From assembly GCA_965261105.1 (NCBI GenBank), contig CBDHCM010000006.1, positions 1,540,405 through 1,604,404 of the forward strand: a stretch of DNA of 64,000 nt. The letters run 5' to 3'. The first letter of the stretch is position 1. Every line of letters starts with the position of its first letter. Shown piece after piece: positions 1 to 64,000 of the stretch. The translations under genes were made by a program, and so were the position numbers. The notes under the pieces are model-generated. The model was not told where the DNA came from and did no database searches. It saw only the letters and a list, made by a program, of their open reading frames with translations. The DNA is from Candidatus Aldehydirespirator sp. GTDB taxonomy: Bacteria; Actinomycetota; Acidimicrobiia; Acidimicrobiales; Aldehydirespiratoraceae.

Positions 1-979
1 CGTCGATCGACACGCTGCCGGCGGTGACGGGCCGCAGGCCGGAGATCGCCTCGGCCAGCTCGCGCTGGCCGTTGCCCGAGACGCCCGCGATGCCCAGGAT
101 GCGCCCGCCTCGCACGTCGACCTCCAGGTCCTTGACCGCCTCGGTGCCCCTGTCCCCGTTCACCGTGAGTCCCCGGATGCTGAGCCGCACTCCCCGGTCC
201 TCGGTGTCGGCCATGTCCGGGGCCAGCTTCACGGGCCGGCCCACCATCATGTGGGCCAGCCCCTCGCGGTCGGTCTCGGCCGGAACGGTCGTGCCCACCA
301 CGCTGCCGTCGCGCAGCACGGTGATCCGGTCGGCCAGGGCCAGCACCTCGTGGAGCTTGTGCGAGATGAACACCAGGCCCCGCCCGTCGTTGGCCATCCG
401 GCGCAGGGTTACGAACAGGTCGTCCACCTCACCGGGGGTCAGCACCGCGGTGGGCTCGTCCAGCACCAGCAGCCGGGCATCCCGCAGCAGGGCCTTGATG
501 ATCTCCACCCGCTGGCGCTCGCCCACCGCGAGCTGCCAGAGATAGGCGTCGGGCGGCACGTCGAGCCCGTAGGCCTCCGACAGCTCCACGATGCGGGCCC
601 GCACCGTCGCGAGGTCGGGCCGGCCCGGCCGGCTCGACGACAGCCCGAGCGCCACGTTCTCGGTGACGGTGAGCGTCGGCACCAGCATGAAGTGCTGGTG
701 GATCATGCCGATCCCCGCGGCGATGGCCGAGGCGGGCGACCGCACTCGCGAGCGTTCGCCGTTCAGGAAGATCTCGCCCCGGTCGGGCGCGTAGAGCCCG
801 AACAGGATCTTCATGAGCGTGCTCTTGCCCGCCCCGTTCTCGCCCAAGAGGGCGTGTATCTCCCCGGACCGGACGTCGAGGTCGATCGAGTCGTTGGCGA
901 GCACCCCGGGGAAGCGCTTGGTGATGCCGCGCATCTCCATCAGCGGCGTCTGGTCGCGCTCCCCCGAGGCGTTCGTCAT
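1..979 (-). CDS. ABC transporter ATP-binding protein, tandem-ATPase type (BMP/nucleoside-sugar importer); 3' end runs off the window
   Basis: Absent from the ORF track because it has no in-window stop. Reverse translation from ATG 979-977 gives MTNASGERDQTPLMEMRGITKRFPGVLANDSIDLDVRSGEIHALLGENGAGKSTLMKIL (Walker A), LLVLDEPT (Walker B) and a second Walker A, GIAGVSGNGQRE, near nt 60. Confidence 0.85.
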   Translation of the reverse strand, partial: MTNASGERDQTPLMEMRGITKRFPGVLANDSIDLDVRSGEIHALLGENGAGKSTLMKILFGLYAPDRGEIFLNGERSRVRSPASAIAAGIGMIHQHFMLVPTLTVTENVALGLSSSRPGRPDLATVRARIVELSEAYGLDVPPDAYLWQLAVGERQRVEIIKALLRDARLLVLDEPTAVLTPGEVDDLFVTLRRMANDGRGLVFISHKLHEVLALADRITVLRDGSVVGTTVPAETDREGLAHMMVGRPVKLAPDMADTEDRGVRLSIRGLTVNGDRGTEAVKDLEVDVRGGRILGIAGVSGNGQRELAEAISGLRPVTAGSVSID

Positions 980-1036
980 GAGATGGTCTCAAAGGCTCCG
1001 CGGATGCATGTCAAACCATGCGGTGAAGCATGCTGT

Positions 1037-1086
1037 TTCCCGCTCTTGTTCGCTGCGCTCACGGGCCGCTCGGGCCACGGCCTCGC
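1037..1086 (+). repeat. Intergenic repeat family, core module (copy A)
   Basis: TTCCCGCTCTTGTTCGCTGCGCTCACGGGCCGCTCGGGCCACGGCCTCGC recurs at 9547-9596 (+), 13470-13519 (-) and 54086-54135 (-), with a degenerate copy at 46997-47069. A tail-like motif TTCCGCTCGGCCTCT lies at 1122-1136. Confidence 0.9.
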
Positions 1087-1159
1087 GGGGCGCCTCGTGA
1101 AGAGCTTCATGAACTGCTGCTTTCCGCTCGGCCTCTGCAGCCGGTGTCCGGGAGCCGGC

Positions 1160-3337
1160 TCAGCCGACGCCGGTGGACAGCGAGCCGTCCTTGAAGCCCG
1201 CTACCGCGTCGTCGATGGCCGAGCGGGCCTCCGCCGACAGGTCGTAGGCGTCGTTGTACTCGATCACGAGTCCGCCGTTGGCGAAGTTGATCTCGTAGGA
1301 GTTGCCGCCGTAGGTGCCCCTCTGGACGTCGACCACGAGGTCGTCGAGCACGACGTCCCACCTGTAGACCTGGTTGGCCACGACGACCTCGGGGCCGACG
1401 GTGGTCTGGTTGGACTGGGTGCCGAACCACGGGATGCCGTTCTCGCGGGCGACGCCGATGGCGCCGACAGTCATCTGAGCGGTGCCGGTGAGCACGGCAT
1501 GGCCGTTGTCGATGAACGACTGGGCGGCCTCCGCGGCGAGCTGCACGTCGGCGAAGGAGTCGGTGTAGACGGAGTTGGCGGTGCCGCCTCCGGCCTCCAC
1601 ACCGGCCTGGAACCCGTCCACGTACAGCTTGGCGTCGCCGACCTCGATCGGGCCGACGATCCCCACCGGGGAACCGTCGGCGATCACCGCGGCGGCGAGA
1701 CCCAGGGCGTAGGCGCCCTCGTCGGAGGAGGTGGTGTAGGCCGAGATGTTGGCCTGGCCGAAGGTCTCCACCGAGGTGCCCCACGCGAAGGCGGTGTCGG
1801 GGAAGTCGGGAGCGATCGCCTCGAGGAGGCCTCCGTACTGGGAGCCGTGGGCGATGACCAGGTCGTAGCCTTCCTCGGCGTAGTCGCGCAGCGCCAGGCC
1901 GGCGTCCTCGACGATGAACAGGCCCGGTGACACCGCGACCTCGCTGAGCAGCCCGGCGGCCTCCATGCGGTGCAGGGCGTCGACGATGGACTGGCTGAAG
2001 GCCAGATCGTTCTCCGCGCTGGGAGTCACCACCGCAGCCCGCAGCGGCCCCGCGTCCATGAAGTTGGCAACGGCCGCGTCGGCGATGGCCCGCACGTCGG
2101 CGGGCAGGTCGTAGGCGTCGTTGTACTCGATCACGAGTCCGCCGTTGGCGAAGTTGATCTCGTAGGAGCTTCCGCCCATCTGGCCCGCCTGGATGTCGGC
2201 CACGAGGTCGTCGAGCACGACGTCCCACCTGTAGACCTGGTTGGCCACGACGACCTCGGGGCCGACGGTGGTCTGGTTGGACTGGGTGCCGAACCACGGG
2301 ATGCCGTTCTCGCGGGCGACGCCGATGGCGCCGACAGTCATCTGAGCGGTGCCGGTGAGCACGGCATGGCCGTTGTCGATGAACGACTGGGCGGCCTCCG
2401 CGGCGAGCTGCACGTCGGCGAAGGAGTCGGTGTAGACGGAGTTGGCGGTGCCGCCTCCGGCCTCCACACCGGCCTGGAACCCGTCCACGTACAGCTTGGC
2501 GTCGCCGACCTCGATCGGGCCGACGATCCCCACCGGGGAACCGTCGGCCAGCTTGGCCGCCATCAAGCCCATCACGTATGCGCCCTCGTCGGAGGAGGTG
2601 GTGTAGGCCGAGATGTTGGCCTGGCCGAAGGTCTCCACCGAGGTGCCCCACGCGAAGGCGGTGTCGGGGAAGTCGGGAGCGATCGCCTCGAGGAGGCCTC
2701 CGTACTGGGAGCCGTGGGCGATGACCAGGTCGTAGCCTTCCTCGGCGTAGTCGCGCAGCGCCAGGCCGGCGTCCTCGACGATGAACAGGCCCGGTGACAC
2801 CGCGACCTCGCTGAGCAGCCCGGCGGCCTCCATGCGGTGCAGGGCGTCGACGATGGACTGGCTGAAGGCCAGATCGTTCTCCGCGCTGGGAGTGACCACC
2901 GCAGCCCGCAGCGGCCCCGCGTCCGTCGTCTCGGTGTCGTCAGTTTCGGCGGCGGCGGCGGCAGCAGCAGCCTCCTCAGCCGCGGCGGCAGCCGCGTCGG
3001 CCTCGGCCTGAGCGGCGGCGGCTTCGTCGCGGGCCGCTTGCAGTTGCGCCTCGAGCTCGGCGACGACCTCGGGGTCTACCGCCCCCTCGGCCTCAGCCAT
3101 GGCGGCCGCGAGCGCCGCCTCGGCCTCCGCAGCCTTTGCAGCAGCATCCTCGGCCCTGGTGGCGGCGGCATCGGCGTCGGCCTGAGCCGCGGCGGCAGCC
3201 GCTTCGGCCTCGGCCTGAGCGGCGGCGGCATCGGCACCAGTGTCCGCAACGTCGGCGGCCTCGTCGTCGCCGCATGAGGCTGCGATCAGCCCGAATACGG
3301 CGAATACGACGACTAGCCATCGAAATCGTTTCATCAT
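1160..3337 (-). CDS. BMP-family (PnrA/Med-like) ABC substrate-binding lipoprotein with two tandem binding domains and a long Ala/Glu-rich tether
   Basis: 725-aa ORF. Signal peptide plus lipobox MMKRFRWLVVVFAVFGLIAASC, then a low-complexity A/E/D stretch. Two ~289-aa BMP-like domains each start DAGPLRAAVVTPSAENDLAFSQSIVDAL. AGGAGGG lies upstream of the ATG. Confidence 0.85.
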   Translation of the reverse strand: MMKRFRWLVVVFAVFGLIAASCGDDEAADVADTGADAAAAQAEAEAAAAAAQADADAAATRAEDAAAKAAEAEAALAAAMAEAEGAVDPEVVAELEAQLQAARDEAAAAQAEADAAAAAAEEAAAAAAAAETDDTETTDAGPLRAAVVTPSAENDLAFSQSIVDALHRMEAAGLLSEVAVSPGLFIVEDAGLALRDYAEEGYDLVIAHGSQYGGLLEAIAPDFPDTAFAWGTSVETFGQANISAYTTSSDEGAYVMGLMAAKLADGSPVGIVGPIEVGDAKLYVDGFQAGVEAGGGTANSVYTDSFADVQLAAEAAQSFIDNGHAVLTGTAQMTVGAIGVARENGIPWFGTQSNQTTVGPEVVVANQVYRWDVVLDDLVADIQAGQMGGSSYEINFANGGLVIEYNDAYDLPADVRAIADAAVANFMDAGPLRAAVVTPSAENDLAFSQSIVDALHRMEAAGLLSEVAVSPGLFIVEDAGLALRDYAEEGYDLVIAHGSQYGGLLEAIAPDFPDTAFAWGTSVETFGQANISAYTTSSDEGAYALGLAAAVIADGSPVGIVGPIEVGDAKLYVDGFQAGVEAGGGTANSVYTDSFADVQLAAEAAQSFIDNGHAVLTGTAQMTVGAIGVARENGIPWFGTQSNQTTVGPEVVVANQVYRWDVVLDDLVVDVQRGTYGGNSYEINFANGGLVIEYNDAYDLSAEARSAIDDAVAGFKDGSLSTGVG
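1239..2923. repeat. 867-bp tandem duplication inside the BMP lipoprotein gene
   Basis: 1239-2056 and 2106-2923 are identical by eye apart from a few short diverged patches. Spurious ORFs 1914..2114 and 2781..3011 share the same first 48 aa at an 867-nt offset. Confidence 0.9.
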
Positions 3338-3429
3338 GTCTGTTGTCCCTCCTGGGTACGGTCCCGAATCATCGGGCTTCCTTCATCGTGTGACTCTATG
3401 GCCTTGCGCTTTCGGATGCCGGGCTGCCG

Positions 3430-4365
3430 TCAGTGGCCTCTCACGAACGGCAGTGTGAGAGCGGCCGGTTGGTCGGCAGTGCGGCGGGCGATGACGACGA
3501 GAGCGATGATGGTGAGGGCGGCGGGCGCCATCGTTGTGAAGCTGGAAGCGGCGCCCGTGACCAACCCCGCGGTCTTCCACTGATTGACCGTCGCGGTGAC
3601 CAGCCCGTACAGCAGCGAGCCGGCCAGCACGCCCGTGGGCCGCCAAGCCCCGAAGTACACCAGCGCGATGGCGATGAAGCCGATCTGGTTGGTGAGGTTG
3701 TGCTGGAAGATCCCGATCTCGATGGCGAGAGCAGCCCCGGCCAGGCCGGCCAGCCCGTTGCCGGCGAGGATCGTTATGGCTCGCGTGCGGGCCACCGACA
3801 CGCCCAGGCTGTCGGCCGCCTCGGGCGTCTCTCCGACGGCTCGGACGTTGAGCCCGAAGGTGGTGCGGTTCACGAGCAGGGTCAGCCCCGGCACGAGCAG
3901 CATCGACACGTAGACCAGCAGGTTGTGGTTGAAGAACATGTCGCCGATCTTGGGGATGTCGGACAGCAGCGGGACGGCCAGCTTGTCGAAGCTCGAGATG
4001 GGCAGCGGCGTGCCGACCCACTCGAGGAACAAGAGCTCGCTGATGCCCAGCCCGAACAGGAAGATGCCGATGCCGCTGATTCCCTGCTCGGCCCGGAACA
4101 CGATCGTGACCGTGGCGTAGACGACCCCCATCAGCAGTCCGACTCCGATCCCGACCAGCAGGCCCACGACGATGCTGTCGGTCTTGAGCACGGCCCAGTA
4201 CGAGAAGAATGCTCCCATCAGCATCACACCGTCCACGCCGAGGTTCAGCACGCCGCTGCGTTGGCTGAGCGTCTCGCCCAGGGCGGCCAACAGGTACGGG
4301 GTGGCCAACCGCACGCCCGACGCGAAAGTGGCCACAGTGAACGTGACGGTTATGAAGTCGGTCAC
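3430..4365 (-). CDS. ABC transporter permease (BMP-family importer, second permease)
   Basis: 311-aa polytopic membrane ORF (MTDFITVTFTVATFASGVRLATPYLLAALGETLSQRSGVLNLGVDG...). It overlaps the upstream permease by 4 nt. Confidence 0.85.
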   Translation of the reverse strand: MTDFITVTFTVATFASGVRLATPYLLAALGETLSQRSGVLNLGVDGVMLMGAFFSYWAVLKTDSIVVGLLVGIGVGLLMGVVYATVTIVFRAEQGISGIGIFLFGLGISELLFLEWVGTPLPISSFDKLAVPLLSDIPKIGDMFFNHNLLVYVSMLLVPGLTLLVNRTTFGLNVRAVGETPEAADSLGVSVARTRAITILAGNGLAGLAGAALAIEIGIFQHNLTNQIGFIAIALVYFGAWRPTGVLAGSLLYGLVTATVNQWKTAGLVTGAASSFTTMAPAALTIIALVVIARRTADQPAALTLPFVRGH

Positions 4366-5588
4366 GGCCCACTCTCCAAGTTGGATCTGGCCGAGGAGGC
4401 GTCCCCGCCGATCGAGGCGTCGGCTGTGCCGGGATCGGACGGCACTGCTTCATCGGTGGCTGCCGCTTCATGTTCGGCCGCATCTCCGGCTATCGACATG
4501 AGGCGCGATATCCGCTCGCGCAGCGTGTTGCTGCTCACGACGAACACCACGATCAGGCCGTTGAGCCCGATCACCAGGGCCACCGGGATCTGGATGGCCC
4601 TCTGCATAGCGTTCGCCCCGACCAGCAGTCCCCCGAACAGGAACGCCGACGGGATCGTGAAGAGCGGGTGCAGGCCGCCGAACAGCGCGGCCACGATGCC
4701 GTTGAAGCCGGCCGAGCCGGTGAAGCCGGTGGCGAAGCCCTCGGTCTGCAGGCGGTGCGTCTCGCTGCCGAACACCAGAGCGGCCCCGGCCAGACCGCAC
4801 AGCGCGCCGCTGATGGTGAGCGCGAGCATGGTCATGCGCTTCACCGGCATACCCGCGTAGCGGGCCGCGGGCGCGCTGGCGCCCACGGCGCGCACCCGGT
4901 AGCCGGTGGTGGTCCGCCACAGGAAGAACCAGGTGACGCCGGCCGCGAGCAGGGCCACGACCACGCCCAGGTGCAGGCGGGTGCCCGATATCAACACGGG
5001 CAGGTCGGCGTTCTCCGACAGGCGCCTTGTCTGGGGGATCCTGGTGCCGAGCTCGATCTGCCTGGGATCCATCAGCGGGGCCCGCAGCAAGTAGTTGAAC
5101 AACTGCACCGCTACGAGGTTGAGCATGATGGTGGACAGGATCTCGTTCACGCCCAGGTAGGCCTTGAGCGCGCCGGGGATGCCGCCCCAGATGGCTCCGC
5201 CGACCAGCCCCATCAGCAGCACCAGCGGGATCAGCACTACCGACGGCAGATCGGGCACGGCCAGCGCGGTCATGGTGGACAGCAGCCCGCCGGCGATTAT
5301 CTGCCCCTCCCCGCCGATGTTGATCACCTTCGCCCGGAAGGCGACGCAAATACCGGTTCCCACGAGCAGCAGGGGCATGGCCTTCGCCGCCGACTCAGCT
5401 AGCTCCTCAGTGCCGCCGAACGCGCCGATGAGCAGTTCCTTGTAGCCCTCAAGCGGGTTCGCTCCCAGGCCGATGATCATGGCCGCGCCGATCAGCAGGG
5501 CCATCACCACGGCCGAGCCGCCGACCACGATCCCGCCGAGGCGCGCCAGAGTGCCGCGGCGCGAACGCACCCGGGAGAGTTTGGGCAT
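4362..5588 (-). CDS. ABC transporter permease (BMP-family importer, first permease)
   Basis: Polytopic membrane ORF. The start is taken at MPKLSRVRSRRGTLARLGGIVVGG (ATG 5588) rather than the track start 5624, because a hydrophobic segment follows directly. Confidence 0.8.
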   Translation of the reverse strand: MPKLSRVRSRRGTLARLGGIVVGGSAVVMALLIGAAMIIGLGANPLEGYKELLIGAFGGTEELAESAAKAMPLLLVGTGICVAFRAKVINIGGEGQIIAGGLLSTMTALAVPDLPSVVLIPLVLLMGLVGGAIWGGIPGALKAYLGVNEILSTIMLNLVAVQLFNYLLRAPLMDPRQIELGTRIPQTRRLSENADLPVLISGTRLHLGVVVALLAAGVTWFFLWRTTTGYRVRAVGASAPAARYAGMPVKRMTMLALTISGALCGLAGAALVFGSETHRLQTEGFATGFTGSAGFNGIVAALFGGLHPLFTIPSAFLFGGLLVGANAMQRAIQIPVALVIGLNGLIVVFVVSSNTLRERISRLMSIAGDAAEHEAAATDEAVPSDPGTADASIGGDASSARSNLESGP

Positions 5589-5715
5589 CCGTCTATGTTT
5601 GACCGCGCACCGGCCCGGTGTCAATCACACCGGTTCTCTCAACGCACCCGGGAGAGTTTGGGCATCCGTCTATGTTTGACCGCGCACCGGCCCGGTGTCA
5701 ATCACACCGGTTCTC
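5564..5715. repeat. Perfect 75-bp direct repeat (77-bp period) duplicating the permease start codon, first 8 codons and upstream region
   Basis: 5564-5638 equals 5641-5715 base for base. Each copy carries TTGACA (minus strand), the inverted repeat CCGGTGT-N5-ACACCGG (5615-5633, 5692-5710) and ATG CCC AAA CTC TCC CGG GTG CG. The upstream copy reads MPKLSRVR-stop. Confidence 0.9.
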
Positions 5716-5749
5716 CTATTGACGTGCCCTGTCTTTCGGTCGCCGACGG

Positions 5750-6061
5750 TCATTGGGAGTCGGCGGATCCTTCCAGCAGATCGCCCGCAGTGGCCAGTAC
5801 CTCGGCGAGCTTGGCGGTGTTGTCGTACACGGCCCGCAGGTAGTACTCGCTCACCGCCTCGTGGCCCGAGAACGGCGGCCGTCCCAGCGACCTGACCAGC
5901 GCAGTGGGGTCGGTCGAGACCGTCACCTCCCGCACCGCGGGCAGCTTGGCGGCGGAGCCCCAGAAGTCGCCGGAGGTCTTCGCCGATCCCGCAGCGGTGC
6001 CCTTGCCCCTGCTCCGCCGGGAGCGCTTGCGGGCCGCGTCGGCGCCGTTGGCCGCGGTCAC
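5750..6061 (-). CDS. Hypothetical small protein with a basic N-terminal tail, translationally coupled to the SNF2 helicase
   Basis: 103-aa ORF. Its GTG start overlaps the helicase TGA (GTGA at 6058-6061). N-terminus ...ARKRSRRSRGKG. No family recognised. Confidence 0.55.
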   Translation of the reverse strand: MTAANGADAARKRSRRSRGKGTAAGSAKTSGDFWGSAAKLPAVREVTVSTDPTALVRSLGRPPFSGHEAVSEYYLRAVYDNTAKLAEVLATAGDLLEGSADSQ

Positions 6062-9000
6062 GAGACGGCTCCTTGCGCGGAGACGCCGTTGTCGCCGTTC
6101 TCATCGATGAGAAGCAGGCCGGGGTCGATGCCCAGTGCGGCCCGCAGCTGGTCGCTGTCGAGGTCGCCCACCGAGGAGGACTTGGGCAGCACCATGTCGG
6201 CGATGCGGCGCTTGCCCGCCACCACCTCCTCGACCCGATCATCCACGGTGCCGGGGCACACCAGCCGGTGGCACACCACCGTGTTGCGCTGCCCGATGCG
6301 CCAGGCCCGGTCGCGGGCCTGGTCCTCGACCGCCGGGTTCCACCAGCGGTCGTAGAGCACCACGTGGTTGGCGGCGGTCAGGTTCAGGCCGGTGCCGCCC
6401 GCCTTGAGTGAGAGCACCAGAGCCCCGGGCCCCCGACCCTTCTGGAACGACTGCACCAGGCGGTCGCGGGCGCCCCGGGCCATCCCGCCGTGATAGCAGC
6501 TGATCGGCAGGCCGGTGCGCTCGGTCAGGTGCGTCGCCAGCCGCTCTCCCCATGTGGCGAAGTGGGTGAAGATCAGCATCCGCTCGGAGGCCGCGAACAC
6601 CTGGCCCATGATCTGCTCCAGCCGGGCCAGCTTGCCCGAGCGCCCGTCCAGGGGTTCGCCGTCGTCCTCGTAGTTGACCGGATGGTTGCAGATCTGCTTG
6701 AGGGCGGTGATGGCGGCCAGCACCGCCCCCTTGCGCTCGGGCCCGCCCTCGGCGGTGGTCTCGGTGCGGGCCACCAGCTCGTCGAGCACCGCCTGGTAAA
6801 GCCCGACCTGCTCAGCGGTCATCGTGCAGTGGTCGAGCTCGTCGATGCGGTCGGGCAGCTCCGCGGCGATGGCGGGCTCGGCCTTGGTCCGTCGGAACAC
6901 CAAGATGCCGTTGAGCGCGGCCAGGGCACCCTCGCCGGCTGCGGCCGCCTTGGGGGCCGCAGGTGCCTGCGGGGAGTTGGACGCCTCTGAGCCGTTGGAG
7001 CCCGCGGCGACCTCGCGGTCCGCCCCGGGCTTCTTGGACACCCTCGACATCTCCGCGATGAACGGGTTGCGGGCTCCCAGCAGGCCCGGGTTGCAGAAGT
7101 CCATGATGGCCCACAGGTCGCCCAGGCCGTTCTCGATCGGGGTGCCGGTCAGCGTGACCCGGCAGCGCGCATTGAGCCGGCGCAGCTGCTGGGCGGTCTC
7201 GCTGGCCGGGTTCTTGATGGCCTGGGCCTCGTCGAGCACCACCGTCGACCACTCGACCTTCTCCAGAACGTCCAGGTCGCGCATGGCGGTGCCGTAGGTG
7301 GAGACCACCAGGTCGGCCCTCTCCACCATGGCGGGCACCCGCTCCGCGGGCGTGCGGTTCGGGCCGTGGTGGACCACCACCCGCAGGCCGGGCACGAACC
7401 GGCGGGCCTCGCTGGCCCAGTTGCCCACCACCGCGGGCGGCGCGGCCACCAGCGACGGGCCGTTGCCGCGAGTGAGGTAGATGTGGGCCAGCATCGTGGG
7501 GGTCTTGCCCAGCCCCATGTCCAGGGCCAGGCAGCCGCCCAGGCCGGTCTGCTCCAGGAAGCTCAGCCACAGCAGCGCGTCGGCCTGGTATGTGCGCAGC
7601 GTCCCGTTGAAGCCGTCGGGCGTGACGGGGAGTTCCGCGGGGAGGCTGCGGGCGCTGCGGATCAGCTCCGCAGCCCAGCCCTCCCCCGCGACCATCGTGC
7701 CCCCGGACAGGGGCGAACCCTCCAGGCCGAGGGCATGGCGCAGCATGTCGGCGCCGGTCATGCGGGTCACGTCGGCTCGCTCGGCCAGCGCGGCCGCGGC
7801 CTCGTTGAGGTCGGCCCGGTCCAGCTCCACCCACCGTCCCCGGCTCTTCACCAGGGGCCGGGCCTGGGTGGCCAGCGCCCGGATCTCGGCCGCGGTCAGC
7901 TCCACGTCGTCGAAGGCGACCGACCAGCGCACGTCGGCCAGCTGGCGGGCTCCCACCAGGGTCTCCTGGGCCTCGACCGACGTGAGGCGCAGGGACGGTG
8001 AGGGCCGCCGGCGCGACAGTGCCGGCACCCGCACCTCGTAGCCCACGGCCTGCAGGACGTGGCCCGTCTCGGTCATCAGCTGCCACGCCTCGTCGGCGTC
8101 GAGGATCACCTCGCCCCGCCGGCGGCCCCCGAGCCGCACCAGCTCCGGGAAGAGCCGCTCCAGGCGGGTCATCTGGTGCTTCACCGCCTGGCGCCGGGCC
8201 CGCGACGCGATCACCAGGGCCCGCTCGACCGGTTGGAGCTCGCCCGAGCTCGCCTCCGACAGGACCGACAGGTGCCAGGCGCCGATGTCGTCGGGTGGAT
8301 CGAGCTGCACGATCAGCCGCAGCCGCGGGTCGTAGGGCTCCGTCACCGGGCGGGCCCACTGGTCGAGGCGGCGAGCCAGGTCGGAGGCGTGGCGGCTGGG
8401 CACGTCGAAGGGCGTGCCTTCCAGTCGGGCCAGGGCCGTCTCGGCCACGTCGGCGCGGGTGCGCGGCGCGGGCGGTGGCGCCGGTGCTTCGAGTCGCTCG
8501 GCCGCCTCGGTGGCGATGGCGTCGAATATGTCGGCCAGGGCCGCCTGGGTGAACGCGGGCGCGTCGCGCTGGTTCTCGAAGGCCGCGGCCGCGCCCGGCA
8601 GCGAGTCGGCCAGTGCAGCGACGATGTCGGACTCCACCAGCGCCGGGGCCCAGCGCACCGCGTAGGAGGCGCTGTCGGCTCGTTCCGCGGCGGCTGAGGC
8701 CGCGCCGTCGGCGCCGTCGGCCTCGTCGTCGGGGCGGTACCGGCGGCGCACCTTCTTGAGCTGGGGCACCATGCGCCCCTGGGCGGCGAGCCGAACCGCC
8801 AGTGCGGCCACCAGACCCAGCCACGACACGCTCGCCCCGATTCCATCCTCCTCGGCTGCCTCGCCCAGCGCCACGAGCCACCCGAGGCAGCTCTCGATCG
8901 GTGCCGAGACGGCCTCGGCCCTGGCCCCGCCGCCGAGCGCCACCGGGCGGTGCTCGCTCCACTCGACGGTGCCGGCGCCCGCGCCCCGCAGCCGCTTCAG

Positions 9001-9435
9001 GACCTCCGGCGCGCGCTCGGCGGTCCGACCGGGCCCGGCGGCCCAGGCGATCATCCGCCCCGGCACCCACGACAGCTGCAGCTCGACGATCCCCGCGCTG
9101 CGGGGATCTCTTGAGGAGCCGTTCTCCAGGGGCGCCCGCGGCGGGCCCGCCAGCTTCGCCAGCACAGCGTCGATGGCTCGGTAGTCGTCCTCGATGTCGG
9201 CCACGATCAGGGCGCGCTGATGTCCCCTCACCGTGGCCCTGACGCCGTCGATCGATTCAGCGACGTCATCGAGCAGTCGGTAGAGGGCTCGAACCCACAG
9301 CCTGGTGTTGGCCTCGAGAAGCGCCAAGTCAGCGTCGCTGGCCAGGCCATCGACATGGCGGCGCACCGCTTGGGCGAAATCCGCTGACAACGCCAGATGT
9401 GGGTCCAATGTGGCGGTAGCAGTCGTCGTCACCAT
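6058..9435 (-). CDS. SNF2/RapA-family DEAD-like helicase (HelZ-like) with a long N-terminal extension
   Basis: 1125 aa. [33 protein letters not shown] (motif I), [10 protein letters not shown] (motif II), helicase-C block [42 protein letters not shown]. Confidence 0.9.
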   Translation of the reverse strand: [1125 protein letters not shown]

Positions 9436-9506
9436 TGGGTTGGGCGCGAGCCTAACAGCCTGGGCCGCCTACTCCGACAACATCGTCGGGGCCCGCCTAG
9501 AACATG

Positions 9507-9650
9507 CGCGGACAGGTGGTGAGCGCCTCGCGGTCAGGGGTTGTGATTCCCGCTCTTGTTCGCTGCGCTCACGGGCCGCTCGGGCCACGGCCTCGCTGTC
9601 GAATTCGCTATCGCGACGACGATTCGCGGCCCCATCCGCTCGGCCTCTTG
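9507..9650 (+). repeat. Intergenic repeat family, full-length copy B (arm + core + tail modules)
   Basis: The arm is at 9507-9546 and contains GTGAGCGC, whose complement GCGCTCAC lies in the core. The core is at 9547-9596. The tail at 9601-9650 (…CGCGACGACGATTCGCGGCCCCATCCGCTCGGCCTCTTGG) resembles 15765-15812. Confidence 0.85.
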
Positions 9651-9651
9651 G

Positions 9652-12600
9652 TCAGGCTCGGTTCAGCTCCTCTCGAATCCGGTCGATGGCGCCCATCTTG
9701 ATGTGCTCGTAGCCCCGCACCTCCTCGGGCAGCGTGGCCCGCTGAAGCGCGGCGGAGTACCGCTGACCGCTCAGGTGCCGCAGGTCCGACTCGACCGCGG
9801 CGCGGTACTCGCCCGGCAGCGAACGCTCTGCCCGCCTCACCGCGGTGTGCCCGAACGGGTCGAGGACCGTGCCCCGCAGCCGGCGCATGGCGGCCAGGAC
9901 GCGGATCAGCGGCGTCCACGACACCGGCACCGCGATCTTCGATCTCATGCCGAGGGCCCGCAGGATCGGCGGGTGCAGCTTCCAGGCCACCCGTCCCCCG
10001 GTGGCCGCGGCCAGCTCGCGGGCCCCCGCGGTGGCCTCGGGATCGAGCATCAGCCTGGCCACCTCGTACTCGTCCTTGTAGGCGAGCAGCTTGAAGTAGC
10101 CCCGGGCCGCGGCAACCGTCAGCCGGCCCGAGCCGTCGCCCCGCTCGACATCGGCCGCTGCAACGGCCTCCACGAAGTCAAGGTGCCGGCGGGCCAGTTG
10201 CGGCGACTGGTAGGCGCACAGCTCGCCGGCCATCAGCTCCAGGTCGAAACCGCCGCGGTAGCCGGCGTCGTCGGGGGCACCCGCGCCGACCGCGCCGGTG
10301 ATAGCCGCGGACCGCTGGGCGATGTCCTCGTCGAGGTCGGGGGCACCCGCGCCGACCGCGCCGGTGATAGCCCCGGACCGCTGGGCGATGTCCTCGTCGA
10401 GGTCGGCGAGCCTGCGGCCGGATGCCCGGCTGGACTCCACCGCGGAGGCGACGTCGGTGGGCCGCTCCACCACCGCCCGGCCCCATCGGAAGGCCTCGAT
10501 GTTGCTTTGCACGGCCACGCCGTTGAGTTCGATGGCCTGCTCCACCGACCGGGGCGACAGCGGCAGCGCGCCGGCCTGCACCGCCATTCCCACCACCAGG
10601 ATGTTGGCTGCAACCGCGTTCTGAAGGAGAGCCTCGCAGACGCGCTGGGCGTCGACCCAGCGGCGGCAGTCGGCCCGGGTCACCGCCGCGATGGCCGCCT
10701 CCAGTTCGGCGGGGTCCGGCATGCCCCGCTCCGGGTTGGCGATCACCGCACCGGTGGGAGTCTGCGACCTCGAGCCCACCACCACGGTGCGCTGCGGGTC
10801 GCACCGACTCATTCCCGCCGGTGACGCCGCGCCCAACTGGTCGAAGGCCAACAGGACGTCGGCCTGACCCGAGCCGAGCCGGTTGCCGGCCGCTTGGCCG
10901 CCCCGGCCCATCCGCAGGTCGCTCACCACGGGCCCGGCCTTCTGCGACAGGCCGATCTGGTCGAGGCCCCGGACCTCGTAGCCGTCGAACATCGCCGCGG
11001 TGCCGATCACCTGGCTGACGGTCACCACTCCGGTGCCTCCGATGCCGACGATGCGCACTGACAGGTCGTCGGTTCCAACGACGGGCACCGGGTCGTCCAA
11101 GTCGGTTGGCGCGGCGGGCGCGCCCGAGCCCACCGGCCGGGGCGCGCCGCGGCCACGCCGCAACCACGACCGCAGCCGCCCCGGCTGCGTGACCGTCATG
11201 AACGACGGGCAGTCCCCCTCCAGGCACGAGAAGTCCAGGTTGCAGGTGGTCTGATCGATGCGGGTCTTGCGTCCGAAGGGCGTCTCGGTGGGCTGGACCG
11301 ACAGGCAGTTGCTGACCTGGGCGCAGTCGCCGCAACCCTCGCAGATCCGCTCGTTGATGAACACCCGCCCGCGCGGCACCGCCACCGTGCCCCGCTTGCG
11401 GCCCCGGCGCGCCTCGGCTGCGCATTGCTGGTCGTGGACAAGGACGGTGACGCCCTTGATCTGAGCCAGCGTCTCCTGGGCTTCCAGCAGCCGGCTGCGG
11501 GGCCAGACTTCCACGCCCTCGGGCACGTCGGCGCCCCGGTAGCGGGCTGTGTCGTCGGTGGTGACCAGGACGCGGGCCACTCCCTGGGCCAGCAGCACCC
11601 TGGCCACGTTGCCCACGGTGATCAGGCCCTGGGGGTTCTGGCCCCCGGTCATGGCCACGGCCCGGTTCCACAGCAGCTTGTAGGTGATGTCCACACCGGC
11701 CGCCACCGCCCCCTGGACCGCGAGCTGGCCGCTGTGGAAGAACGTGCCGTCGCCGATGTTCTGGAAGATGTGGGCCATGTCCACGAATGGCGCCATGCCG
11801 ATCCACTGGGCGCCCTCCTGGCCCATGCAGGTGAGCCCGATGATGTCGCCGAAGTCGTCCGAGTCCATCAGCAGCGTCATGGTGTGGCAGCCGATGCCGG
11901 CCCCCACTGCGGCCCCTTCTGGCACCCGAGTGGAGCGGTTGTGGGGACAGCCCGAGCAGAAGTAGGGGGTCCGGGCCACCTTCGAGCCGAGCGGTATCAG
12001 CTCCCGCGGGGGCTGTTCGGGAGCGAGCCGGCTGCCGATGCGCTGGGCCAGGCGCCGCCGCAGCGGGCCGAGCAGGTCGTCGGCGCTCAGGCCGCCGTGG
12101 CCGGGGAGCAGCATGGCGTCGCGCTCGTCGTGCTTGCCGGTCACTCGGGGGCGCAGGGCCTCGTTGTAGAGAGCGTCCTTGATGAGCGACTCGATGTTGG
12201 GATGCTTCTCCTCCACCACGAACACCTCTTCGAGGCCGCGGGCGAAGTTGCGGGCCCGCTCGGGGCTGAACGGGAGCGGCATGTGCATGCACATGAGCCG
12301 GATGCCGGCCGCGGCGATGGCGGTGTCGTCGGCCAGCCCCAGCCGCCGCAGCGCCTCGCGCAGTTCCCGGTAGGTGATCCCGGAGGCCACGATGCCGATC
12401 CAGGCGTCGGCCGGGTTGACGGTGGCGTGGTTGAGGCGGTTGAGGGCGGCGTACTCGATGGCCAGTGGATGGCGCACCTCGTAGATCTCGCGCTCGGCGT
12501 CCACCGTGGCCGGGGTCAGGAGCCTGCCGTCGGGGGTGTGCGCGTAGGGCGCTCCGCCGATGGTCGGGATCTGCGGGTCGACCTTGGCCGGGTCGAGGTG

Positions 12601-13251
12601 GACGGTCCCGCTTCCGTCGGCGACGTCGGCCACGATCTTCAGGCTGGTCCACAGCCCGGTGGCCCTCGACAGGTACACGGCGTGGCGGCCCAGGTCGAGC
12701 GCCTCGCCGGGCGTGCCCGGGTACAGCACCGGTATCTGCATGTCGGCGAGGGTTCCCGCCGACGACGACGGGATGGTCGAGCTCTTGGCCTCGGGGTCGT
12801 CGCCCGCGATCACCACCGCGCCGCCGAGGGGGTCCGATCCGGCGAACACGCCGTGGCGCAGGGCATCGCCGGCCCGGTCCACGCCGGGCCCCTTGCCGTA
12901 GAAGATGCCCAGGACGCCGTCGTAGCGGGAGTCGGGGCGCAGGGTCGCGAGCTGCGATCCCATCACCGCGGTGGCCGCCTGTTCTTCGTTGATGGCGGGC
13001 GCCACGACGATGGGGAGGTCGGGGGCCTCGGCGATCGCTTTGGCGAGGTCGCCGTCGTAGCCGCCCAGGGGCGATCCCGGATAGCCGCTGACGAAGGCGG
13101 CGGTGCGCAGCCCGGCCAGCCGGTCGGCCCGCAGCTGCTCGATCGGCAGCCGAGCCAGTGCCTGCAGGCCGGTCATGAAGACCGTGCCGGAGTCGTCGGT
13201 GTAGCGGGACGACAGGCGGTAGGTCTCGGCGACTGTCAAGGCGACCTCCAT
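9652..13251 (-). CDS. Indolepyruvate/2-oxoacid:ferredoxin oxidoreductase family protein (fused alpha-beta, ~1200 aa)
   Basis: 1199-aa ORF. It has a TPP-enzyme-like N-terminus, a 4Fe-4S ferredoxin-type motif CEGCGDCAQVSNC plus CNLDFSCLEGDCPS, and an IGGTGVVT domain. This is typical of the long actinobacterial IOR family. Confidence 0.85.
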   Translation of the reverse strand: MEVALTVAETYRLSSRYTDDSGTVFMTGLQALARLPIEQLRADRLAGLRTAAFVSGYPGSPLGGYDGDLAKAIAEAPDLPIVVAPAINEEQAATAVMGSQLATLRPDSRYDGVLGIFYGKGPGVDRAGDALRHGVFAGSDPLGGAVVIAGDDPEAKSSTIPSSSAGTLADMQIPVLYPGTPGEALDLGRHAVYLSRATGLWTSLKIVADVADGSGTVHLDPAKVDPQIPTIGGAPYAHTPDGRLLTPATVDAEREIYEVRHPLAIEYAALNRLNHATVNPADAWIGIVASGITYRELREALRRLGLADDTAIAAAGIRLMCMHMPLPFSPERARNFARGLEEVFVVEEKHPNIESLIKDALYNEALRPRVTGKHDERDAMLLPGHGGLSADDLLGPLRRRLAQRIGSRLAPEQPPRELIPLGSKVARTPYFCSGCPHNRSTRVPEGAAVGAGIGCHTMTLLMDSDDFGDIIGLTCMGQEGAQWIGMAPFVDMAHIFQNIGDGTFFHSGQLAVQGAVAAGVDITYKLLWNRAVAMTGGQNPQGLITVGNVARVLLAQGVARVLVTTDDTARYRGADVPEGVEVWPRSRLLEAQETLAQIKGVTVLVHDQQCAAEARRGRKRGTVAVPRGRVFINERICEGCGDCAQVSNCLSVQPTETPFGRKTRIDQTTCNLDFSCLEGDCPSFMTVTQPGRLRSWLRRGRGAPRPVGSGAPAAPTDLDDPVPVVGTDDLSVRIVGIGGTGVVTVSQVIGTAAMFDGYEVRGLDQIGLSQKAGPVVSDLRMGRGGQAAGNRLGSGQADVLLAFDQLGAASPAGMSRCDPQRTVVVGSRSQTPTGAVIANPERGMPDPAELEAAIAAVTRADCRRWVDAQRVCEALLQNAVAANILVVGMAVQAGALPLSPRSVEQAIELNGVAVQSNIEAFRWGRAVVERPTDVASAVESSRASGRRLADLDEDIAQRSGAITGAVGAGAPDLDEDIAQRSAAITGAVGAGAPDDAGYRGGFDLELMAGELCAYQSPQLARRHLDFVEAVAAADVERGDGSGRLTVAAARGYFKLLAYKDEYEVARLMLDPEATAGARELAAATGGRVAWKLHPPILRALGMRSKIAVPVSWTPLIRVLAAMRRLRGTVLDPFGHTAVRRAERSLPGEYRAAVESDLRHLSGQRYSAALQRATLPEEVRGYEHIKMGAIDRIREELNRA
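10271..10402. repeat. In-frame 66-bp tandem duplication inside the IOR gene
   Basis: 10271-10336 and 10337-10402 differ at about one base. They encode DLDEDIAQRS(G/A)AITGAVGAGAP twice. Confidence 0.9.
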
Positions 13252-13417
13252 GCGTCAGCGGGCGGGGCGACGGCGCGGCAGCGACACTAGCGCCCCGTCT
13301 TGCGGGGCGGAAGGGGCGGCCTGCCCGCGGCCCCGGCCGGCGGTGTGCCGGTTGGCGCCCGCTACCTGACGCGAGCAGGGTTCTGAGAGGCCGAGTGGAC
13401 AGGCCGCGCCTGCCGAG

Positions 13418-13480
13418 GCTCTCGCATGGGCGTTGAGCGAGGCCATGTCCGCTCTCGCATGGGCGTTGAGCGAGGCCATG
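13418..13480. repeat. 30-bp unit repeated with a 33-bp period at the edge of repeat copy C
   Basis: GCTCTCGCATGGGCGTTGAGCGAGGCCATG occurs at 13418-13447 and 13451-13480. Confidence 0.85.
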
Positions 13481-13560
13481 GCCCGAGCGGCCGGTGAGCG
13501 CAGCGAACAAGAGCGGGAAACACAACCCCTCACCGCGAGGCGCTCACCACCGGTCCGCGC
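13470..13560 (-). repeat. Intergenic repeat family, copy C (core + arm), inverted relative to copy B
   Basis: The reverse complement of 9507-9596 matches 13470-13560 with about 5 mismatches in ~91 nt, aligned by eye. Confidence 0.9.
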
Positions 13561-13566
13561 CTGTGA

Positions 13567-14334
<768 letters not shown>

Positions 14335-14335
14335 C

Positions 14336-15079
14336 TCAGCCTCCCTCCCGGCCCCCGGCCAGAGCGGCGACCGCCTCGGCCACCGTGAAGCGGCGCTCGT
14401 AGAGGGCGGTCCCGACGATCGCTCCGCTTAGGCGGCGCCCGTCGCGGCCCTGGACTCCGGCTATGGCCCGCAGGTCGTCGAGGCGGCCCACGCCGCCCGA
14501 CGCGACCACATCGACGTCCACGGCGTCGAGCATCGAGGCCAGGCCCTGCAGGTCCGGTCCGCCCAGCGTTCCGTCCCGGTCGATGTCGGTGACCACGAAG
14601 GCGTCCACGCCGTCCGTGGCGAATCTTCGGGCCACATCCAGCACCGGCTGTCCCGAGCCCCGCAGCCAGCCGTCGGTGGCGACGTCTCCGGCCCGGGCGT
14701 CGAGGCCGACCGCGATGCGGTGCGAGCCGGCCAGGTCCCGCACCAGGTCCGGGTCTCGCAGCGCAGCGGTGCCAAGCACTACCCGCTCCACGCCGGCCGC
14801 GAACCAGGCCTCGGCCGCGGAGGCGCTGCGCACCCCTCCCCCGGCCTGCACCGGCACCGGGACCGCACCGGCGATGGCCGCGACCACCCCGGCGTTTTCG
14901 GGGCGGCCCGACCGGGCTCCGTCGAGGTCGACGACATGGATCCATCCCGCACCCTGGTCGGCCATCTGCACCGCCCGGGCCACCGGGTCGTCGTCGTAGA
15001 CGGTTTCGGCGCCGTAGTCGCCCTGGTGCAGGCGCACGCAGCGGCCGCCGCGAACATCGACGGCGCAGTAAAGGTCCAC
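14336..15079 (-). CDS. hisA: ProFAR isomerase (HisA/PriA-type)
   Basis: From GTG 15079: [36 protein letters not shown]...[10 protein letters not shown]...GGGVRS. It sits between hisH and hisF. Confidence 0.9.
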
Positions 15080-15084
15080 GTCGC

Positions 15085-15723
15085 TCAGCCGGCCTTGGCG
15101 CCCGTCGCGGCCGCGGCCACGAAGTTGGCCAGGATGCGCAGGCCCACCCTCGAGGACTTCTCGGGGTGGAACTGCGCGGCCCACACGTTGTCGCGGGCCA
15201 CTGCGGCCACCACCGGCCCCCCGTAGTCGCAGGTGGCGGCCACGTCGGTCCCGTCGCCCATCTCCGGAGCCAGCGAGTGCACGAAATAGGCCCAGACCGG
15301 GTCGTCCAGCCCGGCCAGCATCGGGTGGTCGCCCCGGCGGTCCAGGACGTTCCACTGCATCTGGGGGCGCTTCACCGGACCGGGTATCCAGCGCACCTCG
15401 CGGTCGAAGATTCCCAGGCCCGGGGTGCCCGGTGCCTCGTCGGAGCCGGCGAAGAGCACCTGCATCCCCACGCAGATCCCCATGAAGGGACGTCCCGAGC
15501 GCACCGCGTCGCAGGCCGCACCGTCCAGGCCGGTGCGGCCCAGCGCGGTCATGCACGGCGCGAAGGCGCCCACACCCGGCAATACCACACCGTCGGCATC
15601 GTCGATCAGGCCCCGGTCGGCGGTGAGGCGGGCGTCGGCGCCGGCATGCTCGAATCCCTTCTGGGCCGAGTGCAGGTTGCCGATGCCGTAGTCGAGGATG
15701 GCGATGAGAGGCCTCTTCGTCAC
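15085..15723 (-). CDS. hisH: Imidazole glycerol phosphate synthase glutamine amidotransferase subunit
   Basis: From GTG 15723: VTKRPLIAILDYGIGNLHSAQKGFEHAG...PFMGICVGMQVLF...AAQFHPEKS (Cys-His-Glu GATase motifs). Confidence 0.9.
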   Translation of the reverse strand: MTKRPLIAILDYGIGNLHSAQKGFEHAGADARLTADRGLIDDADGVVLPGVGAFAPCMTALGRTGLDGAACDAVRSGRPFMGICVGMQVLFAGSDEAPGTPGLGIFDREVRWIPGPVKRPQMQWNVLDRRGDHPMLAGLDDPVWAYFVHSLAPEMGDGTDVAATCDYGGPVVAAVARDNVWAAQFHPEKSSRVGLRILANFVAAAATGAKAG

Positions 15724-15764
15724 AGCCCGCTCCGCTTGGTCGCGACGGCGGGTGCGGTTGAGCG

Positions 15765-15812
15765 TGTGGCGACTATGACGAGCGTCATTCGCGCCTATTC
15801 GCTCGGCCTCTT
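15765..15812 (+). repeat. Intergenic repeat family, tail module only
   Basis: GGCGACTATGACGAGCGTCATTCGCGCCTATTCGCTCGGCCTCTTGGC resembles 9601-9650. It lies between hisB and hisH. Confidence 0.6.
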
Positions 15813-15817
15813 GGCCG

Positions 15818-16408
15818 TCACAGCGTGCCCTTGGTGGAGGGCAGGGACGCGCCCTCCACGCGGACCGCGTCGCGGATGGCCCGGGCAACGCCCTTGAACG
15901 AGGCTTCCACGATGTGGTGGGTGTTGCGGCCCCGGCGCATCACGATGTGCAGCGTGACCGCGGCCGCGGTGGCGAAGGCCCGCCAGAACTCCTCGGCCAG
16001 CTGCGGGTCGAAGGGCGGATCCCCGAGGATCTTCTCTCCGGGGAAGTCCACGTCGTAGTGCAGGAAGGGCCGGCCCGAAAGGTCGAGAACAACCTCCACC
16101 GCGGCCTCGTCGAGAGGCACGGTGATGCTGGCGAAGCGGCGTACTCCGGCCTTGTCGCCCAGAGCCTCGCGGAACGCCTGGCCCAGCACGATGCCGGTGT
16201 CCTCGACAGTGTGGTGAGCGTCCACCGCGAGGTCGCCAGCGGCCTGCAGAGACAGGCCGAATCCGCCGTGGCGGGCAAGCTGGTCGAGCATGTGGTCGAA
16301 GAAGGGCAGGCCGGTGGAGACCTCGGCGGTGCCGTCGCCGTCGAGGTCGAGGCTGAGCTCGATGCGGGTTTCCCTGGTGGAGCGGGAGCGGGTGGAGGTG
16401 CGGCTCAT
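15818..16408 (-). CDS. hisB: Imidazoleglycerol-phosphate dehydratase
   Basis: MSRTSTRSRSTRETRIELSLDLDGDG...GLPFFDHMLDQLARHGGF...DAHHTVEDTGIVLGQAF is canonical HisB. Confidence 0.95.
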   Translation of the reverse strand: MSRTSTRSRSTRETRIELSLDLDGDGTAEVSTGLPFFDHMLDQLARHGGFGLSLQAAGDLAVDAHHTVEDTGIVLGQAFREALGDKAGVRRFASITVPLDEAAVEVVLDLSGRPFLHYDVDFPGEKILGDPPFDPQLAEEFWRAFATAAAVTLHIVMRRGRNTHHIVEASFKGVARAIRDAVRVEGASLPSTKGTL

Positions 16409-16455
16409 GTCCGGGTTTCCTTGGTGGAGCGGGAGCGGGTGGAGGTGCGACTCAT
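16366..16455. repeat. 47-bp-period duplication of the hisB start region; the upstream copy is a 16-codon mini-ORF bridging hisC and hisB
   Basis: 16366-16408 and 16413-16455 differ at 2 positions. On the minus strand, ATG 16455 reads MSRTSTRSRSTKETRT-TGA (16407-16405). The hisC stop and mini-ORF start share ATGA, and the mini-ORF stop and hisB start share ATGA. Confidence 0.85.
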
Positions 16456-17543
16456 GCCAGTATTTCCCCGAGGGCGTCGAGGAGGCAGTCGTCTTCCTCC
16501 GGCGTCCCGACCGTAGCCCTCAGGCAGCCGGCCAGGCGCGGCCACGAGGCGCAGTTCCGTACCAGTACCGACCGGTCCACCAGCTGCTGCCACACCTCGG
16601 AGCCGTCGCGGGCGCGCGGCCGGAACAGCACGAAGTTGGCGCCCGAGGGCCACACGTCAACCGGCAGCTCGCCCAACCGGCCCGTCAGTCGCGTGCGCTC
16701 GGCCACGATGGCGTCCACCCTGGCCTGCATGTCGTCGACGTAGTCGAGCGCCGCGATCCCGACGGCCTGCTTGAGGGCGTCGAGGTGGTATGGCAGGGCC
16801 ACCTTGTCCAGTTCCGCCACCAGCCACGTCGGGCCGACCAGGTAACCGAGCCGGGCCCCGGCCATGGCCCAGGTCTTGGAGTACGTGCGCGTGACCGCCA
16901 GCGGGGTCTCGTCGTCGACCAGCTCCAGCGCGCTGTGGGGGGAGAACTCCGCGTACGCCTCGTCCACGCACAGCAGTCCGCCGGCCGAGCGGACCGCGTC
17001 GAGCAGCGAGGCGACCGCGGACCGGGCCGCCACCGTGCCCGAGGGATTGTTGGGGGAGCACAGGAACGTCACCGAGGGACCCGCCGAGGCGATCAGCGCC
17101 GTGGCGGTTGCGGTGTCGAGCGTGAAGTCGTCGTCGCGCGCCCCCTCGACGACTGCGGTCCCGGTGACCCGGGCCAGGTGTGAGTGCAGCGCGTAGCTGG
17201 GCTCGAACACCGCCGCGCTGCGCCCGGCGCCGCCATAGGCGAGCAGCAGGCACTGGAGCACCTCGTTGGAGCCGTTGGCCGCAAAGACCCGGTCCGGCTC
17301 GGTGCCGTGGCGGGCCGCGATCCGGGACCTGAGCTCTTGGGCGCGGCGGTCCGGGTACCGGTTCCAGACCACCGACCGGGCCGCGGCCGCCACCGCCTCG
17401 GCGAAGGCGGGCGGGGGCGGCAGCGGGCTCTCGTTGGTGTTGAGCCGCACGGCCACGTCGATCTGCGGCGAGTGGTAGCCGGCCATCAGCGCGATGTCGT
17501 CGCGCGGCCGTGCCAGGCCCGTCGCCGCGCCTGCCTCGGTCAT
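16452..17543 (-). CDS. hisC: Histidinol-phosphate aminotransferase
   Basis: From ATG 17543: MTEAGAATGLARPRDDIALMAGYHSPQIDVAVRLNTNESPLPPP...TRTYSKTWAMAGARLGY (PLP lysine motif). ATGA overlap with hisD. Confidence 0.9.
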   Translation of the reverse strand: MTEAGAATGLARPRDDIALMAGYHSPQIDVAVRLNTNESPLPPPPAFAEAVAAAARSVVWNRYPDRRAQELRSRIAARHGTEPDRVFAANGSNEVLQCLLLAYGGAGRSAAVFEPSYALHSHLARVTGTAVVEGARDDDFTLDTATATALIASAGPSVTFLCSPNNPSGTVAARSAVASLLDAVRSAGGLLCVDEAYAEFSPHSALELVDDETPLAVTRTYSKTWAMAGARLGYLVGPTWLVAELDKVALPYHLDALKQAVGIAALDYVDDMQARVDAIVAERTRLTGRLGELPVDVWPSGANFVLFRPRARDGSEVWQQLVDRSVLVRNCASWPRLAGCLRATVGTPEEDDCLLDALGEILA

Positions 17544-18862
17544 GACGCCGGTTCCGGCGTCGACGGCGGCGCGGCCGCGTCGAGCCGCAGTCTCACCGAG
17601 TCGGCGTGGGCGGTGAGCCCCTCGGCCTCGGCCAGCGCGATGACATGGGGCGCCAGGCCCCGCAGCCCGGCCCGGTCGGTGCTGACGACGTGCATGCTCT
17701 TGAGGAAGTCGCGCACCCCCAGGGCGCCGGCGAAGCGGGCCGTGCCGTTGGTGGGCAGCACGTGGTTGGGCCCGGCCGCGTAGTCGCCCACCGACGCGGG
17801 CGCCCACGGCCCGCAGAACACGGCCCCGGCGTTGCGGACCTGTGGCAGCAGCGCCTCGGGGTCGGCCACCATCAGCTCGACGTGCTCGGGGGCGATCTCG
17901 TTGACCACTTCCAGCGCCTGCTCGACGCTGGAGCACAGCACGCTGTGGCCGGAGTTGCGCAGGGTCGCGGTGATCTCGGCCCGGCGGTCGGCGCGGGCCG
18001 CGAGCCGGGAGACCTCGGCCTCCACCGCATCGGCCGTCGCCTCGTCCCAGGTCACGAGCCAGGCCAGCCCGTCGGGGCCGTGCTCGGCCTGCAGGATCAC
18101 GTCAGCCGCGGCGAACGTGGCGTCGGAGGTGGCGTCGGCCACCACCACTACCTCCGAGGGTCCCGCGAACGCGGCGGGCACTCCCACCACCCCGGCCACC
18201 TCACGCTGGGCCAGCGCCACATAGGCGTTTCCCGGTCCGACGATCACGTCGACCGGGGGGATCGACTCGGTCCCGTAGGCCAGCGCGGCAACGGCCTGGG
18301 CCCCGCCCACGGGATGGATCTCGGTCACGCCCGCGGCGGCGGCTGCGGCCAGGGTCACGTCGGCGACGCGCCCGTCGGGTCCGGGGGGTGCGCAGACCGC
18401 GATCTCGGCGACGCCGGCCACCTGGGCCGGGACCGCGGTCATGATCAGCGTCGACGGGTAGGCGGCCCGACCTCCGGGCACGTAGCAGCCGGCCCGGCGC
18501 ACCGGCAGGTGGCGCTCCCGGACCGTGACACCGCCCCGCTCGTGGACCACGTCATCGGGCCGTTGGTGCCGGTGGTAGGCCTCGACGTTGGCCACCGCGG
18601 CCGCGAGGGCGTCGCGCACCTCGGCAGGGGTGCGAGCCGCGGCCTCGGCGATCTCGTCGGGCTCCACGGTGAGGTTGGCCGGCTTGGAGCCGTCGAAGCG
18701 CTCAGTCAGTTCCCGCAGGGCGGCGTCACCGCGCTCCCGGACGTCCGCGATGATGGCCCGCACCGCCTCCAGCTGCCCGGCGGCCGCGGGCGCGGGCTCG
18801 GGCCGCGGCAGGCGGCAGGCGACGGGGCCGCCGTCGCCGCGCAGGTCGAGGCGGCTGAGCAC
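17540..18862 (-). CDS. hisD: Histidinol dehydrogenase
   Basis: 440-aa ORF with ...GPGNAYVALAQREV...ILQAEHGPD...HVELMV...GDYAAGPNHVLPT. Confidence 0.95.
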   Translation of the reverse strand: MLSRLDLRGDGGPVACRLPRPEPAPAAAGQLEAVRAIIADVRERGDAALRELTERFDGSKPANLTVEPDEIAEAAARTPAEVRDALAAAVANVEAYHRHQRPDDVVHERGGVTVRERHLPVRRAGCYVPGGRAAYPSTLIMTAVPAQVAGVAEIAVCAPPGPDGRVADVTLAAAAAAGVTEIHPVGGAQAVAALAYGTESIPPVDVIVGPGNAYVALAQREVAGVVGVPAAFAGPSEVVVVADATSDATFAAADVILQAEHGPDGLAWLVTWDEATADAVEAEVSRLAARADRRAEITATLRNSGHSVLCSSVEQALEVVNEIAPEHVELMVADPEALLPQVRNAGAVFCGPWAPASVGDYAAGPNHVLPTNGTARFAGALGVRDFLKSMHVVSTDRAGLRGLAPHVIALAEAEGLTAHADSVRLRLDAAAPPSTPEPAS

Positions 18863-18913
18863 TCCATAACGCTACCGGTCGGGATGGGGCTTCTCGGTCC
18901 CCGGCTGTGCCGT

Positions 18914-19555
18914 TCAGACGGTGCTGGACGGGCAGAAGTCGTTCAGCGCGCAGTCCTCGCAGCGCGGCCTGCGGGCCACGCACACCCGGCGGCCGTGGAG
19001 GATCATCCGCAGGCTGAAGTCGCCCCGCTGGGCCGCGGGGATCATCGGGTTCAGCTCCAGCTCGATCTTCACCGGGTCGGTCTCAGAGGTAAGTCCGAGC
19101 AGGTTCGACAGCCTGGTGACGTGGGTGTCCACGGGCAGGCCGGGCAGCCCGAGCGCCACGCTGCGGATCACGTTGGCGGTCTTGCGCCCCACGCCGGGCA
19201 GGCGCACCAGGTCACGCATGGCGCCGGGGACCTCGCCGCCGAAGTCGTCCAGCAGCATGCGGGCCATCCCCACCAGGCTCTTGGACTTGTTGCGGAACAG
19301 CCCGATGGTGCTGATGTAGGGTTGGACCTCCTCCGGCTCGACCTCGGCCAGCGCCTCGGCGTCCGGGAATTGGGCGAACAAGCCCGGCGTGGCCTTGTTG
19401 ACGCCCACGTCGGTGGCTTGCGCCGAAAGGATGGTGGCCACCAGCAACTCGAAGGCGTTGCGGTGGTCGAGTTCGCATACTGCGTCGGGGTACTCAGAGG
19501 TCAGGCGCTCATGGGTGCGGCGGGCGCGGCCTTTGGGAGTGCGGGGACGGACCAT
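18914..19555 (-). CDS. nth: Endonuclease III
   Basis: HhH-GPD motif LVRLPGVGRKTANVI...VDTHV and C-terminal 4Fe-4S ligands CVARRPRCEDCALNDFC. Confidence 0.95.
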   Translation of the reverse strand: MVRPRTPKGRARRTHERLTSEYPDAVCELDHRNAFELLVATILSAQATDVGVNKATPGLFAQFPDAEALAEVEPEEVQPYISTIGLFRNKSKSLVGMARMLLDDFGGEVPGAMRDLVRLPGVGRKTANVIRSVALGLPGLPVDTHVTRLSNLLGLTSETDPVKIELELNPMIPAAQRGDFSLRMILHGRRVCVARRPRCEDCALNDFCPSSTV

Positions 19556-19676
19556 CGACGCGAAGCTAGCGGTACGCCGCCGGCTTGACCGGCTGAGCGG
19601 TCGCTCCCCGTGCGTGAACGGGCGGGGCCCATAGGTCCACCCGTGCCCCGTTCAAGGCCGCGGTACCCTCAACCCG

Positions 19677-20369
19677 GTGCGCTACGAGGTGAATGCCCCG
19701 GCGGCGGCGGGCGGCGAAGCGCAGATAGTGGTGCACGAGGGCCGGGCTGCGGGCGGGACGGCTGAAGTCCTGACGGCGGCCTTGGCCGGGCTGGATGGCG
19801 GCGCTGGGGCCCAGCTGTGGATGAGAGACGTGGCGGAGGGCGATGACGCCGCGGCGCGGAGCTTCGGCTTCGAGCCCTACCGCGACCTGTGGCAGCTGCG
19901 CTGCCGCCTGCCGGCCGAGTCGTCGGGGCTGCCCACCAGGGCCTTCAGGATCGATGACATGGACGAGTTCGTGGCGGTCAACAACCGGGCCTTCCACTGG
20001 CACCCGGAGCAGGGCGGGCTCACCGCCGATGACGTGCGCGACCGGATGGCCGAGCCGTGGTTCGACCCCGACGGCTTCCGCCTGCACCACCGCGAGGGCC
20101 GCCTGGCCGGCTTCTGCTGGACCAAGGTCCACTCCGACCAGGCCCCGCCGCAGGGCGAGATCTATGTGATCGCCGTCGATCCCGACTTCGGGGGCCGGGG
20201 CCTGGGCCGACCCATGACCCTGGCCGGCCTGGAATGGCTCTGCGACCGCGGGCTGACCGTCGGCATGCTCTACGTGGAGTCCGACAACCACCCCGCCAAC
20301 GCGGTCTACCGCCGGATCGGGTTCACTCACCACCAAACCGACCGCGCCTATCGTCGCCCACGCGCATAA
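19677..20369 (+). CDS. GNAT-family N-acetyltransferase, mycothiol synthase (MshD)-like, short N-terminal half
   Basis: 230-aa ORF. C-terminal GNAT block GEIYVIAVDPDFGGRGLGRPMTLAGLEWL...MLYVESDNHPANAVYRRIGF. The MshD assignment rests on remembered similarity only. Confidence 0.55.
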   Translation: MRYEVNAPAAAGGEAQIVVHEGRAAGGTAEVLTAALAGLDGGAGAQLWMRDVAEGDDAAARSFGFEPYRDLWQLRCRLPAESSGLPTRAFRIDDMDEFVAVNNRAFHWHPEQGGLTADDVRDRMAEPWFDPDGFRLHHREGRLAGFCWTKVHSDQAPPQGEIYVIAVDPDFGGRGLGRPMTLAGLEWLCDRGLTVGMLYVESDNHPANAVYRRIGFTHHQTDRAYRRPRA

Positions 20370-20374
20370 GCGGC

Positions 20375-20779
20375 ATGAAGAGACTGCATACTGGGGGCAT
20401 GGAGCCCCGCGTATGGGTCAACCCCGGTCAGCCGCAGACGCTGTACATCGCCCATATGCTGATGTACTTCCGGGGCGGCATATCGCTAGTGTTCGGCCTC
20501 CTGTTCGTACCGTCCTTCACCGTGTCCTCGCTGCTGTTCGCGGTGGGCAACGTGGTGGCCGCGTTCGGCATCGCCAACGAGAGGCGATGGGGCTACAAGC
20601 TCGGCGTTGCCGTGGCATCGCTTACCCTGGTCATCGCGCTGCTCCTGCTGGTTCGCAGCTTCGGCCGGCTGTGGGGCGACCTGATCGGCCTGTTGTTCGA
20701 CGTCGCATTGGTTGCGCTGCTGCTGCACCCCATCAGCCGCAGTTACCAGCGATCCTGGCCCAAGAAGCAGCGCAGGTGA
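20375..20779 (+). CDS. Small integral membrane protein, unknown function
   Basis: MKRLHTGGMEPRVWVNPGQPQTLYIAHMLMYFRGGISLVFGLLFVPSF... has 3-4 hydrophobic helices. An alternative start is ATG 20399. Confidence 0.55.
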   Translation: MKRLHTGGMEPRVWVNPGQPQTLYIAHMLMYFRGGISLVFGLLFVPSFTVSSLLFAVGNVVAAFGIANERRWGYKLGVAVASLTLVIALLLLVRSFGRLWGDLIGLLFDVALVALLLHPISRSYQRSWPKKQRR

Positions 20780-20880
20780 GCGAAGTGCCCTCCGGCGCGG
20801 ACAAGCGTCGGTGAGGGAGTTTCCCTACGGCGCGGACAAGCGCCGGTGAGGGGGTTTCCCCACGGCGCGGACAAGCGCCG
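20776..20880 (+). repeat. Three tandem 35-bp units at the menG start; the first two are 12-codon mini-ORFs chained by GTGA overlaps
   Basis: Units lie at 20776-20810, 20811-20845 and 20846-20880. Translations are VSEVPSGADKRR-stop, VREFPYGADKRR-stop and VRGFPHGADKRR-AVREMFD (MenG). Each TGA overlaps the next GTG, and the first GTG overlaps the TGA of the upstream membrane gene. Confidence 0.85.
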
Positions 20881-21541
20881 GGCCGTGCGGGAGATGTTCG
20901 ACGCCATCGCGCCCCGCTACGACCTGGTGAACCGGGTCATGACACTGCGCCTCGACGTGGCCTGGCGGCGCCGGACCGTGCGCGAGCTGGCCCTGCCCGC
21001 GGGATCGCTGGTGGCCGACCTGGCCTGCGGCACGGGCGACCTCTGCCGGGAGCTGGACCGCCAGGGCCACTTCGGTGTCGGCTTCGACTTCTCGATGGGA
21101 ATGCTGCGAGCGGCCGCCGGCGACACCGCCGGCGGTTCTCCGCTGGTCAACGCCGACGTGCTCGAGCTGCCCCTGCCAGATGGCGCGCTGGACGGCGCGA
21201 CCTGCGGCTTCGCCCTGCGCAACCTCACCGCGGTGCCGCCGCTGCTGGCCGAGTTGGCCCGCGTGCTGCGACCCGGCGGGCGCATCGGCCTTCTGGAGGT
21301 GGACCGGCCCTCCCACCCGATCCTGCGCTGGGGCCACGGCCTGTACTTCGGCCGGGTGGTTCCCCTTATCGGGGCTGCGCTGTCGGACCGGGACGCGTAC
21401 CGCTACCTGCCCGAGTCGGTCGCCTACCTGCCCTCTTGGGACGATTTGCTCAAAGAGCTGCAGTCCAGCGGCTTCACCGATGTGCGTCACCACCGCCTGA
21501 GTGCGGGCATCGCCCAGCTCGTCGCGGCCACACGACGCTGA
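20846..21541 (+). CDS. menG: Demethylmenaquinone methyltransferase (UbiE/MenG family)
   Basis: ADKRRAVREMFDAIAPRYDLVNRVMTLRLDVAWRR...VADLACGTGDL (SAM motif)...LRPGGRIGLLEV. Confidence 0.9.
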   Translation: MRGFPHGADKRRAVREMFDAIAPRYDLVNRVMTLRLDVAWRRRTVRELALPAGSLVADLACGTGDLCRELDRQGHFGVGFDFSMGMLRAAAGDTAGGSPLVNADVLELPLPDGALDGATCGFALRNLTAVPPLLAELARVLRPGGRIGLLEVDRPSHPILRWGHGLYFGRVVPLIGAALSDRDAYRYLPESVAYLPSWDDLLKELQSSGFTDVRHHRLSAGIAQLVAATRR

Positions 21542-21557
21542 GCGCCGCACCGCCGGC

Positions 21558-21603
21558 GGGCGGACCGGCCCGACTGCCCCCGGCGGACCGGCCCGACTGC
21601 CCC
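21558..21603. repeat. 23-bp tandem duplication just downstream of menG
   Basis: GGCGGACCGGCCCGACTGCCCCC occurs at 21558-21580 and again at 21581-21603. Confidence 0.85.
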
Positions 21604-21697
21604 CGGCGTGCGGGCCAGCGCTCCAAGGCCGGCCATGCGGATGCGTTGGCACTGCGACCGACCACTACGAGCGAAAGGACAATAACTCGATAGAGCA

Positions 21698-21726
21698 TTG
21701 GGAGTTGTCCGGAAGGTCACTACAAT
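21698..21726 (+). promoter_or_regulatory. Candidate sigma-A type promoter for the redoxin gene
   Basis: TTGGGA (21698-21703), a 17-nt spacer, then TACAAT (21721-21726). It lies in a locally AT-richer stretch ~23 nt upstream of ATG 21749. Confidence 0.35.
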
Positions 21727-21748
21727 CTATGCACCTGTGACAGATTCA

Positions 21749-22348
21749 ATGCGGTGGTATCTGCTGGCGGCGGTCGTTGTGATCGTTGCCGTCGCCTGTG
21801 GCGGCGACGGCGCGGGCCAGATGGACATCAACAGCGTGTTGGAGGACTCCCCCGGCGAGCGCGGGCACGACCATGCCTCCCAAGACGTCGCCCCCCGCAG
21901 CGGCGATGGCTTGGACATGAGCCTCATCAACACCACCGGAGACGTTCCCGGCATCGACATGATCGACGTTTCCACCGGTGCCACCGTCAACCTCCGATCA
22001 CTGGTCGACAACACGAAGCCGCTGCTGTTCTGGTTCTGGGTCCCGCATTGACCGATGTGTCGGAGCGAGGCTCCGATCGTCGAGCAGTTCGCTCGCGACA
22101 GCACCGACCGTCTCACCGTCGTCGGCATCGGCGGCCAGGACGACCTGGCTCAGGCCAGGGATTTCGTCGACTCGACCGGAACGACGTTCACAATGCTCTG
22201 GAGCGACTCCTCCGAGGTGTGGCGCTACTTCGCGGTGCAGAGCAACTCCGCGGTCTGGCTGGTCGACAAGGACGGCAACCGCATCGACAGCAGCTCGACC
22301 CCGTTCGACGATTCCCACATAGAGGCCCACATCGCCAAGCTGAGCTGA
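21749..22348 (+). CDS. TlpA/ResA-like thioredoxin-fold lipoprotein with in-frame TGA (22049-22051) at the first Cys of CxxC; candidate selenoprotein (UxxC) or a pseudogene
   Basis: Track ORFs 21698..22051 and 22055..22348 are in the same frame, separated only by TGA-CCG. The joined sequence LLFWFWVPH-U-PMCRSEAP aligns position for position with the redoxin motif FWASWCGPCRAEAP. Lipobox MRWYLLAAVVVIVAVAC. Confidence 0.6.
22053..22079 (+). promoter_or_regulatory. SECIS-like stem-loop immediately 3' of the in-frame TGA
   Basis: CGAT-GTGT-CGGAGC-GAG-GCTCCG-ATCG folds as a 4-bp lower stem, a 4-nt bulge, a 6-bp perfect upper stem and a GAG loop. The loop starts 16 nt after the TGA. Confidence 0.45.
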
Positions 22349-22381
22349 TCCGGGTGCCCGCCTGCGTCAGGCCAGGAGCAC

Positions 22382-23908
22382 CTAATTGGGACTGAACCAG
22401 TCGCCCTCGGCGCGCATGCAGCCCCATTCGTCCAGCACGCAGTCGGGGTCGGCTCGCAGAACCCGGAAGCGATCTGAGCCGTCGCGGTCGTCGGGGTCGA
22501 AGCTGATGCGCGACCCGTGGGCGGTCTCGTAGTCGGACAGGGCGAGGGCGCTGATCAGCGCCTCGCGTGTCAGTGGCCCGGCGACGCGGGTCATGGCTGC
22601 GAAGACCAAGTCCAAGGAGTCGCAGGTGCCAGTGATCAGGTTCCAGGCGTCGGTGTGGGTCCGGTGCGAGAAGGGAGCCGCGTCGGCAGACGTGTTGCGG
22701 AGGCTGACACAGGCTCGGTCCGAGGCCGCAACGGGGTCACCGGCCGCCCGCCTCGAGCTGATCTGCACGAGCCTGCGGACTTGCTCCTCGGGCGCCCCCG
22801 TGAGAGTAAGCACGGCGGGCTGCGAATCATTGATTACCCAATGGGGGAACCATTCGAGCCGGTCGGCGGCTCTCATCAGACGGCGCACATCGGCCGAAGT
22901 GGCCGACGACACCACAGTGGTAACGCCGGCGCCGCGGAAGTGCTCGACGGTGTCGAGGAAGTACTTCTCCATCTGGCGCAGCACCTCGGCCTTCTCCGGT
23001 GACAACCGCGAGAGTCTCCGCACCGCCGCTTCCGTCTCGGAATCGGTGAGGCCGCTCTCCAGCAATCGGACCTGGCGCTCCGCCACCGACACTCCCACCG
23101 TCCCGAACTCGCTGGGAACCCTGGCCACAGAGATCAACTCGAGATCGAGGCGCTCCACGGCCGCTGCGGCGCTCTCGACCTGCGCCGCTCCGCCGGCGCC
23201 GTCGGTCGCGAGGAGTCCTATGCGGTCATCGCCGGTCAGCACGTCAGCGCGGGCGGCAACGTCGAGACTGGTCGACAGCAGGTACTCGACCGAGCCGTCG
23301 TTGAGGAAGAGCCTTCCCTCGGAGCGCTCCAGCGACGAGGTGGACAGGGACGTGAATACCCCCACGGTGGGGATCTGCGCCTCGAGAGTGGCACATCTCA
23401 GCGTCGTGTCGTTCATCCGCAGACTCAGCAGCAGCAGCGGCCGCCGTTCGGGCAGATCGGTGCAGATCTTGCGGAAGGACGCTTCGGCATCCGACAGGTT
23501 CCAGGCGTAGGCCACCGGCTCAAAGCAGTTCCCGTTGATCCCGCCCTGGGCGTTCACCTCGTTGATGTATGCCTCGACGATCAGGGAGGGTCCGTCGAGG
23601 ACCATCGTCTCCAAGCCGACGGCGGCCAACTCGTCCTGGTCGGGACTGGTCCAGGCAATCGTGACCGCATCCGACGCCTGCGGGCTGTCCGCTTCGGGGC
23701 ACGCCGGCCCCGGTCGCGGCGCTCCGCCGGCTGCCGAGATTCCCATCGCCGTGCGCGTTGATCCGAAACCGGCGACCTGCGGGCTGTCGTCCTCGGGGAA
23801 GACCGAGTGGTCGGTCAGGTCGGGCCGGGCGGCGCCTCCGCCGCAGGCACCAGCCAACAGGCACAGCAGGGCGAGCGCGAGCAGGGCGCGCGGGCGGCTC
23901 CTCACCAC
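22382..23908 (-). CDS. Secreted Cys-rich lipoprotein, possibly periplasmic-binding-protein-like
   Basis: The start is taken at GTG 23908 (VVRSRPRALLALALLCLLAGAC, signal peptide plus lipobox). The mature part has about 8 Cys. The fold assignment is a guess. Confidence 0.5.
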   Translation of the reverse strand: MVRSRPRALLALALLCLLAGACGGGAARPDLTDHSVFPEDDSPQVAGFGSTRTAMGISAAGGAPRPGPACPEADSPQASDAVTIAWTSPDQDELAAVGLETMVLDGPSLIVEAYINEVNAQGGINGNCFEPVAYAWNLSDAEASFRKICTDLPERRPLLLLSLRMNDTTLRCATLEAQIPTVGVFTSLSTSSLERSEGRLFLNDGSVEYLLSTSLDVAARADVLTGDDRIGLLATDGAGGAAQVESAAAAVERLDLELISVARVPSEFGTVGVSVAERQVRLLESGLTDSETEAAVRRLSRLSPEKAEVLRQMEKYFLDTVEHFRGAGVTTVVSSATSADVRRLMRAADRLEWFPHWVINDSQPAVLTLTGAPEEQVRRLVQISSRRAAGDPVAASDRACVSLRNTSADAAPFSHRTHTDAWNLITGTCDSLDLVFAAMTRVAGPLTREALISALALSDYETAHGSRISFDPDDRDGSDRFRVLRADPDCVLDEWGCMRAEGDWFSPN

Positions 23909-24152
23909 CAGAGTCCAATGCGTCCGAGGCGGGGGTGACGATGGGGTCGGGCCATGTGCCGCAAAGCCAAACGGGAGTCCTTCAGGTGCAGCGATGCACT
24001 GTGGGCGTGCATCCGCCAGCAACGATAACCGAAGTCGCAGCCCAGGCCGAAGCGGGCGCAAGAGTAGTGAGATCCCCGGCGAGGCGGCGCACCTCGCCTG
24101 TCACGGTGGGCAGCAAGGCTTCCGCGGCGCCCCCCGACCGTGGCGGTGACGA

Positions 24153-24677
24153 TCACGGCCGGGTCCCGGCGGGGGTGCCGCCCCCCGGGGCGCCACCCGC
24201 GGGGCGAGCCAGGTTCTCGACCACCTCGGCGCCCGCGACGGCCAGCAGCGAGGCGGGCGGGCACAGGATCTTGCAGTCGCGGGACCCGCCGCCCACGATC
24301 ACCTGGTCGCATTCCATGACCTGGGCGTCGATCCACACCGGGAGGCCGGCGGGCAGGCCGAAGGGAGTGACGCCGCCGATCATCATGCCAGTGCGCTCGG
24401 TGGTGGTGGCCGCGTCGGCGAAGGAGGCCTTGCGGGTGCCGAGCCGGCGGCGCACCACCCCGTTCACGTCCAGCCTCATGGAGGCCGGCACCACACAGCA
24501 CGCCATGGGCCTCTCGGCCGACTTGCCCACCACGCAGATGGCGTTGGCCGACGCCTCCATGGGGTAGCCGTAGCGCTCGCAGAATCGGGCGGTGTCGGCG
24601 AAGTCGGGGTCGCACTCCACCACCTCGTAGGCCACGCCCAGCGCCTCGAGGTGGGCCACGACGGCTTGACGGCTCAT
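24153..24677 (-). CDS. YbaK/ProX-type aminoacyl-tRNA deacylase domain protein
   Basis: From ATG 24677: MSRQAVVAHLEALGVAYEVVECDPDFADTARFCERYGYPMEASANAICVVGKS...MMIGGVTPFGLP...VIVGGGSRDCKI. Confidence 0.7.
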   Translation of the reverse strand: MSRQAVVAHLEALGVAYEVVECDPDFADTARFCERYGYPMEASANAICVVGKSAERPMACCVVPASMRLDVNGVVRRRLGTRKASFADAATTTERTGMMIGGVTPFGLPAGLPVWIDAQVMECDQVIVGGGSRDCKILCPPASLLAVAGAEVVENLARPAGGAPGGGTPAGTRP

Positions 24678-24691
24678 GGCCGACAGTCTGC

Positions 24692-25570
24692 TCAGCCGGT
24701 CAGGGCGATGCCTACCGCCATGGCCAGGCCCGAGGCGAGCTGGGCCTGGGCGGTGGCGCCCAGCACCGGAATCAGATCTGGCCCGGACGCTCCCCGCAGG
24801 ACCTTGCTCACGGCCCGCACCGCAAACGGAGCGCCGGCCACAGCGGCGGCCGCAGCCCGGCCCGTCGCTGACGCGGCCAGCGCGGCTGCGTACGAGGCCT
24901 CCAGCACGGCCAGGTAGAGGAAGCGGGTGCGCCGGTCTCCGAGGCGCACCGCCAGGGTGCGCTTGCCGGCGGGAGCGTCGGTGCCGATGTCTCGCAGGTT
25001 GTTGGCCACCAGCAGCGCCACCGCCCACAGGCCGACCGGCACGCCGCACACCACCGCGAACCAGTCCAGCCGCTCCAGCAGCACATAGGTGGTGCCCGCG
25101 GTGGCTGCCAGGCCGAAGAACACGAACACGAACACCTCTCCCAGCCCCAGATACCCGTACGGCTTGGGCCCGCCCGTGTAGGCCCAGCCCGCCGCGATGC
25201 ACACTGCGCCCGCGGCCAGCAGCTCCCACCCCGCCACGGCAGCGAGTACCGCGCCGGCCGCCATCGCGGCGGCGAAGGCGCCGAGTGCGGCCCGCTTCAC
25301 GCTGCGGGCCTCGACCAGGCCCGAGCCCACCAGACGCCGCGGACCCACGCGGGTGGAGTCGTCGGCGCCTCGCACGCCGTCGGAATAGTCGTTGGCGAAG
25401 TTGACGCCCACCTGCAGCGCCACCGCCACCGCCAGCGCGACGGTGGCCCGCCACCAAGCGGTCTGCGATCCGTCCCCCACCGCCACCGCCGTGCCCACCG
25501 CCACCGGGACCAGCGCCGCACTCAGCGTGCGCGGACGAGCCCCGCCCGCCCACACCCCGATCGCGGTCAC
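24692..25570 (-). CDS. menA: 1,4-dihydroxy-2-naphthoate polyprenyltransferase
   Basis: UbiA-family motifs QVGVNFANDYSDGVRGAD and LVANNLRDIGTDAPAGKRTLAVRLG. Confidence 0.9.
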   Translation of the reverse strand: MTAIGVWAGGARPRTLSAALVPVAVGTAVAVGDGSQTAWWRATVALAVAVALQVGVNFANDYSDGVRGADDSTRVGPRRLVGSGLVEARSVKRAALGAFAAAMAAGAVLAAVAGWELLAAGAVCIAAGWAYTGGPKPYGYLGLGEVFVFVFFGLAATAGTTYVLLERLDWFAVVCGVPVGLWAVALLVANNLRDIGTDAPAGKRTLAVRLGDRRTRFLYLAVLEASYAAALAASATGRAAAAAVAGAPFAVRAVSKVLRGASGPDLIPVLGATAQAQLASGLAMAVGIALTG

Positions 25571-25601
25571 CTTCGCTGCCCTGCCGCCTGATGAGGCGCC
25601 G

Positions 25602-26303
25602 TCAGGGCACCACGTACTTGTAGCCGAGGCCCCGGATCGTGATTATCCGCTCCGGCTCGGCCGGGTCGCGATCGATGCGCGACCGGAGCCTCTTGATGTG
25701 CACGTCGAGGGTCTTGGTGTTGCCCACGTAGTCGAACCCCCACACCCGGTCGATGAGCGTCTGGCGGGTGACGACGAACCCCGCGTTCTCCATGAGCAGC
25801 GCCAGCACCTCGAACTCCTTGAGCGGCATGCGCTCGAGCTCGCCGGCGATGGTGACCTCGTGACGGTCGCGGTCCACCGTCACGTCGCCGATGCTGAGGG
25901 TGGCCGCGCCGCCGGCGGAGTGAGCCAGGCGGGCCCGGCCGCGGCGCATGACGGTGCGCATCCGGGCCACGAGCTCGCGCACCCGGTAGGGCTTGGCCAC
26001 GTAGTCGTCCGCTCCGACCTCCAGCCCGACCACGGTGTCGATCTCCTCCCGGCGGGCCGACACCATGATCACCGGAGTGTCGGCCAAGGAGCGGATCCGG
26101 CGGCACACGTCGATGCCCGACAGCCGGGGCAGCATCACGTCGAGCAGCACGATGTCGGGCTCCAGGGCCTCGAACATCACCAGAGCCTGCTCACCGTCGG
26201 AGGCCACGTCCACCATGAATCCCTCGGCGCCCAGCGCCACCTGCAGCCCGTCCCGATAGGAGGGCTCGTCGTCGACGACCAGTACCCGGACTCCGGCGCT
26301 CAC
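25602..26303 (-). CDS. OmpR/PhoB-family response regulator; no cognate kinase adjacent
   Basis: Receiver domain VLVVDDEP...DIVLLDVMLPRLSGIDV...ADDYVAKPY, and winged-helix output LKEFEVLALLMENAGFVVTRQTLIDRVWG...IRGLGYKY. Confidence 0.9.
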   Translation of the reverse strand: MSAGVRVLVVDDEPSYRDGLQVALGAEGFMVDVASDGEQALVMFEALEPDIVLLDVMLPRLSGIDVCRRIRSLADTPVIMVSARREEIDTVVGLEVGADDYVAKPYRVRELVARMRTVMRRGRARLAHSAGGAATLSIGDVTVDRDRHEVTIAGELERMPLKEFEVLALLMENAGFVVTRQTLIDRVWGFDYVGNTKTLDVHIKRLRSRIDRDPAEPERIITIRGLGYKYVVP

Positions 26304-26371
26304 AGCCGCCAGTCTGCCCCAGCACCGGGCAGGGCGCTCATCGCGCCCGCCGGGAGCCGTAGGCTCGCGGC

Positions 26372-28396
26372 GTGAACCGGCTCGGCGGTGAGACCAGCCC
26401 CTACCTGCGCCAGCATCGCGACAACCCGGCGGACTGGTACCCGTGGGGCTCCGAGGCCTTCGCGGCGGCGGCCGAGCGGGACCGTCCGGTGCTGCTGTCG
26501 GTCGGCTACTCGAGCTGCCACTGGTGTCATGTGATGGCCCACGAGTCCTTCGAGGATCCCGACACTGCGGCCATCATGAACCGGCTGTTCGTCAACGTGA
26601 AGGTGGACCGCGAGGAGCGCCCCGACGTGGACGCCATCTACATGGACTCGGTGCAGGCCATGACCGGCCGGGGCGGCTGGCCCATGACCGTGTTCCTCAC
26701 CCCCGACGGCCGGCCCTTCTTCGGCGGCACCTACTACCCGGACCGGCCCCGGGGTGGCATGGCCTCGTTCCGCCAGGTGATGGCGGCCATCGACGAGGCC
26801 TGGACCAACCGCCGAGCCGACGTGCAGGCCCAGGCCGACCAGCTGGTAACGCTGATCGATCGGACGTCGCGTGCCGCCGCGTCGCTCAGCGCGGAGGCTG
26901 CAGCCGACTCCGTGGCCGACGGCCGGGCTCTGGACCAGGCCGGCGACGCCATCCTCGCCTCCTTCGACCCCCAGTGGGGAGGCTTCGGTGGCGCCCCCAA
27001 GTTCCCCGCGGCCATGACGCTGGCCTCGACGCTGCGCATCCACCACCGCAGCAACCGCCCCGAGCTGCTGCGGGCGGTGCGGACCAGCCTCGACGCCATG
27101 GCCTCCGGCGGCATCTACGACCATCTCGGGGGCGGGTTCGCCCGCTACTCGGTGGACCATCAGTGGCTGGTGCCCCACTTCGAGAAGATGCTGTACGACA
27201 ACGCCCTGCTGACCCGGGCCTACCTGCATGCATGGATGGTGACCGGCGAGGCTGCCTACCGGCAGGTGGTGGACGAGACCATCGGCTATGTGCTGCGGGA
27301 CCTGCGCCACTCCGACGGCGGCTTCTACTCGGCCGAAGATGCCGACTCCGAGGGCGTCGAGGGCAAGTTCTACGTGTGGTCCGAGCCGGAGCTGCGAGCC
27401 GTCGTGCGGGCCGCTGCGGGTGACGAGGCCGTCGACGCGGCCGTGGCCTGGTGGGGGGTGACCGCGGCCGGGAACTTCGAGGGGGCCAACATCTTGAACC
27501 GGCCGGTGCGGGGCGACCTGCTGCGGCCAGACACGGTTGAGGCCGCCCGCCAGGCGCTGTTCATCTGCCGGGAGAGCCGGGTGCGGCCCGGCCTCGACGA
27601 CAAGGTCCTCACGGAGTGGAACGGCCTGATGCTGGCCGCGCTGGTTGAGGCCGCGGCCGCCACCGGCGACCCCGAGTGGCGGGCCGCCGCGCTGGCCAAC
27701 GGCGAGTTCCTGGTGGGCAACCTGCGGCGCGGCGACGGGCGCTGGCTGCGCTCCTGGCAGGCGGGCGACTCCGACCGGCCCGCCCAGGCCCGCCACCTGG
27801 CCTACGCCCACGACTACGCGGCCATCATCGATGCCTTCACGAGGTTGGGCGAGCTCTCGGGCCAGGCCCGCTGGATCGACGAGGCCCGGGCCGCGGCCGA
27901 CGGCCTGCTGGAGCTGTTCTGGGACGACGAGTCGGGCGGCGTGTTCACCACCGGCTCCGACGCCGAGAAGCTCGTGACCCGGCCCAAGGACCTCATGGAC
28001 AACGCCACCCCGTCGGCCCAGTCGCTGGCCGCCTGCGGGCTGCTCCGGCTGGCCGCGCTCACCGGCGCGGTCCGCTACGACGAGCACGGCCGCCGCATCG
28101 CCGCCCTGTTCAGCCCCGCGGCGGCCCAGCATCCCACCGCCTTCGGTCGGGCGCTGGAGGCCGTAGACATGGCTGCTCACGGCCTCGACGAGATCGCGGT
28201 GGTCGGCGACCGGGCCGACCTGGTAGCCGCAGTGCAGACCCGCTACCTGCCCGGTGCGGTCCTGGCCTGGGGCGAGCCCTACGACTCCCCGCTGTGGGCG
28301 GGCCGGGCCGAGGGCCTCGCCTACGTCTGCCGCGACTTCGCCTGCCAGTCCCCCACCGCCACCGCCGAGGACCTAGTCGCCCAGCTCGAAGCCTGA
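26372..28396 (+). CDS. Thioredoxin-domain protein of the DUF255/YyaL family
   Basis: [60 protein letters not shown] is the hallmark N-terminus. A long alpha/alpha-toroid-like C-terminal part follows. Confidence 0.85.
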
Positions 28397-28473
28397 CCGG
28401 CGCCCTACCCGGGATGTTGCCACCCACGTAGTGGGAGGCCAGGGGAAGTTCGGCCGTCGCCGCGGCTGATGGG

Positions 28474-28866
28474 CTAGGCCGGGGCCGCTACCTCGATCCC
28501 GGCCGATGCGGCCGCCCGGGCCAGCACGCTGTCGTAGGTGACCAAGCCGTCGAGATCGTCACCGAGGTCGAGCGCGGCGGCCAGATGGATGGCGTCGAGG
28601 CTGCGAAGTGAGGCGGGGTCGAGCCGTCCCGCCTGCTCGAAGACGGCGGTTGTGACCTGGGTGAGCGTCACAGCCTCGAGCAGACGCCGGGCGGCAACTG
28701 CGCGGTCGGGAGCGGTCCGTCGCACGACTCTCAGAAGCTCGGTCCGGGCCAGATCGCACGACACTGGCTCGCGGGGCTCGACCGCCAGCCATTCCCGGAG
28801 CGCACCTGTCTCAGGCTCGTCGACGATCAGCTTCACGAGTGCTGACGTGTCCATGTAGTGGGCCAC
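28474..28866 (-). CDS. vapC: PIN-domain toxin (VapC-type)
   Basis: MAHYMDTSALVKLIVDEPE...DAIHLAAAL, with conserved acidic PIN residues. It lies 3 nt downstream of the antitoxin ORF. Confidence 0.8.
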   Translation of the reverse strand: MAHYMDTSALVKLIVDEPETGALREWLAVEPREPVSCDLARTELLRVVRRTAPDRAVAARRLLEAVTLTQVTTAVFEQAGRLDPASLRSLDAIHLAAALDLGDDLDGLVTYDSVLARAAASAGIEVAAPA

Positions 28867-28868
28867 GG

Positions 28869-29132
28869 TCAGTACCGCTCAGTGGCGCGCATGGCCTCCA
28901 GTTGCTCAGAGAGGCTCGGCCCTTCGGACGGCGGGGGCAGTTCGGCGATGTCTCGGCGCGCCAAACGGGCCCGGCCCGACGAGAGGAGCTCCTCCAGACG
29001 CGATGAGGTGACCGCCGTCAGCCGGGCAACCGGGCGGCCCCGGACCGTGACCGTGATGACCTCGCCGGCTGCGGCGTCGGCCACCACTGCGGATGCGTTC
29101 TGCTTGAGCGCCCTCACACCGATCTCATTCAT
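28869..29132 (-). CDS. Type II antitoxin (Phd/YefM-like fold)
   Basis: The 87-aa protein MNEIGVRALKQNASAVVADAAAGEVITVTVRGRPVARL is a typical antitoxin N-terminus, placed upstream of the PIN toxin. Confidence 0.75.
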   Translation of the reverse strand: MNEIGVRALKQNASAVVADAAAGEVITVTVRGRPVARLTAVTSSRLEELLSSGRARLARRDIAELPPPSEGPSLSEQLEAMRATERY

Positions 29133-29220
29133 GTTCTACATTGTAGCACAATTAGCCTGCATGCGAGTGCTGGGGATCTAGTGCTCTAAGGCTGAGCCAC
29201 CTGGGTTCTGTGCCGGTTCT

Positions 29221-30771
29221 TCACCAAAGCGGGCCTGCATGCGCATCCAGCGGAGGTGGGGCCCGCTGGTTCGGAGTCCCGTTGCGTATGGCCACGGCTT
29301 CTCGCAACGCGGCCCGCGCCGCTGCAGGTCCGGACCGCGTGCTGCGGGGATCGGACGGCGGTGGGTCGGGGGCCTGGGGGATGCCGGCATGGGGCAGTTC
29401 CGATCGTTCGGGGGCGCCTGCGGTGCCGGCTGGGAGCCGCGGCGGCACAGGCCCGGGGTCGGGGGCCTGGGGGATGGCGGCATGGGGCAGTTCCGATCGT
29501 TCGGGGGCGCCTGCGGTGCCGGCTGGGAGCCGCGGCGGCACAGGCCCGGGGTCGGGGGCTATGCCGGGCAGGTGCAAGATGGGGTTTTCGGGGGCGCGCG
29601 CTGGGCCGTAGTTCACCCGGTCGGGCGGGTGCAGGGTGTGGATGCCGTCGAGGCTCGTGCGGATCTGCCAGCCGTGGTGGTGGATCTTCTGGTGGCAGTC
29701 CCAACAGACCGGCACCATATTGTCGAGTCTGGTGGATCCGCCTTGTGAGACCGGCTTGATGTGGTGGATCTGGCACATGGCCGGGTTTGCTCCGCAGTGG
29801 AAGCAGCCGCCGTATTGGGCGATGAGGATCTGGCGTTGGGCTTCGGTGGCGGTGCGCACCGAGTGTGTGCGCCAAATCGGTTTGCCCTAGCGGTCATAGA
29901 CGACGCCGGTGAACTTGGCATTGCAGGCGAATTCCTCGAGGACCGCCCGGGGCAGCCGATCGCCGCCGGCTAGCTCGGCCACGAGCTTGCCGGTTTCGTC
30001 GTCGACGTGCGCGACGACGCAGATGTCGGCGAATGGCTTGCTGGTGGCTGTGATGTTGTTGGCGGTGAGCGCATCGAGGGCGTCGGCCATGCACTGGTGG
30101 AAGCTGCGACGCTCAGAATCACTACTGGCCTGCTTCTTGTCGGCGTCATAGAGGCGACGGGCTTCGGCCTGGAGCCGGTTGCCGATGCGCCGCCCGGTGA
30201 CGGGGTCGAATTCGCCGTGGAGGCGCACCATCCCGTCGTCGGTGTCCCAGATCCGCAGGCAGCGCTTGGCCCGCAGCCGCCGATAGTCGGCCTCGCCGCC
30301 GTCGCCTTGCCGGTCCGTGGCCCAGCGTCGGGCTTCGCGGGTGAACTGCTCGGGGCGCATCGACTCGGCCTTGGCCAACAACTCCCCGTCAGACTCGACG
30401 GCCTCGGCGCTGGTCTTCTCGATGACCTCAGCGAGCCGCTTGGCGTTGGCCGACGAAACCCGGCCTTCCTCCACCGCGTCGCGCACCGCGGGTGTCGCCG
30501 CGATGGTCTTGGCCGTCTTGACCTGACTGTGCGCATCGCGTCTGCTCAGCCCGGCAGCATCAGCGAGCACCTGCACACCGCCGTCGCCGTGGCGCTCCAC
30601 CCCGGCGACCACCCTGGCCGCGGTCGTCTGGGCGGCCGACACAACCGCCACCGCGGACTTGCACGCCGCAAGAACCTCGCGCGCCTCCGCACACGACATC
30701 GTCCCGCCGTTGACCGCCGCGAGCATCTCCCTGGCGGCGGCTTCAACCCGGCGGACTGCTTCGATCAGCAT
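29221..30771 (-). pseudogene. DUF222 + HNH endonuclease (13E12-repeat-type) gene interrupted by an in-frame TAG at 29887-29889
   Basis: ORFs 29887..30771 (DUF222-like) and 29221..29859 (CFHCGANPAMCQIHHIKPVSQGGSTRLDNMVPVCWDCHQKIHH, HNH) are in the same frame. The read-through sequence is VVYDR-stop-GKPIWRTHSVRTATEAQ. Confidence 0.75.
29365..29550. repeat. In-frame 93-bp tandem duplication in the HNH gene tail
   Basis: It encodes APDPGPVPPRLPAGTAGAPERSELPHA(A/G)IPQ twice. The units are 29365-29457 and 29458-29550. Confidence 0.9.
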
Positions 30772-30783
30772 GAGGACAGTATC

Positions 30784-30797
30784 TCACACCGGTGTGA
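30784..30797. promoter_or_regulatory. Perfect 14-bp palindrome TCACACCGGTGTGA upstream of the DUF222-HNH gene
   Basis: It lies 13 nt upstream of start 30771, at the edge of the low-GC divergent intergenic region 30772-30965. Confidence 0.35.
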
Positions 30798-30965
30798 CAT
30801 CTGTCGAGTATTTACAAGCTATATAATAATATTTGCTGGCAGTAGGCTACACTATCGGGCCAACCGCTGACCGATGGACGATGATGGTGCTCCCGAATCA
30901 CCGGCATCCGAACTCAGAGCAAGCACGGAAACGCACTGGAAATAGATGACCACTACAATGGCCAT

Positions 30966-31193
30966 ATGGTGAGGCAAGTGACCGCGACGCAGGCTAAGGC
31001 GCAAATCCTGGGTCTGCTTGATGAGGTGGCCGCCGGTGCGGAGATCGAGATAACCAAGCACGGCCGGACTGTGGCCCGGCTTGTGCCTGCTAGGGGTCCG
31101 GCGGCCTTCGTCGGCATGCTCGCAGGTTCAGTGACGAGCACCCTCGAGGACGAGGCCCTGTACTCGACCGGCGAGGACTGGAGCGCCAGTTGA
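30966..31193 (+). CDS. Type II antitoxin (Phd/YefM family)
   Basis: MVRQVTATQAKAQILGLLDEVAAGAEIEITKHGRTVARLVP. There is a 4-nt overlap (TTGA) with the downstream PIN gene. Confidence 0.8.
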   Translation: MVRQVTATQAKAQILGLLDEVAAGAEIEITKHGRTVARLVPARGPAAFVGMLAGSVTSTLEDEALYSTGEDWSAS

Positions 31194-31582
31194 GCACGGT
31201 GCTGCTCGACACACATGCGGTCCATTGGGCATCGGCCGAACCGGAGCGCCTCAGTGCGGCAGCCGCACGGGCTGTCGGCGAGGCCGACCAGCTCGCGGTG
31301 GCGTCGGTTACGTGGTACGAGCTGGCGTGGCTGGCGCTGAACGGCCGCATAGTGCCCCAGCGCCCGGTGGGGTCGTGGCTCGACGATCTGGCGCGGTCGC
31401 TCATCACCGTCCCACTCACCCCCGCCATTGCGGTGACCGCATGCTCGCTGCCCGGGTCGTTCTCGGGAGACCCTGCTGACCGCCAGATCTACGCGACGGC
31501 CGCTAATCTGGGCTGGCCGCTGGTCTCCAAGGACAGGCGCCTGCGGGATTACGTCGGCGACGCCGTCGACGTCGTCTGGTAG
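31190..31582 (+). CDS. vapC: PIN-domain toxin (VapC-type)
   Basis: (M)STVLLDTHAVHWASAEPERLS...ADRQIYATAANLGWPLVSKDRRL. Confidence 0.8.
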   Translation: MSTVLLDTHAVHWASAEPERLSAAAARAVGEADQLAVASVTWYELAWLALNGRIVPQRPVGSWLDDLARSLITVPLTPAIAVTACSLPGSFSGDPADRQIYATAANLGWPLVSKDRRLRDYVGDAVDVVW

Positions 31583-31835
31583 TCCGGGCGCAGCCTTCCC
31601 AGTGTCAGGGTGTGCTCGGGTGGTGCCACCGTTCGGCTGCCGCGAAGTTGGGAGGCTCAGTCGTGGGTTCTCCAGGCCTGGGCGGGACGCGGTCGGGTTC
31701 CTTGCGTGCACCAATGCGTCGAAGGGGCGCCAACTGGGGGCGCCGGCGGCTGGGGGGGGGCGGGCTGTTGGCGGCGTTGGTGATTCAGGCGGCTTCAGTA
31801 TTTCCGGGTCTGGCGGGTTGTCGTAGCGGATCGGT

Positions 31836-32501
31836 TCAGAGGCCTGCGAGGGGATCGGCCGCGACGAGCAGGTCGGCAGCGCCGATGGCGGTGATGCGGT
31901 CAGCGAGGGCGAAGCGGTGCTCGCCGGCGTGCACGACGACGAGGCGGTCGAGCGCGAGGTCGGCCAAGGCGCTGTGCATCGACTTGGTCGTTGAGGGTCG
32001 GTCGGTGCGTTTGATCTTGAATCCGACCACCTTCCCGTCGATCTCGAGCCGCAGGTCGAGCTCGGCCCCGCCATGGGTCGCCCAGAACGCCGCCGCAGCG
32101 TCGCCGAAGCGCGCCAGAAGCTGTTCGAGCACCATTCCCTCCCAGCTCGCGCCGAGCTTGGGGTGGCGTTCGAGGTCGAGCCGGCTGCCGATCCCGAGCA
32201 GGCGGTGCAACAAGCCGCTGTCGCGGACATACATCCGGGGCGCCTTCACCTGTCGTTTCGAGATGTTCGCGAACCAGGCCGGAAGCTGGCGCACAACGAG
32301 AGCGTCGGTCAGCGCATCGACGAGCCGGCGCACCGTCTTCTCAGAGACATCGATCGAGCGGGCGATCGCCGCCGCGTTCCATGTCTGGCCGTGGTAGTGG
32401 GCGAGCATCGTCCAGAACCGGCGCATCGTCGCGGCCGGGAAACGGAATCCGAAGCCGGCCAGGTCTCGTTCCAGGAAGGTCGCTATGTAGTCGTCTCGCA
32501 C
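31836..32501 (-). pseudogene. DUF4143-domain protein, apparently an N-terminally truncated AAA ATPase remnant
   Basis: The 221-aa ORF starts at ...[46 protein letters not shown]. In full-length family members as I recall them, this follows a ~170-aa AAA domain that is missing here. Confidence 0.5.
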
Positions 32502-32658
32502 CGCCGCTGTCGACTCGTGTGTAGGTGTTCGGCTCGTCGGTCACGCGCTCATCATATCCTTGAAAAACTGCCAGGAATGAGCTGATTTGCAAGGTTGAGG
32601 TCGGCGTGACTCCGTCTCGGAGGGCCGGAGAGCAGTCTCCGCCCAGGCTGGCGCTTTC

Positions 32659-33876
32659 TCAGGCGGCGGCCTTCTCGAGGATGTGGACTCCGCAGGCGGA
32701 GGCCAGGCCGATGACGTGGGCCAGGCCGACGGTGGCGCCCTCCACCTGGCGGTCGCCGGCCTCGCCCCGCAGGTGGGTGGTCACCTCGTAGACGTTGGCC
32801 ACGCCGGTGGCGCCGATGGGATGGCCCTTGGAGATCAGCCCGCCGGAGACGTTCACCGGGGTGGCGCCGTCGCGGAACGGCCCGCCGCCGTCGATGAACT
32901 CCCCCGCGCCACCGGGCTCGCAAAGGCCCAGGTTGTCGTAGTGGATCAACTCGGCGGTGGCGAAGCAGTCGTGCAACTCCACCAGGTCCAAGTCCTCGGG
33001 GCCGACCCCGGCCGCTTCGTAGGCCTGGGCCGCGGCGCTGCGGGTGAGGGTGTTCACGTCCGGCTGCACCTGGCAGTCCTCGGTGAACGGGTCCGAGGTC
33101 AGCACCGACGCCGAGACCTTCACCGCCCGCTTCTGGACGCGGCCCGGCATCGACGCCAGCCGCTCCCCCGACACCAGCACCACCGCAGCCGCGCCGTCGC
33201 CGGTCGGGCAGCACATCAGCACGGTGTTGGGGTAGCTCATCATCGGGGACTCCATGATCTCGTCGAGGGAGAACTCCTTCTGGTACTGCGCCAGCGGGTT
33301 GAGCGTCGAGTGGAGATGGTTCTTGTAGGCCACCCGGGCGAACTGCTCGAAGCCCACCCCGTCGTGGTCGTGGGCGTAGGCCATGCCGGCCTGGGCGAAC
33401 ACTCCGGGCATGGTCTCGGTGCCGAGGTGGCCGTCCACGCCGGTGACCGCGCCGTAGCGGCCGGAGGGCTCGAAGACCTTCTTCTCCTTCTTGGAGGCTC
33501 CGCCGCCCAAGAGGCCCATCTTGCCCATCTTCTCGGCTCCCACGGCCAGGCCGATCTGGGCCTCGCCCGAGCGGATGGCCATCATCACGGTGCGGATGGC
33601 GGTGGCCCCGGTGGCGCAGGCGTTGGCCACGTTGTAGACGGGCACACCGGTCTGGCCGATCTGCTTCTGGATGCGCTGGCCCACCGCCCCTGAGGCCTGG
33701 AACAGCGACCCGCAGGCCAGCACGTCGATGTCGCCCACAGTGACCTCGCCGTCGGCCAGCGCGCCCATGGCGCTCTGCGAGGCCAGGTCGATAAGATCCC
33801 GGTCCGGGTAGCGGGCGAAGCGGGTCATGTGAGCGCCGAGCACCCACACGCTGTCCGGAGAGATCTGGGCTGCCAT
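32659..33876 (-). CDS. Thiolase-fold protein (SCP-x/lipid-transfer-type thiolase)
   Basis: 405 aa. It has the active-site Cys context VYNVANACATGATAI and the C-terminal motifs LHDCFA and GGLISKGHPIGATG. Confidence 0.85.
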   Translation of the reverse strand: MAAQISPDSVWVLGAHMTRFARYPDRDLIDLASQSAMGALADGEVTVGDIDVLACGSLFQASGAVGQRIQKQIGQTGVPVYNVANACATGATAIRTVMMAIRSGEAQIGLAVGAEKMGKMGLLGGGASKKEKKVFEPSGRYGAVTGVDGHLGTETMPGVFAQAGMAYAHDHDGVGFEQFARVAYKNHLHSTLNPLAQYQKEFSLDEIMESPMMSYPNTVLMCCPTGDGAAAVVLVSGERLASMPGRVQKRAVKVSASVLTSDPFTEDCQVQPDVNTLTRSAAAQAYEAAGVGPEDLDLVELHDCFATAELIHYDNLGLCEPGGAGEFIDGGGPFRDGATPVNVSGGLISKGHPIGATGVANVYEVTTHLRGEAGDRQVEGATVGLAHVIGLASACGVHILEKAAA

Positions 33877-33928
33877 TGTCGTGCTGCCTCCCTTGGGGTG
33901 TCGATGTGGCTCCGGGCCGATGCCGTCC

Positions 33929-34327
33929 TCAGACGGGCTCGTAGCCGAAGGCGACGGCCTCGGTGCCGTCGTCGTCGGTGCCGATCGGATGGGTGGTGAG
34001 CCGCACCCGCATGCCGAGCTTTATCGTCTCGGGCGCCGGGTCGCAGTTCACTACGTTGGCGCGCACCGAGGTGCCGTCGTCGGTCTTGACGATGGCCGAC
34101 ACGAACGGCACCGGGATGCCCGGCGCAGCCCGATGGACGATGGTGAAGGCCCTCAGCTCGCCTGAGCCTGAAACCGCAGCCGGCGCGAACTCGGTCAGGC
34201 CGCAGCGCGCGCAGGCGTTGCGCCGGTCGAAGTACCGCGCCCCGCAATTGGCGCACTCATGGGCCACCAGGTGCGGTTCCGGCTCGAGGTGCAGGTAGTC
34301 GACGAGTGGAACTCGAGCCGTGGCCAT
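33929..34327 (-). CDS. DUF35 OB-fold/zinc-ribbon protein (thiolase partner)
   Basis: From ATG 34327: MATARVPLVDYLHLEPEPHLVAHECANCGARYFDRRNACARCG (rubredoxin-like CxxC...CxxC), then an OB-fold region. Confidence 0.8.
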   Translation of the reverse strand: MATARVPLVDYLHLEPEPHLVAHECANCGARYFDRRNACARCGLTEFAPAAVSGSGELRAFTIVHRAAPGIPVPFVSAIVKTDDGTSVRANVVNCDPAPETIKLGMRVRLTTHPIGTDDDGTEAVAFGYEPV

Positions 34328-34365
34328 CGCCGCGAAGGCTAACAGCGATCCCGGTTGTATACCGC

Positions 34366-34965
34366 TTACCAGCGGGACCGGTGGAGCACCTCGCCGAGTG
34401 CGGGCCGGCCGCGGCGCGCCGAGCTGCTCGGCCTGTCGTCGCCGGCGGGATGGCCGATGGCGACGGTGCCCACCCCCCGGCGGTCGGGGGGCACGCCGAA
34501 GCGCCGGCGAACCGCCCGCTCGTGATCGAACATTCCGAAGAGGGCCGCGCCGAGGCCGCGGTCCTGCGCGGCCAGGAGCATGGTCATCGACGCAGCTCCG
34601 CCGTCGACGAACCAGTAGGGCACCGGCCAGGCCTTCGCGCCGGCGCCCAGGCCGGTGCCGCTCTTGTCGGGCCGGCGGTAGCGGCTCAGGTACCCGCCCA
34701 GGTTGGCCCACACCACCACCAGCACCGGGGCGGCCAGCAGGCCGGGCCAGGCGAAGCCGTCGCGCCGCTCGGGCGGCAGAGTCACGTCCCAGTAGGCCGC
34801 AGCGTCGTCGCCCTCCAGCACCAGGAACTCCACTCCCACAGCGTTGCCCGCGGTCGGCGCTCTCCGGGCTAGGTCGCAGATCTCGTCGACCGTCCCCGGC
34901 GTTAGCGGTTCGCCCGTGAAGGAGCGCACCATCCGGCGCCGACGGACCGCGTGCTCGAACTCCAT
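34366..34965 (-). CDS. Nitroreductase-family protein
   Basis: MEFEHAVRRRRMVRSFTGEPLTPGTVDEICDLARRAPTAGN is the typical nitroreductase N-terminus. Confidence 0.75.
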   Translation of the reverse strand: MEFEHAVRRRRMVRSFTGEPLTPGTVDEICDLARRAPTAGNAVGVEFLVLEGDDAAAYWDVTLPPERRDGFAWPGLLAAPVLVVVWANLGGYLSRYRRPDKSGTGLGAGAKAWPVPYWFVDGGAASMTMLLAAQDRGLGAALFGMFDHERAVRRRFGVPPDRRGVGTVAIGHPAGDDRPSSSARRGRPALGEVLHRSRW

Positions 34966-35006
34966 GGGTGGCTCCGCCGCGCCGGCAGACGGGCGCGACC
35001 GCCTCC

Positions 35007-35687
35007 CTACAGCAGCTTCTCGAGCTCCTCGGCCATCACCCAGCTGTGCACGATCAGGGTGTCGCCGTCGACTCTGGCCAGGCCGTCGAGCAGGGCCGCG
35101 GTGTCGGGTGGGATCTGGTCGGGCTTGAGGCTGGCGTGGTCGAGCACTACCGGAGGACCGCCCTTGCCCCGGGTGGTGAAGATGCGGTCCTCATAGCTGA
35201 GCGCTCCAATGCCGAAGCGCTTGGCGAGGCGGCGGCCCCAGGCCCGCTCCTCGCCTGTCGCCTTGTGGCCGGGCCGGGGGACGATGTCGTGGAGGTTCTT
35301 GAAGGCCTCGAAGGCGCCCGGATCGTTGATCTGCATCCCGACGAGCACGTCCTCGTCGGGGAAGGACAGGGCGGCCCGGCGCAGCTGGTCGGTCACGATG
35401 CCGCGCAGAACGGTGTCGCGGCGGGTTGTGCGGCAGGTGTGGCCGGCGCCGACGATCACGCACGGGGTTCCGCCGACGCGCTCCAGGGTGCAGAACGAGA
35501 AGCCTCGAAGCCTGCCGTTGTCGCGGGCCTCGGTCACCAGCACCCAGGCCTCGGCTTGCTTGGAGAGGGAGCCCACCTCGTAGGCGCTGGATGAGACGGC
35601 GCAGAGATCGGCCATCTCAGCGAGATCGGAATCCCCAAGTGCGGTGCAATCCCTGGTCTCGATCGCGATTGCCATGGCGGTTCCCAC
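35007..35687 (-). CDS. Hypothetical protein
   Basis: 226-aa ORF with coding-like composition. No family recognised. Confidence 0.5.
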   Translation of the reverse strand: MGTAMAIAIETRDCTALGDSDLAEMADLCAVSSSAYEVGSLSKQAEAWVLVTEARDNGRLRGFSFCTLERVGGTPCVIVGAGHTCRTTRRDTVLRGIVTDQLRRAALSFPDEDVLVGMQINDPGAFEAFKNLHDIVPRPGHKATGEERAWGRRLAKRFGIGALSYEDRIFTTRGKGGPPVVLDHASLKPDQIPPDTAALLDGLARVDGDTLIVHSWVMAEELEKLL

Positions 35688-35805
35688 CCCTGTCTATCGC
35701 CCGTGCCGTCCGCTCCAGTCTCAGGGGTGTGGGGCCGTTTCGCAACCCTCACAGCACCGTTTCGCACCCGGCGCGAGCGGGTTGAACCGTGCCGTGTGGG
35801 ATCGA

Positions 35806-38800
35806 TCAGACCCCGGCGATGGCCTCGGCGCCGAGCAGCTCGCGCAGCTCGGCCGGCAGACCGTTGGCGGTGTCCACCGCGAAGTCCTCGGCCAGGCGCG
35901 CCACCCGGCGCTCGCCCAGCAGCAGCTCGACCGGCGAGCCGCCGGGATGGGCCCTCAGCAGCGACTTGAGCTCGTCCAGCAGCCGGTCGGTCTGGTGCTC
36001 GAGGCCGAGGTTGACCCGCAGCGGCGCGTCCGGCTCGGTGCTGGTGACGGGATGCACCTCGTTGGCGAAGAACCTCAGGGCGTCCTCCCTGGAGTCGAGC
36101 CGCCCTCGCACTACGACCACGGCGTCGTCGGCCAGCTTCGGGCCGTGTTCGGCCATCGCTCTCGGGAACACCAGCACCTCGATTCTGTGTTCGAGGTCCT
36201 CCAGCGCGAAGGTCGCCATCAGCTCGCCCTTGCGGGTCCAGCGCCGCTGCAGGCCGGTGACCACTCCTCCGACCGACCAGAAGCCGGGGTCGTCTCTGCG
36301 CCCCGCCCCAGCCGCGAGGTCGCTGATCGTGCAGTCGGCCAGGCGGCGCACCCGGGCCTCCATCCCCTGAAGCGGGTGGTCGGAGATGTAGAGGCCGAGC
36401 ATCTCCTTCTCGTGGGCCAGCTTCTGCATGCGCTCGTACTCGATGTCGGGCACATCGGGCCTGTCGTCGAAGGACGGGCCGGCGCTCTGCTCGCCGAACA
36501 GCGACATAACGCCGGCCTCGTGCTCGCGCCGCTTGCGCACCGTCATGTCGATGATGGACTCGTGCACCTGCAGAAGGCCCTTGCGCGGGTGGCCCAGCGA
36601 GTCGAAGGCCCCCGCCTTGATCAGCGACTCGACCGTGCGCTTGTTCAGCGCTTCGATGTGCACACGCTCCACGAAGGCGACGAACGAGGAGTACGGCCCG
36701 TTCGCGTCGCGCTCCGCGATCACCCGCTCGACGGCGCCCTCCCCCACGTTGCGCACCGCGGAGAGGCCGTACACGATGCGTCCCGGGCCCGCCTCGCCGT
36801 CGGAGGGGACCGGCGTGAAGTCCGACGCGGACCGGTTGACGTCGGGGACCTGCACCTCGATGCCTTGCAGGCGGCACTCGTTGAGGTAGACCGAGGCGTT
36901 CTCCAGCTTGCCCTTGACGCTGGTGAGCAGGGCGGCCAGGTACTCCACCGGGTAGTTGGCCTTCAGGTAGGCGGTCTGGTAGGCGACCAGGCCGTAGCCG
37001 TAGCTGTGGCTCTTGTTGAAGGCGTAGTCGGCGAACTGCTCGATGATCTTGAACAGTTGGGCGCCGAGGCCCTCCTCGTAGCCGCGGGCGGCCACGCCCG
37101 CCACGAACTTCTCCTCCTCGGCTGCCATGGCGGAGCGGATCTTCTTGCCCATGGCCTTGCGCAGCGAGTCGGCCTCGGCCAGGGAGTATCCCGCGAAGCG
37201 CTGCGCCACCCGCATCACGCTCTCCTGGTAGATCATCAGCCCGTAGGTGTCGGCCAGGATGTCGGAAGCGTCGTCGTGGAAGTACTCGACCCGGCGCCGG
37301 CCGTTCTTGCGGTCGGCGTAGTCGTGGTGCATGTTGGCCGCCATCGGACCGGGCCGGTAGAGCGCCACCAGCGCGCAGATGTCGTCGAAGGCGGTGGGCG
37401 CCAGGGAGCGGACCAACGAGCGCACCTGGGGGTTCTCAAGCTGGAACACCCCGATGGTGTCGCCCTCCCGCAGCATCTTGAAGGTGGCGTCGTCGTCCAG
37501 CGGGATGGAGTCGATGTCGACGACGACCCCGCGGGTGCGCTCGACCAGTTCGACGGTGTCGGTTATCACGTCGAGGTTGCGCAGGCCCAAGAAGTCCATC
37601 TTCAGCAGGCCGAGATCCTCCACGCCGTGCATCTCGTACTGGGTGACGATGGGTGCCTCCGACGCGTCCCGGCCCGGCTCCGGCTTGCGCTGTATGGGCA
37701 TGTACTCGGTCAACGGCTCGGGCGTGATGACCACGGCGGCGGCGTGGATGCCGTCCTGGCGCCGCATGCCCTCGATGCCCTTGGCCACGTCTACCACCTT
37801 GGCCACGTCGGCTTCGGTGTCGTACATCTGGCGCAACTCGGCCGCGGCCACATAGCCGTCTCGGTGGCTCTGCGATTCCTCGAAGCAGTACCGCAGCGGG
37901 GTGTCTCGGCCCAGGATCAGCGGAGGCATGGCCTTGGCGATCTTGTCGCCCAGTGAGTGGGGGTAGCCCAGCACGCGGGCTGCGTCGCGCACCGCGGCAC
38001 GGGCCTTGATCCGTCCGAAGGTGATGATCTGGGCCACGTGGTCGCGCCCGTAGCGCTGGGCTGCGTAGTTGATCATCTCGTCGCGGTGGCGCGAGTCGAA
38101 GTCCATGTCGATGTCGGGCATCGACACCCGCGACGGGTTGAGGAACCGCTCGAACAGCAGGTCGTAGCGGATCGGGTCGAGGTCGGTGATGCGCAGGCTG
38201 AAGGCCACCGCGCAGCCCGCGGCCGAGCCGCGGCCCGGCCCCACCCGGATGCCCCTGCGCCGGGCGTGGGCGATCAGGTCCCAGGTGATGAGGAAGTAGG
38301 AGGCGAACCCCATGCTGTTGATGACCTCGAGCTCGTAGGCCAGCCTCTCGGCCACGTTGCCGGGAAGGGGGTCGCCCCAGCGCCGGCGCGCGCCGGAGTA
38401 TGTGAGGTGCTGAAGGTAGGCGCGGTCGCTGTCGAAGCCGTCGGGGACTTCGAAGTGCGGGAGGCGGGGCGTGCCGAACTCGATGTTCACGTCGGCGCGC
38501 TCCGCGATCAACAGCGTGTTGTCGCAGGACTCGGGGAGCTCGGCGAACAGGCTGCGCATCTCCGCCGCGGTCTTCATGTAGTGCTCGTCGCCGTGGAACT
38601 TGAGGCGGTCGGTGTCCTCCAGCAGCGACCCGGTCTGCACGCACAGCAGCGCGTCGTGGGCCGCGGCGTCGGCGCGGTGCGTGTAGTGGCTGTCGTTGGT
38701 GGCCAGCAGCGGGGCGTCGAGCTTGCGAGCGATCTCCAGCAGTTTGGGGTTGATCCTGTGCTGCTCCGGTATGCCGTGGTCCTGCAGCTCGATGAAGAAG

Positions 38801-39351
38801 CTGTCGCGGCCGAAAATGTCCTGGAAGCGGGCCGCCTTGTCGAGGGCTTCGGCGGTGTTGTCCCGCAGCAGGGCCTGGGGCACCTGGCCGCCGAGGCAGC
38901 CGGTGGTGGCGATCAGGCCCGAGCTGTGGTCGTTGAGTGTCTCCCAGTCGCAGCGGGGCTTGTAGTAATAGCCCTCCATGAAGGCCCGGCTGGCCAGCTT
39001 GATGAGGTTCTTGTAGCCGGTGTCGTCGGTGGCCAGCAGCGTCAGGTGGTAGTAGAGCTTGCCGCCGCCCTCGATGTCGCCGCCGGAGTCGTCGACACGC
39101 CCCCGCCGCGGCGGCCTCTCGTGCCGGGAGTCCCGAGCCATGTAGGCCTCTATGCCGATGACCGGCTTGATGTCGTGGTCCTTGCACTTGCGGTAGAAGT
39201 CCAGGACCCCGTACATGTTGCCGTGGTCGGTTATGCCCAGCGCGGGCTGGCGGTCGGCGGCCGCGGCCGAGACGAGGTCGTCGAGCCGGGAGGCGCCGTC
39301 CAGTATCGAGTACTCGGTGTGGGTATGGAGGTGGACGAAGGAGTCAGCCAC
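35806..39351 (-). CDS. dnaE: DNA polymerase III alpha subunit
   Basis: From GTG 39351, preceded by AGGAGG: VADSFVHLHTHTEYSILDGASRLDDLV (PHP domain), followed by the full-length pol IIIa body. Confidence 0.95.
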   Translation of the reverse strand: MADSFVHLHTHTEYSILDGASRLDDLVSAAAADRQPALGITDHGNMYGVLDFYRKCKDHDIKPVIGIEAYMARDSRHERPPRRGRVDDSGGDIEGGGKLYYHLTLLATDDTGYKNLIKLASRAFMEGYYYKPRCDWETLNDHSSGLIATTGCLGGQVPQALLRDNTAEALDKAARFQDIFGRDSFFIELQDHGIPEQHRINPKLLEIARKLDAPLLATNDSHYTHRADAAAHDALLCVQTGSLLEDTDRLKFHGDEHYMKTAAEMRSLFAELPESCDNTLLIAERADVNIEFGTPRLPHFEVPDGFDSDRAYLQHLTYSGARRRWGDPLPGNVAERLAYELEVINSMGFASYFLITWDLIAHARRRGIRVGPGRGSAAGCAVAFSLRITDLDPIRYDLLFERFLNPSRVSMPDIDMDFDSRHRDEMINYAAQRYGRDHVAQIITFGRIKARAAVRDAARVLGYPHSLGDKIAKAMPPLILGRDTPLRYCFEESQSHRDGYVAAAELRQMYDTEADVAKVVDVAKGIEGMRRQDGIHAAAVVITPEPLTEYMPIQRKPEPGRDASEAPIVTQYEMHGVEDLGLLKMDFLGLRNLDVITDTVELVERTRGVVVDIDSIPLDDDATFKMLREGDTIGVFQLENPQVRSLVRSLAPTAFDDICALVALYRPGPMAANMHHDYADRKNGRRRVEYFHDDASDILADTYGLMIYQESVMRVAQRFAGYSLAEADSLRKAMGKKIRSAMAAEEEKFVAGVAARGYEEGLGAQLFKIIEQFADYAFNKSHSYGYGLVAYQTAYLKANYPVEYLAALLTSVKGKLENASVYLNECRLQGIEVQVPDVNRSASDFTPVPSDGEAGPGRIVYGLSAVRNVGEGAVERVIAERDANGPYSSFVAFVERVHIEALNKRTVESLIKAGAFDSLGHPRKGLLQVHESIIDMTVRKRREHEAGVMSLFGEQSAGPSFDDRPDVPDIEYERMQKLAHEKEMLGLYISDHPLQGMEARVRRLADCTISDLAAGAGRRDDPGFWSVGGVVTGLQRRWTRKGELMATFALEDLEHRIEVLVFPRAMAEHGPKLADDAVVVVRGRLDSREDALRFFANEVHPVTSTEPDAPLRVNLGLEHQTDRLLDELKSLLRAHPGGSPVELLLGERRVARLAEDFAVDTANGLPAELRELLGAEAIAGV

Positions 39352-39501
39352 CGAGCCTCCTGTGGACGGGCTGGATGAGGTGTGGAACACCCTGGGGACA
39401 AAGCACAGCAGTGTGATTCGCACCCTAGCCGGGCGTGATGCACGGCGCGCAAGCATCGATTTCCAGGGCGCCCGCAGGCGACGTCGAAGGCGGTCTGCGG
39501 C

Positions 39502-40029
39502 CTACAGGTATGTGCCTGGGAGGGTCCCGGCGGCGGCCGGCGCGGCGCTCTGGCGGTACGGGTCGGCGCCCGGCGGCAGCTCGCCCCGCATGGACTGCAG
39601 CTGCTGGTGGGCGGTCATCTGCTGGGCCAGCAGCATGGCCTTCATGCCCTGGATAAGGCCCTCGAGCCAGCCCACCAGCTGAGCTTTGGCGATCTGGAGC
39701 TCGATCGCGGAGGGGGCCTCGGGCTGGTCGAAGGGCGAGGCGAGCCGGGCCAGCTCCTCGCGCAGGTCCTGCGACAGCGCCGAGCCGACCTCCCGCACCG
39801 ACGTCTCGTAGATATCGCGCAGCCGCTGCCGGCTGGCCTCGTCGAGGTCGGTCGAGCGGACCTCGCCCAGCAACTGCTTGAGCATCGTGCCGATGCGCAT
39901 GATCTTGGCCGGATGGTCGATGGTCTCGTTGATCTCGTCGTCGTCCTCGCCACCGGCAACGTCGATCACCTCCGGTGCCAGCGCCTCGAACTCGTCGTCG
40001 CGCCTCTCGCTGCTGCGGTCGGAGTCCAC
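39502..40029 (-). CDS. bpa: Bacterial proteasome activator (Bpa/PafE family)
   Basis: HPAKIMRIGTMLKQLLGEVR...LDEASRQRLRDIYETS...AKAQLVGWLEGL, with a C-terminal ...GTYL that resembles mycobacterial Bpa ending GQYL. An alternative GTG start is at 40065. Confidence 0.8.
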   Translation of the reverse strand: MDSDRSSERRDDEFEALAPEVIDVAGGEDDDEINETIDHPAKIMRIGTMLKQLLGEVRSTDLDEASRQRLRDIYETSVREVGSALSQDLREELARLASPFDQPEAPSAIELQIAKAQLVGWLEGLIQGMKAMLLAQQMTAHQQLQSMRGELPPGADPYRQSAAPAAAGTLPGTYL

Positions 40030-40088
40030 GGGTCCAACCCTAGAGGCAGCGCGGATGGGTGTCACCGCCTCGCGGCGATGGATCTTGT

Positions 40089-41213
40089 CTACGACACGTG
40101 GACGAGGAGCGGCACCAGCATCTCGGCCGACGTGAGCGAGCCGTGCCGGCCGATGAGCTTGGAGCCGCCGTCGTCGGGATGGGCGAAGGCCCAGCCGTCC
40201 CGGGCCACCAGGGCCACGTCGCCCAACCGGGACCGGGCCGCGTCGGTGACGACCGGTCCCAGCCAGCCGCCGTCGACTATTTCGGAGGCGGTGTGGACCC
40301 ACGCCTGCTCTCCGTGGGCGCCGGCTGCGGCCTCGTAGAGGTCGCGGTCCCGGCCTGGCCGGGCGTGCAGCCAGCGGAAGCGGGCCTCGCCCGACTCTGC
40401 CTGCGCGCAGTCGAGCACCGAGCGGTCGATCCTGACCAGACCCTCGGAGCAGTCCACCAGACCGTGGTCGGATATGGCCACCACCGCGACTCCCCGGGGG
40501 AGGACGGTGAGCAGGTCGGCCATCAGCCGGTCGCAGGCCCGCAGCTCGGCGTCGTAGTGCTCCCCGAAGCCGTGCTCGTGGGCCACGACGTCGAGGCCCT
40601 CGTAGTAGGCGTAGACGAAGGACTCCCCCGCGGCCAGCAGGCGCCGCACCTCCACCGCAAGGCTCGACAGCATCTTGTAGCCGAAGCGGCGGGCGTCGCG
40701 CAGGTAGGCGCGGCTGAACCCCGACTTGCGGTACTCGGCCTTCTGGAGCGCAGGAGGGCGCTGCCCGCCGAATGACGGGATCGGCTGGAACCGCTCGGGC
40801 GGATGGCGGTCGAGTCCGTCGCCCTGGGACGTCCTCCACTTCAAGACGTTGAGATTGCCGTCGCAGGTTCGGATCCGGTAACCCACGACGCCGTGCTCGC
40901 CGACCCCGACGCCGGTGGCTATGGAGGTGAGCGCGGCTGCCGTGGTGCTCGGCGCGACGGTGGTGATGGTGGCGGCGTGCATCTCGTTGAGCGTGGGCGC
41001 GACGCGCCGCCGGGCTGCGAGCTGCTCGGCACCCAGCCCGTCGAGGACCAGCACCACCACGGCCCGAGCGTCGAGCACTTCGGCAGGCAGTGGGCTCGCG
41101 GCCGCGCTCCGGCCGGGTTCCAGGATCGCGGGCACGATGTCGGCCACGCACCCGCCGCCGTATGCGGGCAGGACCGGCTCTCGGAGCGCGGGGATCGGTT
41201 CCGGGCGAGCCAC
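40089..41213 (-). CDS. Alkaline phosphatase superfamily protein (nucleotide pyrophosphatase/phosphodiesterase type)
   Basis: VVLVLDGLGAEQL, APSTTAAALTSIATG and VVAISDHG motifs. The start is uncertain; GTG 41213 was chosen to avoid overlapping the divergent Rrf2 gene. Confidence 0.65.
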   Translation of the reverse strand: MARPEPIPALREPVLPAYGGGCVADIVPAILEPGRSAAASPLPAEVLDARAVVVLVLDGLGAEQLAARRRVAPTLNEMHAATITTVAPSTTAAALTSIATGVGVGEHGVVGYRIRTCDGNLNVLKWRTSQGDGLDRHPPERFQPIPSFGGQRPPALQKAEYRKSGFSRAYLRDARRFGYKMLSSLAVEVRRLLAAGESFVYAYYEGLDVVAHEHGFGEHYDAELRACDRLMADLLTVLPRGVAVVAISDHGLVDCSEGLVRIDRSVLDCAQAESGEARFRWLHARPGRDRDLYEAAAGAHGEQAWVHTASEIVDGGWLGPVVTDAARSRLGDVALVARDGWAFAHPDDGGSKLIGRHGSLTSAEMLVPLLVHVS

Positions 41214-41226
41214 GGCATCTAGGATG

Positions 41227-41320
41227 CCACCATGAGGGCGTCGACACGCGGGGACTGCGCCGCGCCGTCCGTCGCCGCGGCTCGACCATGAGGGTGTCCA
41301 CACGCGGCGACTATGCGTCC
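41227..41320 (+). repeat. 56-bp-offset duplication of the Rrf2 gene start; the upstream copy is a 19-codon mini-ORF ending in ATGA at the real start
   Basis: CCACCATGAGGGCGTCGACACGCGGGGACTGCGC and CGACCATGAGGGTGTCCACACGCGGCGACTATGC match at 28 of 34 positions by eye. The mini-ORF 41232-41291 reads MRASTRGDCAAPSVAAARP-TGA. The TGA overlaps ATG 41288. Confidence 0.8.
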
Positions 41321-41737
41321 CGCGCCCTGCTGTCCTTGGCGTTGCACAGCGAGAACACCCCGACCTCGGTGCGGGAGATCGCCGAGCGCACCGCGCTCCC
41401 CCAGCCGTACCTGGAGCAGATACTGCTGGCCCTCAAGGGAGCCGGGCTGGTGCGCTCGAAGCGGGGCGTGGGCGGCGGGTATGTGCTGGCCCGCGACCCC
41501 TCCGACATCAAGCTGTCGGACATCGTGCGGGCGGTGGACGGGCCCATCTCCGCCGGCGACTTCGGGGAGCCGCACACCGACGGAGCCTGCGACCACGAGG
41601 GTCAGTGCGTGCTGCTGGCGATCTGGTCGGCCTCGGGCTCGCACATGCGGCGCTTCCTCGACTCTTTCAGCCTGTCTCAGATAACGACCATGGCCCAGGG
41701 CGAGTCCCCCTGGCCGGTGGACGAGGAGTCCATCTAG
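41288..41737 (+). CDS. Rrf2-family transcriptional regulator
   Basis: MRVSTRGDYASRALLSLALHSENTPTSVREIAERTALPQPYLEQILLALKGAGLVRSKRGVGGGYVLAR. Confidence 0.9.
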   Translation: MRVSTRGDYASRALLSLALHSENTPTSVREIAERTALPQPYLEQILLALKGAGLVRSKRGVGGGYVLARDPSDIKLSDIVRAVDGPISAGDFGEPHTDGACDHEGQCVLLAIWSASGSHMRRFLDSFSLSQITTMAQGESPWPVDEESI

Positions 41738-41826
41738 CGCCACGCGAGAACTGGGCCTGCACGGCTCGAAGGCGTGTCAGGCCCAGCTTCGCTTGGGGGC
41801 GATCTGATGGAGGGGCGTGTGGCCGG

Positions 41827-42903
41827 TCAGCCGCGAGCCGTCGCCAGCCAGCCGTCCGCGATGTCCCGGTTGGCCTCTATCCAGGCTGCGGCGTCGGCCC
41901 GGATCTCCGCGTCGGAGTAACCGAGATCAGCGTTGGCCATCTTGGCGTTCTGGGTCGCGATGTCCGACAGCGGTATGGACACGACTTCCAGCAGGCGGCG
42001 GATGTCGGGGTTGTCGTCGAGGAAGTCCTCGTTGCCGACGGCGCGGATGCTGCTGACCGCCCAGCCCAGGTTGCACGGGTTCGACGCGCAGCCCCTCAGG
42101 CCCTGCACCTCCGTTGAGGCCTCCTCGTCCTCGAGGGCGGGCGACTCTAGCCATACCACATCGGTTCCGGGGGTGAGGACCTCGTAGGTCCAGTTGGGCG
42201 TCCATGCGTAGAACAGCGCCGGCTCGCCCGCGGCCACGCGGTCGCGCACCGCGCGGACCAGGTCGTTGTAGTCGCCGGAGACCTGCTCGACGTTCTCGCC
42301 CCAATCGAGCTCCGCGATGTGGGAGTCGATGACGCCGTTGCAGCCCCATCCCTCGTTGCACCCGATCAGGTTGGCCAGACCGTCGCCGTCGGAGTCGAAC
42401 ACCCGGGCTACCGAGGCGTCGGCCAAATCGCTCATCGAAGTAATGCCGTTGGCGTCGGCGGTGGCCTTGTCGATCATGTAGCCCTGCAGGGCTCCGGAGC
42501 GCACCTGGAATCCGACCGGCTCTATGGGCAGGTCGGTGGACTGGCCGGTGACCAGTTCGCCCTCCAGGTAGATGTCGTGGAGGGGGAACCAGCCGTTGAC
42601 CCAGAGGTCGAACTGGCCGGTGGCCAGCGCGGGATAGAACCCGTTGGGATCGCGGGTGTTCTCGGCCGGGTCGCTGACCTGGTGCCCGAGCTCTCCTATG
42701 AGTTGGGCGTAGATGGCGGCCTGCATGTAGCCGCTGTCCCAGTTGGCCCGGGCCATCGTCACCTCGCCGTCGTCGGCGTCGGCCGCGCAGGCCGAGAGCA
42801 CCAGCGCCAATGCGGCCAACACGGCGGTCAGGATCGTGGTGGTCCTGCCGGTGATGCTGCGATTCGTCATTTCAGGCCTCCTCGTGTCGCGTGTCCTGTT
42901 CAT
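41827..42903 (-). CDS. ProX/OpuAC-type glycine betaine (compatible solute) binding lipoprotein
   Basis: Lipobox LALVLSAC, ARANWDSGYMQAAIYAQL, DLWVNGWFPLHD, GALQGYMID and YAWTPNWT. Its ATG overlaps the BCCT stop (ATGA at 42900-42903). Confidence 0.8.
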   Translation of the reverse strand: MNRTRDTRRPEMTNRSITGRTTTILTAVLAALALVLSACAADADDGEVTMARANWDSGYMQAAIYAQLIGELGHQVSDPAENTRDPNGFYPALATGQFDLWVNGWFPLHDIYLEGELVTGQSTDLPIEPVGFQVRSGALQGYMIDKATADANGITSMSDLADASVARVFDSDGDGLANLIGCNEGWGCNGVIDSHIAELDWGENVEQVSGDYNDLVRAVRDRVAAGEPALFYAWTPNWTYEVLTPGTDVVWLESPALEDEEASTEVQGLRGCASNPCNLGWAVSSIRAVGNEDFLDDNPDIRRLLEVVSIPLSDIATQNAKMANADLGYSDAEIRADAAAWIEANRDIADGWLATARG

Positions 42904-44726
42904 TTCTTGGCGCCTGCCTCGAGCCTGGACTTGACCGTTTCGATCAGGCCGCTGTGCTGGGTGCGGAAGATTGCCTCGTCGTAGTGGCTCTCCAGGAGGT
43001 CCAGCTCCTCATTGAAGGCCTTCCTGAGGCTCCAGCACATGACCAGCAGGATCAGCGCGAAGGGAAGCCCGGTGGACACCGCCGCGGTCTGTAGCGCCGA
43101 CAGTCCCCCACCGAGCAGCAGGACTATGGCCACGCCGCCCTCCATCATTGCCCAGAACACTCGCTGGGGCTTCGGAGAGTCCAGCTTGCCGCCCGAGGTG
43201 AGGTGGTCCACCACCAGCGACCCGGAGTCCGAGGATGTCACGAAGAACGAGACGAGCAGCAGCACGCCGACCAGCGACACGATGCTGGTGAGCGGGAAGG
43301 CCTCCAGCATGTCGAACAATGCGGTGGCGACGTTGTCGTTGACCGCGGTGGCCACGTCGCGCTCGCCGCTGAGCTGCAGGTCGATGGCCGCGCCGCCGAA
43401 GACGGAGAACCAGGCGAAGCACAGCAACGACGGCAGGAACATGACGCCGGTGAGCAACTCCCGCACGGAGCGGCCCTTCGAGATGCGGGCCACGAACATC
43501 CCCACGAACGGCGACCACGAGATCCACCATCCCCAATAGAAGATGGTCCAGCCGGCCTGCCAGTTGGTGCCGGTGAATGCCTCGTTCCAGAACCCGAACT
43601 CGGGCAGGATCTGGACGTAGTAGCCGACGCTCTGGGTGAACAGCGACAGCATGAACAGCGTCGGGCCGACCAGTGCCACGAACAGCAGGAAGCCGCCTGC
43701 CAGGTAGATGTTGATCTGGCTCAGCCGTTTCACTCCGGCGTCGAGCCCTGCGACCACCGAGATGGTGGCCAGGCCTGTGATGGCGATGATCAGCACGATC
43801 TGGAAGCCGGTGCCGGAGGGCAGGCCGTAGAGCTTGTTGAGCCCGGCCGCGGCCTGCTGCGCCCCCAGGCCCAGCGAGGTCGCCAGACCGAACAGGGTGG
43901 CTACGACGGTCAGGGTGTCGATGGCGTTGCCCCAGTGCCCGTAGATCCTCGGCCCGAGTATCGGATAGAAGATCGAACGGAACGTGAGCGGAAGGCCCCG
44001 GTTGTAGGCGAAGAAGCCCAAGGCGAGCGCTACCAGTCCGTACAGCGCCCAGGCGTGAATGCCCCAGTGCAGGAAGGTGGTGCCCACCGCGGCCTTGGCG
44101 GCCTCTCCCGTGCCGGGCTCAGCGCCGAACAGCGGGGGCGGCGACGCCAGGTGGTAGATCGGCTCGGCCACGCCCCAGAACATCAACCCGATGCCGATGC
44201 CCGCCGATATCAGCATCGCGTACCAGGCGCCGGTGGAGAACTCCGGACGGGCGCGCGGGCCGCCGAGACGTATCTTCCCGTACCGGCTGAAGGCGAAGTA
44301 CAGCGCCACGAACAGGAAGATGTTGAAGTCGATGATGTACAGCCACCCGAGCTTCTCGTTGATGAACCCCAGCACCTCGCTGAAGATGGTGCTGGCCGAG
44401 TCCTGGAAGATCAGGGTGAAGCCGATGAACACCGCCATGAATCCGGCCGACGAGAACGTCACCGTCGGGTGGATGTCGAAGCCCCACCTCACGATGTTCT
44501 TGTCGCCGGGCTCCCGGTTGGCCACCTCCGGGTAGAAGTCGATGTCGGGATCGATCTGGAGTCCTTCGAAGGGCCTGCGGTCGCTGATCGCCTCCTCTCG
44601 ATGCCGCGCCTCCTCGGCCTCCCAGTCCTGGAGGGCCCGGGTGGCCTCGGTGAGATCTATGTCGGTGTCATCGGGGCTTTGATGGATCCGAGGATCCCGC
44701 TCCGCCCCGGTGTCTTCGGCGTCCAT
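42900..44726 (-). CDS. BCCT-family betaine/carnitine/choline transporter
   Basis: From ATG 44726. It has the 12-TM body with AWYAMLISAGIGIGLMFWGVAEP and WTIFYWGWWISWSPFVGMFVARISKGRS (the BCCT signature). Confidence 0.9.
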   Translation of the reverse strand: MDAEDTGAERDPRIHQSPDDTDIDLTEATRALQDWEAEEARHREEAISDRRPFEGLQIDPDIDFYPEVANREPGDKNIVRWGFDIHPTVTFSSAGFMAVFIGFTLIFQDSASTIFSEVLGFINEKLGWLYIIDFNIFLFVALYFAFSRYGKIRLGGPRARPEFSTGAWYAMLISAGIGIGLMFWGVAEPIYHLASPPPLFGAEPGTGEAAKAAVGTTFLHWGIHAWALYGLVALALGFFAYNRGLPLTFRSIFYPILGPRIYGHWGNAIDTLTVVATLFGLATSLGLGAQQAAAGLNKLYGLPSGTGFQIVLIIAITGLATISVVAGLDAGVKRLSQINIYLAGGFLLFVALVGPTLFMLSLFTQSVGYYVQILPEFGFWNEAFTGTNWQAGWTIFYWGWWISWSPFVGMFVARISKGRSVRELLTGVMFLPSLLCFAWFSVFGGAAIDLQLSGERDVATAVNDNVATALFDMLEAFPLTSIVSLVGVLLLVSFFVTSSDSGSLVVDHLTSGGKLDSPKPQRVFWAMMEGGVAIVLLLGGGLSALQTAAVSTGLPFALILLVMCWSLRKAFNEELDLLESHYDEAIFRTQHSGLIETVKSRLEAGAKK

Positions 44727-44732
44727 TGCAGT

Positions 44733-44849
44733 CCCTCCGGGTCGACTCTCCTGAACCTGGATGCACACCCGGAAACCGGCATAACACCAGGACATCGTTG
44801 AATCTAGCACGGCCACGTATCCCGTGCAGGAGGAGTCGACCTCGGGAGG
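44733..44849. promoter_or_regulatory. Inverted pair of a ~22-nt motif in the BCCT/channel divergent intergenic region
   Basis: Read in the direction of each gene: CAGGAGAGTCGACCCGGAGGG (BCCT leader, plus-strand 44733-44753) and CAGGAGGAGTCGACCTCGGGAGG (channel leader, 44827-44849). Confidence 0.4.
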
Positions 44850-44899
44850 CCGGACGGTCATCCGGCTACTCTTGGCCCACGTCTATCCGGGTGCCGCCA

Positions 44900-46972
44900 A
44901 TGCGCCGAGCTTTCATCGTCGTCCTGGGATTGATGGCAGTCGCGCTGTTGGCCCCGCTCGGTGCTGGGGCGGCCGGCCTGTCCGACGAGGCGCCCCGAGT
45001 GCGTCTGGCCCGGGCCACCTGGGACACGGGCTGGTTCCAAGCGGAGGTCTACGGGCTCCTGCTGGAGCGGCTGGGCTACCGGGTGGATGGCCCGGTGACG
45101 ATGGGCAACACCGAGTTCTACGAGGCCGTGGCCGGGGGCGAAGTCGACCTGTGGGCCAACGGCTGGTTCCCGCTGCACGACTCTTTGATCGAGGAGTCGG
45201 CTCCGGTTGAGGTGGTTGGCACAGCCGTGGACGATGGAGCCCTCCAGGGCTATTTCGTAGACGCAGCCACCGCCGAGGCCCACGGCATCACGAGCCTGGG
45301 GGACCTCGCCGACCCCGCGGTGGCCGCGCTGTTCGACCACGACGGCGACGGCCGGGCCGACCTGGTCGGCTGCGAGGTCGGATGGTCGTGCGCTCTGACC
45401 ATCGACCACCATCTGCAGGCCTACGGGCTGTCGGACACTGTGGAGCACGTGCAGGGCGACTACTCGCCCCTCATCGGCGAGACCATCGCCCGCTACCGCT
45501 CCGGCCGGCCCGTGCTCTACTACACGTGGACCCCCAACTGGACGGTCGGCGAGATGGTTCCCGGCCGCGACGCGGTTTGGCTCGAGGTGCCCTTCGCTTC
45601 GCTTCCCCTCGAACAGGCCCGAGCCCTGGACCGCACCTCGGTGGCCGGGATTCCCGGATGCGCCAACGACCCCTGCCTGACCGGCTGGCCGCCGAACGAC
45701 ATCCGCGCCGTTGCCAATTCGGACTTCCTGGAGGCCAACCCGTCGGTGCGCAGACTCTTGGAGCAGGTGGTCATACCCCTCGCCGACATATCCGCGCAGA
45801 ACGTGCGGATGGTGACCGAGGGCGGGGATCCTGCGGACATACGGCGCCATGCCGAGGAGTGGATGGCGGCCAACTTGGCGTCGGTCGACCGGTGGGTCTC
45901 CGCCGCCGACCCCCGGGCCGTGGCGCTGGAGGAGTCTGCTGCCGACGCGACCGGGGCCGAAGGCACCCTGACGGTGGCGGCGCGCGCCCTGCCACCGTTC
46001 GTGATCTACGAGAACCGCTCCTACAGCGGATTCGAGGTCGAGCTGGTTCGGCTCGTCGCGGCCAAGCTTGGCATGTCGGTCGACATCTACGCGGTCGACA
46101 CTGTCGCCAAGCAGATCGACGACATCAGCCGCGGCGTTGCCCGGCTCGGGCTGGGAGGGGTGGCCATCACCGAGTCGCGCGAGGAGGTCGTGGACTTCTC
46201 GCTCCCGGTGCTGGACTCAGGCCTGACCATCCTGACCACGAACGACGACTCGCGTGGCATCGGCGGTCGGATGCTGTCCTTCCTCGATGCCGTCGCCTCA
46301 TCGGATCTGCCCTGGCTGCTGGTTGTCTTCGGCGTGGCCGTGCTGGTCTCCGCGCACTTGATCTGGTGGCTGGAGCGCCATGACAATCCAGACTTCGCGG
46401 TCCCCTACCGCCGCGGCATCTGGGACTCGTTCTATTGGTCGGTGGTGACGATGAGCACCGTCGGGTACGGCGACAAGGTGGCTAGAGGAACGAGGGGCCG
46501 CCTTCTGGCGCTGGTGTGGATAGCCATGGGAACCCTGGTCTTCGCCAGTTTCACCGCAGCCATCGCTTCCTCATTGGCGGTCAACGAGCTGCGATCCGAG
46601 ATCTCCGGACCCTCCGACCTGACGGGCCGGCGGGTTGCCACCGTTACCCACTCGGCCGGGGAGGCGTACCTTCCCTCCATCGGGGTGGGTCCGGTGCTGG
46701 TGGACAGCATCGACGACGCCTATCCCCTGCTGGCGGAGGGCGAGGTGGAAGCGATCGTGTTCGATGCTCCCGTGCTGCAGTTCCATGCCGCCCGCGAGGG
46801 CGCCGGGGAGGTCACGACGGTGGGATCTGACTTTCAGAAGGTGCAGTACGGCCTGATGCTTGGATCCGACGACGCCGAGCTGCGCGAGCGCCTCAACCTT
46901 GCGATTCTCGAACTCATCGAGAACGGTGTGTATGGGCGGCTGCACGACGCGTGGTTCGGAGCCCAGCGCTGA
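44900..46972 (+). CDS. Fusion protein: signal peptide + ProX/OpuAC-like binding domain + GluR0-type ligand-gated K+ channel (split SBP type 3 clamshell around an M1-P-M2 pore)
   Basis: MRRAFIVVLGLMAVALLAPLGAGAAG; a ProX paralogue block (ARATWDTGWFQAEVY, DLWANGWFPLHD, YTWTPNWT); S1 lobe TLTVAARALPPFVIYEN...VDFSLPVLDSGLTIL; TM LPWLLVVFGVAVLVSAHLIWWL; selectivity filter TMSTVGYGD (46457-46474); TM RLLALVWIAMGTLVFASF; and an S2 lobe running to the C-terminus. Confidence 0.8.
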   Translation: MRRAFIVVLGLMAVALLAPLGAGAAGLSDEAPRVRLARATWDTGWFQAEVYGLLLERLGYRVDGPVTMGNTEFYEAVAGGEVDLWANGWFPLHDSLIEESAPVEVVGTAVDDGALQGYFVDAATAEAHGITSLGDLADPAVAALFDHDGDGRADLVGCEVGWSCALTIDHHLQAYGLSDTVEHVQGDYSPLIGETIARYRSGRPVLYYTWTPNWTVGEMVPGRDAVWLEVPFASLPLEQARALDRTSVAGIPGCANDPCLTGWPPNDIRAVANSDFLEANPSVRRLLEQVVIPLADISAQNVRMVTEGGDPADIRRHAEEWMAANLASVDRWVSAADPRAVALEESAADATGAEGTLTVAARALPPFVIYENRSYSGFEVELVRLVAAKLGMSVDIYAVDTVAKQIDDISRGVARLGLGGVAITESREEVVDFSLPVLDSGLTILTTNDDSRGIGGRMLSFLDAVASSDLPWLLVVFGVAVLVSAHLIWWLERHDNPDFAVPYRRGIWDSFYWSVVTMSTVGYGDKVARGTRGRLLALVWIAMGTLVFASFTAAIASSLAVNELRSEISGPSDLTGRRVATVTHSAGEAYLPSIGVGPVLVDSIDDAYPLLAEGEVEAIVFDAPVLQFHAAREGAGEVTTVGSDFQKVQYGLMLGSDDAELRERLNLAILELIENGVYGRLHDAWFGAQR

Positions 46973-46996
46973 TGCCTCTGCGTGTCGGCCTCTGTT

Positions 46997-47069
46997 GGTT
47001 CCCGCTCGCCTTCGCTGCGCTCACGGGCCGCTCGGGCCCGGGTTCCCGCTCGCCTTCGCTCGGCCTCTA
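46997..47069 (+). repeat. Intergenic repeat family, degenerate copy E with an internal 44-bp-period repeat
   Basis: GGTTCCCGCTCGCCTTCGCT occurs at 46997-47016 and 47041-47060, flanking GCGCTCACGGGCCGCTCGGGCC. The tail TTCGCTCGGCCTCT overlaps the rluD stop. Confidence 0.75.
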
Positions 47070-47990
47070 GGACAGCGAGGCCAGCACAGTGGCCAGATCG
47101 TCGGGAAGGGGAGCCTCGGCCCGGACGGTCGTGCCGCTGACGGGGTGGCTGAACGCAAGGCTGCGAGCGTGCAGGAACGGGCGAGAGAGCCCGAAGACGT
47201 CGTCGGAGCGCCCCGGGCCGTAGGCGGGATCACCGACTACCGGGTGGCCGATGGCCCGGAGATGGACCCTGATCTGGTGGGTGCGACCGGTCTCGAGCCG
47301 GCACTCCAGCAGCGCAACACGCGCCGGCTCGGCGTAGCGCCGCTCCACGGTGTAGCGGGTGCGGGCCGGTCGGCCCCGGTCCTTCAGCGTCATTCGCTGC
47401 GGATTGCGGCTCGACCGGCCGATCGGAGCGTCTATCAGGCCCGAAGGCGCTTCCGGGTGCCCCCGCACCAGGGCGCAGTACACCCGCTCCGGCTGGTGGG
47501 CGCGCATCTGCTCAACCAGCAGCTGATAGGCCCGCTCGGTGCGGGCCACCACCAGCAGCCCCGAGGTGCCCCGGTCGAGCCTGTGCACGATCCCGGGCCG
47601 GTAGGGGTCGCCGACTCCGGCGATGTCGGGATAGCGGGCCAGCAGGCCGTGAACCAGCGTGCGGCTGTCGTGCCCCGCACCGGGGTGGACAACCAGGCCG
47701 GCGGGCTTGTCCACCACGACGAGGTCCGGATCCTCAAAGACCGTCCCGAAAACGACATCGGGGTCGGCCGCCGGCTGAGGATCGTCCCGGAGGTCGATGT
47801 GGACGGCCAGCGACTCGCCCTCGGCGACCCGCCTGGTGCCCGAGGTGACCACTGCACCGTCGAGGCGCACGCCGCCGGTGGCCACCAGCCGGGCTGCAAC
47901 GGAGCGGCTCACATCGGCCGCGAGAGCCACGGCGCGGTCAAGCCTCAGGCCGTCGAGAGCTGAGCCGACGATCTCGCCCGGAGGGCTCAT
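47067..47990 (-). CDS. rluD: RluA/RluD-family pseudouridine synthase
   Basis: From ATG 47990. It has an S4-like N-terminus and the catalytic block GIVHRLDRGTSGLLVVA...GRTHQIRVHL. Confidence 0.85.
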   Translation of the reverse strand: MSPPGEIVGSALDGLRLDRAVALAADVSRSVAARLVATGGVRLDGAVVTSGTRRVAEGESLAVHIDLRDDPQPAADPDVVFGTVFEDPDLVVVDKPAGLVVHPGAGHDSRTLVHGLLARYPDIAGVGDPYRPGIVHRLDRGTSGLLVVARTERAYQLLVEQMRAHQPERVYCALVRGHPEAPSGLIDAPIGRSSRNPQRMTLKDRGRPARTRYTVERRYAEPARVALLECRLETGRTHQIRVHLRAIGHPVVGDPAYGPGRSDDVFGLSRPFLHARSLAFSHPVSGTTVRAEAPLPDDLATVLASLS

Positions 47991-48475
47991 CGGTCCCGGC
48001 GGTAGGCGTGCCACACCAAGGCTGCGCCGCCGAGCACGACGCCCATGTCGGCCACGTTCCACACCGGCCACCACTGCACGTCGATGAAGTCGACTACCGC
48101 GCCATTGAGGAAGCCATCGTCGGACCGGAAGAGGCGGTCGGCCAGGTTGCCGAGCGCTCCCCCGGCTATGCATCCGGCCGCGATCCCAGACCACCGGCCG
48201 GACACCAGTCGCCGGTTGAGCAGCAACGCCGCGGCCACCGCCACGGCCGCCACTCCCAGCAGGGGCCCCAATCCCTGGAAGCTGCTGAAGGCCGCCCCGG
48301 TGTTGAACACAAGGCGCAGCCGCAGCGTCCACACCAAGTCGATGATGCGGCCGCCGTCGAGGGCCTCCAGCGCCCACCACTTGGCGAGCTGGTCGGCGGC
48401 CACCACGGCTGCGGCCGACACCAGGGCCGCGGCGCTGTGCCGATTCGCAGGCCCGGCGGCCACCGCGTCGGTCAC
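47987..48475 (-). CDS. lspA: Lipoprotein signal peptidase II
   Basis: VFNTGAAFS...GGALGNLADR...VVDFI...WPVWNVADM. ATGA overlap with rluD. Confidence 0.9.
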   Translation of the reverse strand: MTDAVAAGPANRHSAAALVSAAAVVAADQLAKWWALEALDGGRIIDLVWTLRLRLVFNTGAAFSSFQGLGPLLGVAAVAVAAALLLNRRLVSGRWSGIAAGCIAGGALGNLADRLFRSDDGFLNGAVVDFIDVQWWPVWNVADMGVVLGGAALVWHAYRRDR

Positions 48476-48488
48476 ACTGGCGGCGTCT

Positions 48489-48983
48489 CTATCGGCGGCC
48501 GAGGCCGCCCGCCTTCACCTCAACACGCTCGGCGGCCCAAGGGATGGCCCGGAGGCGGGCGATGGGAATCGGCGCTCCCGATGTGACGCAACAGCCGTAG
48601 GCGCCGTTGTCGATGCGCTCCAGCGCTGCGTCGATCTGGCTGACGGTATGGCGGGCCTGGCTGGAAAGGGCCAAGTCTCGCTCCCGCTCCACCGCGACGG
48701 TGGCGCCCTCGCCGCCCTCCTCGTCGAACTGGACGTCGCCGGGCTCCCGTGTGGCCAGCAGTGACTCCGCCTCGGCCTGGTACTCCTCGGCCGAATGCAG
48801 GTACTTGGCCCGCTCCTTGAGCAGCTTGCGTCGCATCTCCTCGAGGAACTTGTCGTCGAAGCGGGGCTTGGGAGCTTTCTTGCCCCCGGTTGTCTTCGCG
48901 CCTGATTTCCTAGTCGACGTCTTGGCGCCGGTCAGCTTGGTGCTCGTGGTGTTGCCGGCTTGCGTCCTGTCGGCGTTGGCCAT
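48489..48983 (-). CDS. DksA/TraR-family protein with a degenerate zinc finger
   Basis: Coiled-coil region plus C-terminal RIDNGAYGCCVTSGAPIPIARLRAIPWAAERVEVKA. The family scaffold is present, but the CxxC...CxxC ligands are mostly replaced. Confidence 0.7.
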   Translation of the reverse strand: MANADRTQAGNTTSTKLTGAKTSTRKSGAKTTGGKKAPKPRFDDKFLEEMRRKLLKERAKYLHSAEEYQAEAESLLATREPGDVQFDEEGGEGATVAVERERDLALSSQARHTVSQIDAALERIDNGAYGCCVTSGAPIPIARLRAIPWAAERVEVKAGGLGRR

Positions 48984-49052
48984 GTCAAGCTCCCGTCCTA
49001 CCGTCAGACGAAGGACTCCCGGTTATAGCAGCGGTACAGACGTGTGCGGCGG

Positions 49053-50420
49053 TCAAGCCCGCTGGCCGAGCCTACCGCCGCGGCCGGCGCCCTCATCGTG
49101 GTCGAAGAAGGCGGCCATAGCAGCGTCGGTGTTGGGCAGGGGGGCGTCGCTACTGACGACCCTGCGGAGCTGCTCGATGAACTCGTCGTCATCCTCGGCC
49201 TCGACATCGAAGAGTTCGGGGCCGTCGGCGTGCCCGGCACGCATGGTGGGCGCGGCGACAGTCCCGGACTCGTTGCTGGGGTGAAGGTCCGCCGGCTCCC
49301 GGTGGACCGGGCCGCTCCCGCGGAACCCGGGCTCCAAGCCGCCCCGGTTCCATGCGGGTTCGCGAAGCGATGTCGTATCGGCGTCGCCCGAAGAGCCGTT
49401 GGCGACATCTGCGGGCTCATCGTGCCATCCGACCGCGGGAAGATCGGGCGCCGTGTGCGCGGCCATTGCGTCGGCGGGCGCCGTGTGCGCGGCCATCGCG
49501 TCGGCGGGCGCGGTGCCCGCGGCCATCGCGTCGGCGGCCAGCGTGTGCGCGAGAGCATCCTCGGCGGCTTGGGATATGCCGTCGTGGCCCTGTGCAGACG
49601 CTTGGGGCCTGTCGCCGGGGTCCGGAGGGAACTCGAGGACGGACTCGCCCGGCGAGTCTGCGTCGGCGAGGGCCTGTGGCTCTGCGGCCGCCTCTCCCGC
49701 TCCGGCCTCCGGCGCCTCGGCGTCTGCGTCCTCCTCGACCGAGTCGTAGGCCCAAGCGGTCTCCTCACCGGGCTCAGCGGGGTCGGCGACAGGCTCGAAC
49801 TGTTCCACGAAGGACTGGAACGAAACCGAGAGACTGCGAAGCTGCGACCGCTCCTTGTCGAGCCTGGCCCCGATGGCGGCAGTGGCCGCCTCGAGTTCGG
49901 CCCTGGTTGCCTCGAGGGCTTGTATCTCCGCTATCTTGCGGGCGCGTTCGGTGGCCAGCTCCGCGGCTGCCGTCCGCTTCGCCTCGGCGAGAATCAACTG
50001 GCAGTTCCCCTCGGCCTCCGCCAGGATCTGGACCGCTCGCTCCTCTGATGAGCGCAGCCGCTCGTTGGCGGCCGCCTCGGCCTCAGCGACTGTCTTGGCC
50101 GCACGCTCCTGAGCGAAGCCGGTGATCGACTTGGCCTCGGACCGTGCCTCGGAGACGGCCGCGTCGGCGGTGCGCTGCGCCAGCACGAGGGTTCGCAGCA
50201 GCATCTCGCGGGTCTCGGGCACTCCCTCGGCGTTGCCGCTGTGCGACTCGGTCCGCGCCAGTCGCTGCTGCAGTTCAGAGATCTGTTCTGCGGCCTGGGC
50301 CGCCGCCCGGCTCGCCGTCTTGACGTAGCTGTCCACCTCCTCAAAGTCGTAGCCGCGCAGGCGCTCGCGAAACCGGACCTCGGTGGTGAGATCGTTGAGA
50401 GCATTCATGCGGGCGATCAT
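49053..50420 (-). CDS. DivIVA-domain protein with a long acidic/Pro-Ala-rich C-terminal extension
   Basis: LNDLTTEVRFRERLRGYDFEEVDSYV is the DivIVA N-terminal motif. Coiled-coil and low-complexity regions follow. Confidence 0.85.
   Translation of the reverse strand: MIARMNALNDLTTEVRFRERLRGYDFEEVDSYVKTASRAAAQAAEQISELQQRLARTESHSGNAEGVPETREMLLRTLVLAQRTADAAVSEARSEAKSITGFAQERAAKTVAEAEAAANERLRSSEERAVQILAEAEGNCQLILAEAKRTAAAELATERARKIAEIQALEATRAELEAATAAIGARLDKERSQLRSLSVSFQSFVEQFEPVADPAEPGEETAWAYDSVEEDADAEAPEAGAGEAAAEPQALADADSPGESVLEFPPDPGDRPQASAQGHDGISQAAEDALAHTLAADAMAAGTAPADAMAAHTAPADAMAAHTAPDLPAVGWHDEPADVANGSSGDADTTSLREPAWNRGGLEPGFRGSGPVHREPADLHPSNESGTVAAPTMRAGHADGPELFDVEAEDDDEFIEQLRRVVSSDAPLPNTDAAMAAFFDHDEGAGRGGRLGQRA
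49446..49535. repeat. Three in-frame 30-bp tandem units in the DivIVA gene
   Basis: They encode (A/P)ADAMAA(G/H)TAP three times. Confidence 0.85.
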
Positions 50421-50503
50421 GCCACGGGCATCGTCGCGGTTGGTGGATGCCCCGTGCGGTCGCGGTTCTGGCGCCCCGGTCTGCTCCCCGGCTCTCGGCC
50501 GGG

Positions 50504-50761
50504 CTACCGGCAGATGATCTGCCGCAGGATGGTGATCCCGAAGATGACAACGACGGGAGAGAAGTCCAGCGCCATTCCTCCGAGCCTCGCCGCGGGCAGA
50601 ACCCGGCGCACCCGATTCATTACCGGGTCGGTGACCGTGTAGAGGAAGCCGGCGACGGTGGCCATGGCCCCGCTTGGGTTGAGCGGGAACCAGCTCAGGA
50701 GCACGCGGCCAAAGATCGCGAACAGGTACAGCTGGAGCAGCAGGCAGACGAACGAGAGCAC
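50504..50761 (-). CDS. yggT: YggT-family membrane protein
   Basis: 85 aa, FGRVLLSWFPLNP...VTDPVMNRVRRVLP. Conserved position between sepF and divIVA. Confidence 0.85.
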   Translation of the reverse strand: MLSFVCLLLQLYLFAIFGRVLLSWFPLNPSGAMATVAGFLYTVTDPVMNRVRRVLPAARLGGMALDFSPVVVIFGITILRQIICR

Positions 50762-50773
50762 TCAGGTCTCGAG

Positions 50774-51328
50774 TCAGGAGCGCTTGTTGCGGGCGGTCTC
50801 TCGCGACACCTCCACGTCGGCTGGGGTGAGCAGGTAGACTTGGTCGGCGACGCGGTCCATCTTTCCGCCGATGGCATAGCAGAGGCCACTCGAGAAGTCC
50901 ACCAGCCGCCGCCGCAGATCCCGGTCGACCGCTTGAAGGTTGACGATCACGGGCTGACCCAACTTGAAGCGGTCTCCGATCTCTTGGGCGTCGTTGAAGG
51001 CATCGGGAGACACGGCATGGGGCTTCATGCTCTTGGCCGACATCGGATGCACGACCCGCGCCGGGTTGTCGTGGTCCCGATCCCCGTCGCCCGCTCCGCC
51101 GTCGGGTGGCGTGACCTGCACCGGCCGGACAGTCCGGCCCAGAACGGGGCTTCCGGGTGCTGAGCCCGACGCGACGGAAACCCCTGGCTGCGCCACGGAG
51201 GCCTCGGACCCGGACGAGTACCGGCCCGGCGCCGCGCGGTGGGACTGTGTGGGGCGGAGCGGGTCGTCGTAGCTCTCGTAGTGCTCGTCAGGCCCGAGCC
51301 CCAGATAGATCATCGCCTTCTTCAGCAT
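50774..51328 (-). CDS. sepF: Cell division protein SepF
   Basis: MLKKAMIYLGLG...FNDAQEIGDRFKLGQPVIVNLQAVDRDLRRRLVDFSSGLCYAIGGKMDRVADQVYLLTP. Confidence 0.9.
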   Translation of the reverse strand: MLKKAMIYLGLGPDEHYESYDDPLRPTQSHRAAPGRYSSGSEASVAQPGVSVASGSAPGSPVLGRTVRPVQVTPPDGGAGDGDRDHDNPARVVHPMSAKSMKPHAVSPDAFNDAQEIGDRFKLGQPVIVNLQAVDRDLRRRLVDFSSGLCYAIGGKMDRVADQVYLLTPADVEVSRETARNKRS

Positions 51329-51371
51329 CGATATCGTCGCTCCTTAAGAGGACTTTAGCGCGTCGCGACGC

Positions 51372-52082
51372 TCACCGATCTTGTGCCGACGCGTTCCATT
51401 GTGACATGCCCCGCAAACCCCGGCGGGGACGCTCCCCGAAGAGGCTCCGCCCGACCCGGACCATCGTCGCGCCCTCGGCCACGGCCACCTCGAGGTCGTC
51501 GGTCATGCCCATCGAGCAGTGCGGCAATCCGAAGGAGTCGACCAGCCTGCGCAGATCCCTGAAACTGCTGCGCGCCTCCTCGGAGGGCCCTGGGGGGCCG
51601 ATGCCCATAAGGCCGACCAGACGGAGTCCGGCGTCGGCGGCAGCCGAGGCCAGCAGCTCGGCGTCGGAGAACGCGCAGCCCCCCTTGGAATCCTCACCCG
51701 AGATGTTCACCTGGATCATCACCTCCGACCCGGGGGCGCGCCGGCCGATCTCGCGGGCCAACTCGACCCGGTCGACGGTCTGCCAGACGTCGACGCAGCC
51801 GGCCAGCACCTTGACCTTGTTCCGCTGCAGCCGGCCGACGAAGTGGACCCGGGGCCTCGGCAGCGACGAAACCTCGACGATCTTGGCCACGCATTCCTGG
51901 GCGTAGTTCTCGCCGATGTCGCCGATGCCGCACGCGGCGGCCGCATCGATGGCCCACGCCCCGAGCGCCTTGGTGACGGCAATGACGGTGACGCCTTGGT
52001 CGCCGGCGCCGGCGATTCGGGCCCGCAGCGCCTCGTAGCGCCCGGCGAGAGCGGCGGCGGCCGCCGCCGACGGCGCGCTCAT
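51372..52082 (-). CDS. yggS: YggS/YlmE-family PLP-binding protein
   Basis: From ATG 52082: VTVIAVTKALG...GENYAQE...HFVGRLQRNKVK...SMGMTDDLEVAVAEGATMVRVGRSLFG. Confidence 0.85.
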   Translation of the reverse strand: MSAPSAAAAAALAGRYEALRARIAGAGDQGVTVIAVTKALGAWAIDAAAACGIGDIGENYAQECVAKIVEVSSLPRPRVHFVGRLQRNKVKVLAGCVDVWQTVDRVELAREIGRRAPGSEVMIQVNISGEDSKGGCAFSDAELLASAAADAGLRLVGLMGIGPPGPSEEARSSFRDLRRLVDSFGLPHCSMGMTDDLEVAVAEGATMVRVGRSLFGERPRRGLRGMSQWNASAQDR

Positions 52083-52786
52083 CGCTTCTCCAACCGGGCC
52101 GCAGTCGCTTGGCGGCTTCGGTCGCCGCGGACTCTGTGGGAGAAGAAGCCGTCCCGGGCGGTGTCGAGTCCGAGATCCTCCACATCGCTGACGCCGGCTG
52201 CACCCAGCGCGCCGCGCGCCGCGGCCCACAGGTCAAGGGCCGGGGCGCCCCACGAGGTGACCCCGGCCACGTCACAGCCGGCGGCCGCGGCCACCGCAGC
52301 CAGATCGTCCGCGCCGAACTCATAGCTTGAGGGCCTGATGATCGGGCCGACCACGGCCCGAAGGTCCGTCGCCGCCGCGGCGGGCGCGGCGCGGCGCACG
52401 CCATCGACGACCCCGCCGATCACTCCGGCCACGATGCCGCGCCAGCCGGCGTGGGCCATGCCCAGCACACCGTCGCCGACGACGACGACCGGGGCGCAGT
52501 CGGCGGTGTGGAGGGCGAGGACGGCCTCCGGCACGGCCGTGACCGCACCGTCGGCCACCGCCCCGGCGCAGCCGCCCGGCTCGGTGACGCCCACGACGTC
52601 GGCGCCGTGCACCTGCCTGAGCCAAGTCCATCGACCGCTCATGAGGGTCTGGCGCCGACGCTCGAGGAACTCGTCGCGGCCGGGGCCGGGGTGGCCGCGG
52701 TAGCAGCGAAAGTCGCCCTCGGAGATCTGCGAGCAGCGGACCCTGACCAACCATCCGTCTCCGGCCGGCACGAGCCGCTCGATCAC
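52079..52786 (-). CDS. pgeF: YfiH/PgeF (YlmD) laccase-domain protein
   Basis: QVHGADVV...ALHTADCAPVVV...MAHAGWRG. ATGA overlap with yggS. Confidence 0.85.
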   Translation of the reverse strand: MIERLVPAGDGWLVRVRCSQISEGDFRCYRGHPGPGRDEFLERRRQTLMSGRWTWLRQVHGADVVGVTEPGGCAGAVADGAVTAVPEAVLALHTADCAPVVVVGDGVLGMAHAGWRGIVAGVIGGVVDGVRRAAPAAAATDLRAVVGPIIRPSSYEFGADDLAAVAAAAGCDVAGVTSWGAPALDLWAAARGALGAAGVSDVEDLGLDTARDGFFSHRVRGDRSRQATAARLEKR

Positions 52787-52822
52787 GCAGCTACCAATCC
52801 CGGGCCGGGACCGGCGGCGCGG

Positions 52823-53950
52823 TCATCTCAGGAAGTCGGGAACATCGAACTCGTCGTTGAGGTCGAGGCCGCTAGGAGCGTCCGAGTGCTCGGCCGTGGC
52901 GAACACGTCGGCGATCTGCAGGTCCTCCTCGCCGGTCCCCGCGGTCTGCCTCCGGTCCCGCCGGTTGCGGCGCTCCCGCCCGGTGCCGCCGTAGGTCTGC
53001 CGGTCGCTCTCGAACCCCGCGGCTATCACGGTGACCCGGACCTCGTCTCCAAAAGCGTCGTCGATCACGGTTCCGAAGATGATGTTGGCATCCTGGTGCG
53101 CGACCGAGTGCACCACTTCGGCCGCCTCGTTCACCTCCATCAGACCCAGGCTCGACGAGCCCGAGATGTTGAGAAGGATGCCCTGGGAGCGATCAATCGA
53201 GGACTCGAGCAGCGGGCTGGAGATTGCGCCGCGGGCGGCGGCCACGGCCCGCCCCTCCCCGCTGGCGGACCCGACGCCCATGAGGGCGCTGCCGGCCTCG
53301 GTCAGCACCGTGCGCACGTCGGCAAAGTCGACATTGATCAGCCCCGGCGTGGTGATGAGGTTGGTGATTCCGCCGACGCCCTGCATAAGCACTTCGTCGG
53401 CCATGCGGAAGGCGTTGAGCATCGAGGTCTTCTCGTCGGCGATGGCTATGAGCCGGTCGTTGGGGATGACGATCAGGGTGTCGACCTTCTCCTTGAGGCG
53501 CTGGATCCCCTCCTCGGCCTGCACGGAGCGCCGCGACCCCTCGAAGCTGAAGGGCCGGGTGACCACTCCTATCGTGAGCGCGCCGGAACTCTTGGCCACC
53601 TCGGCCACGACCGGAGCGGCGCCGGTGCCAGTGCCCCCGCCCTTGCCCGCAGTGATGAACACCATGTCGGATCCGTTGAGGGCCTCGCGGATCTCGTCGA
53701 TGTGCTCCTCGGCAGCCTGCTTCCCGATCTCGGGATCGCTGCCGGCACCCAGGCCGCGCGTCAGGTTGCGGCCGATGTCGATCCGCAGGTCGGCGTCGCT
53801 CAGGCTGAGGGCCTGGGCGTCGGTGTTGGCCGCAATGAACTCCACGCCCCGCAGGCCCGCGTCGATCATCCGGTTCACGGCGTTGACGCCGCCGCCTCCG
53901 ACCCCGACCACCCTGATGACGGCGATGTAGTTGTGAGAGTCGGCCATCAC
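52823..53950 (-). CDS. ftsZ: Cell division GTPase FtsZ
   Basis: [17 protein letters not shown]...[16 protein letters not shown] is the tubulin signature. Confidence 0.97.
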
Positions 53951-54085
53951 CGCGTCAACCTCCCTGACTTGCGATCACTGCATCTTAGAGCCCGCAGCGG
54001 AGATGACGGGTCACGGCGGCGAAGTCGGGGCACAAGAGGCCGAGCGGGTAGGTCGCGATTCCATGAGGATTCCGCGGGGCCCTTA

Positions 54086-54157
54086 GCGAGGCCGTGGCCC
54101 GAGCGGCCCGTGAGCGCAGCGAACAAGAGCGGGAATCACAACCCTTCACCGTGAGGC
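54086..54157 (-). repeat. Intergenic repeat family, copy D (core + partial arm) between ftsQ and ftsZ
   Basis: GCGAGGCCGTGGCCCGAGCGGCCCGTGAGCGCAGCGAACAAGAGCGGGAATCACAACCCTTCACCGTGAGGC. Confidence 0.9.
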
Positions 54158-54188
54158 ACATGCGACCTGTCAGCGCTCGTTCCGAGCC

Positions 54189-54983
54189 TCACCCGCCGGG
54201 CCGGCAATGATCATGGCGGGTCACGGTGGCAATGTCGGGCATTGTCACGTCGATTTTTGTGATGCACTCGAGTTCGGTGCCCGCCAGCACGGCACGAACC
54301 GCGTTCATCTTGTCTTCCAACAGGACCGGCTCGCCAAGGACCACTGCGGCTCCGCCGCGCAATTTCAGGCCGAGCCGCTCGCCGCCGGCGTCGAGCGTGA
54401 CGGTTGTCAACCAGGAGCGCAGGTCGTCGGGCATGGCGGCGACGACGGCCAGCGGACCGTCCGCCGCGGTGTGTATCTCGCCGAGCCGACCCGCGAATGG
54501 CACGGAAACGCGTGTCACCTCAAGCGGCTCGGCCGTGGACGGCGCCCAGTCGATCGCGTACCCGTGGGCGTCAATCAGCGCCGTGCGGCCCCCGGAGGCG
54601 GGGACCGCGGCCACCGGCACGCGGGGCTCGACTGCGATGCGCACCGTGGCCGGCCAGTCCCGCCACACCCGCGCCGACCTAACCCACGGCAGCGAAGCAA
54701 CTGACCTCTCGGCCGCCTCGAGGTCCAGCGAGAGCATCGGCATGCCGGTGGACAAGCCCGTTTGCTCGAGGATCTCGTCGCTTCGATCGGCGGCGGCGTG
54801 GCCGATGTCGACCCGGTCGACGTCCATCAGCGGCGTGCGGCTGATGCCGAACGCGGCCGCAGCCGCCAGCGCGACGCATGCCAGGGTGGCCAGGATGTGC
54901 AGGCGCCGGCGACCATGCGCCCGCAGCACCGCGGTTCGTCGAGCCCTCATGCGCGGGTCCACGGCTACGGCCGCATCGCTCAC
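54189..54983 (-). CDS. ftsQ: Cell division protein FtsQ/DivIB
   Basis: Basic N-terminus, a single TM (LHILATLACVALAAAAAFGI), then a POTRA-like region. It sits in the conserved position. Confidence 0.85.
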   Translation of the reverse strand: MSDAAVAVDPRMRARRTAVLRAHGRRRLHILATLACVALAAAAAFGISRTPLMDVDRVDIGHAAADRSDEILEQTGLSTGMPMLSLDLEAAERSVASLPWVRSARVWRDWPATVRIAVEPRVPVAAVPASGGRTALIDAHGYAIDWAPSTAEPLEVTRVSVPFAGRLGEIHTAADGPLAVVAAMPDDLRSWLTTVTLDAGGERLGLKLRGGAAVVLGEPVLLEDKMNAVRAVLAGTELECITKIDVTMPDIATVTRHDHCRPGG

Positions 54984-55939
54984 GGCATCTGCCAGGCCTC
55001 GAAGCCCACGAGACGGGTCTCCATGGCGAGCTCCACGCCGTGGTCCGCCTCAACCCGGCGGCGCACTTCGCGCATGACCTCGACGATGTCGGCGGCGCAG
55101 CCTCCCTCGTCGGACTGGATGAAGTTCGCGTGCTTGGACGAGACCTCCGCCGAGCCGATCCGGAGGCCCCTGGCGCCTGCGGACTCTATGAGGGCGCCCG
55201 CCGCGGCGTGCTCGGGGTTCGTGAACACCGACCCCGCGTTGCGACCCCCAGGCTGGTTGGCCCGTCGCCACTGAACTATCTCGGCCAGCTCTCGCCGGGC
55301 CGCCGACCGGTCCCCATATCTCAACTGGAGCTTTATGGACGCCACCACCTGGTGATTGGCGATGCTGCTGGAGCGGTAGCCGAGATGGAGGTCTGCGGCG
55401 GCGCGCACAGCCGCACCCCCCCGATGAAGGTCGACCACGACGGCGTCGACCAGCGACTCCGACATGTCCGAGCCGTGGCCGCCCGCGTTCATGCGGACCG
55501 CTCCGCCGACGGTTCCGGGAACGCCCACGGCCCATTCGAAGCCGGTCAGGCCCGCACCGGCCGAGGCCCGGGCCAGGACCGGCAGCAGGGCCCCGCCGGA
55601 GGCGGTGACCGTCGTGCGATCTATCTCGAATCCCGCCAGTCCACTGCCGAGGGCGACCGCTAGGCCGTCGAAGCCCCGGTCGGCGACCAGCAGGTTGGAC
55701 CCACGTCCGACCACGAGCACCGGCGTGGGTCCGGTGGCGGCGGCCGAGGCGGAGACGATGGAGGACAGCGTGTCGAGTTCGGCCCGGTCGTTCACGGTGA
55801 CGAAGAGCTGCGCCGGCCCTCCGACTCGGTAAGTGGTGTGGGGAGCCAGACCGTAGTCGCGCCTCAGCGACGGACCGAGCAGCGAGTCGGCCAGCCTGCG
55901 GTCCAGATCGGCCGGCAAGTGCCGCACGGCGGCGGTCAT
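54980..55939 (-). CDS. murB: UDP-N-acetylenolpyruvoylglucosamine reductase
   Basis: TTYRVGGPAQLFV...VVGRGSNLLV...GTVGGAVRMNAGGHG...GSVFTNP...SSKHANFI. Confidence 0.9.
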   Translation of the reverse strand: MTAAVRHLPADLDRRLADSLLGPSLRRDYGLAPHTTYRVGGPAQLFVTVNDRAELDTLSSIVSASAAATGPTPVLVVGRGSNLLVADRGFDGLAVALGSGLAGFEIDRTTVTASGGALLPVLARASAGAGLTGFEWAVGVPGTVGGAVRMNAGGHGSDMSESLVDAVVVDLHRGGAAVRAAADLHLGYRSSSIANHQVVASIKLQLRYGDRSAARRELAEIVQWRRANQPGGRNAGSVFTNPEHAAAGALIESAGARGLRIGSAEVSSKHANFIQSDEGGCAADIVEVMREVRRRVEADHGVELAMETRLVGFEAWQMP

Positions 55940-57351
55940 CGGCCCGCCTTCGCCGGCTCAGGCTGCCGGCGGGGCGGACGGGCCCCGAGGCGCTCGATCA
56001 CCATGTCCGGCACCGACGTGAGGTCGCCGGCGCCGAGCGTCAGGCAGAGGTCGCCGGGGCGCAGCCGGCCCACCAGCCAGTCGGCGACCTCGTCGAGCCG
56101 GGGCAGCCACGTCACCGACGACCACGGATGGGCGTCGAGCACCGCGTCGAGCACGACCTTGGATGTCACCCCTGGCCGGGGGGCCTCGCCCGACGGGTAG
56201 ATCCCGGTGAGCACTAGGTGGTTGGCGTCGGTGAAGGAGTGCGCGAAGTCAGCGCCGATCGATGCGATGCGGCTGTAGCGGTGCGGCTGGAAGACGCACA
56301 CCACCCTGCGCCAGTCACCGGTGCGGGCCGCGGCGAGCGCCGCGGCGACCTCGCTGGGAAGGTGGGCGTAGTCGTCCACGAACGTGACGCCCGCGACATC
56401 GCCGCGGAACTCGAAGCGGCGCGCCACGCCCCCGAATCGGGCCAACGCTCGGGCCGCGTCGTCGAACGAAGCGCCCGCGGCCATTGCCGTCACTGCCGCA
56501 GCGGCCGCGTTGCGGGCATTGTGCAGGCCCGGGGTCGGCAGGGTGATGCGTCCCAGTCTGGCCTGCCCGTTGTACAGGTCGAAGGCGGACACGGGCATCT
56601 GCAGCGAGACGGCGCTCATGCGGAAGTCGGCGTCGGGGCCGGTTCCGTAGGTCACGGCGCCGGCGGCGGCGCCGAGCCGGGCCGCAACCGGGTCGTCCGC
56701 GCACACGACTCGGTGGCGGGCTGAGGCCAGGAAGCTGCCGAAGGCGTCGACGAGGGCGGATGGCGTGCCGTGGTAGGTGTCCAAGTGATCGGGCTCGACG
56801 CTGGTCACCACGGCCACCTCGGCGTCGATGGACAGGAAGGTCCGGTCGCTCTCGTCGGCCTCCACCACGAACCATTCGCCGGTGTCCCACATCGCTCCGG
56901 TGCCGATCTCGTTGACGTCGCCGCCGATGATGAACGAGGGGTTGAGTCCCGCCTCCCGCAGCGCCAGGGCCAGCATCGAGCTGGTCGTGGTCTTGCCGTG
57001 CGTGCCGGCCACCGCGATCGTCCTGCGGCGGGAGGCGATGGCGGGCAGGATCTCGCTGCGACGCACCACGGGGACGCCGCGGCCCACCGCCGCCCGGACC
57101 TCGGGGTTGCTGTCGCGGATGGCCGAGGAAATGGCGACCAGGGCGGCGTCGGCGACGTTGGCGGGATCGTGGCCGATGGTGATCGGCACTCCCTCGGCCC
57201 GGAGCCTGGCCACCACCGGACCGTCGCGCAGATCCGACCCCGACACCCGGTGGCCCATCGAGCGCAGCACCGACGCGATGGCGCCCATGCCTGCTCCGCC
57301 CGCACCCACCACATGGATCGCCTGGGGCACCGAGAGGTCGATGGGACTCAC
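55936..57351 (-). CDS. murC: UDP-N-acetylmuramate--L-alanine ligase
   Basis: From GTG 57351: IHVVGAGGAGMGAIASVL...IAVAGTHGKTTTSSML...VVEADESDRTFL. Confidence 0.9.
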   Translation of the reverse strand: MSPIDLSVPQAIHVVGAGGAGMGAIASVLRSMGHRVSGSDLRDGPVVARLRAEGVPITIGHDPANVADAALVAISSAIRDSNPEVRAAVGRGVPVVRRSEILPAIASRRRTIAVAGTHGKTTTSSMLALALREAGLNPSFIIGGDVNEIGTGAMWDTGEWFVVEADESDRTFLSIDAEVAVVTSVEPDHLDTYHGTPSALVDAFGSFLASARHRVVCADDPVAARLGAAAGAVTYGTGPDADFRMSAVSLQMPVSAFDLYNGQARLGRITLPTPGLHNARNAAAAAVTAMAAGASFDDAARALARFGGVARRFEFRGDVAGVTFVDDYAHLPSEVAAALAAARTGDWRRVVCVFQPHRYSRIASIGADFAHSFTDANHLVLTGIYPSGEAPRPGVTSKVVLDAVLDAHPWSSVTWLPRLDEVADWLVGRLRPGDLCLTLGAGDLTSVPDMVIERLGARPPRRQPEPAKAGR

Positions 57352-58535
57352 TTGGTGGCCTCCCGCTCGCGCGGGCGCGGCCGGGTCGCGCACCTCTCGG
57401 CTAGATCCACCACCGCGCGGGCCGCATCGGGCCGGGCCAGCGCTCCGGCGGCTCCGGCCATGGAGGCGAGGCGATCGGGATCCGCCAGCAGGGCGTCGAC
57501 CTCCGAGGCGAGGCGGGCCCCGTCGAGTTCGGCGTCGCTGACGATGACTGCCCCGCCGGCCGCGGCAAGCCGGCGGGCGTTGGCGGTCTGGTGATCGCCG
57601 GGCGCTCCCGGCAGCGGCACGAGCACCGCCGGCACGCCCACCGAGGCCAGTTCGGCCACCGTGGTGGCGCCGGCTCGGCTTACCACCAGGTCGGCTGCCG
57701 CATAGACGGCTGCCATGTTCTCCTCGTAGGCGACCAGGTCGTATGCCGGCGCGCCCTCTCGGTCTGCGGCCCCGCGGCGCGACAGGTCGTCGTAGTCGCG
57801 GCGCCCCGCGATGTGGCGGATGTGGAGATCGCCTCGGGCCCCCCACAGCTCCACCGCCCCGGCTACGGCCTCGTTGATTCTCCGGGAGCCGAGGGAGCCT
57901 CCGAACACGGCCACGAGGCGGCGCTCGGTGTCCACGCCCAGCGCGGCCCGCGCCGCGGCTCTCCCCGCGGCGCGGTCGGCGGCCAGCACCTCTGTCCGCA
58001 CCGGGTTGCCGGTCCAGGTGGCGCCGGGCAGGTCGGTGGCCTCGAAGGCGGTGGCTGCGCCCGCCGCGAACCGGCCCAGCAGCCGGTTGGCCAGGCCCGG
58101 CACGGCGTTCTGCTCGGCGATCACCAGCGGCACGCGCAGCAGGGCCGCGGCCGCTCCGCAGGCCGCCGAGGCGTAGCCGCCCAACCCCAGGACGACCGCG
58201 GGCCGGCGGCGTCTCAGGACGATCACGGCCTGCACGAAGGCCCGGGCGAGTCCGGCCGCGGCGGCCACGTTGGACAGGGCGAGCCTGCGCTGCAAACCCC
58301 GTCCCGGCAGCGCGGTGAGTCCGAATCCCGCCTCGACAACCAGCCGGGTCTCGACGCCCCGAGAGCTGCCGACGAAGTGCACGGCCTCGCGGGGAGCGCC
58401 CCGTTCGACGATCTCGCGGCCGATGCTGATTCCCGGCAGCACGTGGCCCGCCGTACCGCCGCCGGCGATCACGGCCCAGGTGGCGCCGGAGTGTCCGCTC
58501 GCCCGCGGCGGCCGTCGCGACGCTGACACCCTCAT
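57348..58535 (-). CDS. murG: Undecaprenyldiphospho-muramoylpentapeptide beta-N-acetylglucosaminyltransferase
   Basis: From ATG 58535: VIAGGGTAGHVLPGISI...GGSLGSRRINEAV...VSRAGATTVAELASVGVPAVLVPLP. Confidence 0.9.
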   Translation of the reverse strand: MRVSASRRPPRASGHSGATWAVIAGGGTAGHVLPGISIGREIVERGAPREAVHFVGSSRGVETRLVVEAGFGLTALPGRGLQRRLALSNVAAAAGLARAFVQAVIVLRRRRPAVVLGLGGYASAACGAAAALLRVPLVIAEQNAVPGLANRLLGRFAAGAATAFEATDLPGATWTGNPVRTEVLAADRAAGRAAARAALGVDTERRLVAVFGGSLGSRRINEAVAGAVELWGARGDLHIRHIAGRRDYDDLSRRGAADREGAPAYDLVAYEENMAAVYAAADLVVSRAGATTVAELASVGVPAVLVPLPGAPGDHQTANARRLAAAGGAVIVSDAELDGARLASEVDALLADPDRLASMAGAAGALARPDAARAVVDLAERCATRPRPREREATK

Positions 58536-59734
58536 CGGATCTGCCTCGCCACGTTGAGCAGCACTCCCATCGCGGCCATGGTCGTCACCAGGGAACTTCC
58601 GCCGAACGACAGCAGCGGAAGGGTGATACCGACAACCGGGAACACCGCAACAACGGCGCCGATGTTCAGCGCTGCCTGGAGGATGATCCACGATGTGATG
58701 CCCACTGCGAGCAGCATTCCGAAGCGGTCCGGAGCCCTCAGCGCCACGCCCAGGCCCGTGGCCCCGATCACCACGAACAGCAGCACCACGAAAAGCGAGC
58801 CGACCATGCCGAGCTCTTCGCCTATTACCGCGAAGATGAAGTCGGTGTGCGCATACGGCAGGAAGCCCCACTTTGCCCGCCCGGAGCCGAGCCCCAATCC
58901 CTCGATGCCGCCCGAAGCCATGGCGTGCAGCGACTGGAGTGTCTGGTAGCCGTTGCCGAAGGGGTCTTCCCAAGGGTCGATGAAGCCCAGTATGCGCGCC
59001 CTGCGCCAGGGAGAGTAGGCGATCAGCAGTGCGGACAAGCAGGCTCCGACCATGCAGGCCAAGGCCAGGTGGGACAGCCGCGCGCCCGCGAAGTACAGCA
59101 TCGCGACGGCCACGCCGGCAATCAGGAGGCTCGCTCCAAGATGGGGTTGCATCATCAGAAGCGCAGCCATGAGCCCTGTTAGCGCGAGGACAGGCTGGAG
59201 GGTGGACCGAGTGTCCTCCATGGGCCGCTCGGGCCGAGAAAGCAGATCCGCCACGAAGACCACGAAAGCGAGCTTGGCCGCCTCCGACGGCTGGAAGACG
59301 ATCGAGCCCACCCCGAGCCAGCGCCGGGCGCCGTTGGCGCTGAGACCCACGCTGGGCACGGCAGTGAGTGCCAGCAGCAGCAGGGACGCGCCCATGCCCA
59401 GAGCTGCGGGTCGCCGCCAGCGGTGGTAGTCCACCCGCAGCAGCGCAAGCACCGCGACCGCGCCGACGGCGAGCCACCTGGCCTGGCTCTTGAACAGAGA
59501 CCACGCTGAGTCTGTGCCGGACAAGCTGGGAGCCGCCGTGGCCGACAGCGCCATGACCAGGCCCAGCAGAGCTAGCGCGGCCACGGCCATGAAGAGAACC
59601 AGGAACAGGCCGGTGCGCCGGCCCATCGGGGGCCGCGGGCCGCTGCCGTCGGGCTGCGCTCTGGCCGCCGCGTGCCGGGATCGCGCCTCGAGCTGCGCCT
59701 GCCGGCGACCCCGGGAGTGTCTGGTCGCGATCAT
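58532..59734 (-). CDS. ftsW: SEDS-family peptidoglycan glycosyltransferase FtsW
   Basis: From ATG 59734. Polytopic, with FQPSEAAKLAFVVF and PYAHTDFIFAVIGEELG. Confidence 0.9.
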   Translation of the reverse strand: MIATRHSRGRRQAQLEARSRHAAARAQPDGSGPRPPMGRRTGLFLVLFMAVAALALLGLVMALSATAAPSLSGTDSAWSLFKSQARWLAVGAVAVLALLRVDYHRWRRPAALGMGASLLLLALTAVPSVGLSANGARRWLGVGSIVFQPSEAAKLAFVVFVADLLSRPERPMEDTRSTLQPVLALTGLMAALLMMQPHLGASLLIAGVAVAMLYFAGARLSHLALACMVGACLSALLIAYSPWRRARILGFIDPWEDPFGNGYQTLQSLHAMASGGIEGLGLGSGRAKWGFLPYAHTDFIFAVIGEELGMVGSLFVVLLFVVIGATGLGVALRAPDRFGMLLAVGITSWIILQAALNIGAVVAVFPVVGITLPLLSFGGSSLVTTMAAMGVLLNVARQIR

Positions 59735-61104
59735 GACGGCATCGCCGGGCAGCCGGCTCGCAGCGCGAGCTCCCTCACTAGGCGGGCGAAGTCCTCGCCA
59801 CGCGCCGCGTATCCCGAGTAGCGGTCGAAGGAGGCACAGGCGGGCGAGAGCAGCACGGCCGAGCCCGGCACCGCCGCGGAGGCGGCCAGCTCCACGGCCT
59901 CGCCCATGTCGCCCGCGACGAGCACCGGCCGCTCGGCCGCGAAGACCTCGGCCACCTCGGCGGCTGCCTCGCCGAAGGCCACCACGCAGCTCAGCCTGTC
60001 GACCGCGTCGAGCAACTTGCTGAGATCGAGGCCCTTGTTGCGGCCGCCCGCGATCAGCACGGCCGCCTCGAAGCCCCGCACCGCAGCGACCGTGGCGTGG
60101 GGAGTGGTTGCCTTGGAGTCGTCGTAGTAGGCGACACCGCCGATACAGGCCACCATCTGCACTCGATGGGCGCCCGGCTCGAACGAGCAGAGGGCCTGGC
60201 CCAGCCCCTCCACCGTTGCGCCCACTGCGGTTGAGGTGGCCGCAGCCGCCAGAGCGTTGGCGATGTCGTGGGGCATGGTCCGGCGCAGATCCCGCACCGG
60301 AATCACGGGCCCCAGGGGGCCGGTCAGCACCTCGGTGTGGCGGTGCCAGTCGGCTGGGCCCTCCTGCGCGAACGTCCAAGCGTCGCGGCCGTCGGGAAGG
60401 TGGCCCATGACGGTCGGATCCAGCCGGTTGGCGATCGCGGTCGCGCCCGGCGGCAGGCATTGCCACAGCCGGGCCTTGGCCGCCTCGTACGAGGCCAGGT
60501 CGCGGTGGACGTCGAGATGGTCGGGAGCGAAGTTGAGCCAGCATGCCGCCTGAGGCTCGAAGCAGCGGCTGTGGGCGAGGCGGAACGACGACGCCTCGAC
60601 CACGAACACCTCGACGTCGGCCCGCTCGATCGCGGTCACGAGGGGGAGGTCGTTGTTGCCCGCAGCCACCGAGGGCACGCCCGAGAACCTCAGCGCGGCC
60701 ACCGCCATCTCGGTGACGGTGGTCTTGCCGCTGGTTCCGGTCACGGCCGCGATGGGCCGTGAGTCCCACGCTCTGGCCAGGTCGAGCTCGCTGGCTGTGG
60801 GCACGCCGCGTGCGGAAGCCGCGGCCAGCGCCCGGTGGTGCTCGGGCAGGCCCGGGGTTGGGATCATGGCGTCGGCGGACCGCACCAGTTGGTCGAGGCG
60901 GCTGTTGTCGGGGGCGATCTCCAGTTCCAGGCCGAGTGCGTCCGCCTCGGCAGTCGCAGTTGTGTCGGGACCGTCGTCGAAGGCCGCCACCGTGTGACCC
61001 CTGGACACGAGCGCCCGGGCCACTGCCCGGTTGGTTGCGCCAAATCCGGCGAGCAGGATCGATGTGGGCACCTCGGCCAGTGCGGTGGTGGCTGTGGGGC
61101 TCAC
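59731..61104 (-). CDS. murD: UDP-N-acetylmuramoylalanine--D-glutamate ligase
   Basis: From GTG 61104: IAAVTGTSGKTTVTEM...YDDSKATTPHATVAA. Confidence 0.9.
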   Translation of the reverse strand: MSPTATTALAEVPTSILLAGFGATNRAVARALVSRGHTVAAFDDGPDTTATAEADALGLELEIAPDNSRLDQLVRSADAMIPTPGLPEHHRALAAASARGVPTASELDLARAWDSRPIAAVTGTSGKTTVTEMAVAALRFSGVPSVAAGNNDLPLVTAIERADVEVFVVEASSFRLAHSRCFEPQAACWLNFAPDHLDVHRDLASYEAAKARLWQCLPPGATAIANRLDPTVMGHLPDGRDAWTFAQEGPADWHRHTEVLTGPLGPVIPVRDLRRTMPHDIANALAAAATSTAVGATVEGLGQALCSFEPGAHRVQMVACIGGVAYYDDSKATTPHATVAAVRGFEAAVLIAGGRNKGLDLSKLLDAVDRLSCVVAFGEAAAEVAEVFAAERPVLVAGDMGEAVELAASAAVPGSAVLLSPACASFDRYSGYAARGEDFARLVRELALRAGCPAMPS

Positions 61105-62153
61105 GGGGTGAGCCTCGAGATCGAGTCCACGATGCCGGAGTTGACCGCGTCTCCGTAGAACAGTCCCAGTCCCAGGCCGGTGCACAGGCCCGACAAGATC
61201 CACAGGCGGATGATGACAGTGGTCTCCGGCCAGCCCCGCAGCTCGAAGTGGTGGTGCAGGGGTGCCATGCGGAACAGCCGGCGGCCGAAGCCACGGAACG
61301 AGACGATCTGCATGATCACCGACAGCGTCTCGATGACGAAGAGCCCGCCGATGATGGGCAGCAAGAGCGCGGTGTTGGTGGCCAAGGCCAGCGCAGCCAG
61401 GCCGCTGCCGAGCGCCAGCGAGCCGGTGTCGCCCATGAATATGCGTGCCGGTGCGGCGTTCCACCACAGGAACCCGATGATCGCCCCCACCATGGCCGCG
61501 CTAACGACGGCGAGGTCGAGGGCGTGGGCCACTTGGTATGACTGGTAGTGGTCGAACTGCCAGAAGCCGATGATCATGAACGCGCCGTAGCCGACCCCGC
61601 TGGCCCCGGCCGCCAGACCGTCGAGTCCGTCGGTCAGGTTCACCGCGTTGGTGGTGGCGATGATGAGAAGGATGGCCCATATCGACCAGCCCGCCCTTCC
61701 CAGCTCTAGGCCGGGGCTGTCGAAGCGGGTGAAGGAGACGGTGGTGTGGGCCGACGTGAACTCCGTCATGGCCCAGGCGAACCCGATGCCGACGGCCAGC
61801 AGCCCGATGATCTTGGTCTTCTTGTTCAGACCGAGGTTGCGCGCCGCCACGACCTTGATCCAGTCGTCGAGCAGGCCCACCAGCCCGGCCGCGATGATGG
61901 TGAGCATCACGATGATGCCGGTCCGGGTGTAGATGCCGCCGACGACGTCGCTGACCACGTATCCGGCGGTGGCGGCGAAGACCACGGCTATGCCGCCCAT
62001 CGTGGGCGTGCCCGACTTGACCCGGTGCTCCTGGGGGCCGTCGTCACGGATGGGTTGGCCTATCCCGTAGTGCACGAGCAGGCGGATGAGGATCCAGCAC
62101 CCCAGCAGGGACACGAACATGGCGATGCTGCCCGCGAGCAGCAGGCGGATCAC
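61101..62153 (-). CDS. mraY: Phospho-N-acetylmuramoyl-pentapeptide transferase
   Basis: From GTG 62153: KSGTPTMGG...LLDDWIKV...NAVNLTDGLDGLA...FMGDTGSLALG...APLHHHFEL. Confidence 0.95.
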   Translation of the reverse strand: MIRLLLAGSIAMFVSLLGCWILIRLLVHYGIGQPIRDDGPQEHRVKSGTPTMGGIAVVFAATAGYVVSDVVGGIYTRTGIIVMLTIIAAGLVGLLDDWIKVVAARNLGLNKKTKIIGLLAVGIGFAWAMTEFTSAHTTVSFTRFDSPGLELGRAGWSIWAILLIIATTNAVNLTDGLDGLAAGASGVGYGAFMIIGFWQFDHYQSYQVAHALDLAVVSAAMVGAIIGFLWWNAAPARIFMGDTGSLALGSGLAALALATNTALLLPIIGGLFVIETLSVIMQIVSFRGFGRRLFRMAPLHHHFELRGWPETTVIIRLWILSGLCTGLGLGLFYGDAVNSGIVDSISRLTP

Positions 62154-63607
62154 CGCTCGGCCTCCGGGGGGGCGCAGGCCGCCAGGCGCGCGATCTCCTC
62201 GCTGACCACGTCCCGGTCGTCGAATGGCAGCCGGTCGCTCCCGACGGTCTGGCTGGTCTCGTGACCCTTGCCTGCGATCAGCACCGTGTCGCCCCGGCGG
62301 GCCGTGGACACTGCGTGCCGCAGCGCGAGGCGCCGGTCGGCGTCGCGCCGGTCGGGAGTCCGGCCCATGCCGGCGACGATCTCGGAGATGATCTGCTCGG
62401 GGTTCTCCGAGCGGGGGTTGTCGCTCGTGACTATCACTCGGTCCGCCAGTCTGTCCGCGGCGGCGCCCATCTCCGGGCGTTTGCGGCGGTCGCGGTCGCC
62501 TCCGGCCCCGAACACCACGGTGAGGCTGCGCTCGGTCAGGCTCCGAGCAGCCTGCAGCACGGCCGCGAGGCCGTCCGGGGTGTGGGCGAAGTCGATGATG
62601 ACCGCGAAGTCCTGCCCGGCCTGCACCGACTCGAACCGGCCGGGCACCGGCGCGGCCTCCGCCAGGCCCGTCGCGGCCACGGCCGGATCCACGCCGAGAG
62701 CGGCGGCCACCTCCGCGGCCAGCACGGCATTGGCCCGGTTGAACGCTCCCCCCAACGGCAGCGTCACCGCCTGGCCGCGCCAGCGGAAGGTGCTTGAGCG
62801 GGCGTCGGCATCGACGACCTCGATCTTGCGCTGGTCCACCTCGATCACGGGCACCTCCGATGCCGCCACCGCCGCGAGGCGGCGTCCCCAATCGCTGGTG
62901 ACGTCCACGACGGCCGTCTCGGTGAGGCCGCTCGTGAACAGCCCGGCCTTGGCGGCGAAGTAATCGTCCATCGATCCGTGGTAGTCGAGGTGGTCGTGGC
63001 CGAGGTTGGTGAACGCGGCCACCCGGAACCGGCATCCGTCCACGCGGTGCTGCACGAGCCCGTGGGAGGAGACCTCGATGACGGCCGCGCTAGCGCCCCG
63101 GCGCAGGGCATGGGCCAGAGCGCGCTGCAGGTCGGTGGCCTCGGGAGTGGTCAGGGTGCCCGTGAGCGTGCCGATCTCGGCCGCGTCGCGCCCTGCGGCC
63201 CCCAGCAGTCCGGCGACCAGGCGGACCGTCGTCGTCTTGCCGTTGGTGCCGGTGACGCCGGCCAAGTCGAGCCGCCGGCCGGGATGGCCGTGAACCGCCG
63301 CCGCGGCTGGGCCCACGGCGCGGCGCACCGACTCCACCACCAGGCAGGGCACTCCCGCAGGCACGGGGCGCTCCACGAGCAGCCCGACCGCCCCGGCGGA
63401 GACAGCCTCGCCTGCGAATCGGTGGCCGTCGTCGACCGCGCCGGGGATGCACGCGAACAGCACGCCGGGTTCCACGAGCCGGCTGTCGTGCTCGACGTCG
63501 TGTACCTGGGGCGAGGCCATCGACGCCGGGTCCTCGGCGCGGTTCGGGCCGTCGAGCGCGACCATGTCGGCTCCCAGCGCGCCTGCCAGCTTGCCGAGGC
63601 TGATCAT
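62150..63607 (-). CDS. murE: UDP-N-acetylmuramoyl-L-alanyl-D-glutamate--2,6-diaminopimelate ligase
   Basis: GVTGTNGKTTT, EVSSHGLVQHRV, FTNLGHDHLDYH, IDFAHTPDGL, GAGGDRDRRKRPEMG and TSDNPRSE (the DNPR motif of mDAP-adding MurE). Confidence 0.9.
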   Translation of the reverse strand: MISLGKLAGALGADMVALDGPNRAEDPASMASPQVHDVEHDSRLVEPGVLFACIPGAVDDGHRFAGEAVSAGAVGLLVERPVPAGVPCLVVESVRRAVGPAAAAVHGHPGRRLDLAGVTGTNGKTTTVRLVAGLLGAAGRDAAEIGTLTGTLTTPEATDLQRALAHALRRGASAAVIEVSSHGLVQHRVDGCRFRVAAFTNLGHDHLDYHGSMDDYFAAKAGLFTSGLTETAVVDVTSDWGRRLAAVAASEVPVIEVDQRKIEVVDADARSSTFRWRGQAVTLPLGGAFNRANAVLAAEVAAALGVDPAVAATGLAEAAPVPGRFESVQAGQDFAVIIDFAHTPDGLAAVLQAARSLTERSLTVVFGAGGDRDRRKRPEMGAAADRLADRVIVTSDNPRSENPEQIISEIVAGMGRTPDRRDADRRLALRHAVSTARRGDTVLIAGKGHETSQTVGSDRLPFDDRDVVSEEIARLAACAPPEAER

Positions 63608-64000
63608 GTCTGGGCCTCGTCGTGGCCGCCCGCACCGCCGTCTCCGCCCAGTTCCGGCTGGGCTCCGGTAGTCGTGGGCGGCATCGTCGCGGGCTCGGCT
63701 CGGCGACGCTCCCCTGGCTCGGTGTCGAGCTCTGCGGAGACGCGCAGCTGGCGCAGCGCGTACTCTGCGATCTTGCTAACGGTGGGCGCGGCCAGCCGTC
63801 CCCCCGATATGCGGTCGCCCTTGGGCTGGTCGATCACGACGAGCACGACGAGGGCCGGGCCGTCGTCGTTGCTCACGATCCCCGCGAAAGTGGCGGTGTG
63901 GTGACGGCCGATCAGCTCGTCGCTCTCGTTCAGGCACTCGTAGCCCACGTCGCACGGCTGCCACGCCGTGCCGGTCTTGCCGGCCACCGAGAAGCCCTCC
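63604..64000 (-). CDS. ftsI: Class B penicillin-binding protein (FtsI-type), C-terminal part only; 5' end beyond the window
   Basis: AGKTGTA (KTG box) and ...AAPTVSKIAEYALRQL. ATGA overlap with murE. Confidence 0.8.
   Translation of the reverse strand, partial: EGFSVAGKTGTAWQPCDVGYECLNESDELIGRHHTATFAGIVSNDDGPALVVLVVIDQPKGDRISGGRLAAPTVSKIAEYALRQLRVSAELDTEPGERRRAEPATMPPTTTGAQPELGGDGGAGGHDEAQT

Follow-up and report, generated by a model that had tools for sequence, protein, structure and literature searches.

The demethylmenaquinone methyltransferase gene menG of this Candidatus Aldehydirespirator genome begins inside a short tandem array. We consider it likely that this array is a real, species-variable minisatellite that was born by slippage and is tolerated by way of a stop-start relay, i.e., a series of small overlapping ORFs through which the two flanking genes stay coupled.

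Three copies of the menG start

Positions 20776-20880 of the window (the whole stretch of 64,000 nt that was analysed) read directly as three head-to-tail 35-bp units, each with GTGA at its start (Table 1). Tandem Repeats Finder (TRF) places the array at 20769-20881 on the forward strand, with a period of 35, 3.2 copies, 87% matches, and a score of 163. Pairwise comparison over the 35 positions gives 6 differences between units 1 and 2, 8 between units 1 and 3, and 2 between units 2 and 3. The 14-mer GGCGCGGACAAGCG has three occurrences in the window as against 0.22 expected from shuffles, and the three-unit structure is far beyond chance. When the 22-nt core of the unit was searched for across the 4.95-Mb genome with up to three mismatches, it was found at the array locus only, the one further match (with three mismatches) being at control level. 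A dispersed repeat family is thereby ruled out as the identity of the 35-bp unit.

The period of 35 is of the form 3n-1, and each copy is therefore a 12-codon ORF whose TGA overlaps the next GTG. GTGA overlaps stand at 20776, 20811, and 20846, and the stop-start chain can be traced from the small membrane-protein gene upstream into menG. An earlier note on this DNA had described a triplicated menG start, the translations of both mini-ORFs and of MenG listed in Table 1, a period equal to a 39-nt ORF minus a 4-nt overlap, and overlaps that are regenerated by the duplication itself, and all of this is borne out by the sequence and, for the three units, by TRF as well. Its count of four consecutive overlaps, however, has to be lowered to three, as mshD and the membrane-protein gene are separated by a 29-nt gap and do not overlap.

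Table 1. Features of the menG junction and related arrays; positions are those of the window unless a C6 coordinate is given.
Feature	Position	Strand	Description
Small membrane-protein gene	20399-20779	+	126 aa; TGA at 20777-20779 overlaps the first GTG of the array
Unit 1	20776-20810	+	GTGAGCGAAGTGCCCTCCGGCGCGGACAAGCGTCG
Unit 2	20811-20845	+	GTGAGGGAGTTTCCCTACGGCGCGGACAAGCGCCG
Unit 3	20846-20880	+	GTGAGGGGGTTTCCCCACGGCGCGGACAAGCGCCG
Mini-ORF 1	20776-20814	+	VSEVPSGADKRR-stop; 12 codons; linked by overlap to the upstream TGA (through its GTG) and to the next GTG (through its TGA)
Mini-ORF 2	20811-20849	+	VREFPYGADKRR-stop; 12 codons; TGA overlaps the menG GTG
menG	20846-21541	+	VRGFPHGADKRRAVREMFD...; 231 aa; start taken as the GTG of unit 3
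Unit-1 hairpin (predicted)	20792-20811	+	CCGGCGC-GGACAA-GCGUCGG; stem ends on the G of the next GTG
hisB-start array	16366-16455 (C6:1556859)	-	47 bp x2; 16-codon relay ORF MSRTSTRSRSTKETRT into a 196-aa gene; chain intact
Further mini-ORF-chain junction arrays, own genome	C6:313534-313734, 316132-316255, 603951, 2722737, 3928625-3928831		
Further mini-ORF-chain junction arrays, own genome	C6:4275111-4275321, 4276434-4276617, 4293479-4293575, 1801221		

The 231-aa ORF is a UbiE/MenG-family demethylmenaquinone methyltransferase. It matches PF01209 with an E value of 2e-39 (135.6 bits against a cut-off of 20.1) and TIGR01934 with 180.7 bits against a cut-off of 158.35, the latter profile beginning at residue 14. 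In relatives with a single unit, the codons after the GTG encode LPSGA(A/D)KRRAVREMFD, and in other families of the order LPxG(D/E)xK is retained but spelled with different codons. In this stretch, genus members that are distantly related show mostly third-position changes, e.g., CCC/CCA, TCC/TCG, AAG/AAA, and CGC/CGA. Because LPxGxxK is conserved across the order at the protein level while its codons change synonymously, the stretch is evidently translated. These comparisons make the unit-3 GTG at 20846, which the earlier note had taken as the MenG start, the best-supported candidate, over the downstream GTG at 20886 or ATG at 20895.

The 126-aa product of the gene upstream has a weak, sub-threshold match to DUF2127 in a profile search. 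The same 126-aa gene is called upstream of menG on the ENA contig L056, and the C-terminus of the membrane protein, ...SRxYQRxWPK..., is conserved beside menG throughout the genus. In most species of the genus the two genes are joined by a -4 or 0 junction. No such membrane-protein gene adjoining menG was found in other families of the order. The 126-aa protein could be a membrane partner of MenG.

The junction in related genomes

We compared the junction in all 39 Candidatus Aldehydirespirator (Acidimicrobiales) genomes that our search returned, together with ENA contigs. A single unit is found in most species of the genus, and the membrane-protein gene and menG then either overlap as GTGA or abut as TAG/GTG or TAA/GTG. 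The 35-bp array is limited to a clade in which MenG is 87-96% identical to that of the window. The earlier note had proposed comparing genomes for variation in copy number, and such variation is found at the menG junction: there are two 35-bp units in L050 (a second contig, apparently of the G015 MAG), three in the genome of the window and in the ENA contig L058, five in the ENA contig L056, and six in G017 (OZ244866.1). A search of contig records for the window's own MenG or membrane protein found no record, and a metagenome scan with the junction pattern retrieved four unrelated low-GC contigs, which were rejected as chance matches within another gene.

The first unit, GTGAGCGAAGTG..., is almost identical in most carriers of the array (nearly identical in G017, L057, and L058); it retains the S-E...S codons and looks ancestral. 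Later units are more alike within a genome than they are to their counterparts elsewhere, as illustrated by the TTT in units 2 and 3 here versus CTG in other genomes. This homogenisation within genomes indicates ongoing expansion, contraction, or conversion. As judged from these sequences, the menG array is old, real, and variable between relatives.

The stop-start chain is intact in five of the five regular arrays (L050, the window's genome, L058, L056, and G017). In G017, one junction has changed from GTGA to GAGA, and the resulting 47-codon ORF nonetheless ends on a GTGA. The ENA ERZ25071132 contig L057 (locus 608-745) carries an irregular array of 35+36+22+35 bp, in which the second GTG opens a 329-codon ORF covering all of menG in another frame, so that the chain is broken. 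L057 thus offers a ready-made natural test case for the importance of a relay. In L055, whose MenG is the nearest to that of the window (96% identity), a dispersed element takes the place of the array and the chain is interrupted. Of about 40 related loci, about 9 lack a chain and have a spacer of 5-236 nt from the upstream stop to menG.

Sister lineages show two further kinds of change at the same place, and three states can thus be recognised at the menG junction: the relay array, an in-frame extension of menG, and a dispersed element with a bridging ORF. In-frame extensions arise from 39-bp duplications of the menG start, which are present three times in G003 (VSNLSTGADKRRA x3) and twice each in G020 and G046 (one copy of the latter being degenerate). 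Among public proteins, the 39-bp pattern occurs four times in P0010 and twice each in P0009, P0045, P0052, P0054, and P0073. Since these duplications of the menG start are independent, the site is a duplication hot spot. The sister-lineage duplications (G003, G020, P0009, and P0010) resemble the array in their locus and palindromic context, and probably in their slippage mechanism. In contrast to the array, they have a period of 3n, and they add 13-39 residues to the N-terminus of MenG rather than forming separate mini-ORFs.

The dispersed element, with the core CCGCTCTTGTTCGCTGCGCTCAC, lies between the membrane-protein gene and menG in G001, G007, G011, G015:C102, G046, and L055; the loci concerned in relatives include L007 (G015), L015 (G001), L018, L028, L035, and L055. 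Its ORF of 62 codons (G015) or 50 codons (G001) abuts the upstream TAG, and the TGA of that ORF overlaps the menG GTG, which is the true MIRU layout. The CCGCTCTTGTTCGCTGCGCTCAC element also occurs five times in the window (1040-1062, 9550-9572, 13494-13516, 47002-47024, and 54110-54132). This dispersed element of an Acidimicrobiales genus is MIRU-like and is distinct from the 35-bp array.

Probable slippage and the wider class of junction arrays

The sequence of single-unit relatives indicates how the array may have arisen. These relatives already have AGCGC.GG twice, 35 bp apart. The first copy is formed by the last codons of the membrane-protein gene, Q-R-R/G (CAG CGC GGG/AGG), and the second by MenG codons 10-12, K-R-R (AAG CGC CGG). 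The junction observed between units, AAGCGYCGG/TGAG, is exactly the product predicted from a slip between the two AGCGC.GG copies. In the window, the 8-mer AGCGCAGG (20769-20776) recurs as AGCGTCGG or AGCGCCGG at 20804-20811, 20839-20846, and 20874-20881. The array was likely born, on this evidence, by replication slippage at the AGCGCNGG microhomology. Replication would have slipped between the 8-nt direct repeats AGCGCNGG, 35 bp apart and inside a palindromic, hairpin-prone stretch, and would have copied the first 35 bp of menG plus the GTGA junction; subsequent slippage would have added and removed units. For the 39-bp arrays, the sequence is consistent with a slip between GGTG(A/C)G motifs.

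Each unit holds the hairpin CGGCGC-GGACAA-GCGCCG. Besides the predicted hairpin of unit 1 (Table 1), equivalent hairpins are predicted at 20828-20845 and 20863-20880, and the predicted fold places every GTGA in a single-stranded linker of 4 nt that is flanked by GC-rich hairpins. The segment 20825-20900 folds at -46.1 kcal/mol (z -4.3), and a long hairpin over the first ~50 nt of menG is predicted here as well as in three of the four single-unit relatives tested. Such a palindromic, hairpin-prone segment plausibly promotes slippage, to go by the predicted folds. Strict covariation was considered for units 2 and 3, which differ by A/G and T/C, and was discounted, as the small hairpin is kept only via a register shift. 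An Rfam scan returned a miRNA-family match that was sub-threshold (20.1 bits against a gathering score of 70) and was not accepted.

The menG array belongs to a wider class. When the whole genome was scanned with TRF, many gene junctions proved to have arrays in which mini-ORF chains are regenerated (Table 1). Among all TRF arrays of at least 12 bp, periods of class 1 and class 2 (mod 3) are about equally frequent, at 242 and 284, respectively. We selected junction arrays independently of their period, by requiring that an NTGA junction be duplicated, that the first junction close an open frame of at least 60 codons, that the last junction open an ORF of at least 80 codons, and that both frames have a GC3 of at least 0.8. 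These criteria leave 16 arrays, the menG array and the hisB array included. Their period is of class 2 in 13, of class 1 in 3, and of class 0 in none. The binomial probability of 13 class-2 periods among 16 is 1.2e-4 against an expectation of 1/3, or 0.011 against 1/2 when only non-multiples of 3 are considered, in a test that rests on ORF and GC3 heuristics rather than on curated gene calls and has n=16.

The stop-start chain runs unbroken into the downstream gene in 15 of the 16 arrays. Two of the three class-1 arrays keep it, either because a unit holds a pair of relay ORFs or because reading continues across two units. C6:314404 is the one array with a broken chain; it consists of two copies of 73 bp that are 100% identical, and it is therefore young. 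Duplicated junctions seem to persist only where ribosomes can be relayed, i.e., there would be a survivorship filter. The further junction arrays of this genome also include one of 35 bp x5.7 (MTVVAGLDGDRG repeated) before a gene starting MTLYVDTSALLKRY, one of 35 bp x5.9 with 100% identity, and one with a 61-bp unit that holds two relay ORFs.

Proposed ribosome traffic through the array and known counterparts

In the ancestral state that we propose, there would have been one unit, with the menG GTG overlapping the TGA of the membrane-protein gene as GTGA. Given this overlap, the membrane-protein gene and menG would have been translationally coupled. In the present array, ribosomes would finish the membrane-protein gene, reinitiate at 20776, and terminate at 20812-20814; a second round would start at 20811 and end at 20847-20849, and a third start, at 20846, would yield MenG, for a total of three termination-reinitiation events. 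Because both flanking genes and their coupling are preserved, a duplication that shifts the frame could survive inside the operon. The mini-peptides would be by-products, and copy number may weaken or tune MenG output, with no selected function being required. The array, in other words, probably survives because each copy can hand ribosomes to the next.

Several features of the junction bear on this relay. The 16-17 nt that precede each of the three GTGs contain no Shine-Dalgarno (GGAGG-like) motif, and no promoter-like or terminator-like sites were found between the membrane-protein gene and menG. The GAGGGAG in units 2 and 3 was considered as a Shine-Dalgarno site and rejected, as no start codon lies 5-10 nt downstream of it. 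On the predicted fold, the hairpin-linker context of each GTGA should disfavour de novo 30S binding and should suit a terminating ribosome. Overlaps of -4 nt give tight termination-reinitiation coupling, and short ORFs can have the "delivery" of ribosomes as their sole role (PMC12548453; PMC6728339). Two other ways of using the units were rejected. Production of one protein by serial -1 frameshifting would need a slippery site, and there is none; in addition, each frame is closed by a stop overlapping a start. The mini-peptides were not accepted as functional, since their sequences are copies of the MenG N-terminus that differ between units and species.

The relay is well supported as the mechanism by which the array is tolerated. 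That ribosomes use the chain in this particular genome is something we infer from the sequence, and a relay there is probable rather than necessary. The relatives with spacers of 5-236 nt between the genes, as well as the broken array of L057, imply that MenG can evidently be expressed without an unbroken relay. Part of the integrity of the chain also comes cheaply. The DNA has 70% G+C, and alternative frames seldom hold stops; because stops are rare in those frames, some chains stay open at little cost, as with the 47-codon ORF of G017.

In an alternative that we regard as unlikely overall, the array is real and forms a neutral intergenic spacer whose chain is not meaningfully used. MenG would then be initiated de novo at 20846, 20886, or 20895, and the overlaps would be a geometric by-product of duplicating a 35-bp GTGA segment. 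menG is indeed intact in the uncoupled relatives, in those with element insertions, and next to the broken array of L057, gene callers begin some orthologues at MFD (the 214-aa P0013, P0093, and P0101), and the late beginning of TIGR01934 implies that the domain does not need the first 12 residues. However, the genome-wide excess of 3n-1 periods and the 15 intact chains out of 16 would be unexpected if the chain were irrelevant. The missing Shine-Dalgarno motif and the predicted hairpins on both sides of the start also argue against de novo initiation, and since LPxGxxK before MFD is conserved as protein, initiation should take place at or before the unit-3 GTG. That most species of the genus retain a junction of -4 or 0 likewise speaks against a neutral spacer.

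Alternatively, the array could be a selected expression dial, or contingency locus. Each reinitiation would pass on a fraction of the ribosomes, and the gain or loss of units would heritably scale MenG, and hence menaquinone methylation, relative to the membrane protein, with the variability itself maintained by selection. The spread of 2 to 6 units among close relatives, the homogenisation of units within genomes as a sign of ongoing turnover, and the hairpin-linker-hairpin context at every junction are consistent with such a dial. We nevertheless consider it very unlikely. Many unrelated genes in the same genome have arrays of this type, for which a mutational process combined with a survivorship filter fits better than locus-specific selection does, and coupling efficiency can saturate (PMC12548453). 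It is extremely improbable that the triplication is an assembly artefact absent from the organism, for although the genome is metagenome-assembled (6 contigs), the units differ at 2-8 of 35 positions and span only 105 bp, so that the assembly is unambiguous, and homologous arrays that share the first unit and have 2, 3, 5, and 6 units are present in independent assemblies of relatives.

With a tolerated, slippage-born relay array as the preferred reading, the nearest known kind is the MIRU-VNTR of mycobacteria, and we would classify the array as a junction minisatellite of local origin with a MIRU-like mode of action. According to PMC12548453 (citing Supply et al. 1997) and PMC3184786, MIRUs are short intercistronic tandem units whose small ORFs overlap the neighbouring genes at -4 nt, and they are thought to permit insertion with little effect on expression. 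As described there, MIRU-VNTRs of Mycobacterium share with the array short GC-rich tandem units between genes, small ORFs overlapping their neighbours at -4 nt, variation in copy number, and the phylum Actinomycetota. The genes around MIRU-VNTRs are co-transcribed, as those around the menG array are predicted to be. MIRUs are one dispersed, apparently mobile family at ~40-50 loci, in contrast to the 35-bp unit, which is present at the menG locus only; and the MIRU unit measures 40-100 bp, compared with 35 bp here, the unit of the array being made from menG's own first 12 codons.

Two more general kinds of system are similar in part. Bacterial slipped-strand VNTRs and minisatellites share with the array head-to-tail units, microhomology at the borders, expansion and contraction by lineage, and concerted evolution. 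Within coding regions, however, VNTR periods other than 3n normally cause frameshifts, whereas the menG array spans a junction and its 3n-1 period leaves both genes intact. Coupling at ATGA or GTGA and ribosome-delivering short ORFs (PMC6728339, PMC12548453) resemble the array in their -4 nt geometry, in having no Shine-Dalgarno motif, and in that handing the ribosome onward is the short ORF's only plausible role. Unlike ordinary coupling of this type, menG has three duplication-made junctions in series. We found no experimental tests of serial coupling relays in the literature on termination-reinitiation (PMC6728339, PMC12548453).

If ribosomes are truly relayed through serial 12-codon ORFs, then these arrays are natural experiments on termination-reinitiation, with 2-6 repeats in close relatives and with natural "mutants" at hand in the form of the GTGA to GAGA junction, the chain-breaking irregular array, and the in-frame 39-bp versions. 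The 3n-1 bias amounts to population-genetic evidence for selection on translational coupling in an uncultured actinobacterium, and it suggests how MIRU-type repeats can sit harmlessly in operons. A broader proposal, which we put forward as speculative and rather improbable as a whole, is that in this Acidimicrobiales clade termination-reinitiation matters so much for gene expression that it filters junction duplications, such that only relay-compatible arrays (3n-1, or two relays per unit) persist, and that these act both as heritable dials of the ratio between neighbouring proteins and as raw material for dispersed MIRU-like elements. The arrays also account for the tiny spurious ORFs and the ambiguity of start calls that annotation yields at gene junctions of these genomes.

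The MenG homologues P0061 (281 aa) and P0108 (250 aa) have insertions of ~50 and ~20 residues, respectively, inside the methyltransferase domain. The P0061 insertion has VSAANKRGEH. Similar ORFs, VSAANKSG..., are found in this genome in the 45-bp arrays at C6:401535 and C6:1507423, and by this resemblance the insertion may represent a repeat element that was inserted in frame into a coding sequence. In the window, a perfect 23-bp x2.2 tandem repeat, GGCGGACCGGCCCGACTGCCCCC, lies at 21559-21608, 18 nt past the menG stop. The GGCGGACCGGCCCGACTGCCCCC motif is single in the stretch of G017 that was read, and variable repeats thus flank menG on both sides.

Follow-up and report, generated by a model that had tools for sequence, protein, structure and literature searches.

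A split-annotated, predicted exported thioredoxin-fold oxidoreductase of Acidimicrobiia with an internal TGA that very probably encodes selenocysteine

The window, by which we mean the whole 64,000-nucleotide stretch of Candidatus Aldehydirespirator DNA that was analyzed, carries on its forward strand two open reading frames (21698..22051 and 22055..22348) that share a frame and have just a TGA (22049-22051) and a CCG between them, the joined translation across the stop being LLFWFWVPH-[TGA]-PMCRSEAP. Read as one unit, the complete selenoprotein gene would occupy positions 21749..22348 and comprise 199 codons including that for selenocysteine (Sec), with an ordinary TGA stop at 22346-22348. 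The internal TGA (22049..22051, plus strand) would then provide residue 101, the nucleophilic first position of a U-P-M-C redox motif, an assignment that draws on the conservation of the codon, on Cys-containing relatives and on the alignment with Mycobacterium tuberculosis DsbF described below. The resolving Cys of this UxxC motif is encoded by the TGT at 22058..22060 (plus strand), a position occupied by Cys in 119 of 119 aligned copies (column 38). Upstream, within an AT-rich patch, lies a promoter-like site, TTGGGA-17-TACAAT (21698..21726, plus strand), recognized purely by its match to the consensus and found once against 0.0 occurrences expected from shuffles; the site favors the ATG at 21749 as the start codon over the TTG at 21698. 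The gene is located between ubiE/menG and a convergent gene encoding a Cys-rich, solute-binding-like lipoprotein (22382..24061, minus strand), the probable start of which is the GTG at 23908, with an ORF that is open back to 24061. When the window was scanned for in-frame TGA codons with coding signal on both sides, 22049 was the only one returned. Position 20777, considered as a second recoded TGA, was rejected as merely the boundary of two genes in the same frame, and the same two-sided scan over related loci yielded more paralogues of the redoxin family and otherwise nothing convincing.

With Cys placed at the stop, the joined 199-residue product scored 37.7 bits against the Pfam Redoxin model PF08534 (cutoff 26.6) and was also above cutoff for PF00578 (AhpC-TSA; 36.0 against 26) and PF13905 (29.7 against 27). 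Since the Redoxin match covers residues 75-179, a single domain spans the stop. The best matches among solved structures were those to M. tuberculosis DsbF (3IOS; E = 1.4e-15) and DsbE/MPT53 (1LU4; E = 1.6e-11). The DsbF segment KPAVLWFWAPWCPTCQGEAPVV aligns residue for residue with KPLLFWFWVPH-U-PMCRSEAPIV of the window, and U-P-M-C falls on CPTC of DsbF and on CPFC of MPT53, the stop taking the place of the first Cys. The predicted thioredoxin fold is thus already fixed by the sequence matches to DsbF and DsbE, and the proposal of an earlier reading made from the letters of this DNA alone (hereafter the sequence-only reading), that an in-frame TGA stands exactly at the first Cys of a CxxC motif, is borne out, with one thioredoxin-fold domain extending across TGA 22049-22051. 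NCBIfam equivalog models all scored below their cutoffs [TIGR00385 (dsbE), 33.2 against 123.15; ResA, 29.3 against 170; TlpA, 16.4 against 230], and the window protein is therefore assigned to the superfamily only. No selenoprotein-specific NCBIfam model, NF047660 for example, was found among its matches at E <= 0.01.

The N-terminus of the product (21749..21799, plus strand) reads as a putative signal peptide followed by a lipobox Cys, MRWYLLAAVVVIVAVA-C17-GGDG. Orthologue leaders have the same layout, ending in …TASCGGD, …AASCGGD, …AAGCGGG or …LAACGGDG, and that of the window ends in …VAVA-C-GGDG. The prediction of a lipoprotein in the sequence-only reading is compatible with the hydrophobic leader and the [AGS]-C-G-G kept in orthologues; position -3 is Ala rather than Leu. 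Altogether, the hydrophobic leader with its lipobox-like Cys points to an exported lipoprotein, and the protein most likely functions as an extracytoplasmic thiol-disulfide oxidoreductase acting on its adjacent lipoprotein partner.

One scan of the GTDB species genomes gave 146 related stretches, with 80 loci kept; the counts at the TGA codon take in these genome-scan loci, earlier ENA loci and the window. In DNA from 83 loci, and across 78 groups of related loci, the site codon was TGA in 141 gene copies and TGT in one (L029, from RHO2_bin_38, JAPPJC01). The question raised by the sequence-only reading, whether homologues carry Cys or TGA at this site, was thus answered almost universally by TGA. 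Nearly all of the genome-scan loci came from Acidimicrobiia MAGs, many with names tied to sponge symbionts (Ca. Aldehydirespirator, Ca. Poriferisocius, Spongiisociaceae), and two Ca. Aldehydirespirator chromosomes (OZ252146.1 and OZ244866.1) showed 93-94% nucleotide identity to the window. In most loci the gene occurs twice in tandem; in some there are three or four copies inside 20 kb. In a protein search, 11 of 12 relatives stopped exactly at FWFWxP[HLYW], the position of the window's TGA, and two syntenic ENA contigs presented the TGA followed by a conserved in-frame C-terminal half. Past the internal TGA, the frame remained open for 95-107 codons in 120 of 120 copies, with a dN/dS of 0.22-0.74, similar to that measured 5′ of the codon.

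Cys-containing relatives were found in an exhaustive phmmer search of 1.84 billion representative proteins with the C-terminal half as the query. The 217 matches at E <= 1e-3 fell into two groups, one consisting of short fragments that begin with MCR… or with an internal Met and correspond to the C-terminal parts of genes that were split, and the other of full-length proteins of 170-273 residues displaying WFWAPH-C-PxC. The full-length Cys forms, including P0134-P0136, P0139 and P0141, stood at 40-52% identity, and the site codons of Cys forms were TGC in L087-L089 and TGT in L029. Distant full-length relatives thus carry Cys at the position of the TGA, an outcome that supports the sequence-only reading; such pairing of Sec and Cys homologues is the basis of selenoprotein gene prediction methods (PMC13188914). 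One further sequence, P0004 (locus L084), in which the TGA is replaced by CGA, was considered as a functional Arg form and rejected; its H2 hairpin (see below) is intact and its C-terminus scrambled, and it is either a copy in decay or a product of misassembly.

The sequence-only reading had also put forward the hairpin at 22053-22079 as a SECIS element with a GAG loop 16 nt past the UGA. This hairpin, H1 (22053..22079, plus strand), exists; it consists of a lower stem CGAU/AUCG, a GUGU, an upper stem CGGAGC/GCUCCG and a GAG loop, and has an energy of -12.4 kcal/mol (z = -2.6 against dinucleotide shuffles). The actual spacing from the UGA to the GAG loop is, however, 15 nt, which is borderline for the bacterial SECIS model. 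Some hairpin is present at this position in nearly all copies, with a register that differs between clades (pair sum i+j = 64 vs 68) and a loop of variable sequence, and H1 is made of rare codons, AGC/AGA pairing with GCT. With no more than 58-68% of cells paired in any single register, H1 was dropped by RNAalifold and rejected as one conserved structure. The invariant element is instead a second hairpin that the sequence-only reading had not noted, H2 (22080..22096, plus strand), which encodes V-E-Q-F-A-R and pairs CGAGC with GCUCG (22081-22085 with 22091-22095) around the loop AGUUC (22086-22090). In H2, 96.5% of cells were paired and the GAGC/GCUC core was almost invariant; columns 45-59 showed a compensatory switch, C-G in 85 copies and U-A in 21, with one break, and RNAalifold retained H2 as the sole helix. 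The bacterial SECIS model allows loops of 3-9 nt, stems of 4-16 bp and spacings of 16-37 nt, and places a G in the first two loop positions and an upper limit of -7.5 kcal/mol on the MFE (PMC13188914). H2 lies within all of these limits, with a loop of 5 nt, a stem of 5-7 bp, a distance of 34 nt from the UGA, a G at loop position 2 followed by U, and an energy of -9.2 kcal/mol. Because H1 is borderline and shifts in register while H2 is invariant and within the model, H2 rather than H1 is taken as the core; H2 is probably the SelB-binding SECIS element proper and H1 a variable helper helix. A SECIS-like structure downstream of the UGA is thus present, as had been claimed, and is under selection at the level of the RNA.

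That selection is apparent from codon usage. The Ala codon of H2 was GCT in 118 of 118 Sec forms (118 of 119 aligned copies), compared to a background use of 11% in the family, and the codons GAG (110 of 111) and CAG (116 of 116) within H2 were likewise frozen. In all four Cys forms examined, in contrast, the Ala codon was GCC: L087, L088 and L089 retain the peptide (L/V)EQFA but use GCC, such that H2 is broken, and L029 is devoid of H2. A single synonymous codon, Ala GCT or GCC, therefore tracks Sec or Cys and provides a clean natural experiment that singles out H2 as the likeliest SECIS core. In a synonymous-recoding test, the 60 nt past the UGA were compared with 300 synonymous recodings in 36 non-redundant TGA copies and one Cys copy. 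All 36 TGA copies folded better than the mean of their recodings; the overall mean z, Cys copy included, was -1.69, with 22 copies below -1.64, whereas the z of the one Cys copy was +1.58. The hairpins are thus under RNA-level selection that is specific to the TGA forms. No Rfam family matched in the window at the gathering threshold, and a permissive Rfam scan of positions 21950-22200 returned no SECIS family, only chance-level matches to Guanidine-II and a snoRNA; bacterial SECIS elements are poorly represented in Rfam (Actinomarina preprint, 2026).

The link that the sequence-only reading had drawn to the adjacent Cys-rich lipoprotein turned out to be stronger than noted there. Within the orthologue group to which the window belongs, each of the 11 loci (L001-L009, L032 and L086) has the lipoprotein gene adjoining the redoxin gene, on either strand, and this adjacency persists in otherwise different surroundings. 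Seven Cys residues of the lipoprotein are invariant in an alignment of nine orthologues, and the protein scored 30.5 bits against Peripla_BP_6, just under the cutoff of 31.7. This solute-binding-like lipoprotein is the likeliest candidate client of the redoxin.

With regard to the machinery for Sec insertion, ARAGORN found no tRNA-Sec, either in the window or in the 1.6 Mb (±10 kb per copy) that flank the gene in 83 loci, and tblastn with E. coli queries found no SelA, SelB or SelD in this sequence, the only matches being to the TypA/BipA GTPase (L006 and L007). Because the search covered ±10 kb around each copy, absence of the machinery near the gene says little. The literature offers support that is partial and mixed. 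In the sponge-symbiont bins of Slaby et al. (2017), SelA and SelB co-occur in most cases and are enriched; Table S4 of that study lists bin134, the ~90% complete sponge bin from which locus L063 with its two TGA copies derives, with SelD = 1, SelA = 0 and SelB = 0. For Actinomarina, which also belongs to the Acidimicrobiia, a preprint of 2026 describes selA, selC and selD in every one of 84 complete genomes, together with a divergent selB that is reported to score below threshold. PMC11706023, a paper mentioning Aldehydirespiratoraceae, contains no selenium-related term. The sequence-only reading held Sec-containing families of this sort to be uncommon in high-GC Actinobacteria; with Sec machinery reported in all Actinomarina and SelA and SelB reported as enriched in sponge symbionts, Sec use in Acidimicrobiia is probably not rare.

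Other readings of the TGA were weighed against these data. Both ORF callers and public annotations divide the gene at this codon, and in the window an ATG lies 3 nt past the stop, as would be the case if the TGA were a true stop that separates a lipoprotein fragment of ~100 residues from an independent protein of ~97 residues starting at ATG 22055. We hold this to be highly improbable, for the two pieces each supply half of a single thioredoxin fold, frame and spacing are kept in 141 copies, and the Cys forms are single full-length proteins. Furthermore, the ATG 3′ of the internal TGA is not kept, other copies having ATA, AAG, ACC or GTC in its place, and public callers begin the downstream piece at differing internal codons; since the ATG varies among orthologues, separate initiation is excluded. 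As TGA differs from TGC and TGT by one base, and as a decayed or mis-assembled copy does exist in the family (L084, with its CGA and scrambled C-terminus), the codon could alternatively be ascribed to faulty sequencing, or to a nonsense mutation that recently arose in an ordinary CxxC redoxin gene now decaying as a pseudogene. To this possibility we give next to no credence, and the comparative data have effectively refuted it already: the 141 TGA copies come from independent assemblies, both short-read and long-read, and extend down to 44% protein identity, the region downstream of the codon is under purifying selection, and the constraint on synonymous sites is specific to TGA forms. Taken together, the conserved TGA, the open frame, the purifying selection and the non-conserved ATG exclude sequencing error, a pseudogene and two separate genes.

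A different matter is whether the UGA is decoded as something other than Sec, through read-through, suppression (Trp or Cys) or partial reassignment, with the hairpins only stimulating read-through. The lack of Sec machinery in the window and the 1.6 Mb of flanking sequence would be compatible with such decoding, as would the scoring of bin134 without SelA and SelB, and reassignment of UGA to Trp has recently been reported for another actinobacterial family, the Eggerthellaceae (PMC13462651). The true terminators of these genes, however, were TGA in 79, TAG in 25 and TAA in 16 of 120 copies; because 79 of the 120 copies terminate on TGA, TGA is still a stop in these organisms, which argues against global reassignment. 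Moreover, the codon is located exactly at the catalytic Cys, Cys is its sole alternative in relatives, and in its G-U apical loop and its spacing the hairpin conforms to bacterial SECIS elements. Lastly, bin134 encodes SelD, while selenouridine use is absent from sequenced Actinobacteria according to the Actinomarina preprint, which cites Peng et al. (2016). Decoding as a residue other than Sec is thus improbable, and we regard it as very likely that the internal TGA at 22049 is a real Sec codon. In that case the gene at 21749-22348, cut in two by gene callers, encodes a predicted exported thiol-disulfide oxidoreductase containing Sec. The identification of a UxxC selenoprotein of the TlpA/redoxin fold in the sequence-only reading accordingly finds support in the TGA of homologues, the Cys of distant relatives and the SECIS-like structure.

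A mechanism consistent with these observations may be outlined. The UGA at 22049 would be recoded during translation by SelB·GTP·Sec-tRNA(Sec), with SelB recruited by the mRNA structure just 3′ of the UGA, the core of which is most likely H2 (22080-22096). The AGUUC loop of H2 would present G-U where the bacterial SECIS model expects it, 34 nt past the UGA, with the help of H1 (22053-22079). The full-length prolipoprotein would next be exported and lipidated at Cys17, to reside on the outer face of the membrane, where its selenenylsulfide, or selenol-thiol pair, would exchange with the cysteines of substrates. The likeliest of these would be the adjacent solute-binding-like lipoprotein, engaged via its invariant cysteines. 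In this outline, we infer the Sec machinery, the export, the lipidation, the sense in which the enzyme works (as an oxidase, isomerase or reductase) and which protein is its client. A more speculative extension, which we consider rather unlikely as a whole, would combine Sec decoding peculiar to this clade with multi-copy, client-dedicated exported selenoenzymes in these Acidimicrobiia. Decoding may then rely on a SelB, and possibly also a SelA, of divergent type together with a two-helix SECIS whose protein-binding core, GAGC-AGUUC-GCUC, is placed 34 nt from the UGA, and the enzymes, present in at least 2-4 copies per genome, may each fold particular disulfide-rich envelope proteins. Divergent SelB and SelA specific to the clade would explain both the unannotated SelA and SelB of bin134 and the below-threshold selB of Actinomarina.

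M. tuberculosis DsbF is a lipoprotein, and both DsbF and DsbE have been reported to act as oxidases. The window protein shares with DsbF (Rv1677, 3IOS) and DsbE/MPT53 (Rv2878c, 1LU4) the extracytoplasmic actinobacterial thioredoxin fold and the motif (L)WFWAPxCPxC…EAP; it differs from them in having Sec for the first Cys and His for the preceding Trp (PH-U vs PW-C), and the match is limited to query residues 35-122. Compared to the bSECISearch model, whose prototype is E. coli fdhF, H2 is within the limits for loop, stem, spacing and energy, but the gap between the UGA and H2 is filled by H1, the distance to the H2 loop is close to the longest that the model permits, and H2 is formed by the codons for the conserved peptide EQFA, with codon choice fixing the element. 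The SECIS element of E. coli fdhF is nearer to its UGA than the 34 nt of H2. Among selenoproteins, predictions of TlpA-like or thiol-disulfide isomerase-like UxxC proteins (cd02966; MGB1650493.1, for example) date from 2005 onward, in the Sargasso Sea and in subsequent surveys (PMC1088965, PMC13188914), and the kind of selenoprotein found here is for that reason a known one. Those proteins resemble the window family in their TlpA-like thioredoxin fold and UxxC motif, and their prediction relied on pairs of Sec and Cys homologues together with a stem-loop downstream; compared by description only, the window family differs in being nearly all from Acidimicrobiia, multi-copy and almost entirely Sec. 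A thioredoxin-like selenoprotein with the motif HUIPC (NF047660; PMC13188914) likewise has His before Sec, a UxxC and a thioredoxin-like fold, but the motif of the window is H-U-P-x-C and not H-U-I-P-C, and the model did not match at E <= 0.01. UxxC thioredoxin-fold selenoproteins being already known, the window family is a further member whose nearest characterized relatives are the Cys-type DsbE and DsbF.

What is noteworthy in this family is the near-exclusive use of Sec, the multiple copies in these mostly sponge-associated Acidimicrobiia, the conserved pairing with a lipoprotein and an unusually clean SECIS signature that hinges on one codon. In the genome scan, Sec prevails over Cys by 141 copies to one, and this in a predicted exported oxidoreductase of the DsbE/DsbF type with several copies per genome. 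Public Acidimicrobiia MAGs, chromosome-level genomes of sponge symbionts among them, contain no fewer than 141 gene copies that have been called as two fragments or as pseudogenes. The redoxin family is in keeping with the enrichment of Sec machinery reported for sponge symbionts, for which it would be a concrete client. In 124 of 141 copies a T precedes the UGA, the preceding codon being CAT in 112 copies and CAC in none. Some paralogues carry SLH domains instead of the lipobox, another form of anchoring to the envelope.

Across all loci aligned (alignment A2, columns 10–12), the histidine codon directly 5′ of the Sec-UGA, which occupies positions 22046–22048 in the redoxin gene of the window, was CAT in 112 copies and CAC in none, while CAT accounts for only 15% of the histidine codons elsewhere in the family. 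Among the 141 family copies with TGA at the selenocysteine position, the base at −1 was T in 124 and that at +1 was C in 108. This CAT and flanking-base bias looks like a constraint imposed by the recoding context.

The sole copy of the genome scan with a cysteine codon (TGT) at this site, L029:10109 (JAPPJC010000027.1, RHO2_bin_38), has also lost H2, the candidate SECIS-core hairpin located at 22080–22096 in the window. In a further copy (L084:24-572; ENA ERZ25039586 contig_81668; protein P0004), TGA is replaced by CGA (Arg), H2 is intact and the C-terminus is scrambled, and this copy is either decaying or the product of a long-read assembly error.

In the paralogues at L085:6700-7548 and 8001-8825 (proteins P0011 and P0012, plus their downstream halves), the lipoprotein leader is replaced by N-terminal S-layer homology (SLH) domains, and the same in-frame TGA is present in each of the two. 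Some 600 open codons precede the TGA at another locus, L014 (minus strand, 10918). Given these SLH paralogues and this long upstream frame, the Sec-redoxin module is therefore joined to differing envelope anchors.

With regard to the selenocysteine machinery, bin134, which corresponds to locus L063 and carries two TGA copies, was scored SelD = 1, SelA = 0 and SelB = 0 by Slaby et al. 2017 (Table S4, PMC5649159). Either selA and selB belong to the ~10% of the bin that is missing, or their sequences have diverged too far to be assigned to COGs, as has been reported of selB in Actinomarina. As to the taxonomic assignment of the copies, a contig bearing the label 'uncultured Phenylobacterium sp.' (L074, NZ_CADEGK010000334.1), only 2.8 kb long, carries a family member that matches L075, a contig of the Acidimicrobiales, and the Phenylobacterium label probably reflects binning contamination.

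Upstream of the redoxin gene in the window, the intergenic region separating it from ubiE/menG harbors a perfect tandem direct repeat (21559–21608) consisting of 2.2 copies of a 23-bp unit (GGCGGACCGGCCCGACTGCCCCC). Downstream of the selenoprotein gene by 4 kb, and with synteny kept in locus L001, lies a second thiol-redox gene of the neighbourhood (26372–28396, plus strand), which encodes a DUF255/Thioredox_DsbH thioredoxin-domain protein of 674 residues.

Follow-up and report, generated by a model that had tools for sequence, protein, structure and literature searches.

The window, by which we mean the whole 64-kb stretch of DNA that was analysed, contains an uninterrupted open reading frame on the plus strand that codes for 690 amino acids and a stop (Table 1). 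The product is composed, in this order, of a signal peptide, a domain of the E. coli ProX type, a linker, and an S1-M1-P-M2-S2 channel with the K+ filter TVGYGD in its P element, without M4. The start codon, an ATG at 44900, agrees with the start in most homologues. In the AlphaFold model, the signal peptide forms a helix at residues 2-17, and residues 18-29 after it are of low confidence. The identity of the signal peptide among 81 Acidimicrobiia sequences is 40%, a weak conservation that is usual for signal peptides. The ProX domain carries a Trp box (W89, W162, and W210), H93, and the disulfide C158-C164. The S1 lobe aligns to residues 4-99 of 2pyy, the LBD of the Nostoc punctiforme GluR0, and M2 bears the conserved motif FASFTAAIASSLAV, which is nearly invariant among the 81 Acidimicrobiia sequences. 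The protein ends four residues past the last S2 helix, with the stop codon directly after WFGAQR, and both the sequence and the model are devoid of M4 and of a C-terminal domain.

Table 1. Features of the fusion gene and its partner operon (positions in the window; residues of the fusion protein).
Feature	Position	Strand	Basis
Whole gene, ProX-NTD / GluR0-type K+ channel fusion	44900..46972	+	Intact ORF, domain matches, full-length homologues
Signal peptide, about residues 1-25 (MRR, hydrophobic core, AGA/AG)	44900..44974	+	Sequence read; putative cleavage site
ProX-type (OpuAC) binding domain, extracytoplasmic, residues 33-336	44996..45907	+	Pfam, NCBIfam, 1r9l match, Foldseek
NTD-LBD linker, variable, probably flexible, residues 337-355	45908..45964	+	Identity, length spread, pLDDT
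S1 lobe of LBD, residues 356-452, with Y375, T424, R427	45965..46255	+	Lig_chan-Glu_bd and SBP_bac_3
M1 transmembrane helix, residues 470-492	46307..46375	+	Model helix; Lig_chan and Ion_trans_2
Pore helix and K+ selectivity filter, residues 503-525	46406..46474	+	Ion_trans_2, E 2.6e-14
M2 inner (gate) helix, residues 531-563	46490..46588	+	Model helix 531-564; motif
S2 lobe of LBD, residues 566-690, with S585, D622	46595..46969	+	Aligns to 2pyy 104-222
BCCT-family transporter, 608 aa, first gene of partner operon	42900..44726	-	Pfam BCCT, E 3.6e-190
Free ProX-type lipoprotein, 347-358 aa, second gene of partner operon	41827..42903	-	OpuAC, E 1.8e-40
Divergent spacer between BCCT operon and fusion gene, 173 bp	44727..44899		Gene calls, sequence read

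The architecture of the fusion is supported by profile searches, PDB matches, structure prediction, and structural comparison. Pfam places OpuAC at residues 33-323 (E 1.5e-49), Lig_chan-Glu_bd at 357-448, Lig_chan at 472-576, and Ion_trans_2 at 480-559, while SBP_bac_3 is split across 358-687. The NCBIfam ProX equivalog NF008334 reaches 344 bits, where the cut-off is 215. Among PDB sequences, the N-terminal domain (NTD) matches E. coli ProX (1r9l, E 2.6e-66), and the alignment maps W89, W162, W210, H93, and the C158/C164 pair to the box residues of that protein, W65, W140, W188, His69, and Cys136-Cys142 in E. coli numbering. The best PDB match of the LBD is 2pyy, aligned in two segments. Pfam gave no match to ANF_receptor, Peripla_BP_6, or BPD_transp_1 in the fusion protein.

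The AlphaFold model has a pLDDT of 82.6, with disorder confined to the linkers (below 50 at residues 341-353 of the NTD-LBD linker) and pore-region helices at 470-492, 503-519, and 531-564. This pLDDT was obtained with 72 sequences from three bacterial groups as input; close homologues alone gave 57. The monomer pTM is 0.49, so the inter-domain geometry is not reliable. In Foldseek, the NTD superimposes on 1r9l, ProX with glycine betaine, with a TM score of 0.88, an rmsd of 2.6 Å, and 38% identity. The LBD-TMD part matches AMPA-receptor LBD-TMD chains with a probability of 1.0, and NMDA receptor chains are likewise among its matches. The GlnPQ SBD1-SBD2 tandem is also returned, at rank 43. An earlier sequence-only reading had claimed this architecture for a 690-aa product of 44900-46972, and the claim has been borne out by translation, Pfam, NCBIfam, AlphaFold, and Foldseek; the four Pfam families that it had named (OpuAC, SBP_bac_3, Lig_chan, and Ion_trans_2) were all matched. 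Its placement of TVGYGD at 46457-46474 is confirmed by residues 520-525 of the protein, and no frameshift or stop separates the ProX part from the channel part.

The fusion is not a rarity of this genome. In 80 related species-level Acidimicrobiia genome loci, many of them on complete chromosomes, full-length homologues with 62-92% identity have been found, and the frame is unbroken in all. An identical protein lies on four contigs, of which the two displayed come from separate assemblies. Desulfobacterales and cyanobacteria also have proteins of this architecture, and the family is large, with hundreds of full-length homologues that are labelled 'ProX' in the databases. Members of the family are prominent among the Acidimicrobiia that live in sponges as symbionts and among marine Desulfobacterales and cyanobacteria. 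In sponge-symbiont and marine habitats, methylated amines are major osmolytes and nutrients.

Conservation has been assessed in a close set of 81 Acidimicrobiia sequences and in a broad set of 72 sequences from Acidimicrobiia, Desulfobacterales, and cyanobacteria. Identity in the close set is 77% for the ProX domain, 78% for S1, 87% for the TMD, and 72% for S2, with 43% for the linker, and by this sequence comparison all modules are under purifying selection. The NTD-LBD linker is 19-42 aa long across the broad set. The NTD-LBD linkers of iGluRs are loose as well. The three tryptophans of the box, C158/C164, and TVGYGD are each present in 72/72 sequences of the broad set, and TVGYGD is also found in 81/81 of the close set. 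H93 is kept in 62/72 and S585 in 66/72 of the broad set. The LBD residues R427 and D622 are both invariant in the close set (81/81); R427 occurs in 65/72 of the broad set, seven sequences being without it, and D622 in 70/72. In some divergent relatives, the Trp box or the K+ filter is no longer complete. GluR0-like proteins that stand alone share 35-41% identity with the C-terminal half of the fusion.

Upstream of the fusion gene lies a partner operon that encodes a BCCT transporter and a free ProX-type protein. The sequence-only reading had described the fusion gene as divergent from a BCCT gene, the neighbouring binding protein as a lipoprotein, and the fused NTD as its paralogue, and these descriptions hold: the BCCT gene (42900-44726) is on the minus strand beyond a 173-bp spacer, the free protein has the lipobox LSAC, and the NTD aligns to the product of 41827-42903 with 47% identity (E 3e-92), with all the shared blocks listed in that reading in the alignment. 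The fused domain is not a recent copy of this neighbour, as it shares 47% identity with it versus 57-61% with the fused domains of the Desulfobacterales-like proteins. The free ProX scores 276 bits with the ProX equivalog, its Trp box is intact in the sequence, and its longest ORF overlaps the BCCT stop by 4 nt. The closest solved relative of the BCCT is the Na+/trimethylamine symporter TmaT (8zw8, 515 bits), with BetP at 306 bits. As the closest solved carrier is one for trimethylamine and not BetP, the ligand could be another methylated amine. TmaT has been characterized as a Na+ symporter (PMC11708041).

A scan of positions 44600-47200 found no sigma-70-like promoter and no terminator, and no clear Shine-Dalgarno sequence was detected for the fusion gene. 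There is no Rfam match in the whole 64-kb window, and hence no riboswitch in the divergent spacer. Neither proV/proW nor any other ABC permease or ATPase gene was called within 10 kb on either side of the fusion. A 599-aa 'Bpa' ORF at 39502-41301 has been rejected as a spurious long ORF of this 70% G+C genome.

The association with the BCCT gene extends beyond this window. BCCT and free binding protein adjoin the fusion in about 76 of the 80 Acidimicrobiia loci, in divergent, co-directional, and convergent orientations, and free ProX and BCCT are found together in nearly all of them. A BCCT gene also adjoins the fusion in L085, L086, L088, and L095. On Desulfobacterales-like contigs, the genes are co-directional in the order BCCT, OpuAC, fusion, and the free binding protein belongs to another OpuAC subfamily (22-25% identity). 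In L095, the order is fusion, BCCT, OpuAC. The triad of BCCT, free betaine-type binding protein, and fusion thus comes in four gene orders, is present in at least two phyla, and involves free binding proteins that are not orthologous. A contig scan of metagenomes with P0352 (triad outside Acidimicrobiia) gave two fragments and nothing more. The fusions in L081, L087, L091, and L092, which are assigned to cyanobacteria or cyanobacteria-like, and in L096 have no adjacent BCCT, which indicates that the channel can work without the triad.

Based on these observations, we propose that the fusion forms a tetrameric GluR0-type K+ channel that sits in the plasma membrane and has two layers of extracellular sensors rather than one. 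The signal peptide places the full ProX-type clamshell outside the cell. The LBD would be the primary gate, since it keeps R427 and D622 for the α-carboxylate and the α-amino group of an amino acid, and by closing it would pull M2 open, as happens in GluR0 and iGluRs. The ProX layer, with a Trp box that would cage a trimethylammonium group and with H93, may bind glycine betaine or a related methylated amine and alter the open probability or desensitisation in the manner of the NMDA receptor N-terminal domain. The channel may cooperate with the neighbouring BCCT symporter and the free binding protein. When osmolyte is present, the channel would pass K+, and this conductance would offset the charge and the osmotic load that come with electrogenic, Na+-coupled uptake of the osmolyte, so that K+ is swapped for an organic osmolyte. 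Alternatively, the channel may clamp the membrane potential near E_K. The K+ flow could be inward or outward. Activation of the BCCT by K+ that enters through the channel, in a BetP-like loop, was considered and is not supported, because the partner BCCTs do not have the basic K+-sensing C-terminal domain of BetP. The BCCT in the window carries an N-terminal extension that is acidic (net charge -15) and a short C-terminal tail that is not basic, and the Desulfobacterales-like BCCTs have no terminal extensions.

We give about even odds to this proposal, the core of which is a K+ channel with two sensor layers in which the LBD gates and the ProX layer tunes in response to a methylated-amine osmolyte, alongside Na+-coupled uptake by the BCCT. 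The identity of the ligand, the coupling of the ProX layer to the gate, and the direction of the K+ flux are elements that we infer. The NTD-LBD linker varies in length and sequence, and a rigid connection is not suggested. A further step, that BCCT, free binding protein, and channel constitute one unit in which an external methylated-amine osmolyte directly controls the K+ conductance through the ProX layer, is a tentative suggestion that we hold with some doubt. The sequence-only reading had suggested that a compatible solute outside the cell gates or modulates the K+ channel, with a link to the BCCT. This idea is not proven; support for it has come from the Trp box that is invariant in three groups and from the conserved triad. 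Related systems provide some precedent. The Synechocystis GluR0 conducts K+ and influences cell volume after a KCl upshock (PMC13099474), the GluR0 pore can be gated by EhuB, a binding protein for compatible solutes, once this has been engineered into the channel in the place of the LBD (bioRxiv 10.1101/2021.01.27.428399), and CosB, an OpuAC-type binding protein, relays compatible solutes to a chemoreceptor (PMC8050422).

Other roles of the ProX domain have to be weighed against this proposal. The domain could capture osmolyte and hand it to the BCCT, or to an ABC importer whose genes lie elsewhere, without signalling to the pore, in which case the channel would be an anchor or neighbour in a transporter-channel complex gated solely by its own LBD. 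The flexible linker of variable length looks like a tether, the BCCT linkage is conserved, ProX-type domains are joined to ABC permeases elsewhere (P0268, for example), and the presence of a second, lipid-anchored betaine-type binding protein in the module is a hint that binding proteins serve the BCCT. In OpuA and GlnPQ, fused binding domains do deliver substrate. Such a role is nevertheless unlikely in our view: the Trp box is invariant in the cyanobacteria-assigned or cyanobacteria-like fusions without a nearby BCCT, tethering would cost far less with a lipoprotein anchor of the kind found on free ProX than with a K+ channel, and we know of no binding proteins used by BCCT carriers. It is similarly improbable that the ProX domain is the main agonist sensor through which betaine opens the channel, with S1/S2 acting mostly as a mechanical transducer that is constitutively occupied or ligand-independent. 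The sole connection of the ProX domain to the pore is by way of the LBD and a disordered linker, strong selection persists on R427 and D622, and to our knowledge it is the domain directly joined to M1 and M2 that gates in every studied iGluR or GluR0. These points have to be set against a Trp box (72/72) that is stricter than the LBD arginine (65/72), a module that is centred on methylated-amine uptake, and ambient amino acids that could hold the LBD occupied.

The ProX domain may also have ceased to signal a ligand and may serve tetramer assembly, stability, or localisation, like the NTDs of AMPA receptors, which would make the fusion simply an amino-acid-gated K+ channel. The N-terminal domains of eukaryotic iGluRs are often ligand-free, and the loss of Trp-box residues in divergent relatives (the W140 equivalent in P0126 and P0130, the W65 equivalent in P0134) indicates that the domain can persist without an intact box. 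On the other hand, the three tryptophans and the cysteine pair which makes the binding-site loop are invariant in 72 sequences, a finding that is difficult to account for unless a ligand is bound, and the gene is linked to that of a methylated-amine transporter; we therefore rate a purely structural role as quite unlikely. That the fusion is a misassembly, a frameshifted gene pair, or a decaying pseudogene has a negligible chance of being true. A genome of 70% G+C yields long spurious ORFs, one of them nearby, and a clear Shine-Dalgarno sequence or promoter was not detected, but the identical protein from separate assemblies, the unbroken frame in 80 species-level genomes including complete chromosomes, the hundreds of full-length homologues, and the purifying selection on all modules have already refuted this explanation.

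The coordination of K+ fluxes with compatible-solute uptake is a long-standing question, and a K+ channel with a betaine-type sensor that is genetically tied to a BCCT carrier would make it directly testable. If an external methylated-amine osmolyte does control the K+ conductance through the ProX layer, no natural ion channel before this one would have been gated or tuned by a compatible solute, and the channel would connect, at the molecular level, the K+ phase of bacterial osmoadaptation with its organic-osmolyte phase, a link that has been missing. Separately, bacteria would have invented the two-layer (NTD plus LBD) iGluR architecture independently of eukaryotes and with a different binding-protein fold. 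The family suggests that bacteria in at least three groups gained a distal clamshell layer by themselves, from another binding-protein family, and it may be regarded as a natural experiment in the coupling of a second sensor layer to an iGluR gate. The fusion could further serve as a compact modular scaffold for engineering ligand-gated K+ channels. Its recognition would correct a systematic mis-annotation of the family as 'ProX, ABC transporter substrate-binding protein'. The fusion family appears unstudied in the literature searched, which lay mostly outside subscription journals, and no characterised example was found there, as the sequence-only reading had supposed. A natural fusion of OpuAC with an iGluR or GluR0 is not described in Ger et al. 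2010, in a review of binding-protein signalling, or in recent papers on iGluR evolution.

Of the known systems, GluR0 (Synechocystis slr1257; Nostoc punctiforme 2pyy) shares with the fusion the S1-M1-P-M2-S2 order, TVGYGD, and the lack of M4 and of a C-terminal domain. The LBD likewise holds an arginine and an acidic residue for an α-amino acid: in the alignment to 2pyy, R427 and D622 fall on its conserved Arg and Asp. We take R427 and D622 to be the equivalents of R485 and E705 in GluA2. The Acidimicrobiia fusions have an alanine at the equivalent of GluA2 T655, a contact of the distal carboxylate, and the agonist may therefore not be glutamate. Whereas GluR0 has no N-terminal domain, the fusion has a full ProX domain of ~300 aa before S1 and is thus not a plain GluR0 member. 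By comparison, E. coli ProX (1r9l), the glycine betaine and proline betaine binding protein of the ProU ABC transporter, has the same fold, Trp box, His, and Cys-pair loop as the fused NTD, which may bind glycine betaine, proline betaine, or other methylated amines. E. coli ProX is a free periplasmic protein, while the fused domain is covalently joined to a channel and has no proV/proW near it. The NCBI name 'ABC transporter substrate-binding protein ProX' covers half of the protein and is therefore incomplete. OpuA of Lactococcus lactis and the GlnPQ tandem domains also carry an extracytoplasmic binding domain on a flexible tether, but their partner is an ABC permease and not an ion channel.

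Textbooks and reviews describe the prokaryotic iGluRs as having no N-terminal domain and present the extra layer of iGluRs as a eukaryotic addition, a domain of the LIVBP type. The fusion has in common with eukaryotic iGluRs a distal clamshell, an LBD clamshell, a pore with inverted K+-channel topology, and a loose linker. The eukaryotic receptors differ in having a LIVBP/ANF_receptor distal domain, M4, a C-terminal domain, and a cation pore with a Q/R/N site, where the fusion has an OpuAC/ProX domain, neither M4 nor a C-terminal domain, and a K+ filter. This difference in the distal fold suggests that the layer was acquired independently of eukaryotic iGluRs. In the GluR0-EhuB chimera (Bernhard and Laube, bioRxiv 2021), a compatible-solute binding protein on the GluR0 pore gives solute-dependent K+ currents. 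The chimera is artificial and its binding protein replaces the LBD, whereas the fusion is natural and its ProX domain is added atop an intact LBD. In the CosB/CosT system of Halobacterium salinarum, an OpuAC-family protein serves to sense glycine betaine, choline, and carnitine and not to transport them (PMC8050422); CosB is a separate lipoprotein that acts on a methyl-accepting transducer, while the OpuAC domain of the fusion is joined to an ion channel.

The 690-aa open reading frame at 44900–46972 (+), in which the sequence-only reading had seen a ProX-type binding domain fused to a GluR0-type K+ channel, is intact on translation. The window has a G+C content of 70%, so long ORFs by themselves are weak proof of a gene. 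An identical protein has been found on four contigs, two of which are known to come from separate assemblies, and a scan with one genome per species recovered 80 full-length relatives with 62–82% identity. All of these come from Acidimicrobiia MAGs, many of them complete chromosomes, and the host MAGs are largely those of sponge symbionts, Ca. Poriferisodalis, Spongiisocius, and Aldehydirespirator among them. A frameshift or stop codon between the ProX and channel parts was looked for, and the frame runs unbroken across both halves in 80 of 80 relatives. Based on the identical proteins, the full-length relatives, and the unbroken frames, an artefactual origin of the fusion has been rejected. 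The relatives are most similar to the window protein in the membrane domain (87% identity), followed by S1 (78%), ProX (77%), and S2 (72%), and differ most in the 19-aa linker (43%) and the signal peptide (40%). Purifying selection thus acts on all modules of the protein.

The proposed combination of an OpuAC domain with a pore domain is borne out by Pfam (see table). The fusion protein also scores 344 bits against the NCBIfam ProX equivalog, which has a cut-off of 215. In a search against solved structures, residues 39–336 match E. coli ProX (1r9l, E = 2.6e-66), and residues 356–451 and 568–687 each match one half of the ligand-binding core of Nostoc punctiforme GluR0 (2pyy), with NMDA and plant GLR chains ranking after 2pyy. 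The N-terminal domain aligns with its suggested paralogue, the free ProX-type protein encoded at 41827–42903 (-), at 47% identity (E = 3e-92) and with all of the shared blocks that had been listed; the free protein carries the lipobox LSAC expected of a lipoprotein. The TVGYGD filter lies where it had been placed, and the BCCT transporter gene (42900–44726, -) is indeed divergent from the fusion gene, with a spacer of 173 bp. Every fact given in that reading on the ORF, its domains, the filter, and the neighbours holds.

Positions of domains, conserved residues, and gene groups, with residue conservation in the Acidimicrobiia set (81 sequences) and the cross-group set (72 sequences from Acidimicrobiia, Desulfobacterales, and cyanobacteria)
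Feature	Position	Strand	Source	Acidimicrobiia	Cross-group
OpuAC	residues 33–323		Pfam, E 1.5e-49
SBP_bac_3	split match across residues 358–687		Pfam
Lig_chan-Glu_bd	residues 357–448		Pfam
Lig_chan	residues 472–576		Pfam
Ion_trans_2	residues 480–559		Pfam
ProX-site Trp	W89			81/81	72/72
ProX-site Trp	W162			81/81	72/72
ProX-site Trp	W210			77/81 (Phe in 4)	72/72
ProX-site His	H93			77/81	62/72
ProX-site Cys	C158, C164			81/81	72/72
TVGYGD filter	residues 520–525 (nt 46457–46474)			81/81	72/72
α-Carboxylate Arg	R427			81/81	65/72
α-Amino Asp	D622			81/81	70/72
Ser	S585			74/81	66/72
Lid tyrosine	Y375				72/72
BCCT + binding-protein operon	window 41827–44726	-
BCCT + binding-protein operon	L085 3370–5963
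BCCT + binding-protein operon	L086 3398–6013
BCCT + binding-protein operon	L088 3154–5771
BCCT + binding-protein operon	L095 9265–11975
Tandem pair P0122 + P0134	L089 8001–13097
Tandem pair P0130 + P0126	L090 5981–10073

The betaine site of E. coli ProX is formed by W65, W140, W188, His69, and the Cys136–Cys142 loop. In the 1r9l alignment, the equivalent residues of the fusion are W89, W162, W210, H93, and C158/C164. Given the conservation of the listed residues in both sequence sets, the two sensor pockets and the K+ filter look functional. In GluA2, T655 contacts the distal carboxylate of glutamate. The equivalent position is Ala in 77 of the 81 Acidimicrobiia sequences and Thr in 39 of the 72 in the broad set, which suggests that the amino-acid agonist may vary among lineages.

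The AlphaFold model had a pLDDT of 57 with a shallow alignment and 82.6 with the alignment of 72 sequences from the three bacterial groups. Low confidence affects only the last part of the signal peptide (18–29), the linker between the N-terminal and S1/S2 ligand-binding domains (341–353), and the linkers between the latter and the pore (450–457 and 559–565). The top Foldseek match is E. coli ProX with glycine betaine (TM 0.88, rmsd 2.6 Å), followed by AMPA-receptor LBD–TMD chains (probability 1.0). From the order of the parts, it follows that the signal peptide places ProX and S1 outside the cell, M1 passes into the cell, the pore loop enters the membrane again from its cytoplasmic face, and M2 exits to an extracellular S2; the protein has no M4. 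Canonical K+ channels have the opposite orientation; the inversion has been demonstrated in experiments on Synechocystis GluR0 (PMC13099474). At its outer end, M2 reads SFTAAIASSLAV (residues 550–563, window 46547–46588), with the family consensus YFTASVTTT. This motif hardly varies across the Acidimicrobiia set and, by eye, partly resembles the eukaryotic gating motif SYTANLAAF (S-[FY]-T-A-x-[ILV]).

The fusion architecture is widespread and already present in databases, under the wrong label. Among 1.84 billion cluster representatives, further full-length fusions were retrieved with 34–50% identity (P0121, P0123–P0130, and P0134), as well as P0122, which carries a tandem of two ProX domains. 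With P0124 as the query, 767 hits were obtained, the best 120 of which all have the fusion architecture; the named hosts are cyanobacteria (Xenococcaceae, Symploca, and Leptolyngbyaceae) and Desulfobacterales/Deltaproteobacteria. NCBI calls these proteins 'glycine betaine/L-proline ABC transporter substrate-binding protein ProX' (P0001–P0120 and P0272–P0389), while JGI uses composite transporter names. The ProX label stems from the N-terminal half, which scores above the equivalog threshold, and takes no account of the channel half; the 690-aa family is thus systematically mis-annotated.

ProX-type OpuAC domains are also fused to other partners (P0136, P0145, P0155, P0211, P0142/P0174/P0183, and P0268), namely VWA + SBP_bac_11, a WD40 propeller, caspase + PEGA, Peripla_BP_6, a second ProX domain, and an ABC permease. 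Apparently, this module has been widely reused as an extracytoplasmic sensor. In metagenome SRR14610174, fusion genes overlap in tandem pairs, an arrangement suggestive of heteromeric channels. In P0122 and P0134, the Trp box is degraded and TVGYGD is replaced by SGREGWG, a non-K+ pore; P0126 and P0130 still have TVGYGD and miss the W140 equivalent. At L089, the pair is directly preceded by a gene for a 606-aa cNMP-binding protein.

The genomic context has been surveyed by tblastn of the window neighbours against 80 Acidimicrobiia loci. The BCCT–ProX pair adjoins the fusion gene in ~76 of these, in three gene orders: divergent in most, co-directional (BCCT, ProX, fusion) in eight, and convergent in four. 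One Acidimicrobiales genome (OZ220747.1) has two fusion copies, one flanked by the pair (L027) and one with neither gene within 8 kb (L010). On three long contigs, the fusions are 64–85% identical to Desulfobacterales/Deltaproteobacteria proteins and follow a BCCT (520 aa) and an OpuAC protein (306 aa); a fourth order, fusion, BCCT, OpuAC, is found at L095 (P0123). The free binding protein of the Desulfobacterales-like contigs belongs to a different OpuAC subfamily, with 22–25% identity to ProX-type domains. As the four orders and the non-orthologous binding proteins show, the triad of BCCT, free binding protein, and fusion has been kept through rearrangement and non-orthologous replacement, and this argues strongly for a shared function. 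Across phyla, the BCCTs are 48% and the fused ProX domains 57–61% identical, the latter above the 47% between the fused and free copies of the window; the fusion is thus old and monophyletic. The triad is not universal, since some fusions stand alone: an adjacent BCCT is absent at the cyanobacteria-assigned or -like loci L081, L087, L091, and L092, and at L096.

The closest solved relative of the window BCCT is TmaT (8zw8, 515 bits), a Na+/trimethylamine symporter (PMC11708041), followed by an unnamed BCCT and by choline carriers and then BetP (306 bits). It scores 555 against the NCBIfam betaine-BCCT model, below the cut-off of 650. It therefore likely carries a methylated amine, which need not be glycine betaine. 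Unlike BetP, it has no basic C-terminal K+ sensor. The longest ORF of the ProX-type lipoprotein overlaps the BCCT stop codon by 4 nt. To our knowledge, no BCCT carrier is known to rely on a binding protein; the free protein could work with this BCCT, with the channel, or with a distant ABC system. An Rrf2-family transcription regulator (41288–41737, +) lies just past the ProX end of the operon, in convergent orientation. Beyond it, a 599-aa ORF with a Bpa (proteasome activator) domain (39502–41301, -) has been rejected as spurious upstream of the Bpa part, because the overlapping Phosphodiest-family frame (40089–41303) is much better conserved in related loci (81–96% vs 64–92%; in L077, 58% vs 34%). 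The real genes there are a short Bpa gene (39502–40029) and a phosphodiesterase-family gene (40089–41213).

By homology with GluR0 and the iGluRs, the S1/S2 clamshell would close on an amino acid and thereby open a tetrameric K+ pore at its M2 gate. The ProX layer, on a linker of 19–42 aa, would bind a trimethylammonium compound and could shift gating allosterically, as the N-terminal domains of NMDA receptors do. That the ProX domain is itself the primary gate seems unlikely, and a purely structural N-terminal domain is quite improbable. Similarly, we doubt that the tethered ProX domain delivers osmolyte to the BCCT.

The triad suggests an osmolyte-dependent K+ conductance. This conductance would be turned on in the presence of osmolyte, and K+ movement would offset the charge brought in by Na+-coupled uptake and its osmotic load. 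Seawater contains ~10 mM K+. At this concentration and at membrane potentials typical of bacteria, K+ is driven inward at rest, and the drive would reverse if uptake depolarised the cell, so the proposal allows flux in either direction.

A literature search of incomplete coverage found no paper on a natural ProX–GluR0 fusion. Reviews of 2021 and 2025 describe prokaryotic iGluRs as having no N-terminal domain, and a 2010 survey of these receptors includes no ProX-fused member. The nearest functional precedents are an engineered EhuB–GluR0 chimera (bioRxiv 10.1101/2021.01.27.428399), the CosB/CosT compatible-solute sensor (PMC8050422), and a role of GluR0 in cell-volume control (PMC13099474); the study of GluR0 also used complementation of LB2003, an E. 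coli strain deficient in K+ uptake. The fusion shares the features of GluR0 seen in sequence and model, except the lack of an N-terminal domain, and the sequence and fold of E. coli ProX, but it is not the free partner of an ABC importer. The LIVBP-type N-terminal domain, M4, and cation pore of eukaryotic iGluRs are absent. It is a real, conserved, widespread, and so far uncharacterised variant of the GluR0 family, whose predicted osmolyte-binding N-terminal layer was acquired independently and whose partnership with a transporter is conserved.
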